From: a virus | Direction: 5' to 3' (one strand) | Length of the DNA: 64,000 bases | Virus record (IMG/VR): IMGVR_UViG_3300030117_007501 | Coordinates: 64,001 to 128,000 of that record | Shown here: positions 1 through 64,000 of the stretch, piece by piece | Layout of the letters: every line of letters begins with the position of its first letter | Numbering within the stretch: position 1 is the first letter of the stretch | Translations under genes and position numbers: made by a program | Notes under the pieces: model-generated | What the model was told of the DNA's origin: nothing | Database searches by the model: none | Seen by the model: only the letters and a program-made list of their open reading frames with translations

Positions 1-2
1 GT

Positions 3-1796
3 CGCGATGGTGATTTACAGCAGGTGTTCGACGCACCAGACGATGAAGTAGGCGAGAGAGCTATCTATAAAGCAGTGACAATAAATACTTTCGGGAATGA
101 CAAGGATTACGATATATTAGGTGAAGAAGAGAAGGAAAAAATAGATGAAATAGCTGCAGATATTGTCCACAGTGGATATATAAACGTCCTAGACAATCCT
201 CCGGATCCTACAGGAAGCTGGGAAGAGGAAATCACAAACCTAGAGGCGGAATACCAAGAAAAAATCAAGCATGCATACTACAGCGCTGAAGTTGAAGACT
301 ACGGTGAAGGCAATTATGTATCGTTTAGTGGGGGATTTACAGTAGAGATTGATGAAGGGAAGTTCAAAGGAGGAGAGTACGAGTTTCCTGACAATTATCG
401 GGATTTGACTGAAGTCACGCGTGATATATCTAGCAGACTTGAAAGGGCTCAAATATATCATGAAGATGTAGAAATCTCAGACTACGATGGAAAAGTAATA
501 TTTGAAATTAGAGCAAGTACTGATGGTTTTGAGCTGGATCCACAAGGGTATGACTCTTTTCTATATCAACTTTCCGGTTACGACAAGAATTATGGCACGA
601 TACAACGAATCATAAACAAGTATTTGGCGCAAAAAGGATATATCGCAAAAGCAGCGTTCGACACATTTCAAGCAACGCTTGAAGAGTTACAAAAGAAGCT
701 TAAGAACTTTAAAATCACCGATTATAGTGAATATGCTGGTGAAGAGGAGATAATATTTGCTAGCAAGGAAAATCTAATAATAACAGATTTTAGCCCGTTC
801 TTAGTTAAACAAATATCTGAATATGTTGGTGGCAAATATGTCAGCGAAGAAGTTAATCAGAGAATGTTTGAAAAATTAAAAGAACTCAACCAAGCGATAC
901 AAACTTATCTCTCACAACAGCTCGAATTACCTCTGCAGGGAGCCGATCCTCGCGTTGTCAGAAAACTAGCTATACCAGAGACATTGCGAGTTGTCCTTTA
1001 CGACAGCCTCAATCTAAATGATGAAAACTCCACCTTTGCCAAAATCTCCGTAAGGATAGATAACCCAGAGGCTAGCCAGGAAGAGATAGATATGGTTGTC
1101 GATGTTGTTCAATTTCTGGATGAGAATTACGAAAGAGTTGTTGGTGCTGCCATTGAATCTGCACAAGAGTTGGCAGCTGAAGTCTGGAGTGCTCAGAAAG
1201 AGTTTATGGATAACTTGCCCCCTGTTGCAAAAGAGGTGCTTGAACTGGGCAAAAACTCAACCGATCATGATGCAAAAAGAAGGATGGATAGAGTCAAAGA
1301 CATATCGATAGGGGCGTGGAGAAACGAAAGAGACGAAATATCTACAATGTCAATACTAGTAACTCAGGTGCTATCACCTCTTTTTAGAATACTCAAGTTT
1401 AACGGAGACGTAGGCCATGAAGTTCAAAACCCATTCACCACAGCAGAGATAGATGATTTGATGCGCCTAACAATGGAGTCCAATGATATGAACAGCAACC
1501 TTAACAGAAGAATTAAAGAAATTTATATAAAACGAAGTTGTACGAAGAAAACAACTGGGGAGAAAGGCGACTGTGCCGTACTTAGCCCCTCCACGAAGAA
1601 GCAAACTGCTTGCTATGATGATTGCGATACTGCGAGGGCTGCAAAACACATGAATGAAGAAGCAGAAGAGTTTTTCTCAAAAATCAAAAAAGAATCAGAA
1701 CTAGATGATAAAGACAACATAATAAAAAACAGAAAGTATGATATCATAGATATTATGGATCCAGACTTTAATCTGTGGGAGGTAAATGATGAATAG
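3..1796 (+). CDS. Large acidic hypothetical phage protein, 5'-truncated by the window
   Basis: Frame is open from the window edge; ORF of at least 590 aa, D/E-rich, with a short Cys-containing C-terminal module; no recognised family. Confidence 0.75.
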   Translation, partial: RDGDLQQVFDAPDDEVGERAIYKAVTINTFGNDKDYDILGEEEKEKIDEIAADIVHSGYINVLDNPPDPTGSWEEEITNLEAEYQEKIKHAYYSAEVEDYGEGNYVSFSGGFTVEIDEGKFKGGEYEFPDNYRDLTEVTRDISSRLERAQIYHEDVEISDYDGKVIFEIRASTDGFELDPQGYDSFLYQLSGYDKNYGTIQRIINKYLAQKGYIAKAAFDTFQATLEELQKKLKNFKITDYSEYAGEEEIIFASKENLIITDFSPFLVKQISEYVGGKYVSEEVNQRMFEKLKELNQAIQTYLSQQLELPLQGADPRVVRKLAIPETLRVVLYDSLNLNDENSTFAKISVRIDNPEASQEEIDMVVDVVQFLDENYERVVGAAIESAQELAAEVWSAQKEFMDNLPPVAKEVLELGKNSTDHDAKRRMDRVKDISIGAWRNERDEISTMSILVTQVLSPLFRILKFNGDVGHEVQNPFTTAEIDDLMRLTMESNDMNSNLNRRIKEIYIKRSCTKKTTGEKGDCAVLSPSTKKQTACYDDCDTARAAKHMNEEAEEFFSKIKKESELDDKDNIIKNRKYDIIDIMDPDFNLWEVNDE

Positions 1797-1974
1797 TGAT
1801 TCTCTACTATATCTTATAACTGGTTTTACCCTTGTTAACTCTTTTCTATGTTTGCTGTTACCTTTCCTCTTGTCCAAGCAATTATTGCAACTAAGAGAGG
1901 ATATAGAGATGACAGCTCGAAACCCAATGGCAGCTAAAAAAGAATTCATTAAAAGAAAAAGAGAAGGAAAGTGA
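1789..1974 (+). CDS. Small single-TM membrane protein
   Basis: Hydrophobic LLYLITGFTLVNSFLCLLLPFLL then a basic tail; GGAGG SD upstream. Confidence 0.6.
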   Translation: MNSDSLLYLITGFTLVNSFLCLLLPFLLSKQLLQLREDIEMTARNPMAAKKEFIKRKREGK

Positions 1975-2240
1975 AAAAAAAGAAAAGAATCGTTTTCCCC
2001 GATCTTTTCTTACAAATTGTCAACTCCTTCACAAAAGAGCCGCGAAGCGATATACCCGACAACACTAGAGATGAAACAGACACACTCTTGTCTCTCTTGG
2101 GTGTGGAACCCACATTAGCGCTAGACTATCTAAACTGTTGGCTTATATTAAAAAAAATATCCCCGCTACCCGAAGATGTCTTAAAGACTTTTGAACAATC
2201 TGTTACTATACTGTTGTCTTCTAAAAATAAAAAGGACTAA
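1971..2240 (+). CDS. Hypothetical protein
   Basis: 89-aa ORF, GTGA overlap with the previous stop. Confidence 0.55.
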   Translation: MKKKKRIVFPDLFLQIVNSFTKEPRSDIPDNTRDETDTLLSLLGVEPTLALDYLNCWLILKKISPLPEDVLKTFEQSVTILLSSKNKKD

Positions 2241-2242
2241 TC

Positions 2243-3241
2243 ATGATAGCAGATGTAATTGTTGACTTGCAGTACGGTGACTGTGGCAAAGGTAAGGTTG
2301 CGCACCACCTAGCTAGAACTGGTGAGTATACTCACGTAATAAGATATAATGGTGGATGTAACGCTGGGCACACGATTTATCACGAAGGGAAGAAGTTTGT
2401 AACACACCATATACCGTGCGGAGTGTTCTTTGGTATCAGATCTATTATCGGGCCCGGGTGTGTGATTAACGTAAAGAAGTTTTTTGATGAGATTGATGAA
2501 TTGGAGTCTCACGGAATTAATGCACGTGGGCTAATAGGGGTGGCATCAAATGCTCATATCATCACTGACTTTCACATGGCTCAAGATGGGCAAGACGAAA
2601 TCATAGGTACGACAAAGAGGGGCAATGGACCGGCATATAGAGATAAGTACGCAAGAAGAGGAGTTCGAGCAATTGAGATACCTGAACTTGAGCCCTTCAT
2701 TGTCGACATGTATACGGAATTGCACGATAGTCCATTCTATGAAGAGAGTGTAATACTTTTTGAAGGAGCACAAGGGTTTGGGCTGGATATTGATTGGGGT
2801 GATTACCCCTACGTAACTTCTAGTCATTGCACGGTTGGTGGTGCTATATTAAATGGAGTACCAGCTAGAAGTATTCGTGATGTCTGGGGTGTAGCTAAAA
2901 TTTATGAAACCTATGTCGGAAATAAATTGTTTGAAGGCGTCGATCCAATCTTTGCAAAGATTAGAGAAGCAGGTGAAGAATTTGGCGCAACAACGGGACG
3001 CCCAAGACAAGTAAATTGGATGGATTTTGATAACATGATTAAAGCTATTGATATCAATGGTGTTAACAAGCTAGTGATAAACAAGGTAGATGTACTAGAA
3101 GAGGTAGGCAGGTGGTGTGTTTATTCTGGAATTAACCAATTCGAATTCGACAAATCTGCAGACATGCAATTCTGGATAGAGGAAAATCTTAAAGATAAAG
3201 ATGTGGAAATAATGTTTTCTTCTTGCAAAGATGCTATATAG
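2243..3241 (+). CDS. purA: Adenylosuccinate synthetase (short, 332 aa)
   Basis: QYGDCGKGK, RYNGGCNAGHT, GTTKRGNGPAY, FEGAQG, YPYVTSS, GATTGRPRQ and NKVD motifs. Confidence 0.93.
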   Translation: MIADVIVDLQYGDCGKGKVAHHLARTGEYTHVIRYNGGCNAGHTIYHEGKKFVTHHIPCGVFFGIRSIIGPGCVINVKKFFDEIDELESHGINARGLIGVASNAHIITDFHMAQDGQDEIIGTTKRGNGPAYRDKYARRGVRAIEIPELEPFIVDMYTELHDSPFYEESVILFEGAQGFGLDIDWGDYPYVTSSHCTVGGAILNGVPARSIRDVWGVAKIYETYVGNKLFEGVDPIFAKIREAGEEFGATTGRPRQVNWMDFDNMIKAIDINGVNKLVINKVDVLEEVGRWCVYSGINQFEFDKSADMQFWIEENLKDKDVEIMFSSCKDAI

Positions 3242-3255
3242 GGGCTATTTATAGT

Positions 3256-3846
3256 ATGTCTTTCAAACGAAAAAGAAAACCAACCTTCGAAAATACCTAT
3301 ACTAGCAACAAGTTGGATGATATTAACGAACAATTTGCAAAAACTACCGCAATTGCCGGAAACACTACAATAACCATAGGTTCATCAGCCAGTACTGATA
3401 TTGGAATGAGCGGAGTTAATTTGCAAGATGAACAATTCAGCGTTAGCGATGGTACCGTATCTGTGACATATACATACTTGCAGGCATGCAACTCAGACAA
3501 TTCAGATTGTCCGTCAGCTACACAACTCAAGACAGGATCTGGTAGGACAGCAGCGCAGGCTGCAGCTGAAATAGCTACAAAAATCAATGCTAGCTCTCTA
3601 AGCATAACAGCTAGCGCTTCTTTGAACGTTGTAACTCTCACACCTGCCACTGGCGTTACAATAACCGTTACAGAATTAAATGATGGACAACTAGGCGGAA
3701 ACGCCAGTGACTGGGTTGCCGCTACTGCAGCTGATAGCACAACCACAACTACATCAAAAGCTGTTCCATTTGTGTATGGAGTTTGTGGCGCCTTCAATAT
3801 AAGAAAACGTTCTACTGCAATACCCTATAAAACCACTTTAAAGTGA
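3256..3846 (+). CDS. Ala/Thr/Ser-rich putative virion structural protein
   Basis: Start reassigned to ATG 3256 (TATTTA-tagt-ATG); contains an AAEIATKIN...VVTLT module resembling those in 53369-56032. Confidence 0.65.
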   Translation: MSFKRKRKPTFENTYTSNKLDDINEQFAKTTAIAGNTTITIGSSASTDIGMSGVNLQDEQFSVSDGTVSVTYTYLQACNSDNSDCPSATQLKTGSGRTAAQAAAEIATKINASSLSITASASLNVVTLTPATGVTITVTELNDGQLGGNASDWVAATAADSTTTTTSKAVPFVYGVCGAFNIRKRSTAIPYKTTLK

Positions 3847-3903
3847 CATAAACGATCAAAACCTCTAATTACTAAGTATTATTGTTATTTGAGGCGCCAT
3901 ATT

Positions 3904-4800
3904 ATGATAGATGATATAAAACCGCTAGCTGAAGAATTCATGTCTTACTGTCAAAAGAAGCATGGGTTTGAAAAACCTCCTGTAATGAATTTTATAGAAG
4001 ACGAAGAGAATGCCATGGATCCCATGGGTAAGACTGCATATTACGATCCTCAAAAACAAGAAATAACTCTGTACATAACCAATCGCCACCCGAAAGATAT
4101 ACTTCGCTCTTTGGCACACGAACTCACTCACCACCTACAAAACCTTAGAGGGGAGTTTGATAATATTGGTGAACTAGGAGAGGATTACGCCCAGACAGAT
4201 GATCATATGAGAAAAATGGAATTTGAAGCATATGCCTCTGGATTGGACGTACGAGATTTTGAAAATGATAGAAAAAAAGCTTTACAAAAGGAGTCAAGTA
4301 ACATGAGCACCAGTATTAAATCATTGCTGAGAAAAATTATTAAAGAAGTTTTAGACGAAAACAAGGTTGAAGAGGGATTCAAGAGTCTCGATGATCTTCC
4401 TCGCGCGCCCGAGGAGGCAACAGACATGTTTGGACGCAAGGAGGAAGAAGACGAGGAGTACGTAAAGAATCCTAAAGATCCTCGTACACACTTAAACAGG
4501 TACGGAGATCCTATCTGGCCGGACGGTTCGCCTAGGCTACATTCAAAATCTTGGCGCCCCGACGAAGAAGAATTAACAGAAGAAGAAGAGGCTTTGTTAG
4601 ATTCTGTTCTTAATGAGACTGAAGAAGAAACACTTGAAGAAAATGAAGAAGAAACTCTCGAAGAGGAAGCTTCGACAGATACAGAAGAGACAACAAAGGT
4701 TCAGACACCAGAACAAGAAAACGCCATTTACGAAAGCAGGTTCACAAGCAGAGACAACAAACTTTTTGAAAGACTGCTTAACAAGTGGGCAAAAAAGTAG
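3904..4800 (+). CDS. Zincin-like (HExxH) metallopeptidase-domain protein with acidic tail
   Basis: LRSLAHELTHHLQ plus downstream EFEAY; LRKIIKEVLDE segment and E-rich C-terminus. Confidence 0.7.
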   Translation: MIDDIKPLAEEFMSYCQKKHGFEKPPVMNFIEDEENAMDPMGKTAYYDPQKQEITLYITNRHPKDILRSLAHELTHHLQNLRGEFDNIGELGEDYAQTDDHMRKMEFEAYASGLDVRDFENDRKKALQKESSNMSTSIKSLLRKIIKEVLDENKVEEGFKSLDDLPRAPEEATDMFGRKEEEDEEYVKNPKDPRTHLNRYGDPIWPDGSPRLHSKSWRPDEEELTEEEEALLDSVLNETEEETLEENEEETLEEEASTDTEETTKVQTPEQENAIYESRFTSRDNKLFERLLNKWAKK

Positions 4801-4815
4801 TAGGATAATCATATT

Positions 4816-7188
4816 ATGTCTAACAAGCAACTTCTAACAGAGGGTGGTGCTGCAGGACACATGTCCCACCCCTATGAAAACGTAGGTTTGACGTTCGCGA
4901 AACTTAAGGAGATGTTTAAAATAGCATCACAGGGGTTTCCCGGACTCAAGGTTACTGAAAAGCTTGATGGGCAAAACATTTTTATTTCCTACAACCCTGT
5001 TAGGCAGGAGGCTCTGGCAATAAGGAACAAATCTCATGCCCAAGCCGGTGGCATAAATAAGAAAACATTAATAGCTGCCCTCACAACTGACAGGCCTGTC
5101 GACAAAAGAGTTCCCCAAAGTGTTGTTGAGGCTTATGTTGACGCTCTCACTAATTTCGAAACTGTCGCAAACCTTGTTCCTGGCGAGTATTTTGTTCGGG
5201 AAGACGGAGGACTAATCTTTTACAATGCAGAAGTTATGGATCCTAGAAGCCCAAATGTAGTCGATTATGATGCTCAGACTCTTGCAGTTCATAGAGTTGG
5301 ACACGTAGTTGTGATAGACGGCGTGTCTCATAAACTAGAATCAGAAGAGGCGGAAAGACACGCGATACAGCTAGAAGAAATATTAGACAACATGGCTGAT
5401 GACTCTAGTATGCCTTCTGTCAAAGTAAATGCCATTAATGATTTTAAAGACTTTGTAGAAAAGAAGGATGCATATAAAAGAGCTATATCCAATGTCGATA
5501 GTATAATACGCGACGTTGGAATATCTCATGGACAGACTCTCGGCGATTATCTTAAAACAAGAGTTTTTATTATATTAAGTAGAAAGTTGGCAAACATGAA
5601 CTTCAGTCAAGAGGCTGTCGACGCCATGGCTGAAGCTGTTGTTTTTTATGGTAGTGAAAAGAAGATGCCTAGAGTGAAGACTGAAATCGCAATTGCGCTG
5701 TCTGAAATTCCAGAACATCTAACTCAGGAGAGGGAAGTATGTGTTAATATATTGAGAGACAGGGTGGCTCTCAAGGAATTATCAGACGCAGCTTCACAGC
5801 CGTTAATTAATGTAGTGCATAAATTTGCAGTTGAAATACTTGAGAATTTTACAAGCGCTTACATCATGCAAGCTGACGTTACAGTCGGAAAGCTCCGAAA
5901 GAAAATAGGACAGAAAATGAAGGATATCAGAGCATCTGCTGATCCTGATGATCTTCAAAAACTTCAAATAGGGCTGCAAAAGATACTAGGTGGTGAAGTA
6001 TCGGCAGAAGAGGTTCTCAGCGATGCTTCAATTGCTGCAGCACTAGAAAAAATAACGACAGCTGTAGAGGGGATTGTTTTCGAATTCGAAGGTAAGACAT
6101 ATAAGTTTACAGGCAACTTCGCACCGATAAACCAAATAATGGGATTGGGAAGGTACAGTAGAGGATCAAAGAAAGAAGTTTCAGAAGACATTCTAGGTGA
6201 AGATCCGACTCCAGAAATAGAAGAAGAGTCTCCTGAAGTTTCTAGAAAAATAGCAGTTTTTCCTGGAAAATTTAAACCTCCTCATCGCGGACATCTTCAT
6301 TTAGTGAAGGAGACTCTAGCAAAGGGAGCAGACAAAGTAGTTATATTTGTTTCTCCTCTTTCAAAGGGAGATATATCAGCTGAAGAATCTATATCAGTTT
6401 GGAATCTTTATCTTCGCTCATCAGCGATAGATCCTAACAGGGTTGTGGTAATGAGATCTCCATATAACTCCCCAGTAATGGCAGCGTATTCAATAATGGA
6501 TGAGGCAATTCCTGGCTTACGCAATCAAGGTATACCTCAACCAGGGGACATGATAATACCAGTCGCTAGCACCAAGCCAGACGAGCGAGGAATTTCTGAT
6601 ATTCAAAGATTTGCTAAATTTTCTCAATACAGTCCAAAACTAGAAGGTGTGGTGCCAGCTGATGTGCGGGATTGGGCGGTAGATCCAGAACTGGATTCGC
6701 AGGGAACTTATAATGCTAGTGATTTTCGAGCCGCGCTAGATAGCGCACAAGATATATCTAGGTTTATACCTGATGGTGTTTCGCAAGATGAGGTTCGGCA
6801 GCTGTTGAACTTTTTCTCCAGCGAAGAGGAATCTCCGTCAAACATTAACGAAACTTTATTTTCAATGATAGAAAAGATACTAGTTTCAGAAGGTGATTGG
6901 CAACCGGTTGCGAAAAAGAGATTGAGAAAGGGTATGAAAAGAATTTTTGGTGGAAAAAAAGATATCATCAAACATGGAAAACCATTCACCATCGATCCAA
7001 ACATAGGATCATCAAATGCGTTTTTGGCAAAAGAGTCGGACTGCGCCGATGAAGAGACTGAAGAGCTTGAAGAGATATCTGCAATGGGCGGCGCCGGTGG
7101 CGGCGCAGTGCAAGGATATTCTGCTCCTATCGGCAAAAAAGAAGACGAAGAAGAATTAGACGAAAACCAAGAAGAAGAAACTAATTAA
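4816..7188 (+). CDS. Fusion of a ligase-like nucleotidyltransferase domain and a HIGH-class cytidylyltransferase-like domain
   Basis: TEKLDG (motif I-like), EGIVF and YKFTG (IV/V-like), then AVFPGKFKPPHRGH (HxGH). Confidence 0.7.
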   Translation: MSNKQLLTEGGAAGHMSHPYENVGLTFAKLKEMFKIASQGFPGLKVTEKLDGQNIFISYNPVRQEALAIRNKSHAQAGGINKKTLIAALTTDRPVDKRVPQSVVEAYVDALTNFETVANLVPGEYFVREDGGLIFYNAEVMDPRSPNVVDYDAQTLAVHRVGHVVVIDGVSHKLESEEAERHAIQLEEILDNMADDSSMPSVKVNAINDFKDFVEKKDAYKRAISNVDSIIRDVGISHGQTLGDYLKTRVFIILSRKLANMNFSQEAVDAMAEAVVFYGSEKKMPRVKTEIAIALSEIPEHLTQEREVCVNILRDRVALKELSDAASQPLINVVHKFAVEILENFTSAYIMQADVTVGKLRKKIGQKMKDIRASADPDDLQKLQIGLQKILGGEVSAEEVLSDASIAAALEKITTAVEGIVFEFEGKTYKFTGNFAPINQIMGLGRYSRGSKKEVSEDILGEDPTPEIEEESPEVSRKIAVFPGKFKPPHRGHLHLVKETLAKGADKVVIFVSPLSKGDISAEESISVWNLYLRSSAIDPNRVVVMRSPYNSPVMAAYSIMDEAIPGLRNQGIPQPGDMIIPVASTKPDERGISDIQRFAKFSQYSPKLEGVVPADVRDWAVDPELDSQGTYNASDFRAALDSAQDISRFIPDGVSQDEVRQLLNFFSSEEESPSNINETLFSMIEKILVSEGDWQPVAKKRLRKGMKRIFGGKKDIIKHGKPFTIDPNIGSSNAFLAKESDCADEETEELEEISAMGGAGGGAVQGYSAPIGKKEDEEELDENQEEETN

Positions 7189-7209
7189 AATAAATTGGGA
7201 GACTTTTAA

Positions 7210-8022
7210 ATGTTATCAAGAGAAGAAATGGCAAAAGAAATGGTTTTGAGAGAAAATATCCAAAAAGCCGTATCGATAGTTAAGAATCGACACATTCAGG
7301 CTAGAACTACAGAAATTTTGCAAGAAATCAAGCTCCGCTCCATTATACAATCTCTGATAGTTGAAGCTGCAGCTGATCCAGAAGAGGATCCTCATGAGAA
7401 CACAGGAATCAATGTATTGAGAGATATGTTGAAGAACTCCAATATATTGAAAACACTATCGCAGGCATTCAAGTCTCTAACAACCGACAAAAACCAAAGA
7501 GACTCATTTAGAGCGCACATTGTTAATGCTGTACAGAGCACTTTGGCGCCAATAATGGCAAACGATGAAGCTTCTACTGAACCTTCATCAGATTTAGAAG
7601 AAGAAATCGAAATTGACATAGAAGATGACAAGTTCATACCCACCGATGATGTCGAAGTAGAAGAAGAGCCTGAAGAGGATCCGAAAGCAGATTTTTCACT
7701 AGATGGTGAAGATGAAACCGGAAGAAACAGAGCTTTTGAAGTTTATAATAAAATAGAACAATCAATAATAGATTACTTTAGCGTACTTGGAAATGAGCAA
7801 GATAAAGAAATGTTCTATGACTATCTTATAACTAACATTAAGTTATATTTCGACAAATTTGAAGAAGAATTGTCGACAAAAATTCAAGAACCCACCAACC
7901 CAGAATACGAAGACGCTAAAGATGCCGTATCTGATGAGGCGCTAGCTGATGAAGAGCCTCCACCAGAAGAGCCAGGCGCAGAAGAAGAAGCAGACATAGA
8001 TATCGACTCCTTGCTAGCTTAA
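7210..8022 (+). CDS. Acidic hypothetical protein, possibly head-internal
   Basis: 270 aa, very D/E-rich, with an LRSIIQSLIVE segment. Confidence 0.7.
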   Translation: MLSREEMAKEMVLRENIQKAVSIVKNRHIQARTTEILQEIKLRSIIQSLIVEAAADPEEDPHENTGINVLRDMLKNSNILKTLSQAFKSLTTDKNQRDSFRAHIVNAVQSTLAPIMANDEASTEPSSDLEEEIEIDIEDDKFIPTDDVEVEEEPEEDPKADFSLDGEDETGRNRAFEVYNKIEQSIIDYFSVLGNEQDKEMFYDYLITNIKLYFDKFEEELSTKIQEPTNPEYEDAKDAVSDEALADEEPPPEEPGAEEEADIDIDSLLA

Positions 8023-8229
8023 TTTTTTTCTTTACTTTTCCTGAAATATATGCTATAAATACTTTGTATTAACGAAGCATTTGTTGAGTTAATTAAAACA
8101 AAGAAGCTTAAAGAAATTGTATAGAAAAAAATTAATATGAAAATTAAAATATTATGATTACTGAAAAGTTAAGAAACTACCTTACGTTAAGGGTATAGCT
8201 ATGTCTTATGTTAAGACGTGTGATTGAAT

Positions 8230-8580
8230 ATGCAGAACCCTAGATCTAAAAACAATAAAACACACCAATATAGTCTTGCTAGAGAACTCAGAAATTCTAG
8301 AAAAACAACTGAGCAATTTGAAATGATGCTTTCTAATCTAAAACTAGAAGAGATAATAGCTCTTAAGTTAGAATTGTCAGCTGGCCCCTTAAAAGGTAAA
8401 TTGTTTGGGTTTCCATTGTGGAATTCTTCTTTTCATATTGTTAAAAGCGCATTAATTAATTTTGCTCTGTCAGCTGCCTCATCTCATAAAGAGGCAGCAA
8501 ACATACTTGGAATAAGCCTCTCAGAATTAAGAAAAAGCATTAAACAATTTAATATTAAGCAATCAGGAGATGAGAAGTGA
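8230..8580 (+). CDS. Putative Fis-like HTH DNA-binding protein
   Basis: C-terminal SHKEAANILGISLSELRKSIKQF resembles an HTH. Confidence 0.55.
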   Translation: MQNPRSKNNKTHQYSLARELRNSRKTTEQFEMMLSNLKLEEIIALKLELSAGPLKGKLFGFPLWNSSFHIVKSALINFALSAASSHKEAANILGISLSELRKSIKQFNIKQSGDEK

Positions 8581-9020
8581 CAAATTTATTTTTATTAATA
8601 TCGCTATTGGTGCCTACGTTAGCACCGCCAAAAGTTGAGGCTGTTAAACCACCAAAAATCCCAACTATTAAAGAAGCTTCATTGGACGAGGTTTTTAAGT
8701 ATTGTCCAGTTTTATCAGAAAGTTATTCAATGCCAAAAACAATATATGATCCGGGCCCGGCGGTGCACTTGATCAAGCTTGATAATTGCTTAGAAACAAA
8801 GTCACTACTAGTGGTTTCCTGGGTAGGTAAAAGCAGAAATTTAGAAAGAATTTTTACAGAATTGGTAGTCACTCATTATGCGTTGTTTGTGGCAGAAAAA
8901 ACAAAGGAAAAGACAACAGTCGAATATGTCAACACTAAATCTCAAAAGCCTGTAGATCCTAGATTGCCAGCTGACTTTGAGGGTATGGCTAATTTTGCTT
9001 TTTACATTTTAAAGAACTAG
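8577..9020 (+). CDS. Putative secreted protein
   Basis: N-terminal signal-like LFLLISLLVPTLA; AGGAG SD. Confidence 0.6.
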   Translation: MTNLFLLISLLVPTLAPPKVEAVKPPKIPTIKEASLDEVFKYCPVLSESYSMPKTIYDPGPAVHLIKLDNCLETKSLLVVSWVGKSRNLERIFTELVVTHYALFVAEKTKEKTTVEYVNTKSQKPVDPRLPADFEGMANFAFYILKN

Positions 9021-9119
9021 TTAATTATGAAAGCTTTCAGACAGCTTTCAAGCAAGTTTTTATAGTTCTTTTTGTTTTGTCGCTAATAGTCTCGAGCCAA
9101 AAAAAGATTAAATCATATT

Positions 9120-9147
9120 AGGCACGTCGATTGGCGTGCCTTTTTAT
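9120..9147 (+). terminator. Rho-independent terminator
   Basis: AGGCACGTC-GATT-GGCGTGCCT stem-loop followed by TTTTAT. Confidence 0.8.
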
Positions 9148-9205
9148 GTTTGCTGAAATAATTACTATACAACGTTGAAGACGAAGACACAAGGAGAGGA
9201 TATAA

Positions 9206-9535
9206 ATGCCAAAATTCAATGGACAAAACAAAAAGAAAATAGATCCAAGATACTTCATGGACGAAAAGAAGGAAACTATCTCAGAGTCAAAAGAAGAGGT
9301 AAAAGCCGAAGGGCAATATCCATCCCCCAGTGGAGATTCAGTCACAGACGAAGACGTGGTAAGATCAGTATACAATCTTTTAAAAGATAACCAAAGTTCA
9401 GGTTATCGAGCACTTGCCGGCAGGTTCATGGAAATGATGAAAGAGCGGGGAGTGATATCACAAGAATCAGGAGAAGAAATGGACAAGAGTTACAAAGCTC
9501 GTGCTGCCCGCCTAGCGGGTATACCAGGAATCTAA
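9206..9535 (+). CDS. Hypothetical protein
   Basis: 109-aa ORF with a strong AGGAGAGG SD. Confidence 0.75.
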   Translation: MPKFNGQNKKKIDPRYFMDEKKETISESKEEVKAEGQYPSPSGDSVTDEDVVRSVYNLLKDNQSSGYRALAGRFMEMMKERGVISQESGEEMDKSYKARAARLAGIPGI

Positions 9536-9561
9536 AACAACACCCTAGGGAGACTATTAAT

Positions 9562-9660
9562 ATGAAGAATTTTATGCACAAACTATTGAACCTTTTTAAC
9601 CCAAAGCACTGCTGCTGCTGTTGCGGATGTTGCGCATGCGAGAAGGCTTGTTGTAGTTAA
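9562..9660 (+). CDS. 32-aa Cys-rich micropeptide MKNFMHKLLNLFNPKHCCCCCGCCACEKACCS
   Basis: Translated by hand; AGGGAG SD at about 9547-9552; fills the intergenic gap; 10 Cys using both TGC and TGT. Confidence 0.7.
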   Translation: MKNFMHKLLNLFNPKHCCCCCGCCACEKACCS

Positions 9661-9662
9661 TA

Positions 9663-10190
9663 ATGAAACTCATAGTAGAAAACTGGAGACGCTATATCAA
9701 GGAGGGCTTGGAAGAGAGGAGAGCAGATGCAAAACTTTTTTTCGATGCTCAAGATGGTACGTTGAGAGAGTTGATATTAGCATGGATAGAAGAATCCCTT
9801 CCTCCAGAAGGAGTGAAGAGATATCATTCTCGAGATGATAGGTGGGCTGGTTCCGATTTTGCTCGAGCAGAAGCTCAAAGATATATTTCAGAGTATTTTC
9901 CAAACTCCCCAATAGAAGGTATGATGAACACCAACGCTGCCGACAGTGAGGGTGATAATTGGAGATCAGTTGGTATAGAGCCGCTGGACTATGATGCATT
10001 CTTAAGTTTTGACACCCTAATACAAACTATAAAAAGTATGTATGAAGACAGTCGAATGAGCATACTTCACAACGATTTGATGAAATTGGGGAGTCATAAA
10101 TACCCTGGAGGTATCGTACACTATTCGTTGTTGTATTTTGGCAGAGAACTGATATCAGCAAAGAAAAGATATGAAAGGAGAAGGCAATGA
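9663..10190 (+). CDS. MKxIxENWR-tagged hypothetical protein
   Basis: N-terminus MKLIVENWRRYIKE. Confidence 0.75.
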   Translation: MKLIVENWRRYIKEGLEERRADAKLFFDAQDGTLRELILAWIEESLPPEGVKRYHSRDDRWAGSDFARAEAQRYISEYFPNSPIEGMMNTNAADSEGDNWRSVGIEPLDYDAFLSFDTLIQTIKSMYEDSRMSILHNDLMKLGSHKYPGGIVHYSLLYFGRELISAKKRYERRRQ

Positions 10191-10471
10191 AAGATATAAT
10201 GGAAAATTTCCGAAATAACGTAATCAATGAGAAGATAGGTGAAGCTAGGGGTTCTACTGCCGGCGAAGGTATGCCTCTCAAGCGCGCTTTTGAGTATGCT
10301 ATAGAATACGCCGCCTCAAAAGGACAGAATTTCTCAGGAGCGTTAGGGCATGCTCAAAAGGTAAGACTTAGAAATTGGGTTCGAGATAACGTTGCAAATG
10401 AAAATATGTCAGATCCAGTTGCCGAGGAAGCTATTAGAGCGGCTATAGATTCTAAGGTAGCTTATAGATAA
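10187..10471 (+). CDS. MKxIMENFR-tagged hypothetical protein
   Basis: N-terminus MKDIMENFRNNVINE; AGGAG SD. Confidence 0.75.
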   Translation: MKDIMENFRNNVINEKIGEARGSTAGEGMPLKRAFEYAIEYAASKGQNFSGALGHAQKVRLRNWVRDNVANENMSDPVAEEAIRAAIDSKVAYR

Positions 10472-10821
10472 TGAAAATGAAACTCATAATGGAAAGTTTC
10501 AGAGCAAACATGGGGCTTACTCAGTCTATGGGTATCGGAGGCAATTACGATAATGAGTCAGAGGCAGCTATAGATCCTAATGCAAGGCAGATTATTCATG
10601 GCGAGGTTACCACAAAAATAGAGGAAATAGGCATGGATTGGATTCTTGACGATATAAGCGATGATTTATTTGCTCTTGGGGATCAGTCAAAAAGCTCTGG
10701 AGAATACAGAGAAAAAATTAAAGATTACCTAAACAGCAAGGCTGATGAATTTGGATATTCTAATTTAGGTGATGAAGTGTTTGAAGAGAGGGGGACTAGT
10801 GATCAATCCATGGATGTCTAG
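10471..10821 (+). CDS. MKLIMESFR-tagged hypothetical protein
   Basis: N-terminus (MK)MKLIMESFR. Confidence 0.75.
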   Translation: MKMKLIMESFRANMGLTQSMGIGGNYDNESEAAIDPNARQIIHGEVTTKIEEIGMDWILDDISDDLFALGDQSKSSGEYREKIKDYLNSKADEFGYSNLGDEVFEERGTSDQSMDV

Positions 10822-11344
10822 ACTAGAAATAGAGACGATAGAGAAATATCTAAAACCTAGCTTTAAAATGCTTGAATACGGCTCAGGCGGGAGCACTCTT
10901 TACTTTTCGAGATTGGTACAAGAGTATTATAGTGTCGAGCACGATGCGGAGTGGTACGAAAAAATAACAAAAATCTTAAAAAACACAGAAAACAAAATCT
11001 GCAAGTACAGCCTAGTGGAAGTAGCAAAAGAGGATATCAAACCAGCGCCTGTACAGCAAACACCAGTGCCATGGTCCCAACTTGAAACTTCAGACTATTA
11101 TTATCTTTTTGAAAAATATATCAAAGAGCCTTCTAAATTTGGTGCCAAATTTGATGCTGTTTTGATCGATGGCCGTGCTCGCCCGGAGTGCGCAAAATTT
11201 ATTTACAATTTTTTATCCCCGAACGCATATGTTTTTATACATGATTATTGGCCGCGGCTTTATTATCATGTTGTAGAGGATCAATATAGAGTAATAGATC
11301 ACGTGAAAGCCGGTCAAAGCTTGGTGGTATTGCAGATAAGATGA
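10799..11344 (+). CDS. Class I SAM-dependent methyltransferase-like protein
   Basis: MLEYGSGGST, SVEHD and VLIDGRAR motifs; GTG start after a GAGGGG SD. Confidence 0.8.
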   Translation: MINPWMSRLEIETIEKYLKPSFKMLEYGSGGSTLYFSRLVQEYYSVEHDAEWYEKITKILKNTENKICKYSLVEVAKEDIKPAPVQQTPVPWSQLETSDYYYLFEKYIKEPSKFGAKFDAVLIDGRARPECAKFIYNFLSPNAYVFIHDYWPRLYYHVVEDQYRVIDHVKAGQSLVVLQIR

Positions 11345-11358
11345 GGATAAACAAATAG

Positions 11359-11661
11359 GGGGGTGATCAGGTTTCGACAGGGTAAGGATAATAATACGTG
11401 CAAGGATGTGTGGGTAGGCACAGTAAAAATACCCAAAACTATAAATGCAAACGATGATATCGAAGCAATGGGGGAGGTGGCATTAGCCGCATAACCCAGA
11501 GGGTTTTCCAGATACCCTTCTAACCCAACATCTGGATTTGTTATATTTGATAATTTACATATTTGTGACTTATAGCTGTCTGAAGCTAGAATCAGACTAA
11601 CCTTGTGAATGACGTATTATTTGAGATGTTCTGGACGCGGGTTCGACTCCCGCCACCTCCA
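11359..11661 (+). ncRNA. ssrA: tmRNA, tag peptide ANDDIEAMGEVALAA (11447-11494)
   Basis: 5' GGGGGTG pairs with 3' CACCTCC-A with a G3:U wobble; T-arm GCGGGTTCGACTCCCGC; H2 AATAATACGT/ACGTATTATT; pk1 TGTGT/GCACA plus GGGTA/TACCC; tag ORF ends in LAA-stop. Confidence 0.96.
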
Positions 11662-11671
11662 CTAACTTTTC

Positions 11672-11700
11672 TTGACATTATAATAATTAATTATTATAAT
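11672..11700 (+). promoter_or_regulatory. Perfect sigma70 promoter upstream of iscU (leaderless spacing)
   Basis: TTGACA-N17-TATAAT, with 6 nt between the -10 hexamer and the ATG. Confidence 0.85.
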
Positions 11701-11706
11701 TAAAGT

Positions 11707-12096
11707 ATGGCATATTCAAAAGAAGTAATAGAGCACTTCGAAAATCCTAGGAACGTAGGATCATTAGATAAAGATGACAACTCTGTGGGAACAGGTATTG
11801 TTGGTGCCCCTGCTTGTGGGGATGTCATGAAGCTTCAAATCAAAGTAAATAATGACGGTGTAATTGAGGATGCAAAATTCAAAACATACGGTTGTGGTTC
11901 TGCTATAGCCTCTTCATCTTTGGTGACGGAATGGATAAAAGGTAAAACACTGGATGATGCCAAAAAAATAAAAAACAAAGATATAGCAAATCACCTTTCG
12001 CTTCCGCCTGTAAAAATACACTGCTCTGTTCTGGCAGAGGATGCCATAAAATCTGCTATTGAAGACTACAGGAGCAAAAATGATAACATTGACTGA
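11707..12096 (+). CDS. iscU: Fe-S cluster scaffold protein
   Basis: NPRNVG, GAPACGDVM, YGCGSAIAS and LPPVKIHC motifs. Confidence 0.97.
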   Translation: MAYSKEVIEHFENPRNVGSLDKDDNSVGTGIVGAPACGDVMKLQIKVNNDGVIEDAKFKTYGCGSAIASSSLVTEWIKGKTLDDAKKIKNKDIANHLSLPPVKIHCSVLAEDAIKSAIEDYRSKNDNID

Positions 12097-12394
12097 ATTT
12101 GCAGCGAATAAGATTAAAACACTTCTTGCCGAAAAGCAAGAAACCGGCATTCGTGCCGGCATCAGGGGCGGGGGATGTTCTGGTTTTACTTATAAATTGG
12201 AATTTGATAATCAAGCCGAAAATGACAGAGTAATAGAAAGCCATGGGGTTAGTCTCTATGTGGATGCAAAGAGTTACTTGTATTTAATGGGAACTGAGAT
12301 AGATTTTGTAGATGAGCTGAACCAGTCTGGATTTCGGTTTGTGAACCCAAACGCGAAAAGAACGTGCGGCTGCGGTGAGTCTTTCTCTGTTTAG
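12080..12394 (+). CDS. iscA: A-type Fe-S carrier (IscA/HesB family)
   Basis: GGGCSGF and TCGCGESF; start at ATG 12080 after AGGAG. Confidence 0.93.
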   Translation: MITLTEFAANKIKTLLAEKQETGIRAGIRGGGCSGFTYKLEFDNQAENDRVIESHGVSLYVDAKSYLYLMGTEIDFVDELNQSGFRFVNPNAKRTCGCGESFSV

Positions 12395-12409
12395 GTACTA
12401 ATTAATAAT

Positions 12410-12847
12410 ATGAAGCTTATAATGGAAAATTGGCGAAAGTTTGTTAACGAGGCTGAAAAAGATAATCCCTGCTGGGATGGGTATGAAATGATTGGCACTA
12501 AGATGAAGGATGGAAAAGAAGTTCCAAATTGTGTGCCAAAAGAGGATTCCTTAACTGAAGAAGATGAGCCCATTGAAGAAAAAGTCGACAAAGACTCCAT
12601 GCCATGTAACGAGCCTCGCACAACAAAGAGTCACAAAGGAAAATCACACGTCGTAAAAGCTTGTGAGGATGGTGTAGAGAAAATAATACCCTTCGGAGAG
12701 AAAGGCGCTAAAACAGCGGGCAAGCCAAAAAAGGGTGAAAGCGAAAAAATGAAAAAAAAGAGAAAGAGTTTTAAGTCCCGTCACGCCAAGAATATCAAAA
12801 AAGGTAAAATGTCCGCTGCATATTGGGCTGACAAGGTGAAGTGGTAA
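12410..12847 (+). CDS. MKLIMENWR-tagged protein with short Cys modules and a basic C-terminal domain
   Basis: MKLIMENWRKFVNE; PCWDGY...VPNCVP; KSFKSRH...SAAYWA. Confidence 0.8.
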   Translation: MKLIMENWRKFVNEAEKDNPCWDGYEMIGTKMKDGKEVPNCVPKEDSLTEEDEPIEEKVDKDSMPCNEPRTTKSHKGKSHVVKACEDGVEKIIPFGEKGAKTAGKPKKGESEKMKKKRKSFKSRHAKNIKKGKMSAAYWADKVKW

Positions 12848-12851
12848 ATAC

Positions 12852-13472
12852 ATGAAACGTATAATGGAAAATTTTCGAAAATTCATCGATGCCGGTGGAG
12901 AAGCAGCTGCCAACCCAGAAGCGAATTTACCAGAAGAGGCTAAGCAAGCGGTTGCAACTATCTCATATTTTCTTGGTTATATAGAAAAATTACAAAAAGA
13001 AATAGAATTGTATGGGCGCGATAGCGCTTCAGAAAGGCCTGTGGCATTTCCTAGAGGCATGCATGAATTGTATAAGGTTCTTAAGTCTGTAGCCTACAAT
13101 GTGAGAACGTTTCATTATGATTTGTTTAGTGGAGAATATCCCCTTATTGAAGATATTTCGTTTGAATTTAAAGAACTCGGCTACCTCGACGCCGAGGATA
13201 AAGTAAGGAATGATGTCTTTGTCTCGCTTTTAGACTTGGAGAGTATGTTCTTTCAAGAGGTTGTTGAAACTGGTATGAGTTTTGATAGTGCCGTAGGCAT
13301 AATGAACGATGAACTCTCTAGTGAAAGATTTCAAAGATACGAGGCGGGATCCCACGAGAACACTAAAGGAAAAGTAAGAGAAATTTCAAATATTGTCAAA
13401 AATGACAATGAAGCACAGCTGGCTTTAGATGATTTTATGCATGATAGCCAGAGGAGACATCGAAGGAACTAG
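12852..13472 (+). CDS. MKxIMENFR-tagged hypothetical protein
   Basis: N-terminus MKRIMENFRKFID. Confidence 0.75.
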   Translation: MKRIMENFRKFIDAGGEAAANPEANLPEEAKQAVATISYFLGYIEKLQKEIELYGRDSASERPVAFPRGMHELYKVLKSVAYNVRTFHYDLFSGEYPLIEDISFEFKELGYLDAEDKVRNDVFVSLLDLESMFFQEVVETGMSFDSAVGIMNDELSSERFQRYEAGSHENTKGKVREISNIVKNDNEAQLALDDFMHDSQRRHRRN

Positions 13473-13515
13473 GGGTTCGACTTTTAATGTTTCCGTTAGC
13501 GAGGTTATTTAATAT

Positions 13516-14079
13516 ATGAAGATTATAATGGAAGGTTGGAGAAGCTACTTGAATGAATCTAGATTCAAGGGGTTCGAGAGAGAGCTTAAGAACAAGGTGT
13601 TTCCTCATTTACCGGATTTTGTGTTTAACGACATGTACGGACACGAAGGCGTAAAAGATTATGCTGTTGAAAGGACTGAAGACATAAACAAGATAGGGTT
13701 AGAAAAGTTCTTCAAGACAGATGAGTTTGCAAAAAGTGTTTACGATAGATACAACCTGCAGTGGACTAAGAAGCCTGTTGTTTTGGAGTTGGAATGGGAA
13801 GATATAAACTCAGAAGAGAGAAACTTTTTGATGAACAAACACTTGGGTAAAAATCCAAACTTTCCTATGGATAAATACAGAGAGAAAATTAACCGCATTC
13901 AGACAACCACCCCAGGTTTGGGAGCCGGCGATCATGAGCCTGTTATATTCAAGATGGAGGGAGATAGTGTCGTTGATATTTTAGGCGGCCGCCATAGAAC
14001 TTTTGCTTCTTTTCTTGATGAAGAAGGAGAAATTAAACCGGGCCCAATTAAAATAAAGGCTTATATCGGAAGAGTGTAG
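13516..14079 (+). CDS. MKIIMEGWR-tagged protein with a possible ParB/Srx-like C-terminal domain
   Basis: MKIIMEGWRSYLNE; EPVIF...ILGGRHR resembles the ParB GxxR signature. Confidence 0.65.
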   Translation: MKIIMEGWRSYLNESRFKGFERELKNKVFPHLPDFVFNDMYGHEGVKDYAVERTEDINKIGLEKFFKTDEFAKSVYDRYNLQWTKKPVVLELEWEDINSEERNFLMNKHLGKNPNFPMDKYREKINRIQTTTPGLGAGDHEPVIFKMEGDSVVDILGGRHRTFASFLDEEGEIKPGPIKIKAYIGRV

Positions 14080-14086
14080 CTGTATC

Positions 14087-14170
14087 ATGTTTGAGTTGAA
14101 TGAAATTATCTTTTGGACAATAATCTTTGTTACCCTTTACGTTACGAGGGACAGTTGCAAACATAGGTAG
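14087..14170 (+). CDS. Possible 27-aa TM micropeptide MFELNEIIFWTIIFVTLYVTRDSCKHR
   Basis: Hand-translated short hydrophobic ORF in an intergenic gap. Confidence 0.35.
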   Translation: MFELNEIIFWTIIFVTLYVTRDSCKHR

Positions 14171-14236
14171 CTGAAAATATTGCCTATAAGTCACCTACAC
14201 GTAACACCATCTCTCTTTCTATTACATACTTAAAGT

Positions 14237-14527
14237 ATGAAGCTTATTTTATACATAATATTGTTAATCTTGCCTTGTTCCGTTGGCGCTGAGCCAAAAC
14301 TTTGGTTTTCTAATAAATTTGAGGTTGGCTATGATAAGGTATTTGTGGGTGAAAAGGTAACAATCGATAATGGCGTGTTCGTAAAGAATTCCTTATGTGC
14401 AGGTTTAAAATTCAAACTATCAGATGCCGTGCAGTACAAAACGTTCTACCTACTGCAAAATTCAAAAAAACAAAAATGGGCAAACGAACACTTTCTTGGT
14501 GCTGAAATATCTTTTAAGATGAAGTAG
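14237..14527 (+). CDS. Small secreted, beta-strand-rich protein
   Basis: Signal peptide ...SVGA; amphipathic strands ending FLGAEISFKMK. Confidence 0.65.
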   Translation: MKLILYIILLILPCSVGAEPKLWFSNKFEVGYDKVFVGEKVTIDNGVFVKNSLCAGLKFKLSDAVQYKTFYLLQNSKKQKWANEHFLGAEISFKMK

Positions 14528-14554
14528 AATTTTGCGCTTAGCCATAATTAAAGT

Positions 14555-14947
14555 ATGCAATTAACAAAAAACTTTCATATTGACGAATTTAAGTGCAGAG
14601 ACGGCTCGCCAGTGCCCGATGAATATTTGGAAAACGTAAAGCTGTTGGCAGAAAATTTACAGGCACTAAGAGATAAAATAGGAATACCTATAAAAATAAC
14701 ATCAGGTTATCGATCACTGGAATACAACACAAAGATAGACGGCGCAAAAAGAAGTCAGCACTTGCTGGCTAAAGCTGGAGATTTAATAGTAAGAGGAATA
14801 ACAACAACAGAGCTAAGAGATGTTATTTTAGAACTAATAGAAGATGGGCAGATGTTGGAGGGTGGAGTTGGACTTTACAGACATTTTGTACATTATGATG
14901 TTAGAGGGTATAAGCGCCGCTGGTACGGCAAGGGAATGAGACCCTAG
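14555..14947 (+). CDS. Peptidase M15 family cell-wall hydrolase (possible endolysin)
   Basis: NF..EFKC, ITSGYRS, SQHLLAKAGD (SxH-x6-D) and FVHYDVRG. Confidence 0.88.
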   Translation: MQLTKNFHIDEFKCRDGSPVPDEYLENVKLLAENLQALRDKIGIPIKITSGYRSLEYNTKIDGAKRSQHLLAKAGDLIVRGITTTELRDVILELIEDGQMLEGGVGLYRHFVHYDVRGYKRRWYGKGMRP

Positions 14948-14958
14948 AGGCTTAAGGG

Positions 14959-15621
14959 ATGGCAAAAACAAAAATCAATCCAAAAACTTTAGACTGGGAC
15001 GAGGTGCCAGACGGAACTATCGCATCTGGTGCAAATCTAGGGCTAGATTCGAACGACAACTTAGTTAAAGCCTCCGTCAGCGGCGGTGGCGGTGGCGGAA
15101 CAGATACTCAAAACATTACACTTGTCGGCTCTGCATATGGGTATAATAATTATACACACAGATACACCGTGCATGAAAACGGCTCTTCAACATCGACATT
15201 GGGGACTAAGTGGACGGAGTACAAGGCTGGTTGGGGCGGCCCAACCAGTACGAGCGTTTCTACTACGGGTGTGGAGGCATTAGCAAACTGGGCATGCTGG
15301 ATAGCGCCAGAGGATTGCACTCTTAAGGATTTTTATGGGGCGTATACATCAGATAACGGAAGTATTGACGTTTACCTGTCTTTGTGGCAGGCATCTCCCT
15401 CGAATCAGGACACCAGCGTTACTTGGACTAGAAGAGCTTTTGTCACTAGATCTGGCGGCTCAATAACTTCTGGCGGCTTAACGCCCGTATCTAGTACTGG
15501 TATGAGCGTGAGTGTCACGGCAGGAGACTTGTTCGCTGTGGCATTATCGGGTGAAACAGGTTCAGATTCTGGAGCTTTAGGGAATGTATTTTTTACTGCT
15601 GCCATTAAGGTAGAGGTGTAA
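14959..15621 (+). CDS. Putative virion fibre/decoration protein
   Basis: Short N-terminal module, poly-Gly linker, S/T/G-rich beta-type C-terminal domain. Confidence 0.55.
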   Translation: MAKTKINPKTLDWDEVPDGTIASGANLGLDSNDNLVKASVSGGGGGGTDTQNITLVGSAYGYNNYTHRYTVHENGSSTSTLGTKWTEYKAGWGGPTSTSVSTTGVEALANWACWIAPEDCTLKDFYGAYTSDNGSIDVYLSLWQASPSNQDTSVTWTRRAFVTRSGGSITSGGLTPVSSTGMSVSVTAGDLFAVALSGETGSDSGALGNVFFTAAIKVEV

Positions 15622-15627
15622 AAGTAT

Positions 15628-15656
15628 TTGACATTTTATTATACATGAAGTATAAT
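15628..15656 (+). promoter_or_regulatory. Perfect sigma70 promoter for the tilS/tRNA/clpP region
   Basis: TTGACA-N17-TATAAT. Confidence 0.85.
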
Positions 15657-15679
15657 ATATTACATTGAAAAGGTACGCT

Positions 15680-15856
15680 ATGAAAACAAGAAAATACATT
15701 GCAACATTTTACAACAAGTCTAGCGAAGAGCGTAGAGACATCGATTACGAAAGACTAACTTTCCCTGAAGCCTTTACTGCCGCAAACCACCAAAGGCTGG
15801 TTTGGGGTTACGGGTGGGAAATAGAGAAAATCTCGAAGGAACTATTAAGCAACTAA
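15680..15856 (+). CDS. Small hypothetical protein
   Basis: 58-aa ORF from ATG 15680 after AAAGG. Confidence 0.55.
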   Translation: MKTRKYIATFYNKSSEERRDIDYERLTFPEAFTAANHQRLVWGYGWEIEKISKELLSN

Positions 15857-15874
15857 TGGACGAAGACTTTAGAT

Positions 15875-16492
15875 ATGATTCGAATTATAGGAAAAATACC
15901 ACGAAGAGTGACTGTTGCTTGCTCTGGTGGAATCGATTCAATGTCGATAGTCAACTTTCTACTGGAAGGTAGGAGAAAGGTGCATTTAGCCTATTTTAAT
16001 CACGACACTCCCCACTCTCGAGAAGCTGAACAATTTGTAAAAAGATATGCCGCAAAAAATAAATTAACATTAACTGTTGGAAGAGTTAAGGGTTCTCGCG
16101 GCAAGCAGTCCCTTGAAGAGTTTTGGAGAAATGAAAGATATAATTTTCTTACAAGCTTGGGAGATAATTTTGTTATAACATGTCACCATCTGGATGATGT
16201 TGTGGAAACATGGTTGTTTAAGTGCCTGCATGGAAATCCAGGCTTAATTCCTTACAGGAGGGAACCGAACATATATCGCCCATTCCTGATGACGGATAAA
16301 AATTCAATAATCTCATACGCAGAGAGAAAATCAGTTGAATGGATTGACGATCCTTCCAACAGGATGACAAAAAACATAATGAGAAATCACATTAGGCACA
16401 ATGTTATGCCTCAAATTTTAAAGGTTAACCCTGGAATAAGAACAACTATTCGTAAAAAATTAATTGAAAGTCACACTAAAGATAGTGTATAA
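15875..16492 (+). CDS. tilS: tRNA(Ile)-lysidine synthetase, minimal catalytic-domain-only form
   Basis: SGGIDS PP-loop, FNH, RNERY, HHLDDVVET, RPFL, DPSN and RNHIRH. Confidence 0.92.
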   Translation: MIRIIGKIPRRVTVACSGGIDSMSIVNFLLEGRRKVHLAYFNHDTPHSREAEQFVKRYAAKNKLTLTVGRVKGSRGKQSLEEFWRNERYNFLTSLGDNFVITCHHLDDVVETWLFKCLHGNPGLIPYRREPNIYRPFLMTDKNSIISYAERKSVEWIDDPSNRMTKNIMRNHIRHNVMPQILKVNPGIRTTIRKKLIESHTKDSV

Positions 16493-16493
16493 T
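16464..16493 (+). promoter_or_regulatory. Sigma70-type promoter for the tRNA
   Basis: TTGAAA-N18-TATAAT ending 8 nt before the tRNA. Confidence 0.6.
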
Positions 16494-16501
16494 AAAACAA
16501 T

Positions 16502-16578
16502 GGACCTCTAGCTCAATTGGTTAGAGCATCCGGCTCATAACCGGCAGGTTCACGGTTCAAGTCCGTGGGGGTCCACCA
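16502..16578 (+). tRNA. tRNA-Ile2 (anticodon CAU, lysidine target), CCA encoded
   Basis: Cloverleaf GGACCTC/GGGGTCC-A-CCA; anticodon loop CTCATAA; C4:G69 and C5:G68 pairs typical of TilS substrates; adjacent to tilS. Confidence 0.9.
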
Positions 16579-16606
16579 AATATTATGTAGGAGAAGAAAA
16601 AAAGCA

Positions 16607-17245
16607 ATGGAAGACTTATATTGGACATCTGGTGGTCGCAAGAGAGACAAAGAGTTTCGAGACTCTGATGGAGGCTACGGTTCCGGCGGCGCGAATGGAG
16701 GAAACAGCAATAACATTGTAGATGTTTCAAATAATAGAATATTCTTCTATTCAACAGTCGATAGGGGGAAAGTGCTAAAGTTGAATAAAGCACTGCTTAG
16801 CTTGGGAATTAGCATGTCACATAGGGCACTTCACTTGGAGACAGACGTCGTACCGATTAGGCTCCACATTAATAGCTATGGAGGTTCCGTCTTTTCGGGA
16901 TTTGCAGCAATTGATTATATCCTACAATCAAAGGTGCCGGTACATACTGTCATTGATGGTTGTGCTGCCTCCGCAGCCACACTGATGAGTGTAGTGGGAG
17001 CAAAAAGATATATGCACAGGAATTCGTTTATGCTTATTCACCAATTGTCCAGTGGGATGTGGGGAACTTATCGACAACTTCAGGATGATATGGAAAATTG
17101 TGACGTTTTGATGGATAGGATTCGTGAAATATATAAGAGACACACTAAGATTCCTAAAACAAAGCTAAATGAACTACTTAAACATGACTTGTGGTGGGAT
17201 GCCGAGACTTGCCTCAAGTATGGAATGATAGATGAGATTATCTAA
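16607..17245 (+). CDS. clpP: ClpP-family protease
   Basis: INSYGGSV, CAASAA (Ser), MLIHQ (His), HDLWW (Asp) and YGMIDEII; start moved to ATG 16607 because 16565 lies inside the tRNA. Confidence 0.88.
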   Translation: MEDLYWTSGGRKRDKEFRDSDGGYGSGGANGGNSNNIVDVSNNRIFFYSTVDRGKVLKLNKALLSLGISMSHRALHLETDVVPIRLHINSYGGSVFSGFAAIDYILQSKVPVHTVIDGCAASAATLMSVVGAKRYMHRNSFMLIHQLSSGMWGTYRQLQDDMENCDVLMDRIREIYKRHTKIPKTKLNELLKHDLWWDAETCLKYGMIDEII

Positions 17246-17262
17246 GAAGAGGTAAAAAGCAA

Positions 17263-17559
17263 ATGTCTAGATCAATAACAGAAGAAGAATCAAAGAATCT
17301 CCTAAAAGATATCATGGGTGATTACTTAAATGAGCTGGGGATTAATTGGGATAATCATAAGAGAGTGCCAAAAAAGGATGATACCTTCCGCATAACTGCC
17401 GAAGCGCTGTCTTTGCCCGCGCTCATCCACCTTTCGGAACACAAGAACGTAAGAAATGTTTATTTCCATCCATCAGTTTCTCCACCCGGCAAGGGCGACG
17501 TGATATCAATGCGATATCGAGTTTATATTGAATATAAGAAGATAGAAGATGAAAAATAG
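17263..17559 (+). CDS. Hypothetical protein
   Basis: 98-aa ORF with GAGG SD. Confidence 0.65.
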   Translation: MSRSITEEESKNLLKDIMGDYLNELGINWDNHKRVPKKDDTFRITAEALSLPALIHLSEHKNVRNVYFHPSVSPPGKGDVISMRYRVYIEYKKIEDEK

Positions 17560-17716
17560 AGACAAGAGCATCGAAAAGCTCAAGATGGAGATTGAGGAAT
17601 TGATACGAGAGATAGACAGTGCAAAAAAGAAAAATTCACCTGCACACGCAAAGCGACTTAACTTAATTAAAGAAATGAAAGAGCGCAAGTTGCAAAATTG
17701 GATTAACGCCAGCTAG
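17549..17716 (+). CDS. Small coiled-coil hypothetical protein (55 aa)
   Basis: Hand-translated MKNRDKSIEKLKMEIEELIREID...; overlaps the previous gene. Confidence 0.5.
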   Translation: MKNRDKSIEKLKMEIEELIREIDSAKKKNSPAHAKRLNLIKEMKERKLQNWINAS

Positions 17717-18560
17717 AAGTTTCTTTTGTTTTCCCGATATGTTCTCTTTTTCCTTTTGAATAAGCCTCAAGCGCCTCCCGGAGAAACAAGATAATATTAT
17801 CATATGTTGTGGATATCGTCATGTGTGTATATATCGTAGAAGCCGCAAAAACATTTCCAACCAACTCGAATCTAGAATTTAAAATAGGGCTCCCGGAACT
17901 ACCCCCGATGGCGGGGATAGTATACATCGATGCACCTATATCAGCCATGTAGCCGCTGTAATGTCCGGATAATATCGGAACTGCCGGTGGATGAAATATT
18001 CCACCCGGCGCCGCTATATTGTAGTACACATCTCCAAGCTCTGGGCCCTTGTTGGCAATTTTAAGAGCTTTTGATTCAGTCATCGATGGCGAGTGAATTA
18101 AGCACAAGTCAACACCTTCATCGAGCTTCATGAAGACTACGTAGGCGTCGTATACTTCGTTGTGGATAGACTTGAGCTTTATAGAGAAATTTAATTCTTG
18201 TATTGCCATTCCTGTTCTGTCAATCCCCTCACTAACATCGCATACATGAGCAGCAGTCAATATGAGGCTTCCTTTCTTCTTGTCGTTTAGAATAACGCTT
18301 CCGGAAGCACTAGATTTAAACGTTGCTCCCTTGATACAAGTGGTTCCGGAAACGGGAGTGCACTTCGAAACAGTGGCGTATTTGATTATTTGAACGAAAG
18401 ACTCAGTAGGGACTCTTTTCTTTTTTGGTAGTATATCCGCAAAGACATCGACTGAAGAATGGCATCCCGTGCAACTACCTGCAAAAATAAGACAAATCAA
18501 AGATGATAGTGTAATGTATTTGATTATTTTTTCAAATTTATTGGTAGTTTTTCCTTCCAC
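17703..18560 (-). CDS. Trypsin-like serine protease with N-terminal membrane anchor/signal
   Basis: ILTAAHVC, DLCLI and GGSSGSPI triad motifs; GTG start 4 nt after TAGTTA; the only clear minus-strand gene. Confidence 0.85.
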   Translation of the reverse strand: MEGKTTNKFEKIIKYITLSSLICLIFAGSCTGCHSSVDVFADILPKKKRVPTESFVQIIKYATVSKCTPVSGTTCIKGATFKSSASGSVILNDKKKGSLILTAAHVCDVSEGIDRTGMAIQELNFSIKLKSIHNEVYDAYVVFMKLDEGVDLCLIHSPSMTESKALKIANKGPELGDVYYNIAAPGGIFHPPAVPILSGHYSGYMADIGASMYTIPAIGGSSGSPILNSRFELVGNVFAASTIYTHMTISTTYDNIILFLREALEAYSKGKREHIGKTKETSSWR

Positions 18561-18852
18561 AATATAACTATAGGTTATAATCATTAAAATATTAATGTTT
18601 TTCTTGACGGAGAGATTAAAAGTGATAGAATTTGTGAAAATATGCATGTTTTTGGTGTCCCCCATTACACTCAGCAACACGCCATGTGAAAAAATTGAAA
18701 AGTATTCCTATACCATTGATTTTATGGAGCAGGAGAGAAAACAAAATTTCAAAAAGAATCATCTAATAAAATTGCCTACTGAGTGGGCTAGAATTGAGAA
18801 AAAGCCAGTTAAAGCCTCTAATTAATATAGATTGGAAAAAAAGAGGTAACAA

Positions 18853-20166
18853 TTGGCAAAATCAACTTACGTCCTCGACACTAGCGTCTACCTAACAGAT
18901 GCAAATGCTATAGAGTCCTTCGCGAACAACGATGTTGTAATACCCCTAAAGGTGTTGGATGAAATCGACATGCACAAGAAGAGACAAGATATGGTAGGTG
19001 TTCAGGCTCGATCGATAATAAGAAAATTAGATAATCTTCGTTCAAAAGGAAATTTAGTAAAAGGAATCAGGCTTGGCAAAGGAAAGGGCATAGTGACTGT
19101 TCGCGGTTATGATCCTTTTGCGCTACCAGACGACTTAGAACTAGATGACTCAGATAACCAAATAATAGCAACGGCATTATCTCAAAAAGCAATTAACGGC
19201 AGAAGAAAAGTCATAGTCGTCTCACGCGATATTAACATGAGAGTAAAATGCGATGCTCTAGGATTACTTTGTGAAGACTACAACATGGAGCAAGTTGTCG
19301 ACACGGCAGACGGGCTTTACGATGGGTTAAAGCACTACTTGGTAGACGATCAGGTTGTCGATACGTTCTACGAAGGTGGTGATGTATTTCTAGATAAAGA
19401 AAAGATTAAAATATTCCCAAATCAGTTTATAATGTTGATATCGAACTCAAACGAGAAAAAAACAGCATTAGCAAGATTTCGAAATTACAACTCTCCCTTG
19501 AAGCCGCTTCAGGACTATTCCAAACGCGGAGTATGGGGCATTCGCCCGAGAAACAAGGAGCAACAGTTCGCTTTAGAATTGTTGATGGATCCCGAGGTGT
19601 TGGTTGTTACTCTTGTCGGTAAAGCTGGGAGCGGAAAAACATTGAAAGCATTGGGTGCGGGATTGGAGCAGGTGTTGGAGCAGCCGACATATCAAAAGAT
19701 ATCAGTCATGAAGCCAGTCGAACCTGTTGGTAAGGACATTGGGTTTCTGCCTGGTACTTTAGAAGAAAAGCTTTTACCATGGTTAGCGCCCATACAAGAC
19801 AACCTACAATTTTTGTTTGCCGACGACAGGGTTACTCTTGAGATGCATGTAGAGGAGGGCAAAATAGAAATAGAAGCCCTAACATACATAAGAGGTAGAT
19901 CAATAGCAAACGCCTATATGATAATAGACGAAGTACAAAACATGACTCAGCATGAGATAAAGACTGTGCTGACACGTGTCGCTGAAGGAACAAAAATAGT
20001 TCTTACCGGCGACGTTGATCAAATAGATAATGTATATGTCAATGCAACCAACAACGCCTTAAGTTATGTTGTGGAAAAATTTAAAGATCAAGAAATAGCA
20101 GGGCACGTCACTTTGCAGAAAGGTGAGCGCTCCCGTGTCGCCTCCATAGCGGCAAAAATACTTTAG
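18853..20166 (+). CDS. phoH: PIN-domain PhoH-family ATPase (PhoH2/YlaK-like)
   Basis: N-terminal YVLDTSV PIN domain; GKAGSGKT, YIRGRS, IIDEVQN and GDVDQID. Confidence 0.92.
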   Translation: MAKSTYVLDTSVYLTDANAIESFANNDVVIPLKVLDEIDMHKKRQDMVGVQARSIIRKLDNLRSKGNLVKGIRLGKGKGIVTVRGYDPFALPDDLELDDSDNQIIATALSQKAINGRRKVIVVSRDINMRVKCDALGLLCEDYNMEQVVDTADGLYDGLKHYLVDDQVVDTFYEGGDVFLDKEKIKIFPNQFIMLISNSNEKKTALARFRNYNSPLKPLQDYSKRGVWGIRPRNKEQQFALELLMDPEVLVVTLVGKAGSGKTLKALGAGLEQVLEQPTYQKISVMKPVEPVGKDIGFLPGTLEEKLLPWLAPIQDNLQFLFADDRVTLEMHVEEGKIEIEALTYIRGRSIANAYMIIDEVQNMTQHEIKTVLTRVAEGTKIVLTGDVDQIDNVYVNATNNALSYVVEKFKDQEIAGHVTLQKGERSRVASIAAKIL

Positions 20167-20177
20167 AAAGGAAAAAC

Positions 20178-20432
20178 ATGAATACTGACGATAATATAAA
20201 CTCTGAACTTAAAGACATTATAGTAGAGTATGTTGGGAAAAAGAAAAATCCCGCAAATGATGAAATAACGGTGGAACTTATAGTCGAAACGATGGCTGAT
20301 GAGTTTCCGGAATTCTTGATGGCTATAGCGGAAGAGAACTGGATACTTGGATACCGCCAGGCTCTTAGTGATGTCGAGCAGGGAGAGAAGCTTTACAAGC
20401 AAAGAAAAAATGAAGAATTATTTGCAGAATAG
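20178..20432 (+). CDS. Hypothetical protein
   Basis: 84-aa ORF with AAAGGA SD. Confidence 0.7.
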   Translation: MNTDDNINSELKDIIVEYVGKKKNPANDEITVELIVETMADEFPEFLMAIAEENWILGYRQALSDVEQGEKLYKQRKNEELFAE

Positions 20433-21075
20433 AAGGAACAGCTTCATAGAGAAGGTTCTGGGCAACACAATTGTGATAGCCAAAGATAAACTTCCCGACA
20501 ATGTTGACATTGACGTCGTGCTGTCAACACTGAAAAAGCTTGTGCCCTTGAGCTTCTTTCGCGATATTGATTCTATATATATAGGACAATTTCAACATCT
20601 GATAGACAGAGAAGTGCACGCTATGTATAGTGACGGCGCAATATACGTAACAAACAATCAGGCTAGCAGCACAGACTTGGTTGAAGACATAATTCATGAA
20701 GTAGCTCACTCTTTGGAGGAGAGCCACACTTCTGAAATATATGGCGATGGGAAGATAGAAAAAGAATTTCTTGCAAAAAGGCAAAAGTTGTATTTTATTT
20801 TAAAAGAAGAGGGGTACAACACTGAGCTAAGTTATTTTTTCGAAACTGAATACACGGAGGAGTTCGACTCTTTCTTATATAAGGAGGTTGGGTATCCGAT
20901 GCTTTCCGCCTTATCAGTTAATCTTTTTTATTCTCCGTATGGGGCAACATCTTTGCGAGAATATTTCGCAAACGGGTTCGAAGCCTTCTTTTATCATCGC
21001 GATGTGCACTATTTAAAAAAGGTGAGTCCAAATTTGTTTGACAAACTGCAAATAATAGCTTATAATAAGGAGTAA
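20410..21075 (+). CDS. Zincin-like metallopeptidase
   Basis: IIHEVAH plus YGATSLREYFA; start moved to ATG 20410. Confidence 0.7.
   Translation: MKNYLQNRRNSFIEKVLGNTIVIAKDKLPDNVDIDVVLSTLKKLVPLSFFRDIDSIYIGQFQHLIDREVHAMYSDGAIYVTNNQASSTDLVEDIIHEVAHSLEESHTSEIYGDGKIEKEFLAKRQKLYFILKEEGYNTELSYFFETEYTEEFDSFLYKEVGYPMLSALSVNLFYSPYGATSLREYFANGFEAFFYHRDVHYLKKVSPNLFDKLQIIAYNKE
21038..21066 (+). promoter_or_regulatory. Perfect sigma70 promoter heading the 21-36 kb operon
   Basis: TTGACA-N17-TATAAT. Confidence 0.85.
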
Positions 21076-21080
21076 ACACG

Positions 21081-21476
21081 ATGAGTAAAACAACAACCAC
21101 TCTAGAGAATGGAACAACAATAGAGATAACAGAGAGTAATAATACCATAACTGTTGAGGCAGAGGTGCCTCGTAGAGCTTTAGCGACACAGGAAAAGGTA
21201 ACTTGCAATAATAGTACGATAACTGAAACTCTTAAAAATGCGGGTATCGAGGTGGGAAGCCTTATATCTGGTACAACTATTTCAAACTCCAAGAGTGATA
21301 CGGAATTAAATGGAAGGTGGACTTTTGAAGCACCAAGAACCACAACAACTACAAAGAAAACAACCACAAAGAAAACAACTACCAAGAGAACAACTCGTAC
21401 AACTGGTGGAACCAAAACAACAAAAGCAAAAAAAGAAGAGGAAGTATCCAAGTCGGGGACGGATAAGTTACTCTGA
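21081..21476 (+). CDS. Hypothetical protein with T/K-rich low-complexity tail
   Basis: TTTTTKKTTTKKTTTKRTTR repeat; AAGGAG SD. Confidence 0.7.
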   Translation: MSKTTTTLENGTTIEITESNNTITVEAEVPRRALATQEKVTCNNSTITETLKNAGIEVGSLISGTTISNSKSDTELNGRWTFEAPRTTTTTKKTTTKKTTTKRTTRTTGGTKTTKAKKEEEVSKSGTDKLL

Positions 21477-22227
21477 ATTAAAAATGTGGAACGACTGTGC
21501 CTTCAAGCACAAGCTGAACTACTTGGACGAAATTCAAACGTTTTTTGGAAATGAATATACAGCTTTCGGAACAGCGATGCACTCTGTATGTGAAAATTTT
21601 CTCTTAGAACAAGAGTTTAATCCAGCAGAGTTTTTTCAGCTAACCTTTCTAGAAGAGTTGTCAAAACTAAAGTCTAAAAATGTCCCTCTTCGGAAAGACA
21701 TGGTTTTAGAAATGAGGCAGCAGGGGCAAAATATATGTGATTATGTAATGCCGGCTGTTAACGATTACTTCGAAGAGTATGAGGTAGTATCAGTTGAAGA
21801 GCAGTTGATGGAAGGCATTGAAGACTTTCAGTCAGAAGGGCTTAAATTTAAGGGATTTATTGACTTGGTGGTAAAAACACCAGATGGTAAATACCATATT
21901 ATTGATTGGAAGTCTTGTAGTTGGGGGTGGGATATGAAACGCAGAAGCGATAGCATCACGACGTACCAGCTTACTTTGTATAAACACTTTTTTGCAAAAA
22001 AACACAACATAGATTTAAAAAACATAGAAACACACTTTGCGTTACTCAAGCGCACAGCGAAAAAAGAAAACGTAGAATTCTTCAGAGTTACAAGTGGGGA
22101 CAGAAAAAGAAATAATGCCTTAAAACTTTTGGAAAAAGCTGTTAAAAATATAAATGAGGAAAATTTCTTTAAAAACAAGATGTCTTGTGCAAGATGCGAT
22201 TACCACAAGACATCCCACTGTCCGTAA
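21310..22227 (+). CDS. PD-(D/E)xK exonuclease, Cas4/AddB-like; start uncertain
   Basis: ISYSEL..C, FGTAMH, GFIDLV, IIDWKS, YQLTLY and C-terminal CxxC...CP (Fe-S-type Cys). Confidence 0.85.
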   Translation: MEGGLLKHQEPQQLQRKQPQRKQLPREQLVQLVEPKQQKQKKKRKYPSRGRISYSELKMWNDCAFKHKLNYLDEIQTFFGNEYTAFGTAMHSVCENFLLEQEFNPAEFFQLTFLEELSKLKSKNVPLRKDMVLEMRQQGQNICDYVMPAVNDYFEEYEVVSVEEQLMEGIEDFQSEGLKFKGFIDLVVKTPDGKYHIIDWKSCSWGWDMKRRSDSITTYQLTLYKHFFAKKHNIDLKNIETHFALLKRTAKKENVEFFRVTSGDRKRNNALKLLEKAVKNINEENFFKNKMSCARCDYHKTSHCP

Positions 22228-22241
22228 CAGCAGGAGAACAA

Positions 22242-23498
22242 ATGACTGACAAAATGAAGATTCTAACTATTTCTGATAATCCATATTCCCCATCTGGAGT
22301 CGGAATGCAGACAAGGTACATGATTGAGGGGCTACTAGATACTGGAAATTATAATTTTATATCTCTCGGAGGAGCGATTCGCCACGCGGATTATCGTCCA
22401 ATAAGGCAAGAGAAGTACGGGGAAGATTGGGTGACGTACCCAGTAGACGAATTCGGAACTCCGGAGGTTATTCGCGCTCTTTTGGCTAATGAGAAGCCGG
22501 ATGCTGTTTGGATTATGACAGATCCAAGGTTTTGGGAGTGGCTCTGGATGATGGAGAATGAAATACGCGCAAACGTTCCTTTGGTGTATTATCACGTATG
22601 GGACAACTATCCTTATCCAAAATTTAATAAGTTTTATTATGATTCGAATGATGTAGTAGTTTCAATAAGTAAATTAACAAATGACATAGTGGCAAATGTA
22701 TCCCCAGGTGTGGAGCTTCACCATATCCCTCATTCGGTACCAACAGATATTTTCTACAAGAGAGAACCAGTGGATTCTCAGGTTTCAGACTTCAAGAAAA
22801 ATATTGGAGATAAGGTGGTTTTCTTTTGGAACAACCGAAATGCCAGAAGGAAGCATAGCGGTACATTGATTTTCTGGTTTAAAGAATTTTTAGATATGGT
22901 GGGCAGGGATAAAGCTATGCTGATTATGCACACAGAGCCCGGCGATCCTCACGGACAGGATTTGGAAGCCATCTTGGGAGAGCTGGGGCTGCTTAATGGG
23001 GAAGTGATGCTTTCCACCGAAAAGGTTGGACTCGAGAAGCTAGCGGATCTCTATAATATAGCAGACTGCACAATTAACATATCGGATGCCGAAGGTTTTG
23101 GTTTGGGTACTTTGGAGTCTCTTGCATGTGAAACTCCAATAATTGTGACTATGACTGGAGGACTGCAAGAGCAGGTTACTGACGGCAGTGAGTGGTTCGG
23201 AGTGGGGCTAGAGCCATCCGCAAAGGCAGTTATAGGCTCACAGCAAGTACCCTATATATACGAAGATAGAGTATCAAAAGAAGACTTTCTGAACGCCATA
23301 AACAAGATATACAGTATGACTGCAGAGGAGAGAGCGGAATTGGGAAGAAAGGGAAGGGAACACGTTTTGACTAACTATGGGTTCGACGACTACAAAAAGA
23401 AGTGGGATGACTTGTTTAAGAGTATAAAAGAGAATCATGGATCTTGGGAAGCTAGAAAGGGATATAAATCATGGGAATTCAAGGAGATAGCAGCATGA
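22242..23498 (+). CDS. GT4 (GT-B) glycosyltransferase
   Basis: SGVG, RRK and EGFGLGTLESLAC (Ex7E). Confidence 0.88.
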   Translation: MTDKMKILTISDNPYSPSGVGMQTRYMIEGLLDTGNYNFISLGGAIRHADYRPIRQEKYGEDWVTYPVDEFGTPEVIRALLANEKPDAVWIMTDPRFWEWLWMMENEIRANVPLVYYHVWDNYPYPKFNKFYYDSNDVVVSISKLTNDIVANVSPGVELHHIPHSVPTDIFYKREPVDSQVSDFKKNIGDKVVFFWNNRNARRKHSGTLIFWFKEFLDMVGRDKAMLIMHTEPGDPHGQDLEAILGELGLLNGEVMLSTEKVGLEKLADLYNIADCTINISDAEGFGLGTLESLACETPIIVTMTGGLQEQVTDGSEWFGVGLEPSAKAVIGSQQVPYIYEDRVSKEDFLNAINKIYSMTAEERAELGRKGREHVLTNYGFDDYKKKWDDLFKSIKENHGSWEARKGYKSWEFKEIAA

Positions 23499-24766
23499 AA
23501 AAAGTATTGATAGAGGGCCCATTGCTGACTCAATCTGGTTATGGTGAACATTCCAGATTCGTTCTTAGGGCACTACAAAAGAGAGGCGATGTAGACTTAT
23601 ACATCCAGCCCTTAGCGTGGGGGACAACTAGTTGGCTATCGGAAGACAACGAAGAAAGAAGAGAGATGGACAAGCTGGTACAGAAGACAAGCAGCTATGT
23701 TATGCAATTTGGAGAAAACCCACAGTATGATGTTCATATTCATGTAGGTATACCCAGCGAGTTCGAAAAGAAAGCGCCGCATGCTATTCATGTAACTGCG
23801 GGAATTGAAACAACAAGAATATCTGATTTGTGGCTGCAGAAAACTTTTGAGATGGATAAGATAATTGTACCGTCTAATCACTCTAAGTGGGCGTTTGAAA
23901 ATACAACTGTTGAGGTGGAGGATAGAGGAAGAAGGTTTGGAGTCACCTGCAAAACGCCAATTGAGGTAGTTCCCTATCCCGCAAAGCAGATAGAGGAAGA
24001 TAAAGACTTCTCTATAGATTTGGATTTTGATTTCAACTTCCTCTCAGTTGCGATGTGGGGCGTTAGAAAGAACATGGAAAACACCATTAAGTGGTTCCTT
24101 GAAGAGTTTAAAGACGAAGAGGTTGGCTTAGTACTCAAGACGGGATTATCAAGAGGTTCCATATTGGACAGGAAGATGACAGAATTCAGAATCCAGAGAA
24201 CTCTCGAAACAGTACCAGATAGAAAGTGCAAGGTGTATCTGCTTCATGGAGACTTAAGCGAGTCAGAAATGACATCTCTCTACAAGCATAAAAACATAAA
24301 AGCGATAATCTCAGCATCCCATGGCGAGGGGTTCGGACTGCCTTTGTTCGAGGCTGCAGTCAATGGCTTGCCTGTACTAGCTCCAGCGTGGAGTGGGCAT
24401 GTTGACTTTCTTACTGCACCCGTCAAGACTACATCTAAAACTAGAAAGGTGAAGGAGAAAGAGTTGTATGCAAAGGTGGAATACACAATTCAGCCGATAC
24501 AGAAAGAGGCTGTGTGGAATGACGTTTTGGTAGATGGTTCTATGTGGTGTTACCCAAGAGAGAAGAGTTTCAAGAATCAGCTAAGGAACGTGTACAAGAA
24601 CCATGGCATGTACAAGTCTTGGGCTAAGAAGCTGCAAAAGCACATTGTTGGCGAGTACGAACAGGAAAAAATACTAGACAAGATGAGTCACACTTTGCTC
24701 GGAGATGAATCAGCTACATCGATAGAGGAGCAGTTGGCTGCGCTAACAATTAGGAAATTTGAATGA
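23495..24766 (+). CDS. GT4 (GT-B) glycosyltransferase
   Basis: SGYG, RKN and GEGFGLPLFEAA. Confidence 0.88.
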   Translation: MKKVLIEGPLLTQSGYGEHSRFVLRALQKRGDVDLYIQPLAWGTTSWLSEDNEERREMDKLVQKTSSYVMQFGENPQYDVHIHVGIPSEFEKKAPHAIHVTAGIETTRISDLWLQKTFEMDKIIVPSNHSKWAFENTTVEVEDRGRRFGVTCKTPIEVVPYPAKQIEEDKDFSIDLDFDFNFLSVAMWGVRKNMENTIKWFLEEFKDEEVGLVLKTGLSRGSILDRKMTEFRIQRTLETVPDRKCKVYLLHGDLSESEMTSLYKHKNIKAIISASHGEGFGLPLFEAAVNGLPVLAPAWSGHVDFLTAPVKTTSKTRKVKEKELYAKVEYTIQPIQKEAVWNDVLVDGSMWCYPREKSFKNQLRNVYKNHGMYKSWAKKLQKHIVGEYEQEKILDKMSHTLLGDESATSIEEQLAALTIRKFE

Positions 24767-26394
24767 ACATCCTTTTTATATCTGATTTTTTTCTTAGAGA
24801 TGGGGTTACTGGCGGCGCCGAGTTGGTTGACGACGAGCTAACTACATTACTGTCGAAAGAGAATGATATCGATATGATAAACAGTTATCTGGTAGACATC
24901 AAACTCTTGGAGTCTGAAAAATATGATTCGATATTGGTGTCTAATTTTGTCAACCTTTCTGAACAATGCAAGGAGTTCCTCTCCTCTAATAAGAATTATT
25001 TTATCATGGAGCATGATCACAAATACTTAAAAAGCAGAAATCCGGCAACATACCACAACTATGAAGCTCCAACGGACGAAGTTGTAAATGTGGAGTTTTA
25101 TAAAAATGCAAAAGCTGTATTTTGCCAGACAAAGATGCACACCGAGCTACTCAGAAAAAATATAATGTTGGACAACATAGTAAATCTTGCCGGAAGCTTG
25201 TGGTCGGAAGAGGAGTTTGAGGTAATAGAGAAATACTCAAACACTGAAAAGGTTAATGAAAATTTGGTAATCTCCAGTGAGAACCCAATAAAGAATACCA
25301 AATTCGCAATACAATATTGTGAGAGATATGATATGCCATACAGTCTGGTGCCTGCTGCTGAGTTTGAAACATTTATCTCTAATTTGTCCACTGGAAAGAC
25401 AGTAGTATTTTTTCCTCTCACTTGTGAGTCTTGCTGTCGCGTGCTGGTTGAAGCTAGGATGCTTGGTTGTTCGGTGCTGACGTCAAATTTGGCAGGAGCA
25501 ACTTCAGAGGAGTGGTTTAAACTTTCTGGCACTGAGTTGATAAACGAAATGCGAGAAAACAAGAAAAGAATTTTAAAGAAAATAACTGATGCAATGAATC
25601 TCTCGAAGGAACACTTTGTTGAGTTTGATATCCCCAAGGTATCGATAATAACTTCCGTCTACAATGGGGACAAATTCATAAGACAGTTCATGGAAGACAT
25701 GACTTCTCAAACCATGTTTCACAATAGCGAATTGATATTGATAGATTGTAATTCCCCCGGCAACGAGAAGAGTGTCATTGACGAGTATTTGGAAAAACAT
25801 GACAACATAATATATGAACGACTGGACAGTGATCCAGGCATATATGGGGCGTGGAACAGGGCAATTGAAATTTCCACAGGAGAGTTGTTGACAAACGCAA
25901 ATCTGGACGACAGAAGAAGCAAAAATCAAATAGAGGAACTAACGCGATCGCTGGTTAATAATCCTGACATTGATTTGGTTTATTCTTCGAATTATATCAC
26001 AACAAGGCAAAACGAAACGTACGAGAATAATTCTTCATCAGGTAGGACGTATGATACTTACGAATTTTCGAAAAGCAATATGGTAAAGTGTCTCCCTGGC
26101 GCAATGCCTGTTTGGAGAAAGAGTATGCACGATAAGGCTGGCAGTTTCGATGAAAGTCTTAAGAGTGCTGGCGACTGGGAAATGTGGCTCCGTGCAGTGG
26201 ACTCTGGATCTAAGTTCAAGAAAGTGCCCGGCGTACATGGGTTGTATTTTATGAATCCCGAGGGAATGTCCACTACGAATGATAAGGAAAAAGCAATAGC
26301 CCGATTCTCAGAGGAGAAGGACGTGTTTTGGAAGTACTCTCATATTTTTGGAAAAGAAAATGTTGAAAAATACAGGAGACACTTCTCTCAATGA
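24763..26394 (+). CDS. Bifunctional glycosyltransferase (GT-B-like N-terminus, GT2 C-terminus)
   Basis: GGAE...ESCCRVLVEAR; VSIITSVYN, IDCNS, NLDD and AGDWEMW. Confidence 0.82.
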   Translation: MNILFISDFFLRDGVTGGAELVDDELTTLLSKENDIDMINSYLVDIKLLESEKYDSILVSNFVNLSEQCKEFLSSNKNYFIMEHDHKYLKSRNPATYHNYEAPTDEVVNVEFYKNAKAVFCQTKMHTELLRKNIMLDNIVNLAGSLWSEEEFEVIEKYSNTEKVNENLVISSENPIKNTKFAIQYCERYDMPYSLVPAAEFETFISNLSTGKTVVFFPLTCESCCRVLVEARMLGCSVLTSNLAGATSEEWFKLSGTELINEMRENKKRILKKITDAMNLSKEHFVEFDIPKVSIITSVYNGDKFIRQFMEDMTSQTMFHNSELILIDCNSPGNEKSVIDEYLEKHDNIIYERLDSDPGIYGAWNRAIEISTGELLTNANLDDRRSKNQIEELTRSLVNNPDIDLVYSSNYITTRQNETYENNSSSGRTYDTYEFSKSNMVKCLPGAMPVWRKSMHDKAGSFDESLKSAGDWEMWLRAVDSGSKFKKVPGVHGLYFMNPEGMSTTNDKEKAIARFSEEKDVFWKYSHIFGKENVEKYRRHFSQ

Positions 26395-27215
26395 TTATTC
26401 ATGCAAATGTACAGGTTAAGAACGAAGAAGTTCTTTTAGAAAAGATATTGCCCATATGGGAGACTTATCCTATAGATAGGTGGGTATTCTTCAACGACGG
26501 CTCCACAGACAATACGTCAAATCTGATAAGAAGCGTGCTGGGTACGAAGGCGCACATCATAGAAGGCGAAAATAAAAAATACAATCCAGCAAAAAACAAG
26601 TCTGAAATGCTCAACTACAGCCGCGAGAGCGATGCCTCTCACGTGGTAGCTCTTGACGCTGATGAATTAATTTCCTCTAATATAGTGAACGAATTTCATA
26701 AAATGGTAGAACTAAGCAGCAAGTATAATATATTGTATTATAGGTTCGAAGCGGTAGGGGACATAAACCACCACAGAGCAGAACCCGCATACGAGAAGAA
26801 TTTTAGGAATTTTATTTTTCCACTCTCGTTCACAGGAGAGTTCACGAATGAAGGCATGTCTGCACACAACCTTAAGAGTCCTCCCGTGTATTTGCCTCCC
26901 ACCCTGACAAGAGATGCAGGAATAATACACTTATCCTCAATTAACAAAGAGCATTATGCACTTAAGAATTTGTGGTATAAGCATAAAGAATACAAAGAAG
27001 AGCTAATGTCAGTCAGCGAGATAAACTCTGCGTACGATAAGTTGATAAATAATTTAGAATTTAACATAGAAGAGACACCGAAAAAAATAACAAAAGGAAT
27101 ATCTTTCGACGCTTCAGTGTTTGAAGAAGTAGCCCGCGCCAAAAGATATAAAGAATATGTTGTTCAAAATTCTGTCCCTGATTTAATAACGTTTGGAAAG
27201 GAATACCTGATATGA
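26391..27215 (+). CDS. GT2-like glycosyltransferase (paralog A)
   Basis: VKNEE, NDGSTD and LDADE. Confidence 0.8.
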   Translation: MIIHANVQVKNEEVLLEKILPIWETYPIDRWVFFNDGSTDNTSNLIRSVLGTKAHIIEGENKKYNPAKNKSEMLNYSRESDASHVVALDADELISSNIVNEFHKMVELSSKYNILYYRFEAVGDINHHRAEPAYEKNFRNFIFPLSFTGEFTNEGMSAHNLKSPPVYLPPTLTRDAGIIHLSSINKEHYALKNLWYKHKEYKEELMSVSEINSAYDKLINNLEFNIEETPKKITKGISFDASVFEEVARAKRYKEYVVQNSVPDLITFGKEYLI

Positions 27216-27895
27216 AAAAAGTTATAAGCTTCAGCCTGTGGGGTAAAAATTCCAGATACACCATCGGCGCAATAAGAAATGCAGAACTGGCACAAAGAAC
27301 ATATCCGGGCTGGGTTTGTAGATTTCATGTTGGGAGAAACACTCCTTATTTAATAGTGGAAAAACTCAAGAGCTTTCAAAATGTGGAAGTAATAGAAAGA
27401 AGCGACGCTTGTGACTGGACTAGTACGCTCTGGAGATTGGAGGATGCTTCAAATCCAGAGATTGACGTAATGATATCTCGAGATACAGACAGTCGTCTAA
27501 CATTGAGAGAGAAGTCGGCAGTAGATGAATGGCTGTCCGGTAGCAGGGGGTTTCATATCATGAGAGATCATCCGTACCATGCAACGCAAATACTGGCGGG
27601 CATGTGGGGAGCCAAAAAGGGCGCAGTCCCCGAAATGAAAGAAATGATACAGGAATATATCAAGGGTGATTTTAAGCAACTTGATCAGAACTTCCTTAAA
27701 GAAAAAATATACCCGCTGGTTAAAGACAACGCGCATGTTCATGACGAGTTTTTTGAGAAAAAGCCATTTCCGTACCCTCGTGACGAAGAGCATTTTGTAG
27801 GGCAGGCATATGCCGGCGATGATAAGATACTGGATGCTGACGGATACTTTCGTGACTACTTGTGGGAGAACTTACTGTATGATTGTCCACGCTAA
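27212..27895 (+). CDS. Glycan-related hypothetical protein with a DxD motif
   Basis: ISFSLWG, SRDTDSR, HIMRDHP and GMWG; located within the GT cluster. Confidence 0.6.
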   Translation: MKKVISFSLWGKNSRYTIGAIRNAELAQRTYPGWVCRFHVGRNTPYLIVEKLKSFQNVEVIERSDACDWTSTLWRLEDASNPEIDVMISRDTDSRLTLREKSAVDEWLSGSRGFHIMRDHPYHATQILAGMWGAKKGAVPEMKEMIQEYIKGDFKQLDQNFLKEKIYPLVKDNAHVHDEFFEKKPFPYPRDEEHFVGQAYAGDDKILDADGYFRDYLWENLLYDCPR

Positions 27896-28700
27896 TGTGA
27901 TGGTGAAAAATGAAGAAGTGCTTTTAAGTGAAGTACTTCCTATCTGGAAAGAATATCAAATAGATAAGTGGGTATTCTACAATGACAATTCGACAGATAA
28001 CACAGAAGAACTTATAAGACAAGAGCTTGGCAAAAGGGCTGTCGTGTTGAATGATAATTTGCCAAAGTTTCACGAAGCACACCACAGATCTAGGATGCTG
28101 GAATATAGCAGGGATAACGGAGCAGACTACGCCATAGCCATCGACGCTGACGAGCTTATGTCCAGAAATCTTGTCGATAATTTTGAGGAAGTATTGGAGA
28201 TGAATTCAAAGTACAATATAATGTATTATTGGTTCAATGTTGTCGGAGACATAAACCACATGCGCCAGGATCCTTCCTATATAGAAAATTATAGAACGTT
28301 CATAATGCCACTAGCAAACACTGGAAAGTTCGACATGAGAGGGTGGAAGTACCACACACCGAGAACTCCAGTTATTAATCTACCTCATGTTGCAACAAAG
28401 GATGTTGGGTTTATCCACCTGCAATCAATCAATAAAGAGTTTTATGCCCTCAAGCAACTTTGGTATAAGCATTTTGAATTCAAAGAATACAATCACTCGA
28501 TACACGAAATAAACCACAGATATGATACTGTGGTTAACAATATGAACTTCATGGAGAAAGAAGTGCCTAGAAAGATAGTTGAGGGCATTGAATTTGATGC
28601 GTCTGTATATGATAAACTAGCAGAGGTAAAGGGATACAAAGATTATATTTTGAAAAACAAGGTAAACGATTTGATGACGTTTGGACAGGAGTATTTATGA
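27879..28700 (+). CDS. GT2-like glycosyltransferase (paralog B)
   Basis: VKNEE, NDNSTD and IDADE; colinear with 26391-27215; start moved to ATG 27879. Confidence 0.8.
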   Translation: MIVHANVMVKNEEVLLSEVLPIWKEYQIDKWVFYNDNSTDNTEELIRQELGKRAVVLNDNLPKFHEAHHRSRMLEYSRDNGADYAIAIDADELMSRNLVDNFEEVLEMNSKYNIMYYWFNVVGDINHMRQDPSYIENYRTFIMPLANTGKFDMRGWKYHTPRTPVINLPHVATKDVGFIHLQSINKEFYALKQLWYKHFEFKEYNHSIHEINHRYDTVVNNMNFMEKEVPRKIVEGIEFDASVYDKLAEVKGYKDYILKNKVNDLMTFGQEYL

Positions 28701-29410
28701 CAACGACAATTAGGGAAGTCTGTATTCATCACCATCTTGGCTTGGGAGATCAGCTGGATTGCAATGGTTTGGTGAGACATTATGCAAAAACGAGAGACAA
28801 GGTGTATGTGTTTGCTAAAGAGCACCACCATGAAATGATATCGTACATGTATAGAGACAACAAAAAGATAGCAGTTGTACCGATAAATCCATCAGAAAAC
28901 GAGTACAAAGAAGTAGAAGATTTTCTAGATACCAAGCCTGGAATAGAGTTCAGGGTAATAGGGCATAAAAATTATAATCCTATGCTGGAAAAGATTCATA
29001 ATTTAAATTGCTGGCAGCAATTTTATTTATTAGCAGATATCTCCATGGAGGAAAGGTGGAGAGGCTTTTATTTTATGAGAAACGAAGAGGAAGAAAAAAG
29101 AGTATATGAGAAATTGAATCCAACGGGGGAGCCCTACATTTTTCTTCACGATGATCCTGAAAGAGGGTTCGAGATAGATAGGAAAAAGATAAATTCCGGA
29201 GAACTTAGGGTTATAACAAATGATGTGTCTGAAAACATGTTTCATTTTGTAGAGGTACTGAGGGGTGCCGAAGAGATACACTGTATGGAGAGTAGCTTTA
29301 AGTCCTTGGTAGAGCTTGTGGGAGTGGAGTCTAAGTTATATTTTCATGATTTTCGCAACCACCCTCTAGGGGACGCAAGAGCCGGATGGGAGATTGTTGA
29401 ATATGAGTGA
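28697..29410 (+). CDS. GT-B-like protein
   Basis: HHLGLGD N-terminal loop and IHCMESSF. Confidence 0.55.
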   Translation: MTTTIREVCIHHHLGLGDQLDCNGLVRHYAKTRDKVYVFAKEHHHEMISYMYRDNKKIAVVPINPSENEYKEVEDFLDTKPGIEFRVIGHKNYNPMLEKIHNLNCWQQFYLLADISMEERWRGFYFMRNEEEEKRVYEKLNPTGEPYIFLHDDPERGFEIDRKKINSGELRVITNDVSENMFHFVEVLRGAEEIHCMESSFKSLVELVGVESKLYFHDFRNHPLGDARAGWEIVEYE

Positions 29411-30308
29411 GATAACAAGAGAAAGTATCCTTTGCTACAACTATATGACATTGGAAGCAGATCATTGCTTGGATCATCCGTTGGATTATTACAAGAGAGC
29501 TGGATGCGGCAGGATACATAATAAGGACGTCCTAGATCCACTAGAAGTCAAAAAAGGAGATTCGGTATTTGTCAAAACGGATTATATATTTCACGGGATA
29601 TTTCAAAAAGATATATTGGAACAAATAAAGAATCCATTCATACTAATAAGTGGAGTGTCCTCATATCAGCCTGGAGCGAACGGAGACAACAGTTATCTTA
29701 AGATACTCCAAGACAGCAGGGTGATGAAGTGGTTCTGCACAAACCCTCCAGACATCAAGTCTGAAAAAATAGTTCCCATTCCCATAGGGTTTGAAGAGCC
29801 AGAAAGAGAGGGTGGGAATCAAGAAGTTCTCTCCCACTATAACAGAAAGATACATGATTTCGACAAAAAAGAAAATAAACTTTATTTGCCATATCACACC
29901 GTTGGGAACAATCCTTCTCGAGATAGGTTTATACGACATCTGTCATCTTTGGATTTTGTCGAAGTGGAAGAAAATAGGTTACCATTTCAGGAGTATTTAC
30001 AAAAACTAGAAAAATTTAAATATATTATATGCCTAGAGGGGGCAGGGTATGACACTCATAGAAACTATGAGTCTCTCTTGGTTGGTTCTGTGCCCATAAT
30101 GAAAACTAGTACCGTCAAGGGAGTGTACGATAGAAATGAGCTACCCTCTGTGTTTGTTGACGATTGGCTCAAGGTTGACGAGAGTTTCTTTTCTCATATT
30201 AATTCCAAGACATATGACTTTAAAAATGTTAAAAATTTTATGGAAATAGGTTATCATATGAGAGATATTGAAAAAACTAAAGAAAGGCTTATGAACGATG
30301 AAGGTTGA
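29403..30308 (+). CDS. Exostosin/GT47-like glycosyltransferase
   Basis: IPIG and YIICLEGAGYDTHRNYESLLVGSVPI. Confidence 0.65.
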   Translation: MSEITRESILCYNYMTLEADHCLDHPLDYYKRAGCGRIHNKDVLDPLEVKKGDSVFVKTDYIFHGIFQKDILEQIKNPFILISGVSSYQPGANGDNSYLKILQDSRVMKWFCTNPPDIKSEKIVPIPIGFEEPEREGGNQEVLSHYNRKIHDFDKKENKLYLPYHTVGNNPSRDRFIRHLSSLDFVEVEENRLPFQEYLQKLEKFKYIICLEGAGYDTHRNYESLLVGSVPIMKTSTVKGVYDRNELPSVFVDDWLKVDESFFSHINSKTYDFKNVKNFMEIGYHMRDIEKTKERLMNDEG

Positions 30309-30672
30309 GGTATCAAACGGAGAACTGCTTGACAAACTCTCTATCTTGGAGGTAAAGAAGGAGAAAATAAAGAAAAAAGAAAAGCTCCTACATGTCGAAA
30401 GAGAGCATGCCCACCTCAAGAGCCTGGCTGGTTCATTAGAGTTTTCTCTCGAAGACTCTTCCTATGTAAGACTTAGAGAAATAAATTATCAACTCTGGGA
30501 CATTGAAGATGAGATAAGAAAGAAGGAAGAGGAAAATGACTTCGGAAAAAGATTCATAGAGTTGTCGCGTTCGATATACATTCTAAATGACGAAAGGTTC
30601 AGAATGAAGAACGACATAAACAAGAGAACAAACTCCCTCTTTCAAGAGCAAAAGGATCATAAAAATACATGA
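30298..30672 (+). CDS. Small helical protein of sugar clusters (DUF6165-like)
   Basis: VSNGELLDKLSILEVK...LWDIED..R...NDER. Confidence 0.65.
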   Translation: MKVEVSNGELLDKLSILEVKKEKIKKKEKLLHVEREHAHLKSLAGSLEFSLEDSSYVRLREINYQLWDIEDEIRKKEEENDFGKRFIELSRSIYILNDERFRMKNDINKRTNSLFQEQKDHKNT

Positions 30673-31769
30673 CAGAGTTTATACCGCAAATCGAACCATG
30701 GATAGATGCGTCAGAACTCGATCAGTTTAAAAGAATTATAGAATCAACATATGTTGTGGAACATGCTCTAACGGAGGAGTTTGAGCAAGAGATAATCAAA
30801 CTGACTGGATCTAAGTATGCCATGGCAGTAACCAATGGCACTGCTGCACTATTTTGCTGTCTTAAGTCATTGGGCATCGGCACTGGTGATGAAGTTATAG
30901 TGCCGGATTTGACATTTGTGGCAACAAGCAATTCTGTAATAATGGCAGGCGCAATTCCTGTTTTTTGCGATGTAGATCCAGACACACTATGTATTGACGT
31001 TTCAGCAATAGAATCTTTAATAACCGAGAACACAAAAGCAATAATGCCAGTTCACTTGTATGGCAATTCAGCTGACATGGAAAGCATAATGAGTTTGGCT
31101 CGACGACACAACATTAAGGTTATCGAAGACGCCGCACAAGGCGTCGGCGTGAAGAGGAAATCTAGACATGTTGGGACGATGGGGGATTGCTCTATATTAT
31201 CTTTTTACGGAAACAAAACTATCACTTGCGGTGAGGGTGGAATCATCTTGACAGATGATGAAGAGATATATAGAAAGTGCGGCATATTGAAGAATCACGG
31301 TAGACCGGAAAGAGGCACCTTCATTCATCATGAGATAGGGTATAATTTTGCTTTCACCGAAATGCAGGCAGCAGTGGGGTTATCTCAACTTCAAAAGTTA
31401 GATAGAATAATATCGAAAAAGAAAAAGATAAGGGAAACCTACAAAGAGCATTTGGGTGGAATGTTTGAATTCATGAAAGTGGACAACGATACTAACCCAG
31501 TGCATTGGTTTACTTCCATATATACCGATAGCAAGGAGGCTTTGGCGGCGCATCTTGCCGCAGCTAATATTGGAAGCAGGAGCTTTTTTTATCCACTACA
31601 CTTGCAGCCGTGCTATATTAACAATCCAAGTTTGGTTAAAATGTCGGGGACATACGAGAACAGCACTAGCGCATATTCTAGGGGATTGTCACTCCCGTCT
31701 GCATATGGAATGACAGAGCAGCAGCAAATGAGAGTTATTAAGGAAGTGCGGAAATTTCATGAAAGTTAA
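30669..31769 (+). CDS. DegT/DnrJ aminotransferase, perosamine-synthase-like
   Basis: NGTAAL, PVHLYG, EDAAQ and SFYGNKTITCGEGG (Schiff-base Lys present). Confidence 0.85.
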   Translation: MTEFIPQIEPWIDASELDQFKRIIESTYVVEHALTEEFEQEIIKLTGSKYAMAVTNGTAALFCCLKSLGIGTGDEVIVPDLTFVATSNSVIMAGAIPVFCDVDPDTLCIDVSAIESLITENTKAIMPVHLYGNSADMESIMSLARRHNIKVIEDAAQGVGVKRKSRHVGTMGDCSILSFYGNKTITCGEGGIILTDDEEIYRKCGILKNHGRPERGTFIHHEIGYNFAFTEMQAAVGLSQLQKLDRIISKKKKIRETYKEHLGGMFEFMKVDNDTNPVHWFTSIYTDSKEALAAHLAAANIGSRSFFYPLHLQPCYINNPSLVKMSGTYENSTSAYSRGLSLPSAYGMTEQQQMRVIKEVRKFHES

Positions 31770-32919
31770 ATTAGCAGAAGATACAATAGACGAAGGCGAT
31801 ATTGATTACTTAATAGACTGGCTTAAGACTTATCCTAGATTAACAAAGGGTGAAGTCACAATTCAGTTTGAAAAGAAGTGGTCAGAATATCTGGGTGTAA
31901 AGCATTCTGTGTTTGTAAACTCAGGATCATCAGCGAACTTGTTGATGCTATATACTCTGGTGGAGAATGGCTCTTTATCTCCAGGAGACACGGTGGTAGT
32001 GCCGGCAGTGTCATGGTCGACAGATTTGGCTCCGGTATTTCAGCTAGGTTTAAACCCTGTTTTGTGTGATTGTAATATGGAAACCCTCTCAGTTGATATC
32101 AATCACTTACAATACATATTTGATACAACTCGCCCTAAAGCTTTAATGTTGGTTTCCGTGCTGGGTATGGTGCCCGACATGTCTAGTTTGGTGAGATTGT
32201 GTGAAAAATATGACGTGCTTCTTTTGGAGGATTCGTGTGAGTCTCTGGGTTCAGAGTTTAAGGGAAAGAAGCTCGGCTCCTTTGGTGTCATGTCTTCCTT
32301 TTCTACGTATTTTGGACACCACATATCCACGATAGAGGGTGGCATGGTGTGTACAGATGACGACAATATGGCAAACCTACTTAAATCAATAAGGAGTCAT
32401 GGTTGGGCTAGAGATATGGACACTAGTGTGGCGACAGACTTAGAAAGGGAATTCAAAGTAGACAAGTTCAGCTCTTGTTATACATTTTATCATAGTGGAT
32501 TCAACCTAAGATCCACTGACTTGCAGGCATACTTGGGGCTTAGGCAGTTGGATAAACTTCCAAGCTTGGTTTCTAAGAGGAAGGAAAATTATGATTTATA
32601 TAACGAAAATATAAAAAATGAATTTTGGCAACCACCCAAAAGCAGTGAAGGGGTGTCTAGTTTTGCATTTCCAGTCATAACAAAACAGAGAGATAAAGTT
32701 GTGTCAAACCTAAAGCAAGAGGGGGTTGAGTGTCGCCCACTAATATGTGGTAGTCTCGGAAGACAGCCTGTGTGGATTAAGAAGCGTGGTGTCTTGGAGT
32801 TGAGAAATGCAGACATTGTTCATAAGCATGGAATGTATTTGCCAAACCATGGATCTATGGGGAAAGAAGAAGTGACGCAGATTAGTAAATTGGTAAATTC
32901 TGGCATAAGAGGTTCTTGA
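31759..32919 (+). CDS. ColD-like GDP-4-keto-6-deoxymannose 3-dehydratase (DegT fold)
   Basis: NSGSSANL, EDSCE, STYFGHHISTIEGG (His replaces Lys) and RSHGW; 386 aa with no Fe-S insertion. Confidence 0.75.
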   Translation: MKVKLAEDTIDEGDIDYLIDWLKTYPRLTKGEVTIQFEKKWSEYLGVKHSVFVNSGSSANLLMLYTLVENGSLSPGDTVVVPAVSWSTDLAPVFQLGLNPVLCDCNMETLSVDINHLQYIFDTTRPKALMLVSVLGMVPDMSSLVRLCEKYDVLLLEDSCESLGSEFKGKKLGSFGVMSSFSTYFGHHISTIEGGMVCTDDDNMANLLKSIRSHGWARDMDTSVATDLEREFKVDKFSSCYTFYHSGFNLRSTDLQAYLGLRQLDKLPSLVSKRKENYDLYNENIKNEFWQPPKSSEGVSSFAFPVITKQRDKVVSNLKQEGVECRPLICGSLGRQPVWIKKRGVLELRNADIVHKHGMYLPNHGSMGKEEVTQISKLVNSGIRGS

Positions 32920-33834
32920 ATGAAGATTTTAATTACAGGTGGCACGGGCATGCTTGGTTCCGCTTTCGAGGGCGAGAATATCATAAAAACCAATTCGCGT
33001 GAATTTGACTTAACAAATCTCACCGACGCGCTCAACATGTTGCGAAAATATCAACCAACCCATGTTATTCATCTTGCAGCAAAGGTTGGAGGATTGGGCG
33101 CAAATATGAAAAACAAGGCTGACTTTTATAGAGACAATATTCTAATAAATACGAACGTTCTAGAAGCCGCAAGAATCTACAAAGTAAAGAAGCTTCTCTC
33201 CCTGATGAGTACGTGTGTATATCCAGCAAATGCAGAGTTACCTCTCAAGGAAGGCTCTCTCCACGTCGGAGCGCCCCACTCTTCTAACTTTGGTTACGCA
33301 TATGCCAAACGCGCGTTAGACGTCCAATCTCGAGCTTATAGGCAGCAATATGGTTGCAATTTTATAACAGCAATTCCAAACAACTTGTTTGGAGAACGAG
33401 ACAATTTTGATTTGGAAAATAGCCATGTAATTCCAGCTATTATAAGAAAAGTATATGAAGCTAAAAAAAACAATAAAAGTGTGTTATTATGGGGAGACGG
33501 TTCTCCGTTGAGGGAGTTTACGTATTCTAAGGATATGGCAAAAGCACTGATGTTTGTTTTAAAAAACTATAAAGACGCCACCCCGATAAACGTTGGCAAC
33601 ACCTACGAACACTCAATTAAGGAAATAGCCACTACAATATCAGATATAATGGACTTTAAAGGAGACATTATTTGGGATACATCAAAACCAAAAGGGCAAT
33701 ACAGTAAGCCGTCCTCTGGAGAGAAATTAGAGCTGTTGGGGTATGACAGGAACTTGTTTACTCCAACCAAAAAGGCACTAGAAAAGACTTGTGATTGGTT
33801 CGTTGAGAATTATCCGAATGTGAGGGGAGTATGA
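32920..33834 (+). CDS. fcl: GDP-L-fucose synthase / ColC-like epimerase-reductase
   Basis: [26 protein letters not shown] and [10 protein letters not shown]. Confidence 0.9.
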
Positions 33835-34814
33835 ATAAAGAAAGCAAATTAGCAATAATAACTGGAATCACCGGACAGGACGGAAGCTATCTGGCAGAAC
33901 TTTTGTTGTCAAAAGGGTATAGAGTCATCGGACTGAAAAGAAGATCTTCATTAATAAATTCTGAAAGAGTCGATTCGGTATACGGACATGCACGGTTTCA
34001 CATGGCGTACTATGATTTGAACGATGCAGGAAGCATATGGAAAATCATAAACAAATTTAAGCCAGATGAATTTTATAATTTGGCAGCTCAGTCTCATGTT
34101 AGAGTTTCTTTCGACATTCCGGAACATACCGTCGATGGCATAGCGATGGGCACACTAAGAATAATGAATGCCTTGAGAGAGTTGAGTCCCAATTGCAAGT
34201 TTTATCAAGCATCTTCATCTGAGATGTATGGCGATGTAAAAGAGTACCCTCAAAATGAAAATACAAGGTTCTCACCAGCATCGCCATATGCTTGTGCAAA
34301 GTTGTTTGCACACAACTTAGTAAATAACTATAGGGAATCATATGGTATGCATGCTTCTTCGGGAATACTATTTAATCACGAGTCACCCCGGCGAGGAGAG
34401 ACTTTTGTAACTAGAAAAATAACAATGGCTGCAGCTAGAATTAAGCTAGGCTTGCAAGATACTTTGTTTTTAGGAAATCTCGAAGCAAAGAGAGACTGGG
34501 GTTTCGCAGGGGATTACGTAAAAGCTATGTGGATGATGCTCCAGCAAGACAAGCCAGATGACTACGTTATTGCTACTGGAGAAACACACACTGTTAGAGA
34601 GTTTTTAGAAGAAGTGTTCGAATACGCTGAACTAGATTATAACAAACATGTGAAAATAGACGCCAGGTTTTTCCGCCCTCATGAAGTTCCAATCTTGCTA
34701 GGTGATGCCAGCAAAGCAAAAGAAGCTTTAGGATGGAAACCGGAAATAACATTTAAAGAATTAGCAAAAATGATGTATGATGCTGATATGAGACAATTGA
34801 TAGGAGGACATTAG
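33831..34814 (+). CDS. gmd: GDP-mannose 4,6-dehydratase
   Basis: [46 protein letters not shown] and RDWG. Confidence 0.97.
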
Positions 34815-35015
34815 ATGAGATTATCTGATCAAGCAATGGGAGCACTAATGATGGCGCTCCAAAAGTGCCTTATGGAGCAAAGTGATATCACAGAGATTTT
34901 GAAAGAGTTCACATTTCAGGTGGATGATGAAGAAAAACTCGTAATCAACAACCCACCAATAGTAAAAGCACAGAAGACATTTGTAGAGAAGAATTTCACA
35001 GTTGGAAGTGATTGA
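34815..35015 (+). CDS. Hypothetical protein
   Basis: 66 aa, AGGAGG SD. Confidence 0.65.
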   Translation: MRLSDQAMGALMMALQKCLMEQSDITEILKEFTFQVDDEEKLVINNPPIVKAQKTFVEKNFTVGSD

Positions 35016-35266
35016 TGCCTCGATACTGTTATAGGTGTAAAGAATGCAATATCGAACTTGTAATAACTCATCTAATGAGTGAGTCGAGGGAGGACTGCGC
35101 CGCTTGTGAGGGAAAAGGAACTCTTGTGAAGATACCATCTCTCACTGGAAAATTAGTTAAGAAAGATGCAAGTAAGGTTGGAGAAGTCGTGAAGCAGTAT
35201 ATAAAAGACGCAAAAGAAGAAATTAAGCAAGAAAAGAAAAACCTAAAAATTAGAGAGGCAGATTAA
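35015..35266 (+). CDS. FmdB-like zinc-ribbon protein
   Basis: MPRYCYRCKEC...CAAC. Confidence 0.75.
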   Translation: MPRYCYRCKECNIELVITHLMSESREDCAACEGKGTLVKIPSLTGKLVKKDASKVGEVVKQYIKDAKEEIKQEKKNLKIREAD

Positions 35267-35574
35267 TGACAGCGACAATTATTGCATTAGTGTCTGTAGG
35301 TATAAATATATTTCTTCTCTTCTATATAAGGTGGCTTCTTCGAAGCATGACATTTATATCAGAGAATATGGATGGATTGTGGGTTTTGATAGAACAATTC
35401 AGACAACACGTAGACATGCTGCATGAAACAGAGATGTTTTATGGAGACAGTAACCTTCAGGCGCTGATGGAACATTCAAAAAAAGTAACAGAAGAAATAG
35501 ATTCATATAAGCTTTTACTTTTACCAGAAGAAGAAATTGAAACGGACGGAGAATATATAGAAGATGACAGCTGA
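35266..35574 (+). CDS. Single-TM membrane protein
   Basis: N-terminal hydrophobic helix; translationally coupled to neighbours. Confidence 0.65.
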   Translation: MTATIIALVSVGINIFLLFYIRWLLRSMTFISENMDGLWVLIEQFRQHVDMLHETEMFYGDSNLQALMEHSKKVTEEIDSYKLLLLPEEEIETDGEYIEDDS

Positions 35575-36298
35575 AGAGGGTATAAAAAAGAAAGTCTTTA
35601 AGAGAAAAAGAGCAAAAAGAAAGAAAAATAATTATTTTACAAAAGTTCACGAAAACGCAATCATAGAGTATACGAATACCGATTGTCTTAAAAGGAGAAC
35701 GGAACTGTACGTCCAATTTATACAGCCCGCTCTTGATGAGATGGTTGATAAGATAATTTATACCTACAAATTCACAACACTTCCTAATATCGACACTCTC
35801 AAAGACGAGTGTAAAATATGGCTAACAACAATACTCGACAAGTATGATCCGAACAAAGGCTCGAAAGCGTTCTCTTATTTTTCAGTAGTTACAAAAAACT
35901 GGTTTATTCACAAGGTAAAAAAGAACTCGGCAAGAACAAAGAAAGAAATCTCGTATGAGGAGATGATAGAAACAGGAAGGCACGAGATAAGACAAACAGT
36001 AGCTCCAGACGAGACTTATATGCATAGGAGACTTGAGTTTGAGTTTTGGAATCTGCTGTTGGGACAGATGGATAAGTGGAATGTTGATAGTCTCAAACCA
36101 AATGAGAAGAAAGTCCTAGAGGCAGTCAAGATATTGTTGAACAATGTTGACGATATTGATATCTTCAATAAGAAGGCTGTGTATTTGTATTTGAGGGAGA
36201 TAACTGGGCTGAACACCAAGCAAGTTGTGAGCAACTTAAACAAGTTGAGAGAGAAATATAAACTTTTTAGACATAAGTGGAACCGTGGGCAGCTTTAA
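35564..36298 (+). CDS. Phage-encoded sigma factor (T4 gp55-like late sigma)
   Basis: Region-2-like LDKYDPNKGSKAFSYFSVVTKNWF; NNYF N-terminal motif; helical C-terminus. Confidence 0.72.
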   Translation: MTAEEGIKKKVFKRKRAKRKKNNYFTKVHENAIIEYTNTDCLKRRTELYVQFIQPALDEMVDKIIYTYKFTTLPNIDTLKDECKIWLTTILDKYDPNKGSKAFSYFSVVTKNWFIHKVKKNSARTKKEISYEEMIETGRHEIRQTVAPDETYMHRRLEFEFWNLLLGQMDKWNVDSLKPNEKKVLEAVKILLNNVDDIDIFNKKAVYLYLREITGLNTKQVVSNLNKLREKYKLFRHKWNRGQL

Positions 36299-36314
36299 AA
36301 ATATAAGTTATTTC

Positions 36315-36320
36315 TATTTA
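36315..36320 (+). promoter_or_regulatory. Putative phage late promoter (TAnTTA) opening the baseplate module
   Basis: TATTTA-ctgt-ATG, same geometry as at 3246, 11697, 13506, 14227, 14545 and 18570(-). Confidence 0.6.
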
Positions 36321-36324
36321 CTGT

Positions 36325-36627
36325 ATGAGCAAATTAGACGACTACATAGAGAAAGCCACTTCAAACGTTACTGAAGATAGAGCAGCAACAAAAACACTTC
36401 TTGTGAATTTGCTAAAGTACATGCAAATATCTGACGATAGACACAAGGAAGTTGGCTTGATAGCTGCAAAGTATCTAGAAACCCTGCAGAGATCAAATGA
36501 ACAACTAGTAAAGCTAGCGAGCCTAGTTTCAAAGAAGGAGTCATCCATTCCCGGACTCACGGACGATGATAGGGAAGATTTGTTTGATATCATCAAAAAC
36601 ACAAACAAGAGTGGGGATACCGAATAA
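36325..36627 (+). CDS. Hypothetical helical protein
   Basis: 100-aa ORF. Confidence 0.7.
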   Translation: MSKLDDYIEKATSNVTEDRAATKTLLVNLLKYMQISDDRHKEVGLIAAKYLETLQRSNEQLVKLASLVSKKESSIPGLTDDDREDLFDIIKNTNKSGDTE

Positions 36628-37838
36628 TGTCAGGAGCAATAGAAAGCGGAGCAAAAACCCCACGTCCTCTGGCACCGGGAACAACGAACGCCACAACAAG
36701 AAAATCAGGAAAAACTAGAGCCCCAATAGGTACACGTCCAGGGCACTCTAGAATTGTGGACGCCCAAGTTGAAACTCAGAGAATGGCAAAACGAGCTTAT
36801 GAAAGCCGGACAGAGACAGCTCAGTACCCATGGGCACAAGTTTATTTCGCAAGACTGTTGAAGGTTGAAGAGGTGTCGACAATATTGGGAAACAACCTTT
36901 ATAAGAAATTATATAATCAAGTAATTCACTCATCAGCTCAAGACATACAGTTACTTGAGGTGGTGGGAGGTGTTGATTTCGAGCATGCTTGTTATAACGC
37001 ACCAGAAAACATCTACGTCAACAGTGAAGACTGGCAACATGCCCAAGCTCAAGAGCGCTGTGCGGTAGGTAAATTTGCTAAATTCTACGCGATAACGAAC
37101 GATTCACAACTGCCAGTTGTGGGTAGCTCAATACAGATTGAGTGGACGGACTTCAGTCCGAAAGTAACAGGGATAATTCGTGATTTTGCATCCGACACGG
37201 GCATGCCCGGTGGCCCAGCATCATCCCCTTCTCCGATGGGTTCATTTTCTGGGGGAACAGTTAGAAATCTCGGCGCCGCCCCGCTTGACAATACACCGCC
37301 AGTCAATGAGGCGATGCCTCTAACAGACAATTTTAAATTTAAAGACTTCCGATGTAAAGATGGTACCCCCGTGCCTGATAAATACAAAGACAGAATTAAA
37401 GAATTGGCAACTCAATTGGAGATATTAAGAGCTGAACTGGATGGTAGAAAAATGGTTATAATATCAGCGTATAGAACAAAGAACTACAATGACAAGCTTA
37501 GAATCAAAGACGGTAAAGAAGCCGGAGTATACACAAGTCAGCATATAAAATGCAGAGCAGCGGATATTGTCGTTCCCGGCCGAAGCCCTCAACAAGTGCA
37601 TGCAAGATTATTATACCTCATAAAGCAGGGAAAAATAAAAGAAGGTGGTGTAGGAATTTATGATAAGTTTGTACACTACGATACAAGAGGGGTAAAAGCT
37701 CGCTGGGATGAGAGAACTACGAAACCGACAGGACATAAGTCGATTAAGGATGGAGGCAGAGCGCCCCTGCAATCGGAATCACCAGAGGGCAAAGAAGATT
37801 CGGATACGTTTGAGCCTTTAAATAACTTGAACGATTAG
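36627..37838 (+). CDS. Putative baseplate hub protein with a C-terminal peptidase M15 domain
   Basis: LTDNF..DFRCKDG, ISAYRT, SQHIKCRAAD and FVHYDTRG; position upstream of baseplate genes. Confidence 0.75.
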   Translation: MSGAIESGAKTPRPLAPGTTNATTRKSGKTRAPIGTRPGHSRIVDAQVETQRMAKRAYESRTETAQYPWAQVYFARLLKVEEVSTILGNNLYKKLYNQVIHSSAQDIQLLEVVGGVDFEHACYNAPENIYVNSEDWQHAQAQERCAVGKFAKFYAITNDSQLPVVGSSIQIEWTDFSPKVTGIIRDFASDTGMPGGPASSPSPMGSFSGGTVRNLGAAPLDNTPPVNEAMPLTDNFKFKDFRCKDGTPVPDKYKDRIKELATQLEILRAELDGRKMVIISAYRTKNYNDKLRIKDGKEAGVYTSQHIKCRAADIVVPGRSPQQVHARLLYLIKQGKIKEGGVGIYDKFVHYDTRGVKARWDERTTKPTGHKSIKDGGRAPLQSESPEGKEDSDTFEPLNNLND

Positions 37839-37849
37839 AAGAGGTTGAT

Positions 37850-39019
37850 ATGGCTAAGAAAAAGACAGGACTAGCTCTTGGGGACAAGGATGGAATAGAA
37901 ACCAAGGGTATATGTTATGATAAGAAGAAGGAAGAAGTTCCTCTCTATAACGCTAGGAAAGGCGACTATGTTATAACAGGCGAAACTGACAAGGGTGTCA
38001 ACAACAACGCATGGATAGTTTTGGGCAGAGATAGATTAAACGATGCATGTTCAGGCTATGGTGGAATTGGGCACTCTAGTTCGGGTGCAATAGATATAGT
38101 CGTAGGCAGAATGACACCAGTCCCAATGAGTGTCATGGGCGAGGGAAGCAAAAAAGAAAAGGTTTTCGTCGACCCTATGTACACCCCCATAATAGCTTCA
38201 AGCTTAGCAGGAACTAAAAAGAAAAAGGATCCTGCCAGAAGCGGACAAGCAATTACTGTGGATGCCGGCTCTGCAGCTGTAGGGGGAGAAGATTACGAAG
38301 AGATTGGTGAAGTTGGTACACCACAGGAAGACTCAGAACATGTTCAGAGTTGTTCCGAAAAAGGTATATTTTTCGACGCCGCGCGTATTTATATAAGCCA
38401 GAAGGCTGACATAGATCATTATTTTGGATTAGTCGAAGCAGGAGCTATTCCTTCTCCCGGAAGAGGGGTGGCACCCAGATCTGCAATAGCTATGAAGGCT
38501 GATGGCGTTAGGATAATTGCGCGAGAAGGCATTAAGTTGGTTACGATGGGCAATCACGGCACACCAGGCGGCACAGGCACCTACAATTCTAATGGAAAAA
38601 AGATAAATGCAGTGCAAGGAATTGCGCTTGTGGCAGGAAACGGCAAGGATCAGAACGGCTTGCCTGTCAAGCAGCACCCCATTGTTCTAGGTACTGCTCT
38701 CTGTGCAGCATTGCATGAACTGGGATCAGAGTTGGCAAAATTGGCAGGTGTCGTCGCCAAACAGGGTGAGTTGAACAGTAAGATGTACACTGCTTTGATG
38801 CATCACACTCACGGAGAAACAGCCCTCGGCGCAGTTACTCTCCTGTCTCCATCCGCAACTATGGGAGGCGCTCAGGCTATTACTGAAAATATCACTTTTG
38901 TCCAGTCTTCAGTGATAGGTATGCAAGCGAATCTTTCGACATGGGCTACCTCGCAAACCGGTGGTGGAAAAGGGGGCCCGGGCGCCAAAATTTGCAGCAA
39001 TTGGAATACGGTAAACTAA
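37850..39019 (+). CDS. Putative baseplate central spike (gp5-C/gpV-like)
   Basis: IVLGRDR, RIYISQ and ADGVRIIAREGIKL beta repeats, PIVLG, HTH tip motif; genomic context. Confidence 0.55.
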   Translation: MAKKKTGLALGDKDGIETKGICYDKKKEEVPLYNARKGDYVITGETDKGVNNNAWIVLGRDRLNDACSGYGGIGHSSSGAIDIVVGRMTPVPMSVMGEGSKKEKVFVDPMYTPIIASSLAGTKKKKDPARSGQAITVDAGSAAVGGEDYEEIGEVGTPQEDSEHVQSCSEKGIFFDAARIYISQKADIDHYFGLVEAGAIPSPGRGVAPRSAIAMKADGVRIIAREGIKLVTMGNHGTPGGTGTYNSNGKKINAVQGIALVAGNGKDQNGLPVKQHPIVLGTALCAALHELGSELAKLAGVVAKQGELNSKMYTALMHHTHGETALGAVTLLSPSATMGGAQAITENITFVQSSVIGMQANLSTWATSQTGGGKGGPGAKICSNWNTVN

Positions 39020-39020
39020 T

Positions 39021-42000
39021 ATGGCTAACATGAAAATACGAATTGTAAAAGGAGAAGTTTCAGCATCTGCCCTGAGAGCGTATTATTATGGCACATCAGT
39101 TGAAACCAGACAGCAAGACGAAGATCAGGGCATCAACACTATATCTCCCGGAGATGTATACACTTTTGAGTTCAAGTATAATGACATCGGCAAAGGAGAA
39201 TATAAGCTAGGCTACTCCGGAAAGGAGATGCTGGCGATAAAAGAATTTTTAGCCTCGGTGGTTGATCCAAGCACGTACAGGATAGAAGATAGGGGAATTT
39301 TCGGAGCCCGAAGAACAAGGGTAGCTTCAAGCGACGCAGAGGCGGCAACAGATAGGAATTCCCCTATATCGATGAGAGACGGATTTACTTTCGATGAAAA
39401 GACTCAAGCAGCCCTAACAATATGGCAAATGAACAACAGTGCCAGTATAAGAGAGTACGGAATTACTCATTTGGGTTGGACACGGGACGCAGACAGCCAT
39501 TACAGTGAAGAAATAGGCAGCTTTGGGCTAGCTTCATTTGCTATAGCTCACGGCTGGTCTCAGGGTAGAAAACATTTTTATGATGAGGGGTTTGGATCCC
39601 CGCCGAGCAAGGTTGACGCGGCAACAGAGCAGATAAGAGAAGCAATATCTCCAAACCCCCCTTCATCACCAAGCCGCCTACATATGGCTGCAACCCGAGT
39701 CGCTGATGTAATCCATGAGGCTGTCCCCAAAGACAACGAAGGTAGAGCAATTGAAACTGGGGAGCTGACAAAGGAACAACATCAGCAGCACGCACTATCA
39801 GAGTTGTCGACTCCAGAGCCTAGCGGCAATCAAGCGCCATGGGAAGATCCGTCCGGAAAGAGAATAGGCGTATTCGTTGATACTGATTTTACTTTAGAAA
39901 ATCCTCCTTCTTTTTCTTATGAGGAGGACATGATATCTTATCTTCTAATGAAGGAGCGTGAAGCGCTCGAGAAGGTGTTCGATCATTATGGAAAGGCAAG
40001 CACTTGGCCATTCCCGATAGGTAGAATGGTGAACGAAGAAGAGCCTACAATGTCCGCTTGGTATGATATAGAAGCCATGCCGGAAGCTATAAATGTCACT
40101 ATAGACGAAACTCCAGCCGGCGCCATGCGCTATGATCAATTTGAAGCGCGCTACTCTTGGGCACTTCGACAAGGTGCCGCAGCGAGAGGTAGAATACCTT
40201 TAGTGTGGGCGGAGGCAGGAGTTGTAATTACGCCGAAAGAGTGGAGGCTGGGCTTAGCAGCAACGCCAGATTTACCAGAAGAAGATAGATCGTCACAGCA
40301 CTTTACCGACATTGACGTTGTTGTTAGAGAAGTTTTTCGCGCTCCAAAAGCTCGTCCGGGTGATGTGTATAGGCTTCAGTTCTGGGTTAACAAAGGGATA
40401 TTGCGAGAAGGAGCATCATCAGGGGGAACTAGGTTTACACCAGCTGATGTTATAACTGCTGCAGTTGTTAATTACGAAAAGGCAGCTGGGGCAATTGATG
40501 CTGCCGGAGAGTTTCTGGAAAACCCTGGCGCTGCAGTAGAAGCATGGGTTGGAAAAGCCGAAGACAGAATAAATAAATCTGTCGACGCAGCTGAAGATTA
40601 TGTTCGCTCTAATCTGAGGTATGCTGATCAAAACAAGAAGAAGGTGGCAAGAAACGTTTGGAAGAAGTGGAGAGAAGACACCAGACGAAGGCAGGCGGAT
40701 CAAAGGTATGCTAGTGCCGAAGCCCGCGCTGCACAGATATTGGAAGCTAGAAAAAAGTCCGGCTTCCCAACTCCCTCTCACGTAACATATGAAGCTAGAA
40801 CATTCAAAAAGCACATAGAGGCTGTCGCCTCTAAGATGGATGAGTTTCAGAAAGAGTTGGTAGAGTGGCAAAAAGCCTCAGTTAAAAATGTAAAAACATC
40901 AGGAGGTTCGTTTGTTCCGGTGTTGGATTTGTCGGTGGAGGCTCAAAACTTACGAGACTGCATACCAGCTTTCGAAAGAATATTGGGAAGGAACGGATTC
41001 AAACTAAGAGACAAGTTTGGAGAATATATAAAAGTCTCCTACGTACCAGACAAAGATGAGACGTCCGCGAAAAACGTGCTAGGGGCATTGATAGCTACCA
41101 TGTCCTTTGTTCCTAGGAAGGGTGAAGGTGTTTTTGGTACTAGATCTGCATCAGCTTTTGTGGGAGGGGATTACCAGACAGACGAAGAAAGCGAAAAGAT
41201 GACAATCCGCGTGAAAGCAGGCGCTAGAGAGTTCGACTCGCACATAGAAGCAAAAAGTTTAGAAGACATATCTGATCCCGCCATCGTGAATAGGAGAAAT
41301 AGTCTCTATTCTAAACTTAAGCACCCCTTCAACAACCCAAGAACTCTGGCATACCTGATGCAGCTAGAGGAGATGTACAACTACATCAATAAGCCTGCCG
41401 ACTGGGGGAGCGACTGTAATGATGTTTTAATGCCAAAGTCCATTCCTTTTGCCATGCAGTTTACATATCCTCTACCTGGTATCAAGCCAAGAACTCCAGA
41501 TAACTATGGGAAGCCAAAGGAAGGGCCCGATTCGTTTGACAAGGCAGCGCTGCAAGTTGATGGTTCAATGCTTAAGATGATGGGCGAGATAAAGACTGCA
41601 AGTCAAGCTGTTTCGGAAAAGATAGCCATATCAGAGGAAGAAAAAGACGCTCTCCTAAAGGTGGAGCAGGGCAAGGTATATGACATAAACGATTTGCTGC
41701 CTCTCGGCGAATTGTGCACATGGGAAGAAATACAGCAAAAGGTGTTGAAAAAGTTTGACTTCAAAATGATGTTGTGTGAGTGGGCACAGTGTTTAGCTAT
41801 CCCCTGGCCTATTGAGTTTGATTGGGATTTGAACTTTGACTTCGACTGGCCAAAGATTCCAACATTTGATTTATACATGTTGTATCCTATAATTGTAGCA
41901 AATCTCCTAGAGATGCTGATAAGACTTCTTTGTACAATAATTATGAAGCTGTTGGATATGATAAGGTTGCCGAATTGTGATGACTTGTTCGACGCTGCAT

Positions 42001-45000
42001 TGTACGGCATATCGTCTATAGCAAACGCAGTAGAGGAGTACCACAACCAAAAGGACGGAGAAGGGGGTATTGTACTCTTTAATGCAACTTCCGGAGTTAA
42101 TCCTATAAATGCTGAATTTTTGAAACTGATAAAGGCGCAAACTCCCGGACAAGCAGAGGCTCAAAAAAGATTCATACAAAACTTGGCAGACTTTGGAGTA
42201 TCTGCAGAATACATGGAAGACAATAATCTTGACGGTGAAACTGTCTCGGCTCTTTTCGAAGATGTATCGAGAATTTTGACTCCTACAGAACTTTGTGCTC
42301 TTTTGCAGGGAGCGCTTAACCACGAAACAGTAGAGTTGGTAAGAAGTCTAATAATATCAACCCAGCCGTCATTAGCATCCTTTTTCAGAAATGATACAGC
42401 GGTATCTCAGTTCTTCTCCTCTCTTGGAGGCTTATTGGGGCAAGAGATATGCGATATTGTCAGTAGAGCCCCCGCCGAAGCGATGTCTTCCGGAAGGTGC
42501 GATGACGGCACTAACTTGAGAGACTACTTGGCAGCTGGCGGTGCCGACGCTCAACAGATAGCTAACGCACTAGCTATAGCCAAAGCAGAGGCAGATAGAA
42601 GATTGGCAGTCGCCAACTCACTAGCAAGTTCAAATCCGCTGGATGGTGTTGTACCAAAAAATGTAGTAGATTTTTCAGATCCTAATGCTGTTATTTCAGA
42701 TATACCACCTGCTTTAATGAATCAACTGTCAAATGGGGTATCATCTATAATAGGAACAGTCAAGGGAACGTATTTGCAGGAAATAACAAGATATGTCCCA
42801 TCTCTATATGATACTGACTCCCGAGCAATGAATTTTCTAGATCCTGAATTTAACATATTTTTTAGAATTCAGGCGGAAATAGCAATGAAGATATTAATGG
42901 ACTTTGAAAGTCAAACTCCCAAACTGCTCTCCGATATGCCGCTACCTAAGTGGGAGGCTAGAAATTCTCTGTACACCACATACAGATACAATTTTGAAGG
43001 ATTCCAGAGGCAATTGATTCCGATGCCATTTTCTTCGCCACCCTATCGAATTGAGTATAAGGAAACAGTAATTGAAGTTCCAAACGCTTTTGAAACGAGT
43101 GGCTTGCCTGGTTCGAGCTATCGAAGTCTAGAAGACTGGCTTCAGCAGAGTAATCTCATGTCTGACGAGGGCAGTCCAATGGGGCAATTTGTGCTAAGAA
43201 CAGTGTTGGATGACGAGGAGGGAGTAATACTAGAAGAAGACACCTCAGTCCAAGAGCATCCAGAACTGGGCCCAAAGCTTATATCTGCAACTATGTTATC
43301 GAAAACTGAGCCACAAGACGGTTCCATATTGTTTGGCGATGATGACTGGCAATATACAACTAAATATGGAAAAGTTAAGTCCGCTAGCGATATTGCAAAC
43401 ATACAATTGGCGGCAGACGGACGCTACGGTGAAGCAGGTGAACCAACTGCCGTTGCTGACTTTATTAAAGAAGTTATGGATGATGTAAAATCTCGACTAA
43501 ATGAGCTTCAAATGCATATAATGAGAGATTTGGAGGTTAACCATAAGCAAAGGGTGGAGTCTAATATTGCACCGGATGTCAGGAGATTGATATTAAAGGA
43601 AGAAGAAATAAAGAGAGAACAGCTACCAGCAACTCTAGAGAGAATTTACGGGCCCGCCGCTGAGGTATCCAACTTGGAGCATTTTTATGCGGATGAGGAA
43701 GGGTTCAGGATGATGATCCCAGAAGTCGTGGACAACGAAGGCACTTCTTATGATGCAGATATAACCTATATAGAATATCCCGCAGACTCTCAAAATAGGA
43801 ACGTAGTCTCAACGGTTATTCGAGATAACGTCGTACTTAAAAACAGTCAGCAGGACGCTGCGACAATTATAAGAGTTGACGAGTGCGATGAATCTATTAT
43901 CGAGCTAATAAGAGAAGATTATCCCGATAATACACCTTCTTTGTTTGAAGATTTCACTATTCCTCCGGGCAAAAATCAGCGTCCCGAGTCTTTATTTCAC
44001 CTAACAAAGAAGAATTTTGAATTAGATTATCAAAGATACGGGCTCAATAAGCCAGACATGCTCGAAAGAGGTTCGAATGCTTTTCCATTGTTTCACGACT
44101 ATGTGTATACTGGCTTGTATAAGCATATGCAAGAAGTCATTTTCGAGAAAGTTTTTGATCAACTAGCTTCAAGTCCAATGTTTGATCCGGAAGAGTTGAG
44201 AAAGATAGATAATAGACTCAGAGGAAAGGCAGAGATAAGCCCAGAGGGTTGTTTGAGGTTGTCTGAAGGCTTAATGAATTTTGATAGGTTAATAAAGAAT
44301 GCCACAGACATGGTGAGAGAGGAGTTTAAGAAACCTGAAAACGCACTAGCAAATAGAGATTATTCAGATCCAGGCCCGTTTGAACAAGGTGTTTTAACCG
44401 CCTTAGTTAGCTTGATGGTGGATGTCCTATTGGTTGAGATAGCCATGAGAGGCGGCGTAGCCTTTTCAACCTACAGTACGGAAAAACTCTTAAATGATAC
44501 TGTGTTCAGGGAGTACATTCTCAAGTTTATCGATTCAAGCGTACTCGATATATCGAGAATGGGATTCGATTACGGATCCGCCTATGATGTCTTTTATAAA
44601 AAATTGGGATCCCTGTCTGGTATGCCTGTTGGCACCGATAGTCAAAGGAGAGCAGCATTATTGGAGTTCTTGGCTCTTAAGCTGTGGAATGCGGACAATA
44701 CATCGTCGGTTAGAGAAACCAGCCTTACTGACGAGGGTGTTGCTATAGCGCAAAGAATAGATAAGGCATTTGGCACAAAAACAGATACTTTCTCCCTGGA
44801 CGATAGCTTTAAGATTGTTCCCGTTTCTAGATGGATACCAAAAACTGATCAATTGTGGCAGAAATATAGAAACTTTTCGCACACAATGCCCTCCGCGACC
44901 CTGGAAATAACTAGGTATGATAATACACCCCCAAACCTAATTGAAACAGAACAAGAGTTCCTCTTGTCGCCGATAAAGCTTCCCCATCTTGATGATGTTA

Positions 45001-48000
45001 AGAAGAAGGGAAGATTTTATATTGAGAATTATATAAGAATCATCGGGCCCGGCGCTAGCAGTCTTGAGGGTGATGAGTTTAAGTTTGGGCAAGAGTTCCA
45101 AGAATTTAGAAGGACTTTGAGAGAACAGATATTCATTGCATCATTGGGCAGTCCTCACTTGGCATCGTTTGGCCAGGTAGACTTCCAGTTGGATCGCTTC
45201 GAAGCACAGGTGGAGAGAACCAACACCGCTGTAGGCGAAATAGAAGATAGGCTTGAAGAGCTTGAGGTTATGGAGCCGGTACGTATAGCCGATGACGATA
45301 ATTATTTAACCGTAGATCCTCCAACTGCTCCCGTGGGACAATCGCAGGAATTGGTTAATTCAACTGAGTTGGTTGATTTTATCCGAGCTTCATATCACGA
45401 AGGCTTCGATAAAGAGATGTGTGATATTGTTGGAGCTATATATTCGGACAACCCTCTAGATCCGTGTTACATGTCTCCAAAATCAAATTATCGATTTCCA
45501 ACAAGGCTTATTAAGAAAAGAAGAAAGTTTTTAAAAATACGCCCAAACAACTCATCGACATATAATCTCGGCCCTGCAGATGTTGCCGTAGAGGACGGTT
45601 CCCACATAAGCTTATTTATGCAGGCTCATCAATACAAGGAAGATAATTCCCGATGGGGCGTGCAGGATTCTAACAACAATTCTCCATGGGAATATTATTC
45701 TGTTCCTGCAAATGTATGTGAAATATCAAAAAACTACAGAAACATAGATAACCCGGAAGAAGACACATTTGTCAATATCTTGAATCAGTTTGCACCAGTC
45801 GAAGGCGAAGATCCACGTGCCCCGAGCGATAGGGCGGATATAATTATATCTCTAGAGGTAAAGGATATGGTGGATAAAATATATGCTCTAGAGCCTCTCG
45901 AAATGCCAGAATTTCCAGATAGGGATCATTACAACGGAGGTGAGGCGATAGTTTCATCGATGATGAATCAGTTCACTCCGATAGGAAGAGTCCGCCTGGT
46001 GACTGGTGGTAAAGTGGGGTATAGATATCCATACCGCCCTTCGGAGGTAAACGACAAAGAAACATACCCTAGGCTTAAGAGCGGACTAACAATAAAGAAA
46101 GTACAACTTTTAGATGATGAAGCTATCCCGTATGAGGTGGACGGCGAGACTGAGTGGCATCCACTCGATCCAGATGCGCCATGGATACGTGCAGGTTGGG
46201 GTGACGTCCTCGATCAAGAACGGTTTGGAGGTAGATCTTTCCATAATCTGGGCAAGTTAACGGAAGAAAGATTCGAATATCACAAAGAAAGAGGGCACTT
46301 AATAGAAAACTCTCCGGAAACACCGGGCTTGGGACGTCCAAAGGGCATATATGAAGAGTGGACAGAGTATGTGATAGATCACGAAATGTATGTCTTCGAT
46401 CATCCGGGAGAAAGTTGGCACCACCCAGATGAAATGCCGGCACTGACGTCATTGGTGATGTCTAAGATAGCGCAGTTTACTGCTATCGACGAAAACACCG
46501 GCCGCCCTAACGTCCTCGGGCGGTCTGTTTTCGCTCCAAGTATGTATAGTGGCCAAAACAGAGGCCTGCGCGCTCCACGTGAACAATGGTCCAGGCAAAA
46601 CAGGCCAAGTCGATACCGTGCTGATGAACATGCCGCAGTGATGAGGGCTTGCGATCACGAAAATCCGGGCACTCATTATCCAAGAGTGTACTCCACGACG
46701 TTCACTGCACCTAGGAACACGCGTACCATGGAACGAAATTTCAACGACACCGGCACGGCGAGCCCTGTCTTCCTCGCGTTGGATCAATATCCGTTTGGAG
46801 GAAATCATGCCATCACAGAGCATAATTCCTTCAGGAGGCTTCCGAAAAATTCTCGCCCCGACTTGTTTAATCCGGGAGCATGGTATCCCGGTGCACACAT
46901 GAGTGATGGTCAGTGGTCAGAGGGCAGTAGTTTAATAGCTAACAGAAGCAAATCAATGTCTTTTGGATACGTATTGTCTCGCCCAATGGGACACTCAAAA
47001 GCTGGTCAAGCGCCTGCCGGCCCAGAGAATTCTCGAGAATTGAGGGCTAATCAGTACGCTGTCCCAGTAAGGATGCTTGTAACGAAAGTAGATTATAAGC
47101 AGGATATGTATGACGAACAAGGAAACGTAACAAGATCTCAGATACTACATTCAGAAAGCTTCATCAACTATGAACTCCCAGAGGCAGTAAAGGGGCTGGG
47201 GCACAATGAGGGTGAAATAGTTGAGCATGATTTTTCATCTCCTGTAAACGTACAACGAGGACAAACAGTTAAGCCTGCCTTGGCAAAAATGAATTTTGAT
47301 AGGAAAACCTCCCTGCAAAGAGGGTTGAATCAGTTGGCTTTTGAATACTGCCTAGGGGGCACCAGATCTAATTCGTTGCGAGATTCCAATAGGGCAAGGA
47401 TGTTCGCTCATTATGGCTGGCCAGCTCGCGGAGTCGTGAACCCCGAAGGCGAAGTATTCCAGAGGTTTCAAAAGAGAGTTCACGCATGGATAATGGAGCC
47501 CGACAACGAACAAGCGCCTCCAGACTCCCTTCGATGGGAGGACATCTGGCCTGACGACCCACCACCCGCTCAGCGATCGCCAAATCCTGCAAACTCCTAC
47601 TACAATGAAGCGAAGCGGGCTATGGAGCGAATTCGCGACGATAATCGAGGCTCTGGAATTCAACAATTGCGGCGCCGCGAAATGTTCGTACGAGAAAACT
47701 TGCTAAACAATCCATTACACCCAGATTATGACATCATGGGCCGGATCGGTGGTGGGATGGACGATGTTGACGGAGCCGACATAATGCACCGCCATTGGAT
47801 AACTCACATGCGCAGATTCGAGCCCGGTACGACAGCTAACATCGAATTTTTAGAGGCAATATGGAGAGGAAGATTTCAGCCCGGCAATTATGGTCCGGAC
47901 AACGACTCTAGTTATCGCGGCGGCCATTTGCCTTTCATAGGTGAAAAGATAACACTAACTAAGTTTACTGAAAATGGATTAATAGGACAAGAAGAAGATA

Positions 48001-51000
48001 ATCAAGCATCAATTGTAACATCAGAAATCAGAAACCCCTTGTGGAATCCAGATGATTTTACTGGAATGTTTGCTGATGAAATCCACATGGAGCTATTATC
48101 TATATCGGCAGACACGCATGGAATCAGGCCGTTCAGTCAGTACTATACTACTGAAGCCGCACGCACCACACGTCGTGGATTGCAGCCCGAAGAGGTATCG
48201 CACGGCCCAGCACTATCTGTTTCGAAGGTATATAGTGCTGGCGCACACCAAGAGGCAAAGCATAAGTGGTGGGGTAAAGGTAGCCCATATGACGGCGAGT
48301 ATATCTATGATCCTGATGACAGAGATGATCCTTACAAAGCAAAACTAGATAACTTGTTTTACAAAAAAAGAAGAGGAGTCCTTCTTAAACAATCGACTTT
48401 GGGCACACCATGGTTTAGGGCATTGAGTGATCCAAACGCCAACAGCCAAGAGCTTAAGGGGGAAGTTACTAGGTTTCTGGAGTCTTACGTAAATTGTAGA
48501 AGATACGAAGGTTTTTGGGGGAGGACTTCTAGTCCATGGTGGCTGTGGGGTGCACAGGGCTATTATCCAGGCGCCAGAGGCGCGGATTGGACATTGCAGA
48601 CTACAAGCCGCGATCACCTCGGAAGAGAACAAGTCAGACCCATCAATATGTCTGAGGAGCGGGGCAAATATGAGAACAGTTATAGGCTGCATCTCCAATA
48701 TGACGCTTCAGATATAGTAGCATATGTGGTGGAGAAACTATTGACTCGCCCAAACCGTGATGAACCTGCAGCCGATGAAAGCAATTGGTTTGACGGACAC
48801 AGAGGGCACTATGGAGGAAATGTAAATGTTCACCGTGGGTATGGTCCATACGAGTGGTATAGAACTACTAATAATGTTTACTCTAACCGATACGACGTCG
48901 ACCCTGAAAACGTAGCAAGGCAAGATTCCATGATGGCAATTCAGAGTTTATATACGAATGATATAGTAGCTGTCTTTAGGCAATTGGGAGATTGGAATTG
49001 TCAAGCCGTAAAACACTTCGTTAATGCATTCCCAAGGGTCCAGGGCGTACGCCGCATTGATGACGCCGATGAAGACATAAGTGAAATCGTTCAGGATTAT
49101 CTCGGCCGATCTGAGACATTTACAACCTGGCTTAGTGATATAATTCCCGAACCTCAAAAACAGCCGGGCTACAGGAAGGGCGCCAAGAACGCTGGAGCAA
49201 TGTCGATAAGCTGGGATTATCAATATAAGAGATGTTTTGACAATGATCCGACAATCCGAACCTGGCCAGATTTGTGGGATATGGTACATCTCGTTGGATA
49301 CGGCGCAGGCTGGGCATTGATGTCATACGGGGGCAACGACGGCGGCGTGCCCGATGATTCTGAACACCATAACAACATTATCATGCCTAGCCAGTGCTTT
49401 AGTTATGTGCAGGGCGACGCAAATCACCCACAAGTACTGCCGGCAGAAAATAGGCATGAATCATTTATGAGTCCGTTTAACATTGTTGTTCCGGAAATGA
49501 CAAGCACAGAAAGGATAAATTATGGACAAGAAGATTCGCCAAGAAGAGAACCATCTGCTGGTGGAGTAGGGGAAATAGTCTTTGGGGATTACCAATTTAT
49601 AGACTCACCAGACATGGCAACAGCCGATATGTGGAATTTTGAAAGCAGGAAGATGCTAGATGGGACTGGGGACAAAGAGGCGAAAATAACTGCCGCAGCG
49701 GACAATAACACACTAGCTGATGGGTTCAACATATATGCTGCAAATGCTGCGATAAACTTACTACTGAGGGCAGAACAAGAAGAGAGGTACTTTTGGTCAC
49801 AATTAAGTCAATTTGGCACTGGAGAATACAATCCAGAAGGAGAGCCTATAGGCATATTCGAAAGTTTAAATAGGAGGCTGTCAGCTGAGATGTCTAGGCG
49901 CCTTGAAGTGTTGTTTGGGGAAACAGAATACCTTGTTGGATCTAGGCTCGTGTATATAGTCCCGGAAGATACGGATCCGAATTTTGGAGATTCCGGAGAG
50001 TTTTGGACACAACACGGCGAAAACCCACAAGATGAATATAGAGATTTTACAGAAATAACTCGAGAAGAAAGAACCTGGATGGTAACTGTAGAGGATGAAT
50101 CAACTGGGCAGTGGTTTAGATCTAGGTGCATCCCACTGGCATTCAATGAAGTCCCAATAGATATGAAGTGCCACTATACTAGATTTCAGAATGAAATAGC
50201 TTCAATGAGTGCAGAAGTCCTCAGTGGACTTAAGCAAAAGCCTGAGTATAGAATGTTGTCGAAATACGCTTTCCCAGTCGAGAGGTATGCAAGCATATCT
50301 AGTATATATTCTTTGATGGCGCTCTCTCAAAGAGAACAAGTCAGAGATACTCTCAGCAATACCAAGGCTAGTATAGCAAAGCTGATGAAGCTGATGTCAG
50401 AGCGTCCACCGTTTGGAAACACGATTGAGATTATGGATGGAGGCGTTTTTAGATCTGTGTTTATGGGCTCGATGAGTCCTGATGGGCCAGTAGGCTTGCC
50501 AAGCTTCATGATGGCTAAGTTTGGAGACTTCATATCTGATTTGGCGTACAACGCAATGATGACGCCACCATGGTTGATAAGATCTTTAGCATCTGGCTTA
50601 GATCCTGCGTTCAAAGACATGAGAAAGCTAGCAATGAACCCTCAATGTAAGATAGATGGAGTCAACTGGAAGAATGTCACAAAGACAGCACTTGATAACA
50701 AGATGGTTAAGGGCGTAGATACCAAGAATAGAACCTATGCACCAGTCAGTACTGCATTTCCCGCAGATTTATTCTATCGAGGTACCCAGATATCGCCTCC
50801 GTTTGTTAATAAGAATTTCTTTAAAGCATTGGTTAAGTTCGCTAATTTTGTTGCAAAAGACAACTTGCCTCCTCCTCCGAAGATTAAAGCCGGCGCAAGA
50901 TCGGCAGACACTGCAGAATACGATAAGTTGGTGGCAAGAGTGAACGATAGATACGGAACTTTCTTGGGCCCATTGGGGCTAATCGCTCTAGGTATACCGC

Positions 51001-51110
51001 CGATGCCAGGAGAGGCAGATATGTACGGCGAAGACGCCGGTTGTCCTCCGCCAGGCTCCGAAGAGGAAGAATACACACGCCCAGAGCCATGTCCGGACAT
51101 TGAAGAGTAA
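39021..51110 (+). CDS. Giant 4029-aa putative virion (baseplate/tail) protein
   Basis: Uninterrupted 12 kb ORF between the spike-like gene and gp25. Confidence 0.75.
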   Translation: MANMKIRIVKGEVSASALRAYYYGTSVETRQQDEDQGINTISPGDVYTFEFKYNDIGKGEYKLGYSGKEMLAIKEFLASVVDPSTYRIEDRGIFGARRTRVASSDAEAATDRNSPISMRDGFTFDEKTQAALTIWQMNNSASIREYGITHLGWTRDADSHYSEEIGSFGLASFAIAHGWSQGRKHFYDEGFGSPPSKVDAATEQIREAISPNPPSSPSRLHMAATRVADVIHEAVPKDNEGRAIETGELTKEQHQQHALSELSTPEPSGNQAPWEDPSGKRIGVFVDTDFTLENPPSFSYEEDMISYLLMKEREALEKVFDHYGKASTWPFPIGRMVNEEEPTMSAWYDIEAMPEAINVTIDETPAGAMRYDQFEARYSWALRQGAAARGRIPLVWAEAGVVITPKEWRLGLAATPDLPEEDRSSQHFTDIDVVVREVFRAPKARPGDVYRLQFWVNKGILREGASSGGTRFTPADVITAAVVNYEKAAGAIDAAGEFLENPGAAVEAWVGKAEDRINKSVDAAEDYVRSNLRYADQNKKKVARNVWKKWREDTRRRQADQRYASAEARAAQILEARKKSGFPTPSHVTYEARTFKKHIEAVASKMDEFQKELVEWQKASVKNVKTSGGSFVPVLDLSVEAQNLRDCIPAFERILGRNGFKLRDKFGEYIKVSYVPDKDETSAKNVLGALIATMSFVPRKGEGVFGTRSASAFVGGDYQTDEESEKMTIRVKAGAREFDSHIEAKSLEDISDPAIVNRRNSLYSKLKHPFNNPRTLAYLMQLEEMYNYINKPADWGSDCNDVLMPKSIPFAMQFTYPLPGIKPRTPDNYGKPKEGPDSFDKAALQVDGSMLKMMGEIKTASQAVSEKIAISEEEKDALLKVEQGKVYDINDLLPLGELCTWEEIQQKVLKKFDFKMMLCEWAQCLAIPWPIEFDWDLNFDFDWPKIPTFDLYMLYPIIVANLLEMLIRLLCTIIMKLLDMIRLPNCDDLFDAALYGISSIANAVEEYHNQKDGEGGIVLFNATSGVNPINAEFLKLIKAQTPGQAEAQKRFIQNLADFGVSAEYMEDNNLDGETVSALFEDVSRILTPTELCALLQGALNHETVELVRSLIISTQPSLASFFRNDTAVSQFFSSLGGLLGQEICDIVSRAPAEAMSSGRCDDGTNLRDYLAAGGADAQQIANALAIAKAEADRRLAVANSLASSNPLDGVVPKNVVDFSDPNAVISDIPPALMNQLSNGVSSIIGTVKGTYLQEITRYVPSLYDTDSRAMNFLDPEFNIFFRIQAEIAMKILMDFESQTPKLLSDMPLPKWEARNSLYTTYRYNFEGFQRQLIPMPFSSPPYRIEYKETVIEVPNAFETSGLPGSSYRSLEDWLQQSNLMSDEGSPMGQFVLRTVLDDEEGVILEEDTSVQEHPELGPKLISATMLSKTEPQDGSILFGDDDWQYTTKYGKVKSASDIANIQLAADGRYGEAGEPTAVADFIKEVMDDVKSRLNELQMHIMRDLEVNHKQRVESNIAPDVRRLILKEEEIKREQLPATLERIYGPAAEVSNLEHFYADEEGFRMMIPEVVDNEGTSYDADITYIEYPADSQNRNVVSTVIRDNVVLKNSQQDAATIIRVDECDESIIELIREDYPDNTPSLFEDFTIPPGKNQRPESLFHLTKKNFELDYQRYGLNKPDMLERGSNAFPLFHDYVYTGLYKHMQEVIFEKVFDQLASSPMFDPEELRKIDNRLRGKAEISPEGCLRLSEGLMNFDRLIKNATDMVREEFKKPENALANRDYSDPGPFEQGVLTALVSLMVDVLLVEIAMRGGVAFSTYSTEKLLNDTVFREYILKFIDSSVLDISRMGFDYGSAYDVFYKKLGSLSGMPVGTDSQRRAALLEFLALKLWNADNTSSVRETSLTDEGVAIAQRIDKAFGTKTDTFSLDDSFKIVPVSRWIPKTDQLWQKYRNFSHTMPSATLEITRYDNTPPNLIETEQEFLLSPIKLPHLDDVKKKGRFYIENYIRIIGPGASSLEGDEFKFGQEFQEFRRTLREQIFIASLGSPHLASFGQVDFQLDRFEAQVERTNTAVGEIEDRLEELEVMEPVRIADDDNYLTVDPPTAPVGQSQELVNSTELVDFIRASYHEGFDKEMCDIVGAIYSDNPLDPCYMSPKSNYRFPTRLIKKRRKFLKIRPNNSSTYNLGPADVAVEDGSHISLFMQAHQYKEDNSRWGVQDSNNNSPWEYYSVPANVCEISKNYRNIDNPEEDTFVNILNQFAPVEGEDPRAPSDRADIIISLEVKDMVDKIYALEPLEMPEFPDRDHYNGGEAIVSSMMNQFTPIGRVRLVTGGKVGYRYPYRPSEVNDKETYPRLKSGLTIKKVQLLDDEAIPYEVDGETEWHPLDPDAPWIRAGWGDVLDQERFGGRSFHNLGKLTEERFEYHKERGHLIENSPETPGLGRPKGIYEEWTEYVIDHEMYVFDHPGESWHHPDEMPALTSLVMSKIAQFTAIDENTGRPNVLGRSVFAPSMYSGQNRGLRAPREQWSRQNRPSRYRADEHAAVMRACDHENPGTHYPRVYSTTFTAPRNTRTMERNFNDTGTASPVFLALDQYPFGGNHAITEHNSFRRLPKNSRPDLFNPGAWYPGAHMSDGQWSEGSSLIANRSKSMSFGYVLSRPMGHSKAGQAPAGPENSRELRANQYAVPVRMLVTKVDYKQDMYDEQGNVTRSQILHSESFINYELPEAVKGLGHNEGEIVEHDFSSPVNVQRGQTVKPALAKMNFDRKTSLQRGLNQLAFEYCLGGTRSNSLRDSNRARMFAHYGWPARGVVNPEGEVFQRFQKRVHAWIMEPDNEQAPPDSLRWEDIWPDDPPPAQRSPNPANSYYNEAKRAMERIRDDNRGSGIQQLRRREMFVRENLLNNPLHPDYDIMGRIGGGMDDVDGADIMHRHWITHMRRFEPGTTANIEFLEAIWRGRFQPGNYGPDNDSSYRGGHLPFIGEKITLTKFTENGLIGQEEDNQASIVTSEIRNPLWNPDDFTGMFADEIHMELLSISADTHGIRPFSQYYTTEAARTTRRGLQPEEVSHGPALSVSKVYSAGAHQEAKHKWWGKGSPYDGEYIYDPDDRDDPYKAKLDNLFYKKRRGVLLKQSTLGTPWFRALSDPNANSQELKGEVTRFLESYVNCRRYEGFWGRTSSPWWLWGAQGYYPGARGADWTLQTTSRDHLGREQVRPINMSEERGKYENSYRLHLQYDASDIVAYVVEKLLTRPNRDEPAADESNWFDGHRGHYGGNVNVHRGYGPYEWYRTTNNVYSNRYDVDPENVARQDSMMAIQSLYTNDIVAVFRQLGDWNCQAVKHFVNAFPRVQGVRRIDDADEDISEIVQDYLGRSETFTTWLSDIIPEPQKQPGYRKGAKNAGAMSISWDYQYKRCFDNDPTIRTWPDLWDMVHLVGYGAGWALMSYGGNDGGVPDDSEHHNNIIMPSQCFSYVQGDANHPQVLPAENRHESFMSPFNIVVPEMTSTERINYGQEDSPRREPSAGGVGEIVFGDYQFIDSPDMATADMWNFESRKMLDGTGDKEAKITAAADNNTLADGFNIYAANAAINLLLRAEQEERYFWSQLSQFGTGEYNPEGEPIGIFESLNRRLSAEMSRRLEVLFGETEYLVGSRLVYIVPEDTDPNFGDSGEFWTQHGENPQDEYRDFTEITREERTWMVTVEDESTGQWFRSRCIPLAFNEVPIDMKCHYTRFQNEIASMSAEVLSGLKQKPEYRMLSKYAFPVERYASISSIYSLMALSQREQVRDTLSNTKASIAKLMKLMSERPPFGNTIEIMDGGVFRSVFMGSMSPDGPVGLPSFMMAKFGDFISDLAYNAMMTPPWLIRSLASGLDPAFKDMRKLAMNPQCKIDGVNWKNVTKTALDNKMVKGVDTKNRTYAPVSTAFPADLFYRGTQISPPFVNKNFFKALVKFANFVAKDNLPPPPKIKAGARSADTAEYDKLVARVNDRYGTFLGPLGLIALGIPPMPGEADMYGEDAGCPPPGSEEEEYTRPEPCPDIEE

Positions 51111-51158
51111 TAAAAATTTTCATAACTAATTAATATTACACGATAGCAGGGTACTATA

Positions 51159-51539
51159 ATGGCAGGAATATCAGTAAAATTACCATTGTCTATGAGTGAG
51201 TTCGACGGACCCTACACTCTTAACAAAACGTTGAAGGAAACTGTTAAACAAAACTTTAAAATGCTTTTGTTAACCATACCTGGCGAGAGAATGATGAATC
51301 CTGATTTCGGAATTGGATTACAAACATTCCTATTCGAGCCCAACGACTTTGGAACTCAAGAAAGAATCTCATCTAGGATTCATGAGCAGGTGGGCAAATA
51401 CATGCCATTCTTAGAAGTCACTGACATATATACCAGCGACGAACCGGCATCATTGATGAGCGTGACAATATCTTATTTCTTGGTACCAACCTCAGAGCAG
51501 GACGTATTGACGCTATCTTTGTCACAAAATGAAATATAA
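51159..51539 (+). CDS. Baseplate wedge protein, gp25-like
   Basis: KQNFKMLLLTIPGERMMNPDFGIGL..FLFEP and YMPFL. Confidence 0.9.
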   Translation: MAGISVKLPLSMSEFDGPYTLNKTLKETVKQNFKMLLLTIPGERMMNPDFGIGLQTFLFEPNDFGTQERISSRIHEQVGKYMPFLEVTDIYTSDEPASLMSVTISYFLVPTSEQDVLTLSLSQNEI

Positions 51540-51572
51540 CTCTAATTACTAATGACTTAAGAGGAAGGCAAA

Positions 51573-53369
51573 ATGGCAAAAAAGAAGATTGTTCCAATAG
51601 ATTACACTAGTCGAGATTTCGATTCTATTAGGAATGATTTGATAACATATGTGAAAAGATATTATCCAGACACGTACAAAGACTTTAACGAAGCTTCTTT
51701 CGGATCTCTTATGTTGGATACCGTATCGTACGTTGGGGACATGCTCTCCTTTTACTTAGATTACCAGGCAAACGAGTCATTTTTGGAAACCTCTATAGAG
51801 TATGATAACGTAGTTAAGCACGCAAGGCAGATGGGGTATAAATTTTCTGGAACTCCGATGACTTATGGGGAGTGCACCTTTTATATTCTAATACCAGCCG
51901 CTGCAGGTACAGTTACTCCTGATCAGAGATATATACCCACATTGCTTAAGGGCACGCAGGTAACCTCTCCCGCAGACACTGTTTTCACCTTAAACGAGAA
52001 TGTTAATTTTGCTGACCCTAGTAACGAAATGGTTGTCGCAAGAACTGACGCGAACGGCGCCCCTACATATTTTGCTATCCGTGCGGAAGGGCAAGTTGTC
52101 TCCGGAGACTTGATGATAGAAGAGGTAGAGATTGGCGACTTTATGAGGTTCAACAAGGTTGAGCTAGCAGGTTCAAACATATCCGAGATAGTGACTGTGA
52201 TGGATTCACTAGGTAATGAATACTATGAAGTGGATTTCTTGTCACAAGATGTAATATATAAAGAGATAGTAAACAGAGGAGCACACAGAGAATCAGTCCC
52301 CAGTATAATGAAGGCATACCCAGCCCAGCGCAGGTTTGTTGTAGAGGTTGAAAAGGGAGTAACCCACCTTCAGTTTGGGTATGGATCAGATTCAGAACTA
52401 ACTAGCAACTCTGTTGTTGATCCTTCAGAAGTTGTTTTGAATGTGCATGGTAAGAACTATGTAACCAACACGTCTTTCGATCCAAAAAACCTAACCTCCA
52501 CAGACAAGTTTGGTATTGCACCATCCAACACAACATTGACGGTGGTGTATAGAAGAAACACCAATGAGAATTCAAATGTGTCAGCAGGAGTTTTAAATAA
52601 GGTTATAAATGTAGACTTGTATTTTCCAGAACGAGCCTCGCTAGATAGCGCAAAGATTCAATTTATTTCATCGAACATAGAGTGCACAAACGAAAGCCCA
52701 GTAGTTGGGCACGTATCTCTACCTTCGACAGAAGAAATTAAAAGGAGAGCAATAAACGTATTTGCGACGCAAAACAGAGCTGTCACTAAGCAGGATTATG
52801 TTACTTGCGTTTATGCAATGCCTTCTAGGTTTGGTGCTGTCAAGAGATGTGCTGTATACAGAGATAATGACGAACTTAAGAGAAACTTAAATTTGTATGT
52901 AATATCTGAAAACTCTACTGGGCAGTTAGTTGCAACGAACTCTTCAATAAAAGAAAATCTGAGAACTTGGCTTAATGAAGTCAGGATGATTGGCGATACA
53001 ATAGATATATTGAATGCGAAAATAGTCAACATAGGCATAGAGTTTGAAGCAGTGGCTCAAGACGGCAGCGACAAAAACGCAGTACTGAATAACGCAATTC
53101 AGGCATTGTCTGAGAAGATGACAAAGATACACAGGGACATAGGTGAGCCTCTTTACGTAACAGATGTTTTCAGCATCCTTAAAGATGTCGAAGGTTTGCT
53201 GGACGTTACAGACGTTAGAATAGTGTCCAAGTCGGGTAGTTCTTACAGCGAGAATTCCATAAGCATAAGAGAGAACCTTTCACCAGACGGAAGATACTTG
53301 CATATTCCTTTCGACAGTATATTGGAAATTAAGTTTCCTTACACGGATATTGTAGGAGCTATTAGATAA
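51573..53369 (+). CDS. Baseplate wedge subunit, gp6/J-like
   Basis: YTSRDFDSIR, DFNEASFG, VGDMLSFYLD, LQFGYG and QNRAVTKQDY. Confidence 0.9.
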   Translation: MAKKKIVPIDYTSRDFDSIRNDLITYVKRYYPDTYKDFNEASFGSLMLDTVSYVGDMLSFYLDYQANESFLETSIEYDNVVKHARQMGYKFSGTPMTYGECTFYILIPAAAGTVTPDQRYIPTLLKGTQVTSPADTVFTLNENVNFADPSNEMVVARTDANGAPTYFAIRAEGQVVSGDLMIEEVEIGDFMRFNKVELAGSNISEIVTVMDSLGNEYYEVDFLSQDVIYKEIVNRGAHRESVPSIMKAYPAQRRFVVEVEKGVTHLQFGYGSDSELTSNSVVDPSEVVLNVHGKNYVTNTSFDPKNLTSTDKFGIAPSNTTLTVVYRRNTNENSNVSAGVLNKVINVDLYFPERASLDSAKIQFISSNIECTNESPVVGHVSLPSTEEIKRRAINVFATQNRAVTKQDYVTCVYAMPSRFGAVKRCAVYRDNDELKRNLNLYVISENSTGQLVATNSSIKENLRTWLNEVRMIGDTIDILNAKIVNIGIEFEAVAQDGSDKNAVLNNAIQALSEKMTKIHRDIGEPLYVTDVFSILKDVEGLLDVTDVRIVSKSGSSYSENSISIRENLSPDGRYLHIPFDSILEIKFPYTDIVGAIR

Positions 53370-56032
53370 TGGCAATAAAAAGATACATATCAAATTCTGA
53401 CACAACAATAACAAATGCATTCAAATCAGATTTGCTGAACAGGGGTTCTAACGCAAACATGGGACAAAGTGACATACTGGAAATGTTCAGTATATACGCT
53501 CAGTCGACGACATCCTCCTTAGAACAGAGTAGGATTCTTATGAAATATCCTATTGCTGATATCTTGGCAGATAGAAACTCTGGAGCAATACCTTCAAGTG
53601 GAAGTGTCAATTTTTACTTAAGGGTTTTTAATGCCGAACACGGACAGTCGGTACCAAAGAAATACTATGCAGACATTGCTCCTATCGCCGCTGCGTGGGA
53701 CGAGGGGCATGGACTAGACATGGAGGGCTACCTAGATAATGGATCAGCCTGTTGGGTATCATCATCCGATGATGCAGTAGCTCAGGTGGTGAAGGTTTCC
53801 TTTCTGTCTGACACTAGGGCAAGTTACGGGGCATCTAAGCACGTATCCGTATATAATGGCAGAGGCCAAAGACAGAATTATTGGTTCAAGACAGCGGGTG
53901 GAGATACTGCACCAACGCTAACAGGTACAGAGTATGAAGTAGACATTCAAACCGCCGCAAACAAAGCGGCTATAGCTTCTACGTTTAAGTATCAGGTGAA
54001 TCTCACAGCAGCAACATCCGGTATTACAGCTGCGTTTAGTGGTAGTAGCACCTCAGTGGTTCTTTTGACAAACGATGTTCTTAACGAGGTTTCTGAGCCT
54101 GTCACATCTGATGGGATGAGCGCAGTCTACACTGCCGACGTAGAAACGTTTGGAAAGAGTGCGCATTTGTGGGAAGAGCAAGGAGGAGACATATACAAAG
54201 AAAGCAATGTTAAACATACTACTCTGCCCGTATATAGTCAATATTTTGAAGACGTCGAAGATTTGGAGGTTGATGTGACTTCTCTCGTGGAGGAGTGGCT
54301 CACTACCGAGGCAGCAGGTGACGTACTAGCTAACAAAGCGACAGCAGAAATAACATTTTCAGGACAGCCAACAGACGGCTCGAAAATAACACTAGTCAGC
54401 ACCAACGGAAAATCAGTAACGTATAATCTTGAAAACGGAACAATAACTGGAACGCAAAATGCCAACAATTCAGCAGAGGTAAATGTTGATACCGATGCAA
54501 ACACCACTACAATGGCAGCTGCCTTCGCCGCAGCGGTAAGATCAGTAAGGGGACATAGGGACGAAATAATTGTCGACAACAATGCGGCAATAGTCAGGCT
54601 AACTCAGTCTCTTGGTGGTTTCGGAGGCAACAGAAAGGTGGATAGCAACGGAGCAGTTCAGGCTACTTTTTCAAATAGCGGATTTTTCAATGGAGGTGTC
54701 GGACTGGTAAACAACGGAATGATGCTTAAGTTGTCGGGCTCTTATGAAGACGGATCTTTGGAGAAGACATTTTATACTAAGAAGTTTTTTGCGAGAGGTT
54801 CTGAGTTCTTCTTTAAGCGCCCAATGATAGAAGCTCGTTTTGACGATTCTAAATTGGATGACAGAGGAAATTTTCATGTTAGCAGTTCTTTGATATCTGG
54901 CGCCGAAAACATGGAGACACTATATCTCTATAATAACTACAAAGGAACGTTGCGAGATATTCCAACAGTCACGGTGATAAACAAGGCTACTTTGGAAATG
55001 ACATTTATTTCTGCAGCCATCGATGGAGGCACGCTAAACTTGGTAGCTTCTGATGGAACTAGTGTAACCTTTACCGCGAGAGATCACGATCACGCCCAAT
55101 TGGGAGGCGGCTCAGTCAATGCGGCAGTAACTGCTGCAGGTGCTGTGACGTTTGATAGGGGCAATCTGGGTGCTGACGACGCCGCAGACGCACTATTGGC
55201 TGCTTCTCAATTTGCTGCAGCAGTAAACATGGCAGGGCACAACATAAGTGACAAAATCACGGCTGTCGCGGAAGGTGCTAAGGTAACACTAACTCAGGTG
55301 ACTGCCGGACACACTGGTAACACCGCTGTCACAGACGCAGCAAACTGGGATAATGGAGTTTCTGGCACTACACCAGCTAATTTTTCCGGCGGTAGCGGAG
55401 GCATATATCTTAGGTTGTTCGATGCGACTACTGGAGACGAGCTGGAGGCTAAGCCGAACTATCCAGTAACTGGTGGCTGGGATTCAACGGGAATATACAC
55501 TGCCTCTTTCGCATTGGAAACTACTGCCTCTACGGTGCAAGATATATGGCTAACAGAGGAAAATCCCGAAGGAGGAGGCGCTTATAAGCAAATTCAATAC
55601 TATACTGGCTCCTTTTCTCCCGTCACCTATGGTGCCTCGATGTCAGCGGCAAACTACGACTCAGATTACGTACTTAAAATAACAAACCTCAGATCTTCAT
55701 ATACGATAGAGGAAAAGCCCAGATTTAGAGTATACACAAGGAAGAGGAACTGGCAACCCAACATTTATACTGTTGCCAGAAATGCTGCACCTATCAACAT
55801 AATTGAAAATTCTTATTATAAAATAACTCGAGAATCTGATAACCTAGATGTTATAGACTATGGAACCGGAAGCGTCAATCACACGAGGCTTTCGTATGAT
55901 ATGAGCGGCAGTTATTTTGATTTGGACATGTCCTTGTTGGAAACTGGCTATTCTTACATGGTTTCTTTGGTTTTCAAGTTGGACGGAGTTTACAAAGAGC
56001 AGAATGAGAAATTTAAGTTTAGGGTTGAATAA
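53369..56032 (+). CDS. Virion structural protein (887 aa) with inserted A/T-rich modules
   Basis: Follows gp6; SRIL and WDEG motifs; internal repeated modules. Confidence 0.7.
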   Translation: MAIKRYISNSDTTITNAFKSDLLNRGSNANMGQSDILEMFSIYAQSTTSSLEQSRILMKYPIADILADRNSGAIPSSGSVNFYLRVFNAEHGQSVPKKYYADIAPIAAAWDEGHGLDMEGYLDNGSACWVSSSDDAVAQVVKVSFLSDTRASYGASKHVSVYNGRGQRQNYWFKTAGGDTAPTLTGTEYEVDIQTAANKAAIASTFKYQVNLTAATSGITAAFSGSSTSVVLLTNDVLNEVSEPVTSDGMSAVYTADVETFGKSAHLWEEQGGDIYKESNVKHTTLPVYSQYFEDVEDLEVDVTSLVEEWLTTEAAGDVLANKATAEITFSGQPTDGSKITLVSTNGKSVTYNLENGTITGTQNANNSAEVNVDTDANTTTMAAAFAAAVRSVRGHRDEIIVDNNAAIVRLTQSLGGFGGNRKVDSNGAVQATFSNSGFFNGGVGLVNNGMMLKLSGSYEDGSLEKTFYTKKFFARGSEFFFKRPMIEARFDDSKLDDRGNFHVSSSLISGAENMETLYLYNNYKGTLRDIPTVTVINKATLEMTFISAAIDGGTLNLVASDGTSVTFTARDHDHAQLGGGSVNAAVTAAGAVTFDRGNLGADDAADALLAASQFAAAVNMAGHNISDKITAVAEGAKVTLTQVTAGHTGNTAVTDAANWDNGVSGTTPANFSGGSGGIYLRLFDATTGDELEAKPNYPVTGGWDSTGIYTASFALETTASTVQDIWLTEENPEGGGAYKQIQYYTGSFSPVTYGASMSAANYDSDYVLKITNLRSSYTIEEKPRFRVYTRKRNWQPNIYTVARNAAPINIIENSYYKITRESDNLDVIDYGTGSVNHTRLSYDMSGSYFDLDMSLLETGYSYMVSLVFKLDGVYKEQNEKFKFRVE

Positions 56033-59000
56033 TGTCAATTAAAAACCTTTTTGAAGAAAAATCAAAGATAGTAGCAAAGACTACGGTAAAGGACTTGACT
56101 GAGAGTTTGGAGTCTGAGGACTACATCTTTGTTCGAGATAAGAAAATTAAAAGATTTCTTCCAACGGTAGATTATTCTAAACCAGAGAATTTTGCTAGAT
56201 ACGGATTGGCAGAAAGATACTATACGGACTCTATAGAGAGAATATACCAAACTTATCCTTACGATGGGACGTTCTACGAAAAAGAAGCTTGGCACTTAAG
56301 TTCTTCATATTTAGATAATCACATATTTAGGGTTGACTACCCTAGAACAAATGGTTTTGCTCTCTTCTCTCCTTCGGGCTGGGGCACTCAATCCGCCAAT
56401 CACGATAATTATGGACTGCCAAGTACTGCTGAGTATGTGTATATTAAGGGTGGGCCCCATGCAGATCCATATGGCGACATCAAGGGCGAAAACAGTCTGG
56501 CAAACATATATGATTCCGCCAGCTATAGAGAATCAAATCTTAAAATTGATGGCGCCACAGGTAATACTGTCGAGTTTTGGCTCAAAAAAGACGGATATGA
56601 CACTTCGAAAACTAGATTAGAAGTCCTATTTGACGCTACTGTTTCGGGTTCAACGCCTGGAGACGCAGATTACGGAAGATTAAGAGTTACAATAGACAAT
56701 AATCCAGCTAGTTCTGCTTTTTTGATAACATATCAATCAGGAAGTTTAGGGTTTATAGATACTGCGATAGGTGGATCCTCAATAACCGAGGATACAATCG
56801 CAGACGGAAAGTGGCATCATTATGCTTTTACATTCAAACACAACCCTACAACTGAAAAAATTGACTCAAACCTGTACATAGACGGTGCATATAACGCAAC
56901 TGTTTCTGTTGCAGCTGCGACATTTGGAGCAATTGATGGCAACATAGTTGCAAATATCGCAGCACTTGTCGACTCTCCAACGGCAGCTAGCTCAGCTGGG
57001 CTTGGTTACGGAAAGTTGTCTGGTTCGATGGATGAATTTAGATTCTGGAAGGTAGAGAGGAATGCTAAGGAAATAGGAGAAAACTGGTTAACAAATGTTG
57101 GCGGTGGAACAAACAAGTACGAACACAATACTAAGCTTGGCGTGTATTATAAGTTTAACGAAGGAATAACAACAGATGCAACAACAGACTCGGTAGCTTT
57201 GGATTACTCTGGCAGAGTGTCAAACGGCTCATGGGTGGGGTACAGTTCTTCATCGAGAAACACCGGATCTGCCATGGTTGACTCTGGTAACGCATTGAGG
57301 GAATTTCAAGATCCTATAATTTATAGCAATCATCCAGACGTTGTATCTCTTTTGGATGAAAAAAGACAACTAGGACAATCTCATGATTATCAGAATACTT
57401 CTGCGCTATATTATTCTCTGCCAACTTGGATAATAGAAGAGCAGATGAACACCCATACGGAAGACAAGAGTACTCTTTCGGATATGATGCAGATAATGGC
57501 TAGCTACTTTGATACATTGCATTTGCAAATAGAGGCTATCACGTCTCTGAAAGATGTTAGCTATAGGGATTACCCATCCCCAACACACGTAAGTGGTTCG
57601 GATTTTGCACCATTCACAGAAAAACTATTAGAATCTAGTGGCTTCATTGCTCCGGATCTGTTCGCAGATGCCGAAGTGTTGGAAAAGTTTGGTACCAGAA
57701 ACAAGGACGGACAGTTTGAATTTGAACTACATCAAGTTAAGAACTTCATATACAGAAACATATATAATAACCTTACAAACATCTATAAATCAAAGGGTAC
57801 TGAAAAGTCCTTCCGGAATCTTTTTAGATGTTTCGGGATAGACGAGGAACTTATTAAGCTAAATGTGTATGCGGATAATCACACTTACTCGTTTTCTGAT
57901 ACGTTTTTGCACAAATCTCATAAACAAAAGGTGGTGGATTTTAATTCTCCCGACAGATATGGGGCTACAATATTTCAGTCTGGCTCTTTAAATCCATATA
58001 GAGCACACTACATTTCAGGCTCTGGCACCACAGGGGAAACCGATGTATCAACAACTGTTGAAGCAGATATCTTCTTCCCCAGGAAGGAGAGGTATGGATC
58101 AAAGTATTTTCAAGAGACGGGATTCATCACATCTTCGTTGTTTGGCATCCACACCCCATCAACAATAGCGGGTGATATGACGTGGGCATCAAATGATTTC
58201 GCCAGCATCCAGGCTCATGTAGTGAGAACATCAGAGTATGAGTCGGATGCATATTTTATGCTAACGAGTTCAGCGGGTATAATACCAGAGTTGACGTCAC
58301 CTATAGTGCATGACGTCTATGGGGATAATAAGTGGAACATTTCCTTTAGAGTCAAGCCTGCACCTCACATGGCAGCATCCCCCAGTGGCTCTATGGATGG
58401 CTCTGTGGCTGCACAAGCCGCAGCCTTTGTTGTCGAATTTCGAGGAACAAGGTATATCCTAGATAGTCTCGAAGATAGCTTTCATGTAACTGGTGCAGTT
58501 TCGAGAACTAATGCTACAAGGCTTTGTTTTGCACCCAAGACATTGTATGCGGGGGCACACAGAGTAAACTACACAGGCTCAGTGTCGGAGTACTCGGATG
58601 TAAAGATATCGAATATACGATATTGGAATGCTTATTTGTCAAACGATGAGCTGGATTTTCACTCTAAAAATCCAGATAACTTCGGTAGAATGCACCCATC
58701 AAAGCCAGAGTATGTGAATAAGTCGGATATTCTTGATAGCAACTACAGGGAAACAGACACTCTCGCTCTACATTGGGATTTTGATAGAGTAACCACGTCA
58801 GATTCTTCAGGAGAATTTGTTGTAGTAGATGCCTCATCCGGCTCGGTTGGTGCTCTTAGCACTTTTGACGGCATGACAAAAAGACACCATGTTGGCGTCG
58901 GGTATGGATTTCCAACTAGCAGCACCTCGGTAGTATCGACTATGTGGACAGCGGGACTTCAACAAGCGCTACCAGAGAATGTTTATAGCTCAGACATGGT

Positions 59001-62000
59001 AAAGGCTTTGGATTCTGACAGTGAAGTGTTCAGATATGACTCGCGCCCAATAAACTACTTCTTTTCTTTCGAAAAGAGCATGTATCAGACTATTTCTGCA
59101 GAAATGCTTAAGTTCTTTGCAACAATAAAGGACTTTAACAACCTCATCGGAGAACCAGTAAATAAATACAGACAGAGCTACAAGGGCATGCAAAAGCTGA
59201 AAGAAATGTTCTTTAGGAGGGTGGATAACACTCCAGACATAGAGAAGTATGTGGAGTACTACAAGTGGTTCGACTCAGCCCTCTCCGTGATGATAGATCA
59301 GCTCAAGCCGGCAACTACTAGATTTTCTGAAGACATAAGAACGATGATAGAGAGTCACGTTCTGGAAAGAAACAAATACTGGACTAAGTTTCCAACTATA
59401 GAGATGAAATCGGTAGATCCAATTGCCCAGCTACGCGGCGGTGCGGCAGAGCATAGAGGATTTCATTGGGGTAGAGATCATGCCCCGCTGCCCTCTAGCC
59501 CCAGAAAGGAGTCTGAAAATTGCTCATGGTGGGCGAATATGGCAGAGCGGACAACTACGGAGATATTCCGTGATGCTCACATCTCTGATGAAGTCCGCGA
59601 AGCACGCGAAGCAATAAGAAGAATAAAGATTACAAAAGTTTCGGGCTCTTCGTACTATACCCGCGCTTTGTCTCACCCATATGTTTTGGATATGAAGCGA
59701 GACAGGGTAATAGGTTCGATGGAGGAAAATAGAATACTTAATTTATATGCCATGGCATTGCGCCCTGGCACAACTTCCGGATTGTCTATTGCAGCATCCA
59801 GTGTTCAAGAGTTTTTAGATTGTGATGATTCAACTCCGACAACCAAGAGGAGAATAAGAGCAGAAGCGGTATATTTGGGCGATAATTCATATACTGACAC
59901 TGGCACAGACTTGGCTCTGCCTTTTAGATTCTACAGTTCGTCCATCGGTGACGGGTATATATCTGGCTTGACAACGTTTAAGGCAGGAGTGTCAATAACA
60001 AATATTCATCATGATTCTTACAACAATGAAATAATAGCACCACTTCAGGGTGTCTATACATCTCAGCACGTTGGGGGGAATGCTAATAGGCATGTGAAGG
60101 CAGGAGAGACAGATCCCCAATTACGCCCAGAAACTTATAAGTTGCAGATTTCCTCGGGACAGATTGTACTAGTCCACCAAGGTTTCGAAACGCCGCGCAC
60201 TTTTTGCGCCCGTGAAGGACTCGCAAAGCGTCCGGTAAACATAAGAAACATACAAACTACTACAAGTTCCGCTCATGTCGGGAACTATCAGTATGATTAT
60301 GATATCGTGTTTACAGGCGGCAGGGCATCCAACAATAGAGATTTTATAAAGAATTCTGGCTACGCTGACTCAACATATAGTCCTGTGTCTTCTGAATTTT
60401 TTGATGACTTTGTTGATTTGCCAAAAATACAAAGAGAAAGAACAAATCACGTATTGGTGAATAGATTTTCATCCCCAGGAGGGCCCGAAACAGCAGGCGA
60501 TGCTGATGGTGGACAGGGATTGGACAGAGAGACGTCAGAATTTTCAATATACAATTCTATGAACTATAGAAACTCTATAGTAAGAAGTGATTTGGATACC
60601 CTTTATGCAGAGCACTCTAACCAGTTTGGAGCTAGAAGCGGAAGCGTGCATATATCGAACACTTACGAATTTATGTCAGGATCCGGTGCTGGGTACGCTT
60701 CAGTTCATATGACTAACAGAAACAGTGCCGCAAGAAAAGAGTCGGTGGGAACAGTTAATTTCAACACCAAAGCTGTTTTACTTGACGGCTCGACAGAATA
60801 CTTGCGCTTAGATGCAGCAAGAGCAATATTCACAGATAATAATGAGATTTCTTTGTTTGCGTGGATAAAACACCCAACCGTATCAAACGCGAATGCCCAT
60901 GTTATATTCTCTATACATGATTCTTCGGGAGGAAATAGGCACCTATTTCTCTTAAGGGGTACCGCCGGCACAGACGGCACACTTCAGTTTTACCAAAATT
61001 CCACTGGTTGGCAAAAGGTATCCAACACAAGGATAGACGATGACAAGTGGCACTTGGTTGGATTTGTATACGAGGGAACAGGAAATACTCTCAAGCTGTA
61101 TTTGGATGGGGAATCTCAAGGGGATGCCTTGACGGTTACAAATATAGCATCCATAATGGCAGGCACAGACTTGGTAAGTATTGGCCAAGAGTGGGACGCC
61201 GGCCCAACGGCTAGTGACTTCTTTGATGGGCATATTGCAGATTTAGCAATATGGAACAAGTCGTTAACGCAAGCGCAAATTAGAGAAATCTATTCAGACG
61301 GCTTCTTTAAGGGCCCTCATGACTTGCTTAAGCACACTGCAAATGCAAACTTACAAGCATGGTACAGAATGGGAGACGGAGATAATGGCTCTGGCACACC
61401 GGACAGCGCCGGAGGAACAATCTTTGACATGAGTGCAAACTCATACAATGCAACGCCAGTTTCGGGCCCGACTATTGTATCTGTCCCCTCTCTTCCGGGC
61501 GAGACTCACGTCATCGAAGATAGGCTCGAGAGGGATAACTTTTTCGTGCAACGTCCGATACCTAGAAACGAACTTCAATATTCATGGGTTACTGCATCCT
61601 CTATAGAGACTACCAGTAGTTTTCCTGGTTATGTACATGAGTTCTCGATACCTTCTGGAAATACTGACTCTGTATATCAGGATGAAATTCGATTCTTAAC
61701 AGCTAGTGAAAATAACGCAAACAATGACTTTGTTGGGTTGAATAGGATTATTAACAGAGCGTTAACATCCAGCACCAACACAATCGGCAACAGTTTATCA
61801 ACCACTGAAGGCTCTGTGAACGACATATTGCTTAACAGGCAGGGCCCTTACGGATGGCCATCATGGAAGCAGATGCGGGGATCTGAACATCCCATAGCAA
61901 GATTGCATAGAAGAAACAACATAATATCAATACAGTCGCGAGATGGCACTCCAAACCAGAGAACCATGAATATCTATGATTGGCCACAAAAGATACCAGA

Positions 62001-64000
62001 AAATGTTTCTAGCACAAAAGATAGGGAAATCAATAATTTTTACGACACTCCGGTAAGTGCAAAATATAAGCCAGTTGAAATAGGGTTTGGAAATCTCAAG
62101 GGGCAAATACTAGGCACCCTCCAAGAGGAGATGGTAGATAATGTAGACTTGATGACAATAACTCCGGATGAAAATACTAGAATATTCCACAGAGGAGAAA
62201 GAAATGTTGTTGCGAAGGTTAGCTATGGCAATGCAGCAACGTCCTTTGCAAACTCCGAAATCATAAAGCTACTAAGCATAGAGGAATGTAAAGAAGGAAT
62301 ATATCAGAATGCTCACGATATAATGGTTGATAATGGTATAATTCCGAACTCCATTGTATACAGCGAAGTTGTTTATCCTCGTGAGGATAACACCTTCACC
62401 AAGAAGGCAAGAACAAGGGTTAATTTCAATAATGACTTTTGGAGAGATTCGCACGCAGACAGAGTTGAAGAGCTTACATATGAATCTGGAAAGACAAACA
62501 GCTTCGGAATCTATAGAAGAACTAGCAAAGCATATTACATTTCAGCCAGCATGTGGCCGCTGGATGCTCGCACTGACTTCTCCAAAGTGCCTCCGACGAT
62601 AGAACAGGGAGGGGCACTCAACTATAACAATTTTCATGATCAATTGGGGGTTAGTGGCTCTGGTGAGCTGCAGAATGATTATAGTCTTTTCCATTCTGCA
62701 ATGGAAGGGGCATCACTTCACCAATTGCAGATGGCTCCATTGTACAATAGGTTGATACCTCAAGAATATGATAATAAAGAATATTTAGCAGGACACTCCA
62801 AGTGGGAGACGGGAGAACAGTCTGGAAAGACTCCTTTTTATGATTCATACGAAAACTACAGAGAGGAGCTGAGAGCGGTAGGTAAGGAATATAGCTTAGT
62901 TCCGGAATTTAGAATGAGTGAGCATATGGAGTCGATAGTTTTGACAGGATCGAGTTTTAGTGCACCACTTGAATCATTTTTAACTTTGACAGGCTCTTCG
63001 GTGGCTAATAGCAGCTTTTCAGCATTCTTTGAAACATATTCTAATACAGATTTTCTGAAATATTTTCAGGTGGTTCGGGATATGTCATCGGAAGATATGG
63101 GCAAGGAACCATCAAAGATATGGCTTAAGTGCAATGCTTTATTGAAGTTTTTGCCATATGATGGCTTCTATCCAGCTCTCCGCACCCTGCAGATGGCGAA
63201 GATGTGGAACGACGACTACACAAGAGGAAATCTTTCCACAAACCTCTATACGAAAGTTAGACTAGAAGCCAACAGGAACCATGCAGCTAAGCCTCTTTTC
63301 GCTCCTGGCATCTTGTTCAATTCTATTAAATCTGGTGTTGCCGTGGATTATCCTATCTTCAGGAATCCCGGCACTGGCAGCGTAAGAGATGAAGAATATC
63401 TTGCCGGCGTGGGTTATCAAAGTATAACAAAAAACACTGTGGCAGAAGCTATAGCAGCTGGAGGAACCCAAGGTTCAATACAGGGTAGGTTCCATCATAC
63501 GGCGTCATTCAATGTCAGGCACGGCAGGTATGGACAGGGCGTAACAGGCTCCTGGGCAAATGGAACGGCGGATGAGAGCATACCTAGACTCTCCTCTTCG
63601 ACGTGCGTGAGAGTGCCCTTTGAGGCTATATTGTCACCCGACACCATGAGAGGTACAATATTGTATGACAATGAACCTCACCCTTCAGCCAGTATGATAG
63701 TGCCGTTTCTGCACCATAGTGCGTATGGAGTGGCAAAATATTATGACTTGCACCCCATATATGGATCGGTACTAACTGGATCAGAAGATACAGAAGATTT
63801 ATATGAAAGCTTCATATATCGAACATTGACAGATATAGCTCACAAAAACGGCTTAACTCTGAAAGTGCAGAATGCCGACTTATATTCGATGGCGGCTAAT
63901 AATTTCTTCGCAGAGTCGATAAACTTTTTCCTTAAGGACTCATCAGTAAAATCATTTATATCAGAACCTGATACATACAATTTTACTGTTGGCAGAACAT
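56032..64000 (+). CDS. Giant (>2650 aa) LamG/ConA-domain virion protein, 3'-truncated and absent from the ORF track
   Basis: ATG overlaps the previous TAA (MSIKNLFEEK...VDYSKPENFARYG); frame open wherever spot-checked and at the window end; LamG motifs DGKWHHYAF/LYIDG/DEFRFW (about 56.8-57.05 kb) and DDKWHLVG/LYLDG/IADLAIW (about 61.0-61.3 kb). Confidence 0.85.
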   Translation, partial: MSIKNLFEEKSKIVAKTTVKDLTESLESEDYIFVRDKKIKRFLPTVDYSKPENFARYGLAERYYTDSIERIYQTYPYDGTFYEKEAWHLSSSYLDNHIFRVDYPRTNGFALFSPSGWGTQSANHDNYGLPSTAEYVYIKGGPHADPYGDIKGENSLANIYDSASYRESNLKIDGATGNTVEFWLKKDGYDTSKTRLEVLFDATVSGSTPGDADYGRLRVTIDNNPASSAFLITYQSGSLGFIDTAIGGSSITEDTIADGKWHHYAFTFKHNPTTEKIDSNLYIDGAYNATVSVAAATFGAIDGNIVANIAALVDSPTAASSAGLGYGKLSGSMDEFRFWKVERNAKEIGENWLTNVGGGTNKYEHNTKLGVYYKFNEGITTDATTDSVALDYSGRVSNGSWVGYSSSSRNTGSAMVDSGNALREFQDPIIYSNHPDVVSLLDEKRQLGQSHDYQNTSALYYSLPTWIIEEQMNTHTEDKSTLSDMMQIMASYFDTLHLQIEAITSLKDVSYRDYPSPTHVSGSDFAPFTEKLLESSGFIAPDLFADAEVLEKFGTRNKDGQFEFELHQVKNFIYRNIYNNLTNIYKSKGTEKSFRNLFRCFGIDEELIKLNVYADNHTYSFSDTFLHKSHKQKVVDFNSPDRYGATIFQSGSLNPYRAHYISGSGTTGETDVSTTVEADIFFPRKERYGSKYFQETGFITSSLFGIHTPSTIAGDMTWASNDFASIQAHVVRTSEYESDAYFMLTSSAGIIPELTSPIVHDVYGDNKWNISFRVKPAPHMAASPSGSMDGSVAAQAAAFVVEFRGTRYILDSLEDSFHVTGAVSRTNATRLCFAPKTLYAGAHRVNYTGSVSEYSDVKISNIRYWNAYLSNDELDFHSKNPDNFGRMHPSKPEYVNKSDILDSNYRETDTLALHWDFDRVTTSDSSGEFVVVDASSGSVGALSTFDGMTKRHHVGVGYGFPTSSTSVVSTMWTAGLQQALPENVYSSDMVKALDSDSEVFRYDSRPINYFFSFEKSMYQTISAEMLKFFATIKDFNNLIGEPVNKYRQSYKGMQKLKEMFFRRVDNTPDIEKYVEYYKWFDSALSVMIDQLKPATTRFSEDIRTMIESHVLERNKYWTKFPTIEMKSVDPIAQLRGGAAEHRGFHWGRDHAPLPSSPRKESENCSWWANMAERTTTEIFRDAHISDEVREAREAIRRIKITKVSGSSYYTRALSHPYVLDMKRDRVIGSMEENRILNLYAMALRPGTTSGLSIAASSVQEFLDCDDSTPTTKRRIRAEAVYLGDNSYTDTGTDLALPFRFYSSSIGDGYISGLTTFKAGVSITNIHHDSYNNEIIAPLQGVYTSQHVGGNANRHVKAGETDPQLRPETYKLQISSGQIVLVHQGFETPRTFCAREGLAKRPVNIRNIQTTTSSAHVGNYQYDYDIVFTGGRASNNRDFIKNSGYADSTYSPVSSEFFDDFVDLPKIQRERTNHVLVNRFSSPGGPETAGDADGGQGLDRETSEFSIYNSMNYRNSIVRSDLDTLYAEHSNQFGARSGSVHISNTYEFMSGSGAGYASVHMTNRNSAARKESVGTVNFNTKAVLLDGSTEYLRLDAARAIFTDNNEISLFAWIKHPTVSNANAHVIFSIHDSSGGNRHLFLLRGTAGTDGTLQFYQNSTGWQKVSNTRIDDDKWHLVGFVYEGTGNTLKLYLDGESQGDALTVTNIASIMAGTDLVSIGQEWDAGPTASDFFDGHIADLAIWNKSLTQAQIREIYSDGFFKGPHDLLKHTANANLQAWYRMGDGDNGSGTPDSAGGTIFDMSANSYNATPVSGPTIVSVPSLPGETHVIEDRLERDNFFVQRPIPRNELQYSWVTASSIETTSSFPGYVHEFSIPSGNTDSVYQDEIRFLTASENNANNDFVGLNRIINRALTSSTNTIGNSLSTTEGSVNDILLNRQGPYGWPSWKQMRGSEHPIARLHRRNNIISIQSRDGTPNQRTMNIYDWPQKIPENVSSTKDREINNFYDTPVSAKYKPVEIGFGNLKGQILGTLQEEMVDNVDLMTITPDENTRIFHRGERNVVAKVSYGNAATSFANSEIIKLLSIEECKEGIYQNAHDIMVDNGIIPNSIVYSEVVYPREDNTFTKKARTRVNFNNDFWRDSHADRVEELTYESGKTNSFGIYRRTSKAYYISASMWPLDARTDFSKVPPTIEQGGALNYNNFHDQLGVSGSGELQNDYSLFHSAMEGASLHQLQMAPLYNRLIPQEYDNKEYLAGHSKWETGEQSGKTPFYDSYENYREELRAVGKEYSLVPEFRMSEHMESIVLTGSSFSAPLESFLTLTGSSVANSSFSAFFETYSNTDFLKYFQVVRDMSSEDMGKEPSKIWLKCNALLKFLPYDGFYPALRTLQMAKMWNDDYTRGNLSTNLYTKVRLEANRNHAAKPLFAPGILFNSIKSGVAVDYPIFRNPGTGSVRDEEYLAGVGYQSITKNTVAEAIAAGGTQGSIQGRFHHTASFNVRHGRYGQGVTGSWANGTADESIPRLSSSTCVRVPFEAILSPDTMRGTILYDNEPHPSASMIVPFLHHSAYGVAKYYDLHPIYGSVLTGSEDTEDLYESFIYRTLTDIAHKNGLTLKVQNADLYSMAANNFFAESINFFLKDSSVKSFISEPDTYNFTVGRT

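Follow-up and report, generated by a model that had tools for sequence, protein, structure and literature searches.

An exchangeable N-terminal leader on unrelated proteins of uncultured marine T4-like phages: a candidate capsid-targeting signal

Why do six neighbouring viral genes, encoding proteins with dissimilar bodies, begin with nearly the same peptide? The genes lie in a 64,000-nucleotide stretch (the window, to which all coordinates refer) comprising positions 64,001 to 128,000 of IMG/VR record IMGVR_UViG_3300030117_007501, a contig of 158,282 bp. An earlier note on this DNA had read the shared start as a distinct, portable packaging tag that loads diverse cargo into the phage head. 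All six ORFs were found on the plus strand (9663-14079), with the starts and N-termini that the note had given, and have MKxI[MV]E[NSG][WF]R in common (Table 1). A six-frame scan of the contig with [IVLM][MVLI]E[NSGDT][WF]R yielded seven matches, six of which are these N-termini; requiring a leading M-K left these six only. Pairwise BLASTP among the six bodies returned nothing below E = 0.1, which bears out the dissimilarity noted by eye. As had also been described, four of the six leaders end in hydrophobic-x-E (I-K-E, I-N-E, V-N-E, and L-N-E). The other two are without [LIV]-x-E: it is missing at 10477, and I-D-A stands in its place at 12852. Conservation of the six starts acts at the peptide level; synonymous codons vary among the ORFs, and the upstream DNA is not conserved.

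Table 1. Leader-bearing ORFs and nearby sequence elements in the window.
Feature	Position	Strand	Remarks
Class-C leader protein	9206..9535	+	...KKIDPRYF-M-D-E; directly upstream of the tagged cluster
TAGTTA	9654-9659	+	weaker version of the candidate promoter; 3 nt before the ATG of 9663
Tagged protein 1, 175 aa	9663..10190	+	class-B leader, I-K-E at residues 12-14
Tagged protein 2, 94 aa	10187..10471	+	leader with W->F, I-N-E at residues 13-15
Tagged protein 3, 116 aa	10471..10821	+	degenerate leader lacking the terminal Glu
Candidate promoter element ACTAATTA	12397..12404	+	5 nt before the ATG of protein 4
Tagged protein 4, 145 aa	12410..12847	+	leader (V-N-E), CW-x-GY Cys module, Lys-rich phrog_7595 domain
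Tagged protein 5, 206 aa	12852..13472	+	leader with W->F, then I-D-A-G-G-E
TATTTA	13506-13511	+	weaker version of the candidate promoter; 4 nt before the ATG of 13516
Tagged protein 6, 187 aa	13516..14079	+	leader ends L-N-E; ParB/sulfiredoxin-like fold, residues 81-187

Searches of the six bodies against Pfam and PHROGs matched protein 4 only, to phrog_7595 (a profile of just 96 positions) and to Cys-module families. The C-terminal domain of this protein also has matches in small roseophage records (e.g., SIO1, CRP), in hypothetical genes or unannotated DNA. Protein 1 received no assignment from Pfam, PHROG, or Atlas searches, the ESM Atlas giving nothing usable, and protein 2 matched no family in Pfam or PHROGs. 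The ATG of protein 2 and the stop of protein 1 share the sequence ATGA, and protein 2 is therefore translationally coupled. In protein 3, the tag begins at the second Met, at 10477. Three homologues of protein 5 keep the same leader, and ten of protein 6 retain theirs; one is chimeric, its body being that of a methyltransferase. Within or beside the tagged cluster lie genes for IscU and IscA, together with a Cys-rich mini-ORF; the IscU/IscA pair has its own sigma-70-like promoter.

The note had proposed a ParB-like protein among the cargoes. Protein 6 had no match in Pfam, and a PDB profile search returned nothing significant. Its AF2 model (pLDDT 84.9) places the tag in a low-confidence helix separate from the folded body, which contains a GGRHR motif within the ParB/sulfiredoxin-like region. 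The model aligned consistently with Srx, ParB, and Noc (Z 5-6.2, rmsd 2.6-3.5, 75-83 residues; Foldseek E-value 0.3). The fold concerned, that of Srx and the ParB N-domain, has a G-x-x-R nucleotide-binding motif; at Z 5-6 it lends weak support to a ParB-like cargo.

The tag is not a peculiarity of this contig. At least 120 IMG/VR contigs have it, at the head of at least 132 ORFs, and all 132 matches fall at ORF starts; together with the contig scan, this shows the restriction of the tag to N-termini. With a looser regular expression applied to 349,000 residues, 124 matches lay in the first 30 residues versus 7 in the interior. The 106 complete tagged proteins resolved into 50 body families, and unrelated Pfam enzyme families bear the same tag. 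Comparison of the families gave the full form MKLIMENWR-x-[FY]-[LVI]-x-E, conservation extending to F/Y11, L/V/I12, and E14 and no further: in the 50 families, L/V/I stands at residue 12 in 68% and Glu at residue 14 in 64%. At residue 15 (P1'), E, Q, G, S, or D predominates; both T4 leaders that we read (ipII and ipIII, NC_000866) have Ala at P1'. The proposed arsenal of dozens of families includes cell-wall hydrolases, a DNA methylase, a pentapeptide-repeat protein, RNA-repair and nucleotide enzymes, and the ParB/Srx-like protein. For the DNA methylase, kinase, and NUDIX types, an ordinary cytoplasmic role would fit equally well.

The tag is restricted to protease-encoding T4-like genomes. 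Of the tag-bearing records, 11 have a completeness of 66% or more, and every one of these encodes a gp21-type protease, the others being, by CheckV estimate, fragments of ~180 kb genomes; the present genome encodes a gp21-type Peptidase_S77 (E = 2e-32). Seven cultured T4-like phages (S-PM2, immuto, T4, Syn9, HTVC008M, P-SSM2, and C48C1) contained no tag match, which leaves the published virion proteomes of no use for the tagged proteins. In 596 Gb of bacterial and archaeal genomes, there were 6 matches, all in MAG contigs, where an estimated ~1 was expected by chance. A literature search found the motif in no paper, and none linking capsid targeting with marine T4-like phages.

Leader and body are modular: orthologous bodies swap leaders. 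Among orthologues of protein 1 (59-69% identity), class B is exchanged for class C in some, and in relatives of the protein 3 body, classes A, B, and C interchange. The class-C leader occurs elsewhere on unrelated bodies and, in relatives, on the gene adjoining the protease. A NUDIX homologue without the tag also exists. The class-B tag is one of three interchangeable leader classes and is widespread in an uncultured clade. With at least 50 body families behind one tag and one body behind different leaders, the portability of the tag between unrelated cargoes is shown by computation.

We also surveyed the genomic surroundings of the tag. In a neighbour census of 120 loci, the most frequent neighbours were the portal, the terminase, the protease, and three conserved head-module genes. 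A head-module gene directly adjoins 38 of the 121 tagged ORFs (31%), and six body families occupy these slots, which are found in the interval from portal to protease and right behind the protease; the T4 genes at the equivalent slots are 67/68 and 22. Overall, tagged genes are enriched approximately ten-fold beside the core/scaffold positions of the head module. Judged by genomic linkage only, the leader-bearing proteins would associate with the scaffold core. The head module of the present genome is without a class-B gene, and its gp23 cut site is unreadable because the contig ends before the major capsid gene; three relatives have a candidate L-R-E|A cut site at residues 57-60 of the capsid protein. 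The major capsid protein has a segment, L-L-x-K-W...L-L-E-G, that resembles the tag by eye. The idea that the tag mimics the capsid-protein propeptide was rejected, as the capsid protein is not among the best 45 tag-HMM matches. The idea that the tag copies the C-terminal end of F0, a head-module protein, was rejected as well: none of 43 members carries it.

The closest known parallel is in T4, where the diverse internal proteins have only the capsid-targeting sequence (CTS) in common (PMC3012670). IPI, IPII, and IPIII carry the CTS; it and the N-terminal propeptides of Alt and the core proteins are removed by the prohead protease gp21 (PMC3012670, PMC5694885), which cleaves after Glu at ITE/LTE-type sites (PMC5694885). 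Like the CTS, the present leader is short and N-terminal, starts with M-K, has Glu6, ends in [L/I]-x-E, and heads otherwise unrelated proteins; both phages encode a gp21-family protease, and in both T4 and the clade, leader-bearing genes occupy the gene 67/68/22 positions plus a variable accessory cluster. The CTS has 10 residues whereas the leader has 14, with a Trp-Arg core, and there is no significant sequence similarity between the two, only M-K and Glu6 being common; no T4 protein is among the best 45 tag-HMM matches listed. Moreover, the clade has at least three interchangeable classes and at least 50 cargo families, versus the few T4 proteins named in PMC5694885.

Co-occurrence with a gp21-type protease, enrichment at the head module, and a Glu-type cut motif at the end of the tag favour capsid targeting. 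In line with it are a candidate promoter that structural genes share (ACTAnTTA, below) and the separate tag helix in the protein 6 model. We consider it probable, at roughly 60%, that the leaders form a capsid-targeting and propeptide system of the T4 type, enlarged here to three interchangeable classes. The leader (~14 residues, predicted helical) would be a modular prohead-targeting signal, the functional counterpart of the T4 CTS, by which newly made proteins dock on the scaffold core as the prohead assembles. The gp21-family protease would then cut behind the Glu of [LVI]-x-E, with a possible second cut behind I-M-E at residue 6, and the mature cargo would remain in the head with the DNA and enter the host at infection. 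Recombination would move leaders and bodies independently, giving each phage a distinct set of leader-tagged proteins. Packaging, cleavage, core binding, and injection are steps that we infer. The capsid-targeting part of the earlier note gained independent contextual support; the tag is not unique, being one of three leader classes.

Several other explanations of the shared start were weighed. The clustering and similar sizes of the six genes would suit plain diverged paralogues that have retained an N-terminal helix alone. We give this almost no credence: the bodies lack similarity and differ in architecture (a ParB/Srx-like fold in one, a Cys module with phrog_7595 in another), enzymes from unrelated Pfam families carry the same tag, and leaders are exchanged between orthologues. 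The conserved start might instead be an RNA or DNA element, such as an initiation enhancer, a leaderless-mRNA feature, or a handle for cassette recombination. Indeed, chimeras reveal recombination close to the tag, codon usage is biased at Ile4 (ATA in 82% of families vs 34% in bodies) and Glu6 (GAA in 90% vs 71%), and a promoter-like motif lies only 3-5 nt before some tagged ATGs. Specifically, the three TAnTTA motifs previously described were located ahead of the ATGs at 9663, 12410 (TAATTA, at 5 nt), and 13516. The extended form ACTAnTTA occurs 26 times on the plus strand of the contig and once on the minus strand; 18 copies lie at most 60 nt upstream of starts, including those of baseplate, tail, and leader-bearing genes. 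Some non-structural genes, in the contig half on the replication side, have it ahead of them too, so that it is at most a putative late promoter. The T4 late promoter TATAAATA was discarded as a candidate, with only 4 copies, below expectation and none at structural genes. Against a nucleic-acid element, 50 family representatives use all six codons at both Leu3 and Arg9, match body usage at Lys2 and Asn7, and have no upstream consensus; some genes that bear the tag are translationally coupled and have ordinary ribosome-binding sites, and the variants of the tag keep residue type (W/F, I/V/L) rather than bases. Selection works on the tag peptide, and we regard such an element as improbable.

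Two further explanations accept a functional peptide and assign it another partner. If the leader were a recognition sequence for a modifying enzyme, as in RiPPs, the IscU, IscA, and Cys-rich neighbours noted above would be apt. However, the unbiased census of 120 loci revealed no recurrent enzyme, head-module genes recurring instead, and IscU/IscA are under their own promoter and not among the top neighbour families; this explanation is very improbable. Less remote, though still unlikely, is that the leader addresses a partner other than the prohead: a phage chaperone, a degradation or timing system for which it is the tag, or a different site of assembly, for example the terminase or the portal. 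The sequence evidence establishes a modular N-terminal peptide and is silent on its destination. Moreover, the tag HMM finds a weak match in a family encoded immediately ahead of the large terminase, at the motif W-[RKE]-x-F-L-x-Q-G-G close to the C-terminus, and the contig encodes putative DnaK/GroEL-like proteins (based on N-termini in a crude gene list). The approximately ten-fold enrichment at core/scaffold positions and the Glu cut motif of the co-occurring protease at the end of the tag speak against such partners and are consistent with prohead targeting.

A prohead-targeting leader would have relatives in function beyond T4. In phiKZ, 201phi2-1, and SPN3US, ejection and head proteins carry propeptides that a T4-like prohead protease cuts at S/A-x-E, and SPN3US gp53 and gp54 are paralogues with identical N-terminal propeptides (PMC5694885, PMC7411985). 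Many head proteins of these giant phages are processed after Glu, like the cut proposed here; their propeptides are longer, family-specific, and mapped by experiment, whereas here one short, exchangeable leader spans unrelated families. Encapsulin cargo-loading peptides and scaffold-mimicking phage cargo tails are likewise short, portable peptides that bring arbitrary cargo into an HK97-fold shell; the encapsulin peptides are usually C-terminal and stay uncleaved. Their likeness to the leader is functional and implies no homology. T4-type gene-cassette shuffling (PeSL) similarly produces hypervariable gene sets by recombination at short shared sequences, but what is shared there is a DNA junction, whereas here it is a translated peptide under selection at the amino-acid level.

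A broader proposal, to which we assign somewhat less than even odds, is that this abundant, uncultured clade of marine T4-like phages addresses its cargo by a code of three leaders, any of which can replace another on a given protein, and so fills the capsid with a swappable arsenal for co-injection. The existence of three leaders raises the question of whether position, copy number, or order of release within the head differs between them. If the leader marks packaged proteins, a 14-residue motif would identify the injected "first-strike" proteins of an uncultured ocean phage clade, and injected proteins could be predicted throughout ocean viromes from the leader sequence alone. The at least 50 families, most of unknown function, would then be a list of candidate anti-defence or host-takeover factors, and foreign proteins might be loaded into the capsids of non-coliphages by means of the leader. 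The capsid-targeting principle of T4 would, if this is true, be an ancient and modular one that has expanded greatly beyond the T-even phages.

The source contig (158,282 bp, estimated completeness 87%) derives from an uncultured T4-like phage. The earlier note had described six small proteins that share one N-terminal tag; all six ORFs were found on the + strand, each opening with M-K-x-I-[MV]-E-[NSG]-[WF]-R (proteins 1–6). When the entire contig was scanned in six frames, six of the seven matches to the nine-residue core were the N-termini of these proteins, and the core preceded by M-K matched only there, so the motif is indeed enriched at N-termini. Their bodies were as dissimilar as had been judged by eye (BLASTP, every pair E > 0.1). 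The genes lie in three short runs (proteins 1–3, 4 and 5, and 6), between which stand genes for a methyltransferase-like protein, a tmRNA, and the pair IscU/IscA; looser tag variants form a second group in the source genome.

Coordinates of leader-bearing genes, their neighbours, and candidate promoters (window, 64,001–128,000 of the record; L129 and L130, handles for parts of the source contig outside the window)
Feature	Position	Strand	Length
Protein 1	window 9663 (start)	+	175 aa
Protein 2	window 10187 (start)	+	94 aa
Protein 3	window 10477 (ORF opens 10471)	+	116 aa (114 from Met at 10477)
Protein 4	window 12410 (start)	+	145 aa
Protein 5	window 12852 (start)	+	206 aa
Protein 6	window 13516 (start)	+	187 aa
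Class-C (DPRYF) leader gene	window 9206–9535	+	
Putative Cys-rich ORF	window 9562–9660	+	32 codons
tmRNA	window 11359–11664	+	
IscU-like gene	window 11707–12096		
IscA/HesB-like gene	window 12080–12394		
ACTAnTTA example	window 12397–12404		
ACTAnTTA example	window 51126–51133		
ACTAnTTA example	window 51542–51549		
Class-A gene run (L130)	contig 55,128–59,731		
Looser tag variants	contig 61–65 kb		
Class-A leader (L130)	contig 142,854		
F10 gene	contig 147,789–148,364 (L129:1789–2364)		
Gene at scaffold position	contig 154,323–157,235 (L129:8323–11235)		970 aa
F7 gene	contig 157,239–157,658		139 aa

The tmRNA in the middle of the cluster scored 126.7 bits against Rfam RF00023, and ARAGORN gave its tag peptide as ANDDIEAMGEVALAA. 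The IscU-like and IscA/HesB-like genes follow it behind a sigma-70-like promoter. The putative Cys-rich ORF, with 11 Cys in its last 16 residues, separates the class-C-leader gene from the first tagged gene.

A degenerate DNA pattern for MKxIMENWR, run against IMG/VR, gave at least 132 matches on at least 120 contigs, and all listed matches stood at an ORF start. Using single linkage at BLASTP E < 1e-4, the 106 complete tagged proteins among the listed matches fell into 50 body families; the proposal of one tag on diverse cargo thus holds across related phages, with at least 50 unrelated families. Pfam names among the bodies include Peptidase_M23, Amidase_2, pentapeptide repeats, AAA_33 kinase, GNAT, C5 DNA methylase, cyclic phosphodiesterase, and cytidylyltransferase. 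Past the nine pattern-fixed residues, residue 11 was F/Y in 78%, residue 12 L/V/I in 68%, and residue 14 Glu in 64%, after which conservation ended. Based on these data, the full tag is MKLIMENWR-x-[FY]-[LVI]-x-E. Complete relatives carry 3–6 copies each, on the coding strand in every case; a reversed-pattern control in these genomes gave 0 matches.

The tag, which we term the class-B leader, is one of three. Orthologues of protein 1 (59–69% identity) carry either the tag (homologues P0013–P0015) or ...KKRIDPRYF-L-N-E (P0016 and P0017), and relatives of protein 3 carry the tag, a DPRYF leader, or the class-A leader M-K-[IV]-T-K-x-Q-L-K-Q-I-I-K-E-E. Relatives of a NUDIX protein of the source contig are tagged, variant-tagged or, in one case, tag-less, and among the homologues of protein 6 there is one chimera, in which a methyltransferase body follows the first 55 residues. 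Such differences between orthologues indicate that the classes are exchangeable; to judge from these sequences, leaders and bodies move independently. Class C, ...K-[KR]-I-D-P-R-Y-F-[LM]-x-E, is likewise portable, occurring on unrelated bodies in the gene directly upstream of the tagged cluster and in relatives L006, L009, L011, L028, and L048. Class A, as M-K-I-T-K-x-x-L-x-x-I-I-x-E-E, opens a series of genes that shortly precede the window.

Genomic context provides the most informative evidence. All ORFs of the 120 tag-bearing loci were clustered and neighbour families counted. The commonest neighbours were F0, F1, and F5 (conserved head-module genes, F5 encoding a small membrane protein), portal, large terminase, protease, and F7. 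Terminase, portal, F1, F0, a tagged gene, F5, protease, a leader-bearing gene, and F7 usually follow one another in this order; the corresponding T4 order is 20 (portal), 67, 68 (core), 21 (protease), 22 (scaffold), 23. A head-module gene adjoins 38 of 121 tagged ORFs, versus approximately 3% expected for a random gene (our estimate, ~250 genes per genome), and six body families occupy these slots. The exact tag opens the gene directly after the protease in several relatives (L009, L011, L070, and G024 at 107,364); in other relatives this gene has a W-R-x-Y-L-x-E core approximately 15 residues in. All three classes occur inside the head module: in relatives, class A opens genes flanking the protease and class C a gene between F5 and the protease. 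Nothing occupies the F0–F5 slot in the source genome, and the tagged genes lie instead in the cluster studied here.

Directly after the source contig's protease, at the scaffold position, lies a gene for a 970-aa protein that matched nothing in Pfam or PHROG; its homologues in relatives (740–926 aa) start with class-A-like leaders. F7 opens with S-E-L-K-K-I-L-K-P-L-I-K, a segment similar to the class-A leader. Just upstream of the large terminase, the conserved F10 gene (family present in 14 loci; no PHROG match) encodes W-[RKE]-x-F-L-x-Q-G-G near its C-terminus, ahead of a basic tail; this motif matches the tag HMM weakly.

Internal proteins of T4 dock on the scaffold core via a capsid targeting sequence (CTS) and have nothing else in common, and the prohead protease gp21 strips propeptides by cutting after Glu; in Alt, the sites include ITE and LTE (PMC3012670, PMC5694885). 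The tag resembles the CTS in N-terminal position, length, M-K, and Glu6 (T4 leader from NC_000866), and the present leaders end in [LVI]-x-E, in keeping with cleavage after Glu. In an AF2 model of protein 6, the tag is placed in a helix of low confidence that stands clear of the folded body. Together, these features suggest that the leader would dock cargo to the scaffold core, that the protease would cut after Glu14, and that the cargo would be kept in the head. In three relatives, the capsid protein contains a candidate L-R-E|A at residues 57–60; T4 gp23 has L-T-E|A at residues 63–66, the site at which gp21 cuts.

That the six genes are plain paralogues is contradicted by their dissimilar bodies, the unrelated Pfam domains behind the tag, and the exchange of leaders on orthologues. 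Codon diversity makes an RNA- or DNA-level element improbable: the six tags vary synonymously (AAA/AAG, CTC/CTT, AGA/CGA) as well as by TGG/TTC/TTT, and across the 50 independent body families, taken from other contigs, all six codons occur both at Leu3 and at Arg9. The six genes have no common sequence in their upstream 60 nt, nor is there an upstream consensus across the 50 families, in which the sole base-level biases were ATA at Ile4 (82% versus 34% in bodies) and a preference for GAA at Glu6. For a RiPP-like recognition leader, no recurrent partner enzyme emerged from the neighbour census of 120 loci. Most of the remaining probability lies with a destination other than the prohead, for which the weak HMM match in F10 would speak.

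Two cargo assignments had been proposed. In protein 4, the leader is indeed joined by a Cys module and by a Lys-rich phrog_7595 domain (PHROG profile, only 96 positions) that matches hypothetical genes or unannotated DNA of small roseophage records. For protein 6, a ParB-like identity is plausible at most, the alignment scores being middling: residues 81–187 align to sulfiredoxin and ParB/Noc N-domains (Z 5–6.2, rmsd 2.6–3.5, 75–83 residues), and a GGRHR motif is present. No fold or family was assignable to proteins 1, 2, 3, and 5.

The T4 late promoter TATAAATA was absent from the structural genes of the source contig. ACTAnTTA shows a strong strand bias, with 26 copies on the + strand of the contig and one on the − strand. 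Most copies lie no more than 60 nt upstream of a start; the genes that they precede include head, tail, and baseplate genes as well as leader-bearing genes of each class, among them that of protein 4. As it also precedes some non-structural genes, we treat it as a candidate shared promoter in place of the T4 late element. Five copies lie just 4–5 nt before ATG, suggesting leaderless mRNAs. The TAnTTA hexamers reported 3–5 nt ahead of three tagged ATGs are present; if these are promoters, the mRNAs of those three genes would be nearly leaderless.

In the genomes covered, the tag is confined to one kind of phage. On the source contig, a Peptidase_S77 match (E = 2e-32) identifies a prohead protease of the gp21 type. 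The protease is also present in 18 of 36 tag-bearing records >30 kb, among them every one of the 11 with a completeness of at least 66%. The rest are fragments of 15–47% CheckV completeness, implying genomes of ~180 kb. A gp23-type capsid gene was present in all five near-complete relatives checked. A looser tag pattern matched none of seven cultured T4-like phages (S-PM2, immuto, T4, Syn9, HTVC008M, P-SSM2, and C48C1). Bacterial and archaeal genomes (596 Gb) gave only six tag matches, all on MAG contigs. L140 (PAQX01000001.1, a 34.9-kb contig of a MAG labelled Deltaproteobacteria bacterium SP124) has a tagged 357-aa ORF, which may point to the host or to mis-binning of a phage contig.

A literature search found no paper describing such a leader system. 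The principle is already known from T-even phages, whose diverse internal proteins carry a conserved CTS. What is new, as read from the genomes, is a sequence-distinct 14-residue leader with three interchangeable classes, the scale of at least 50 putative cargo families, and the occurrence in a clade of uncultured marine T4-like phages.
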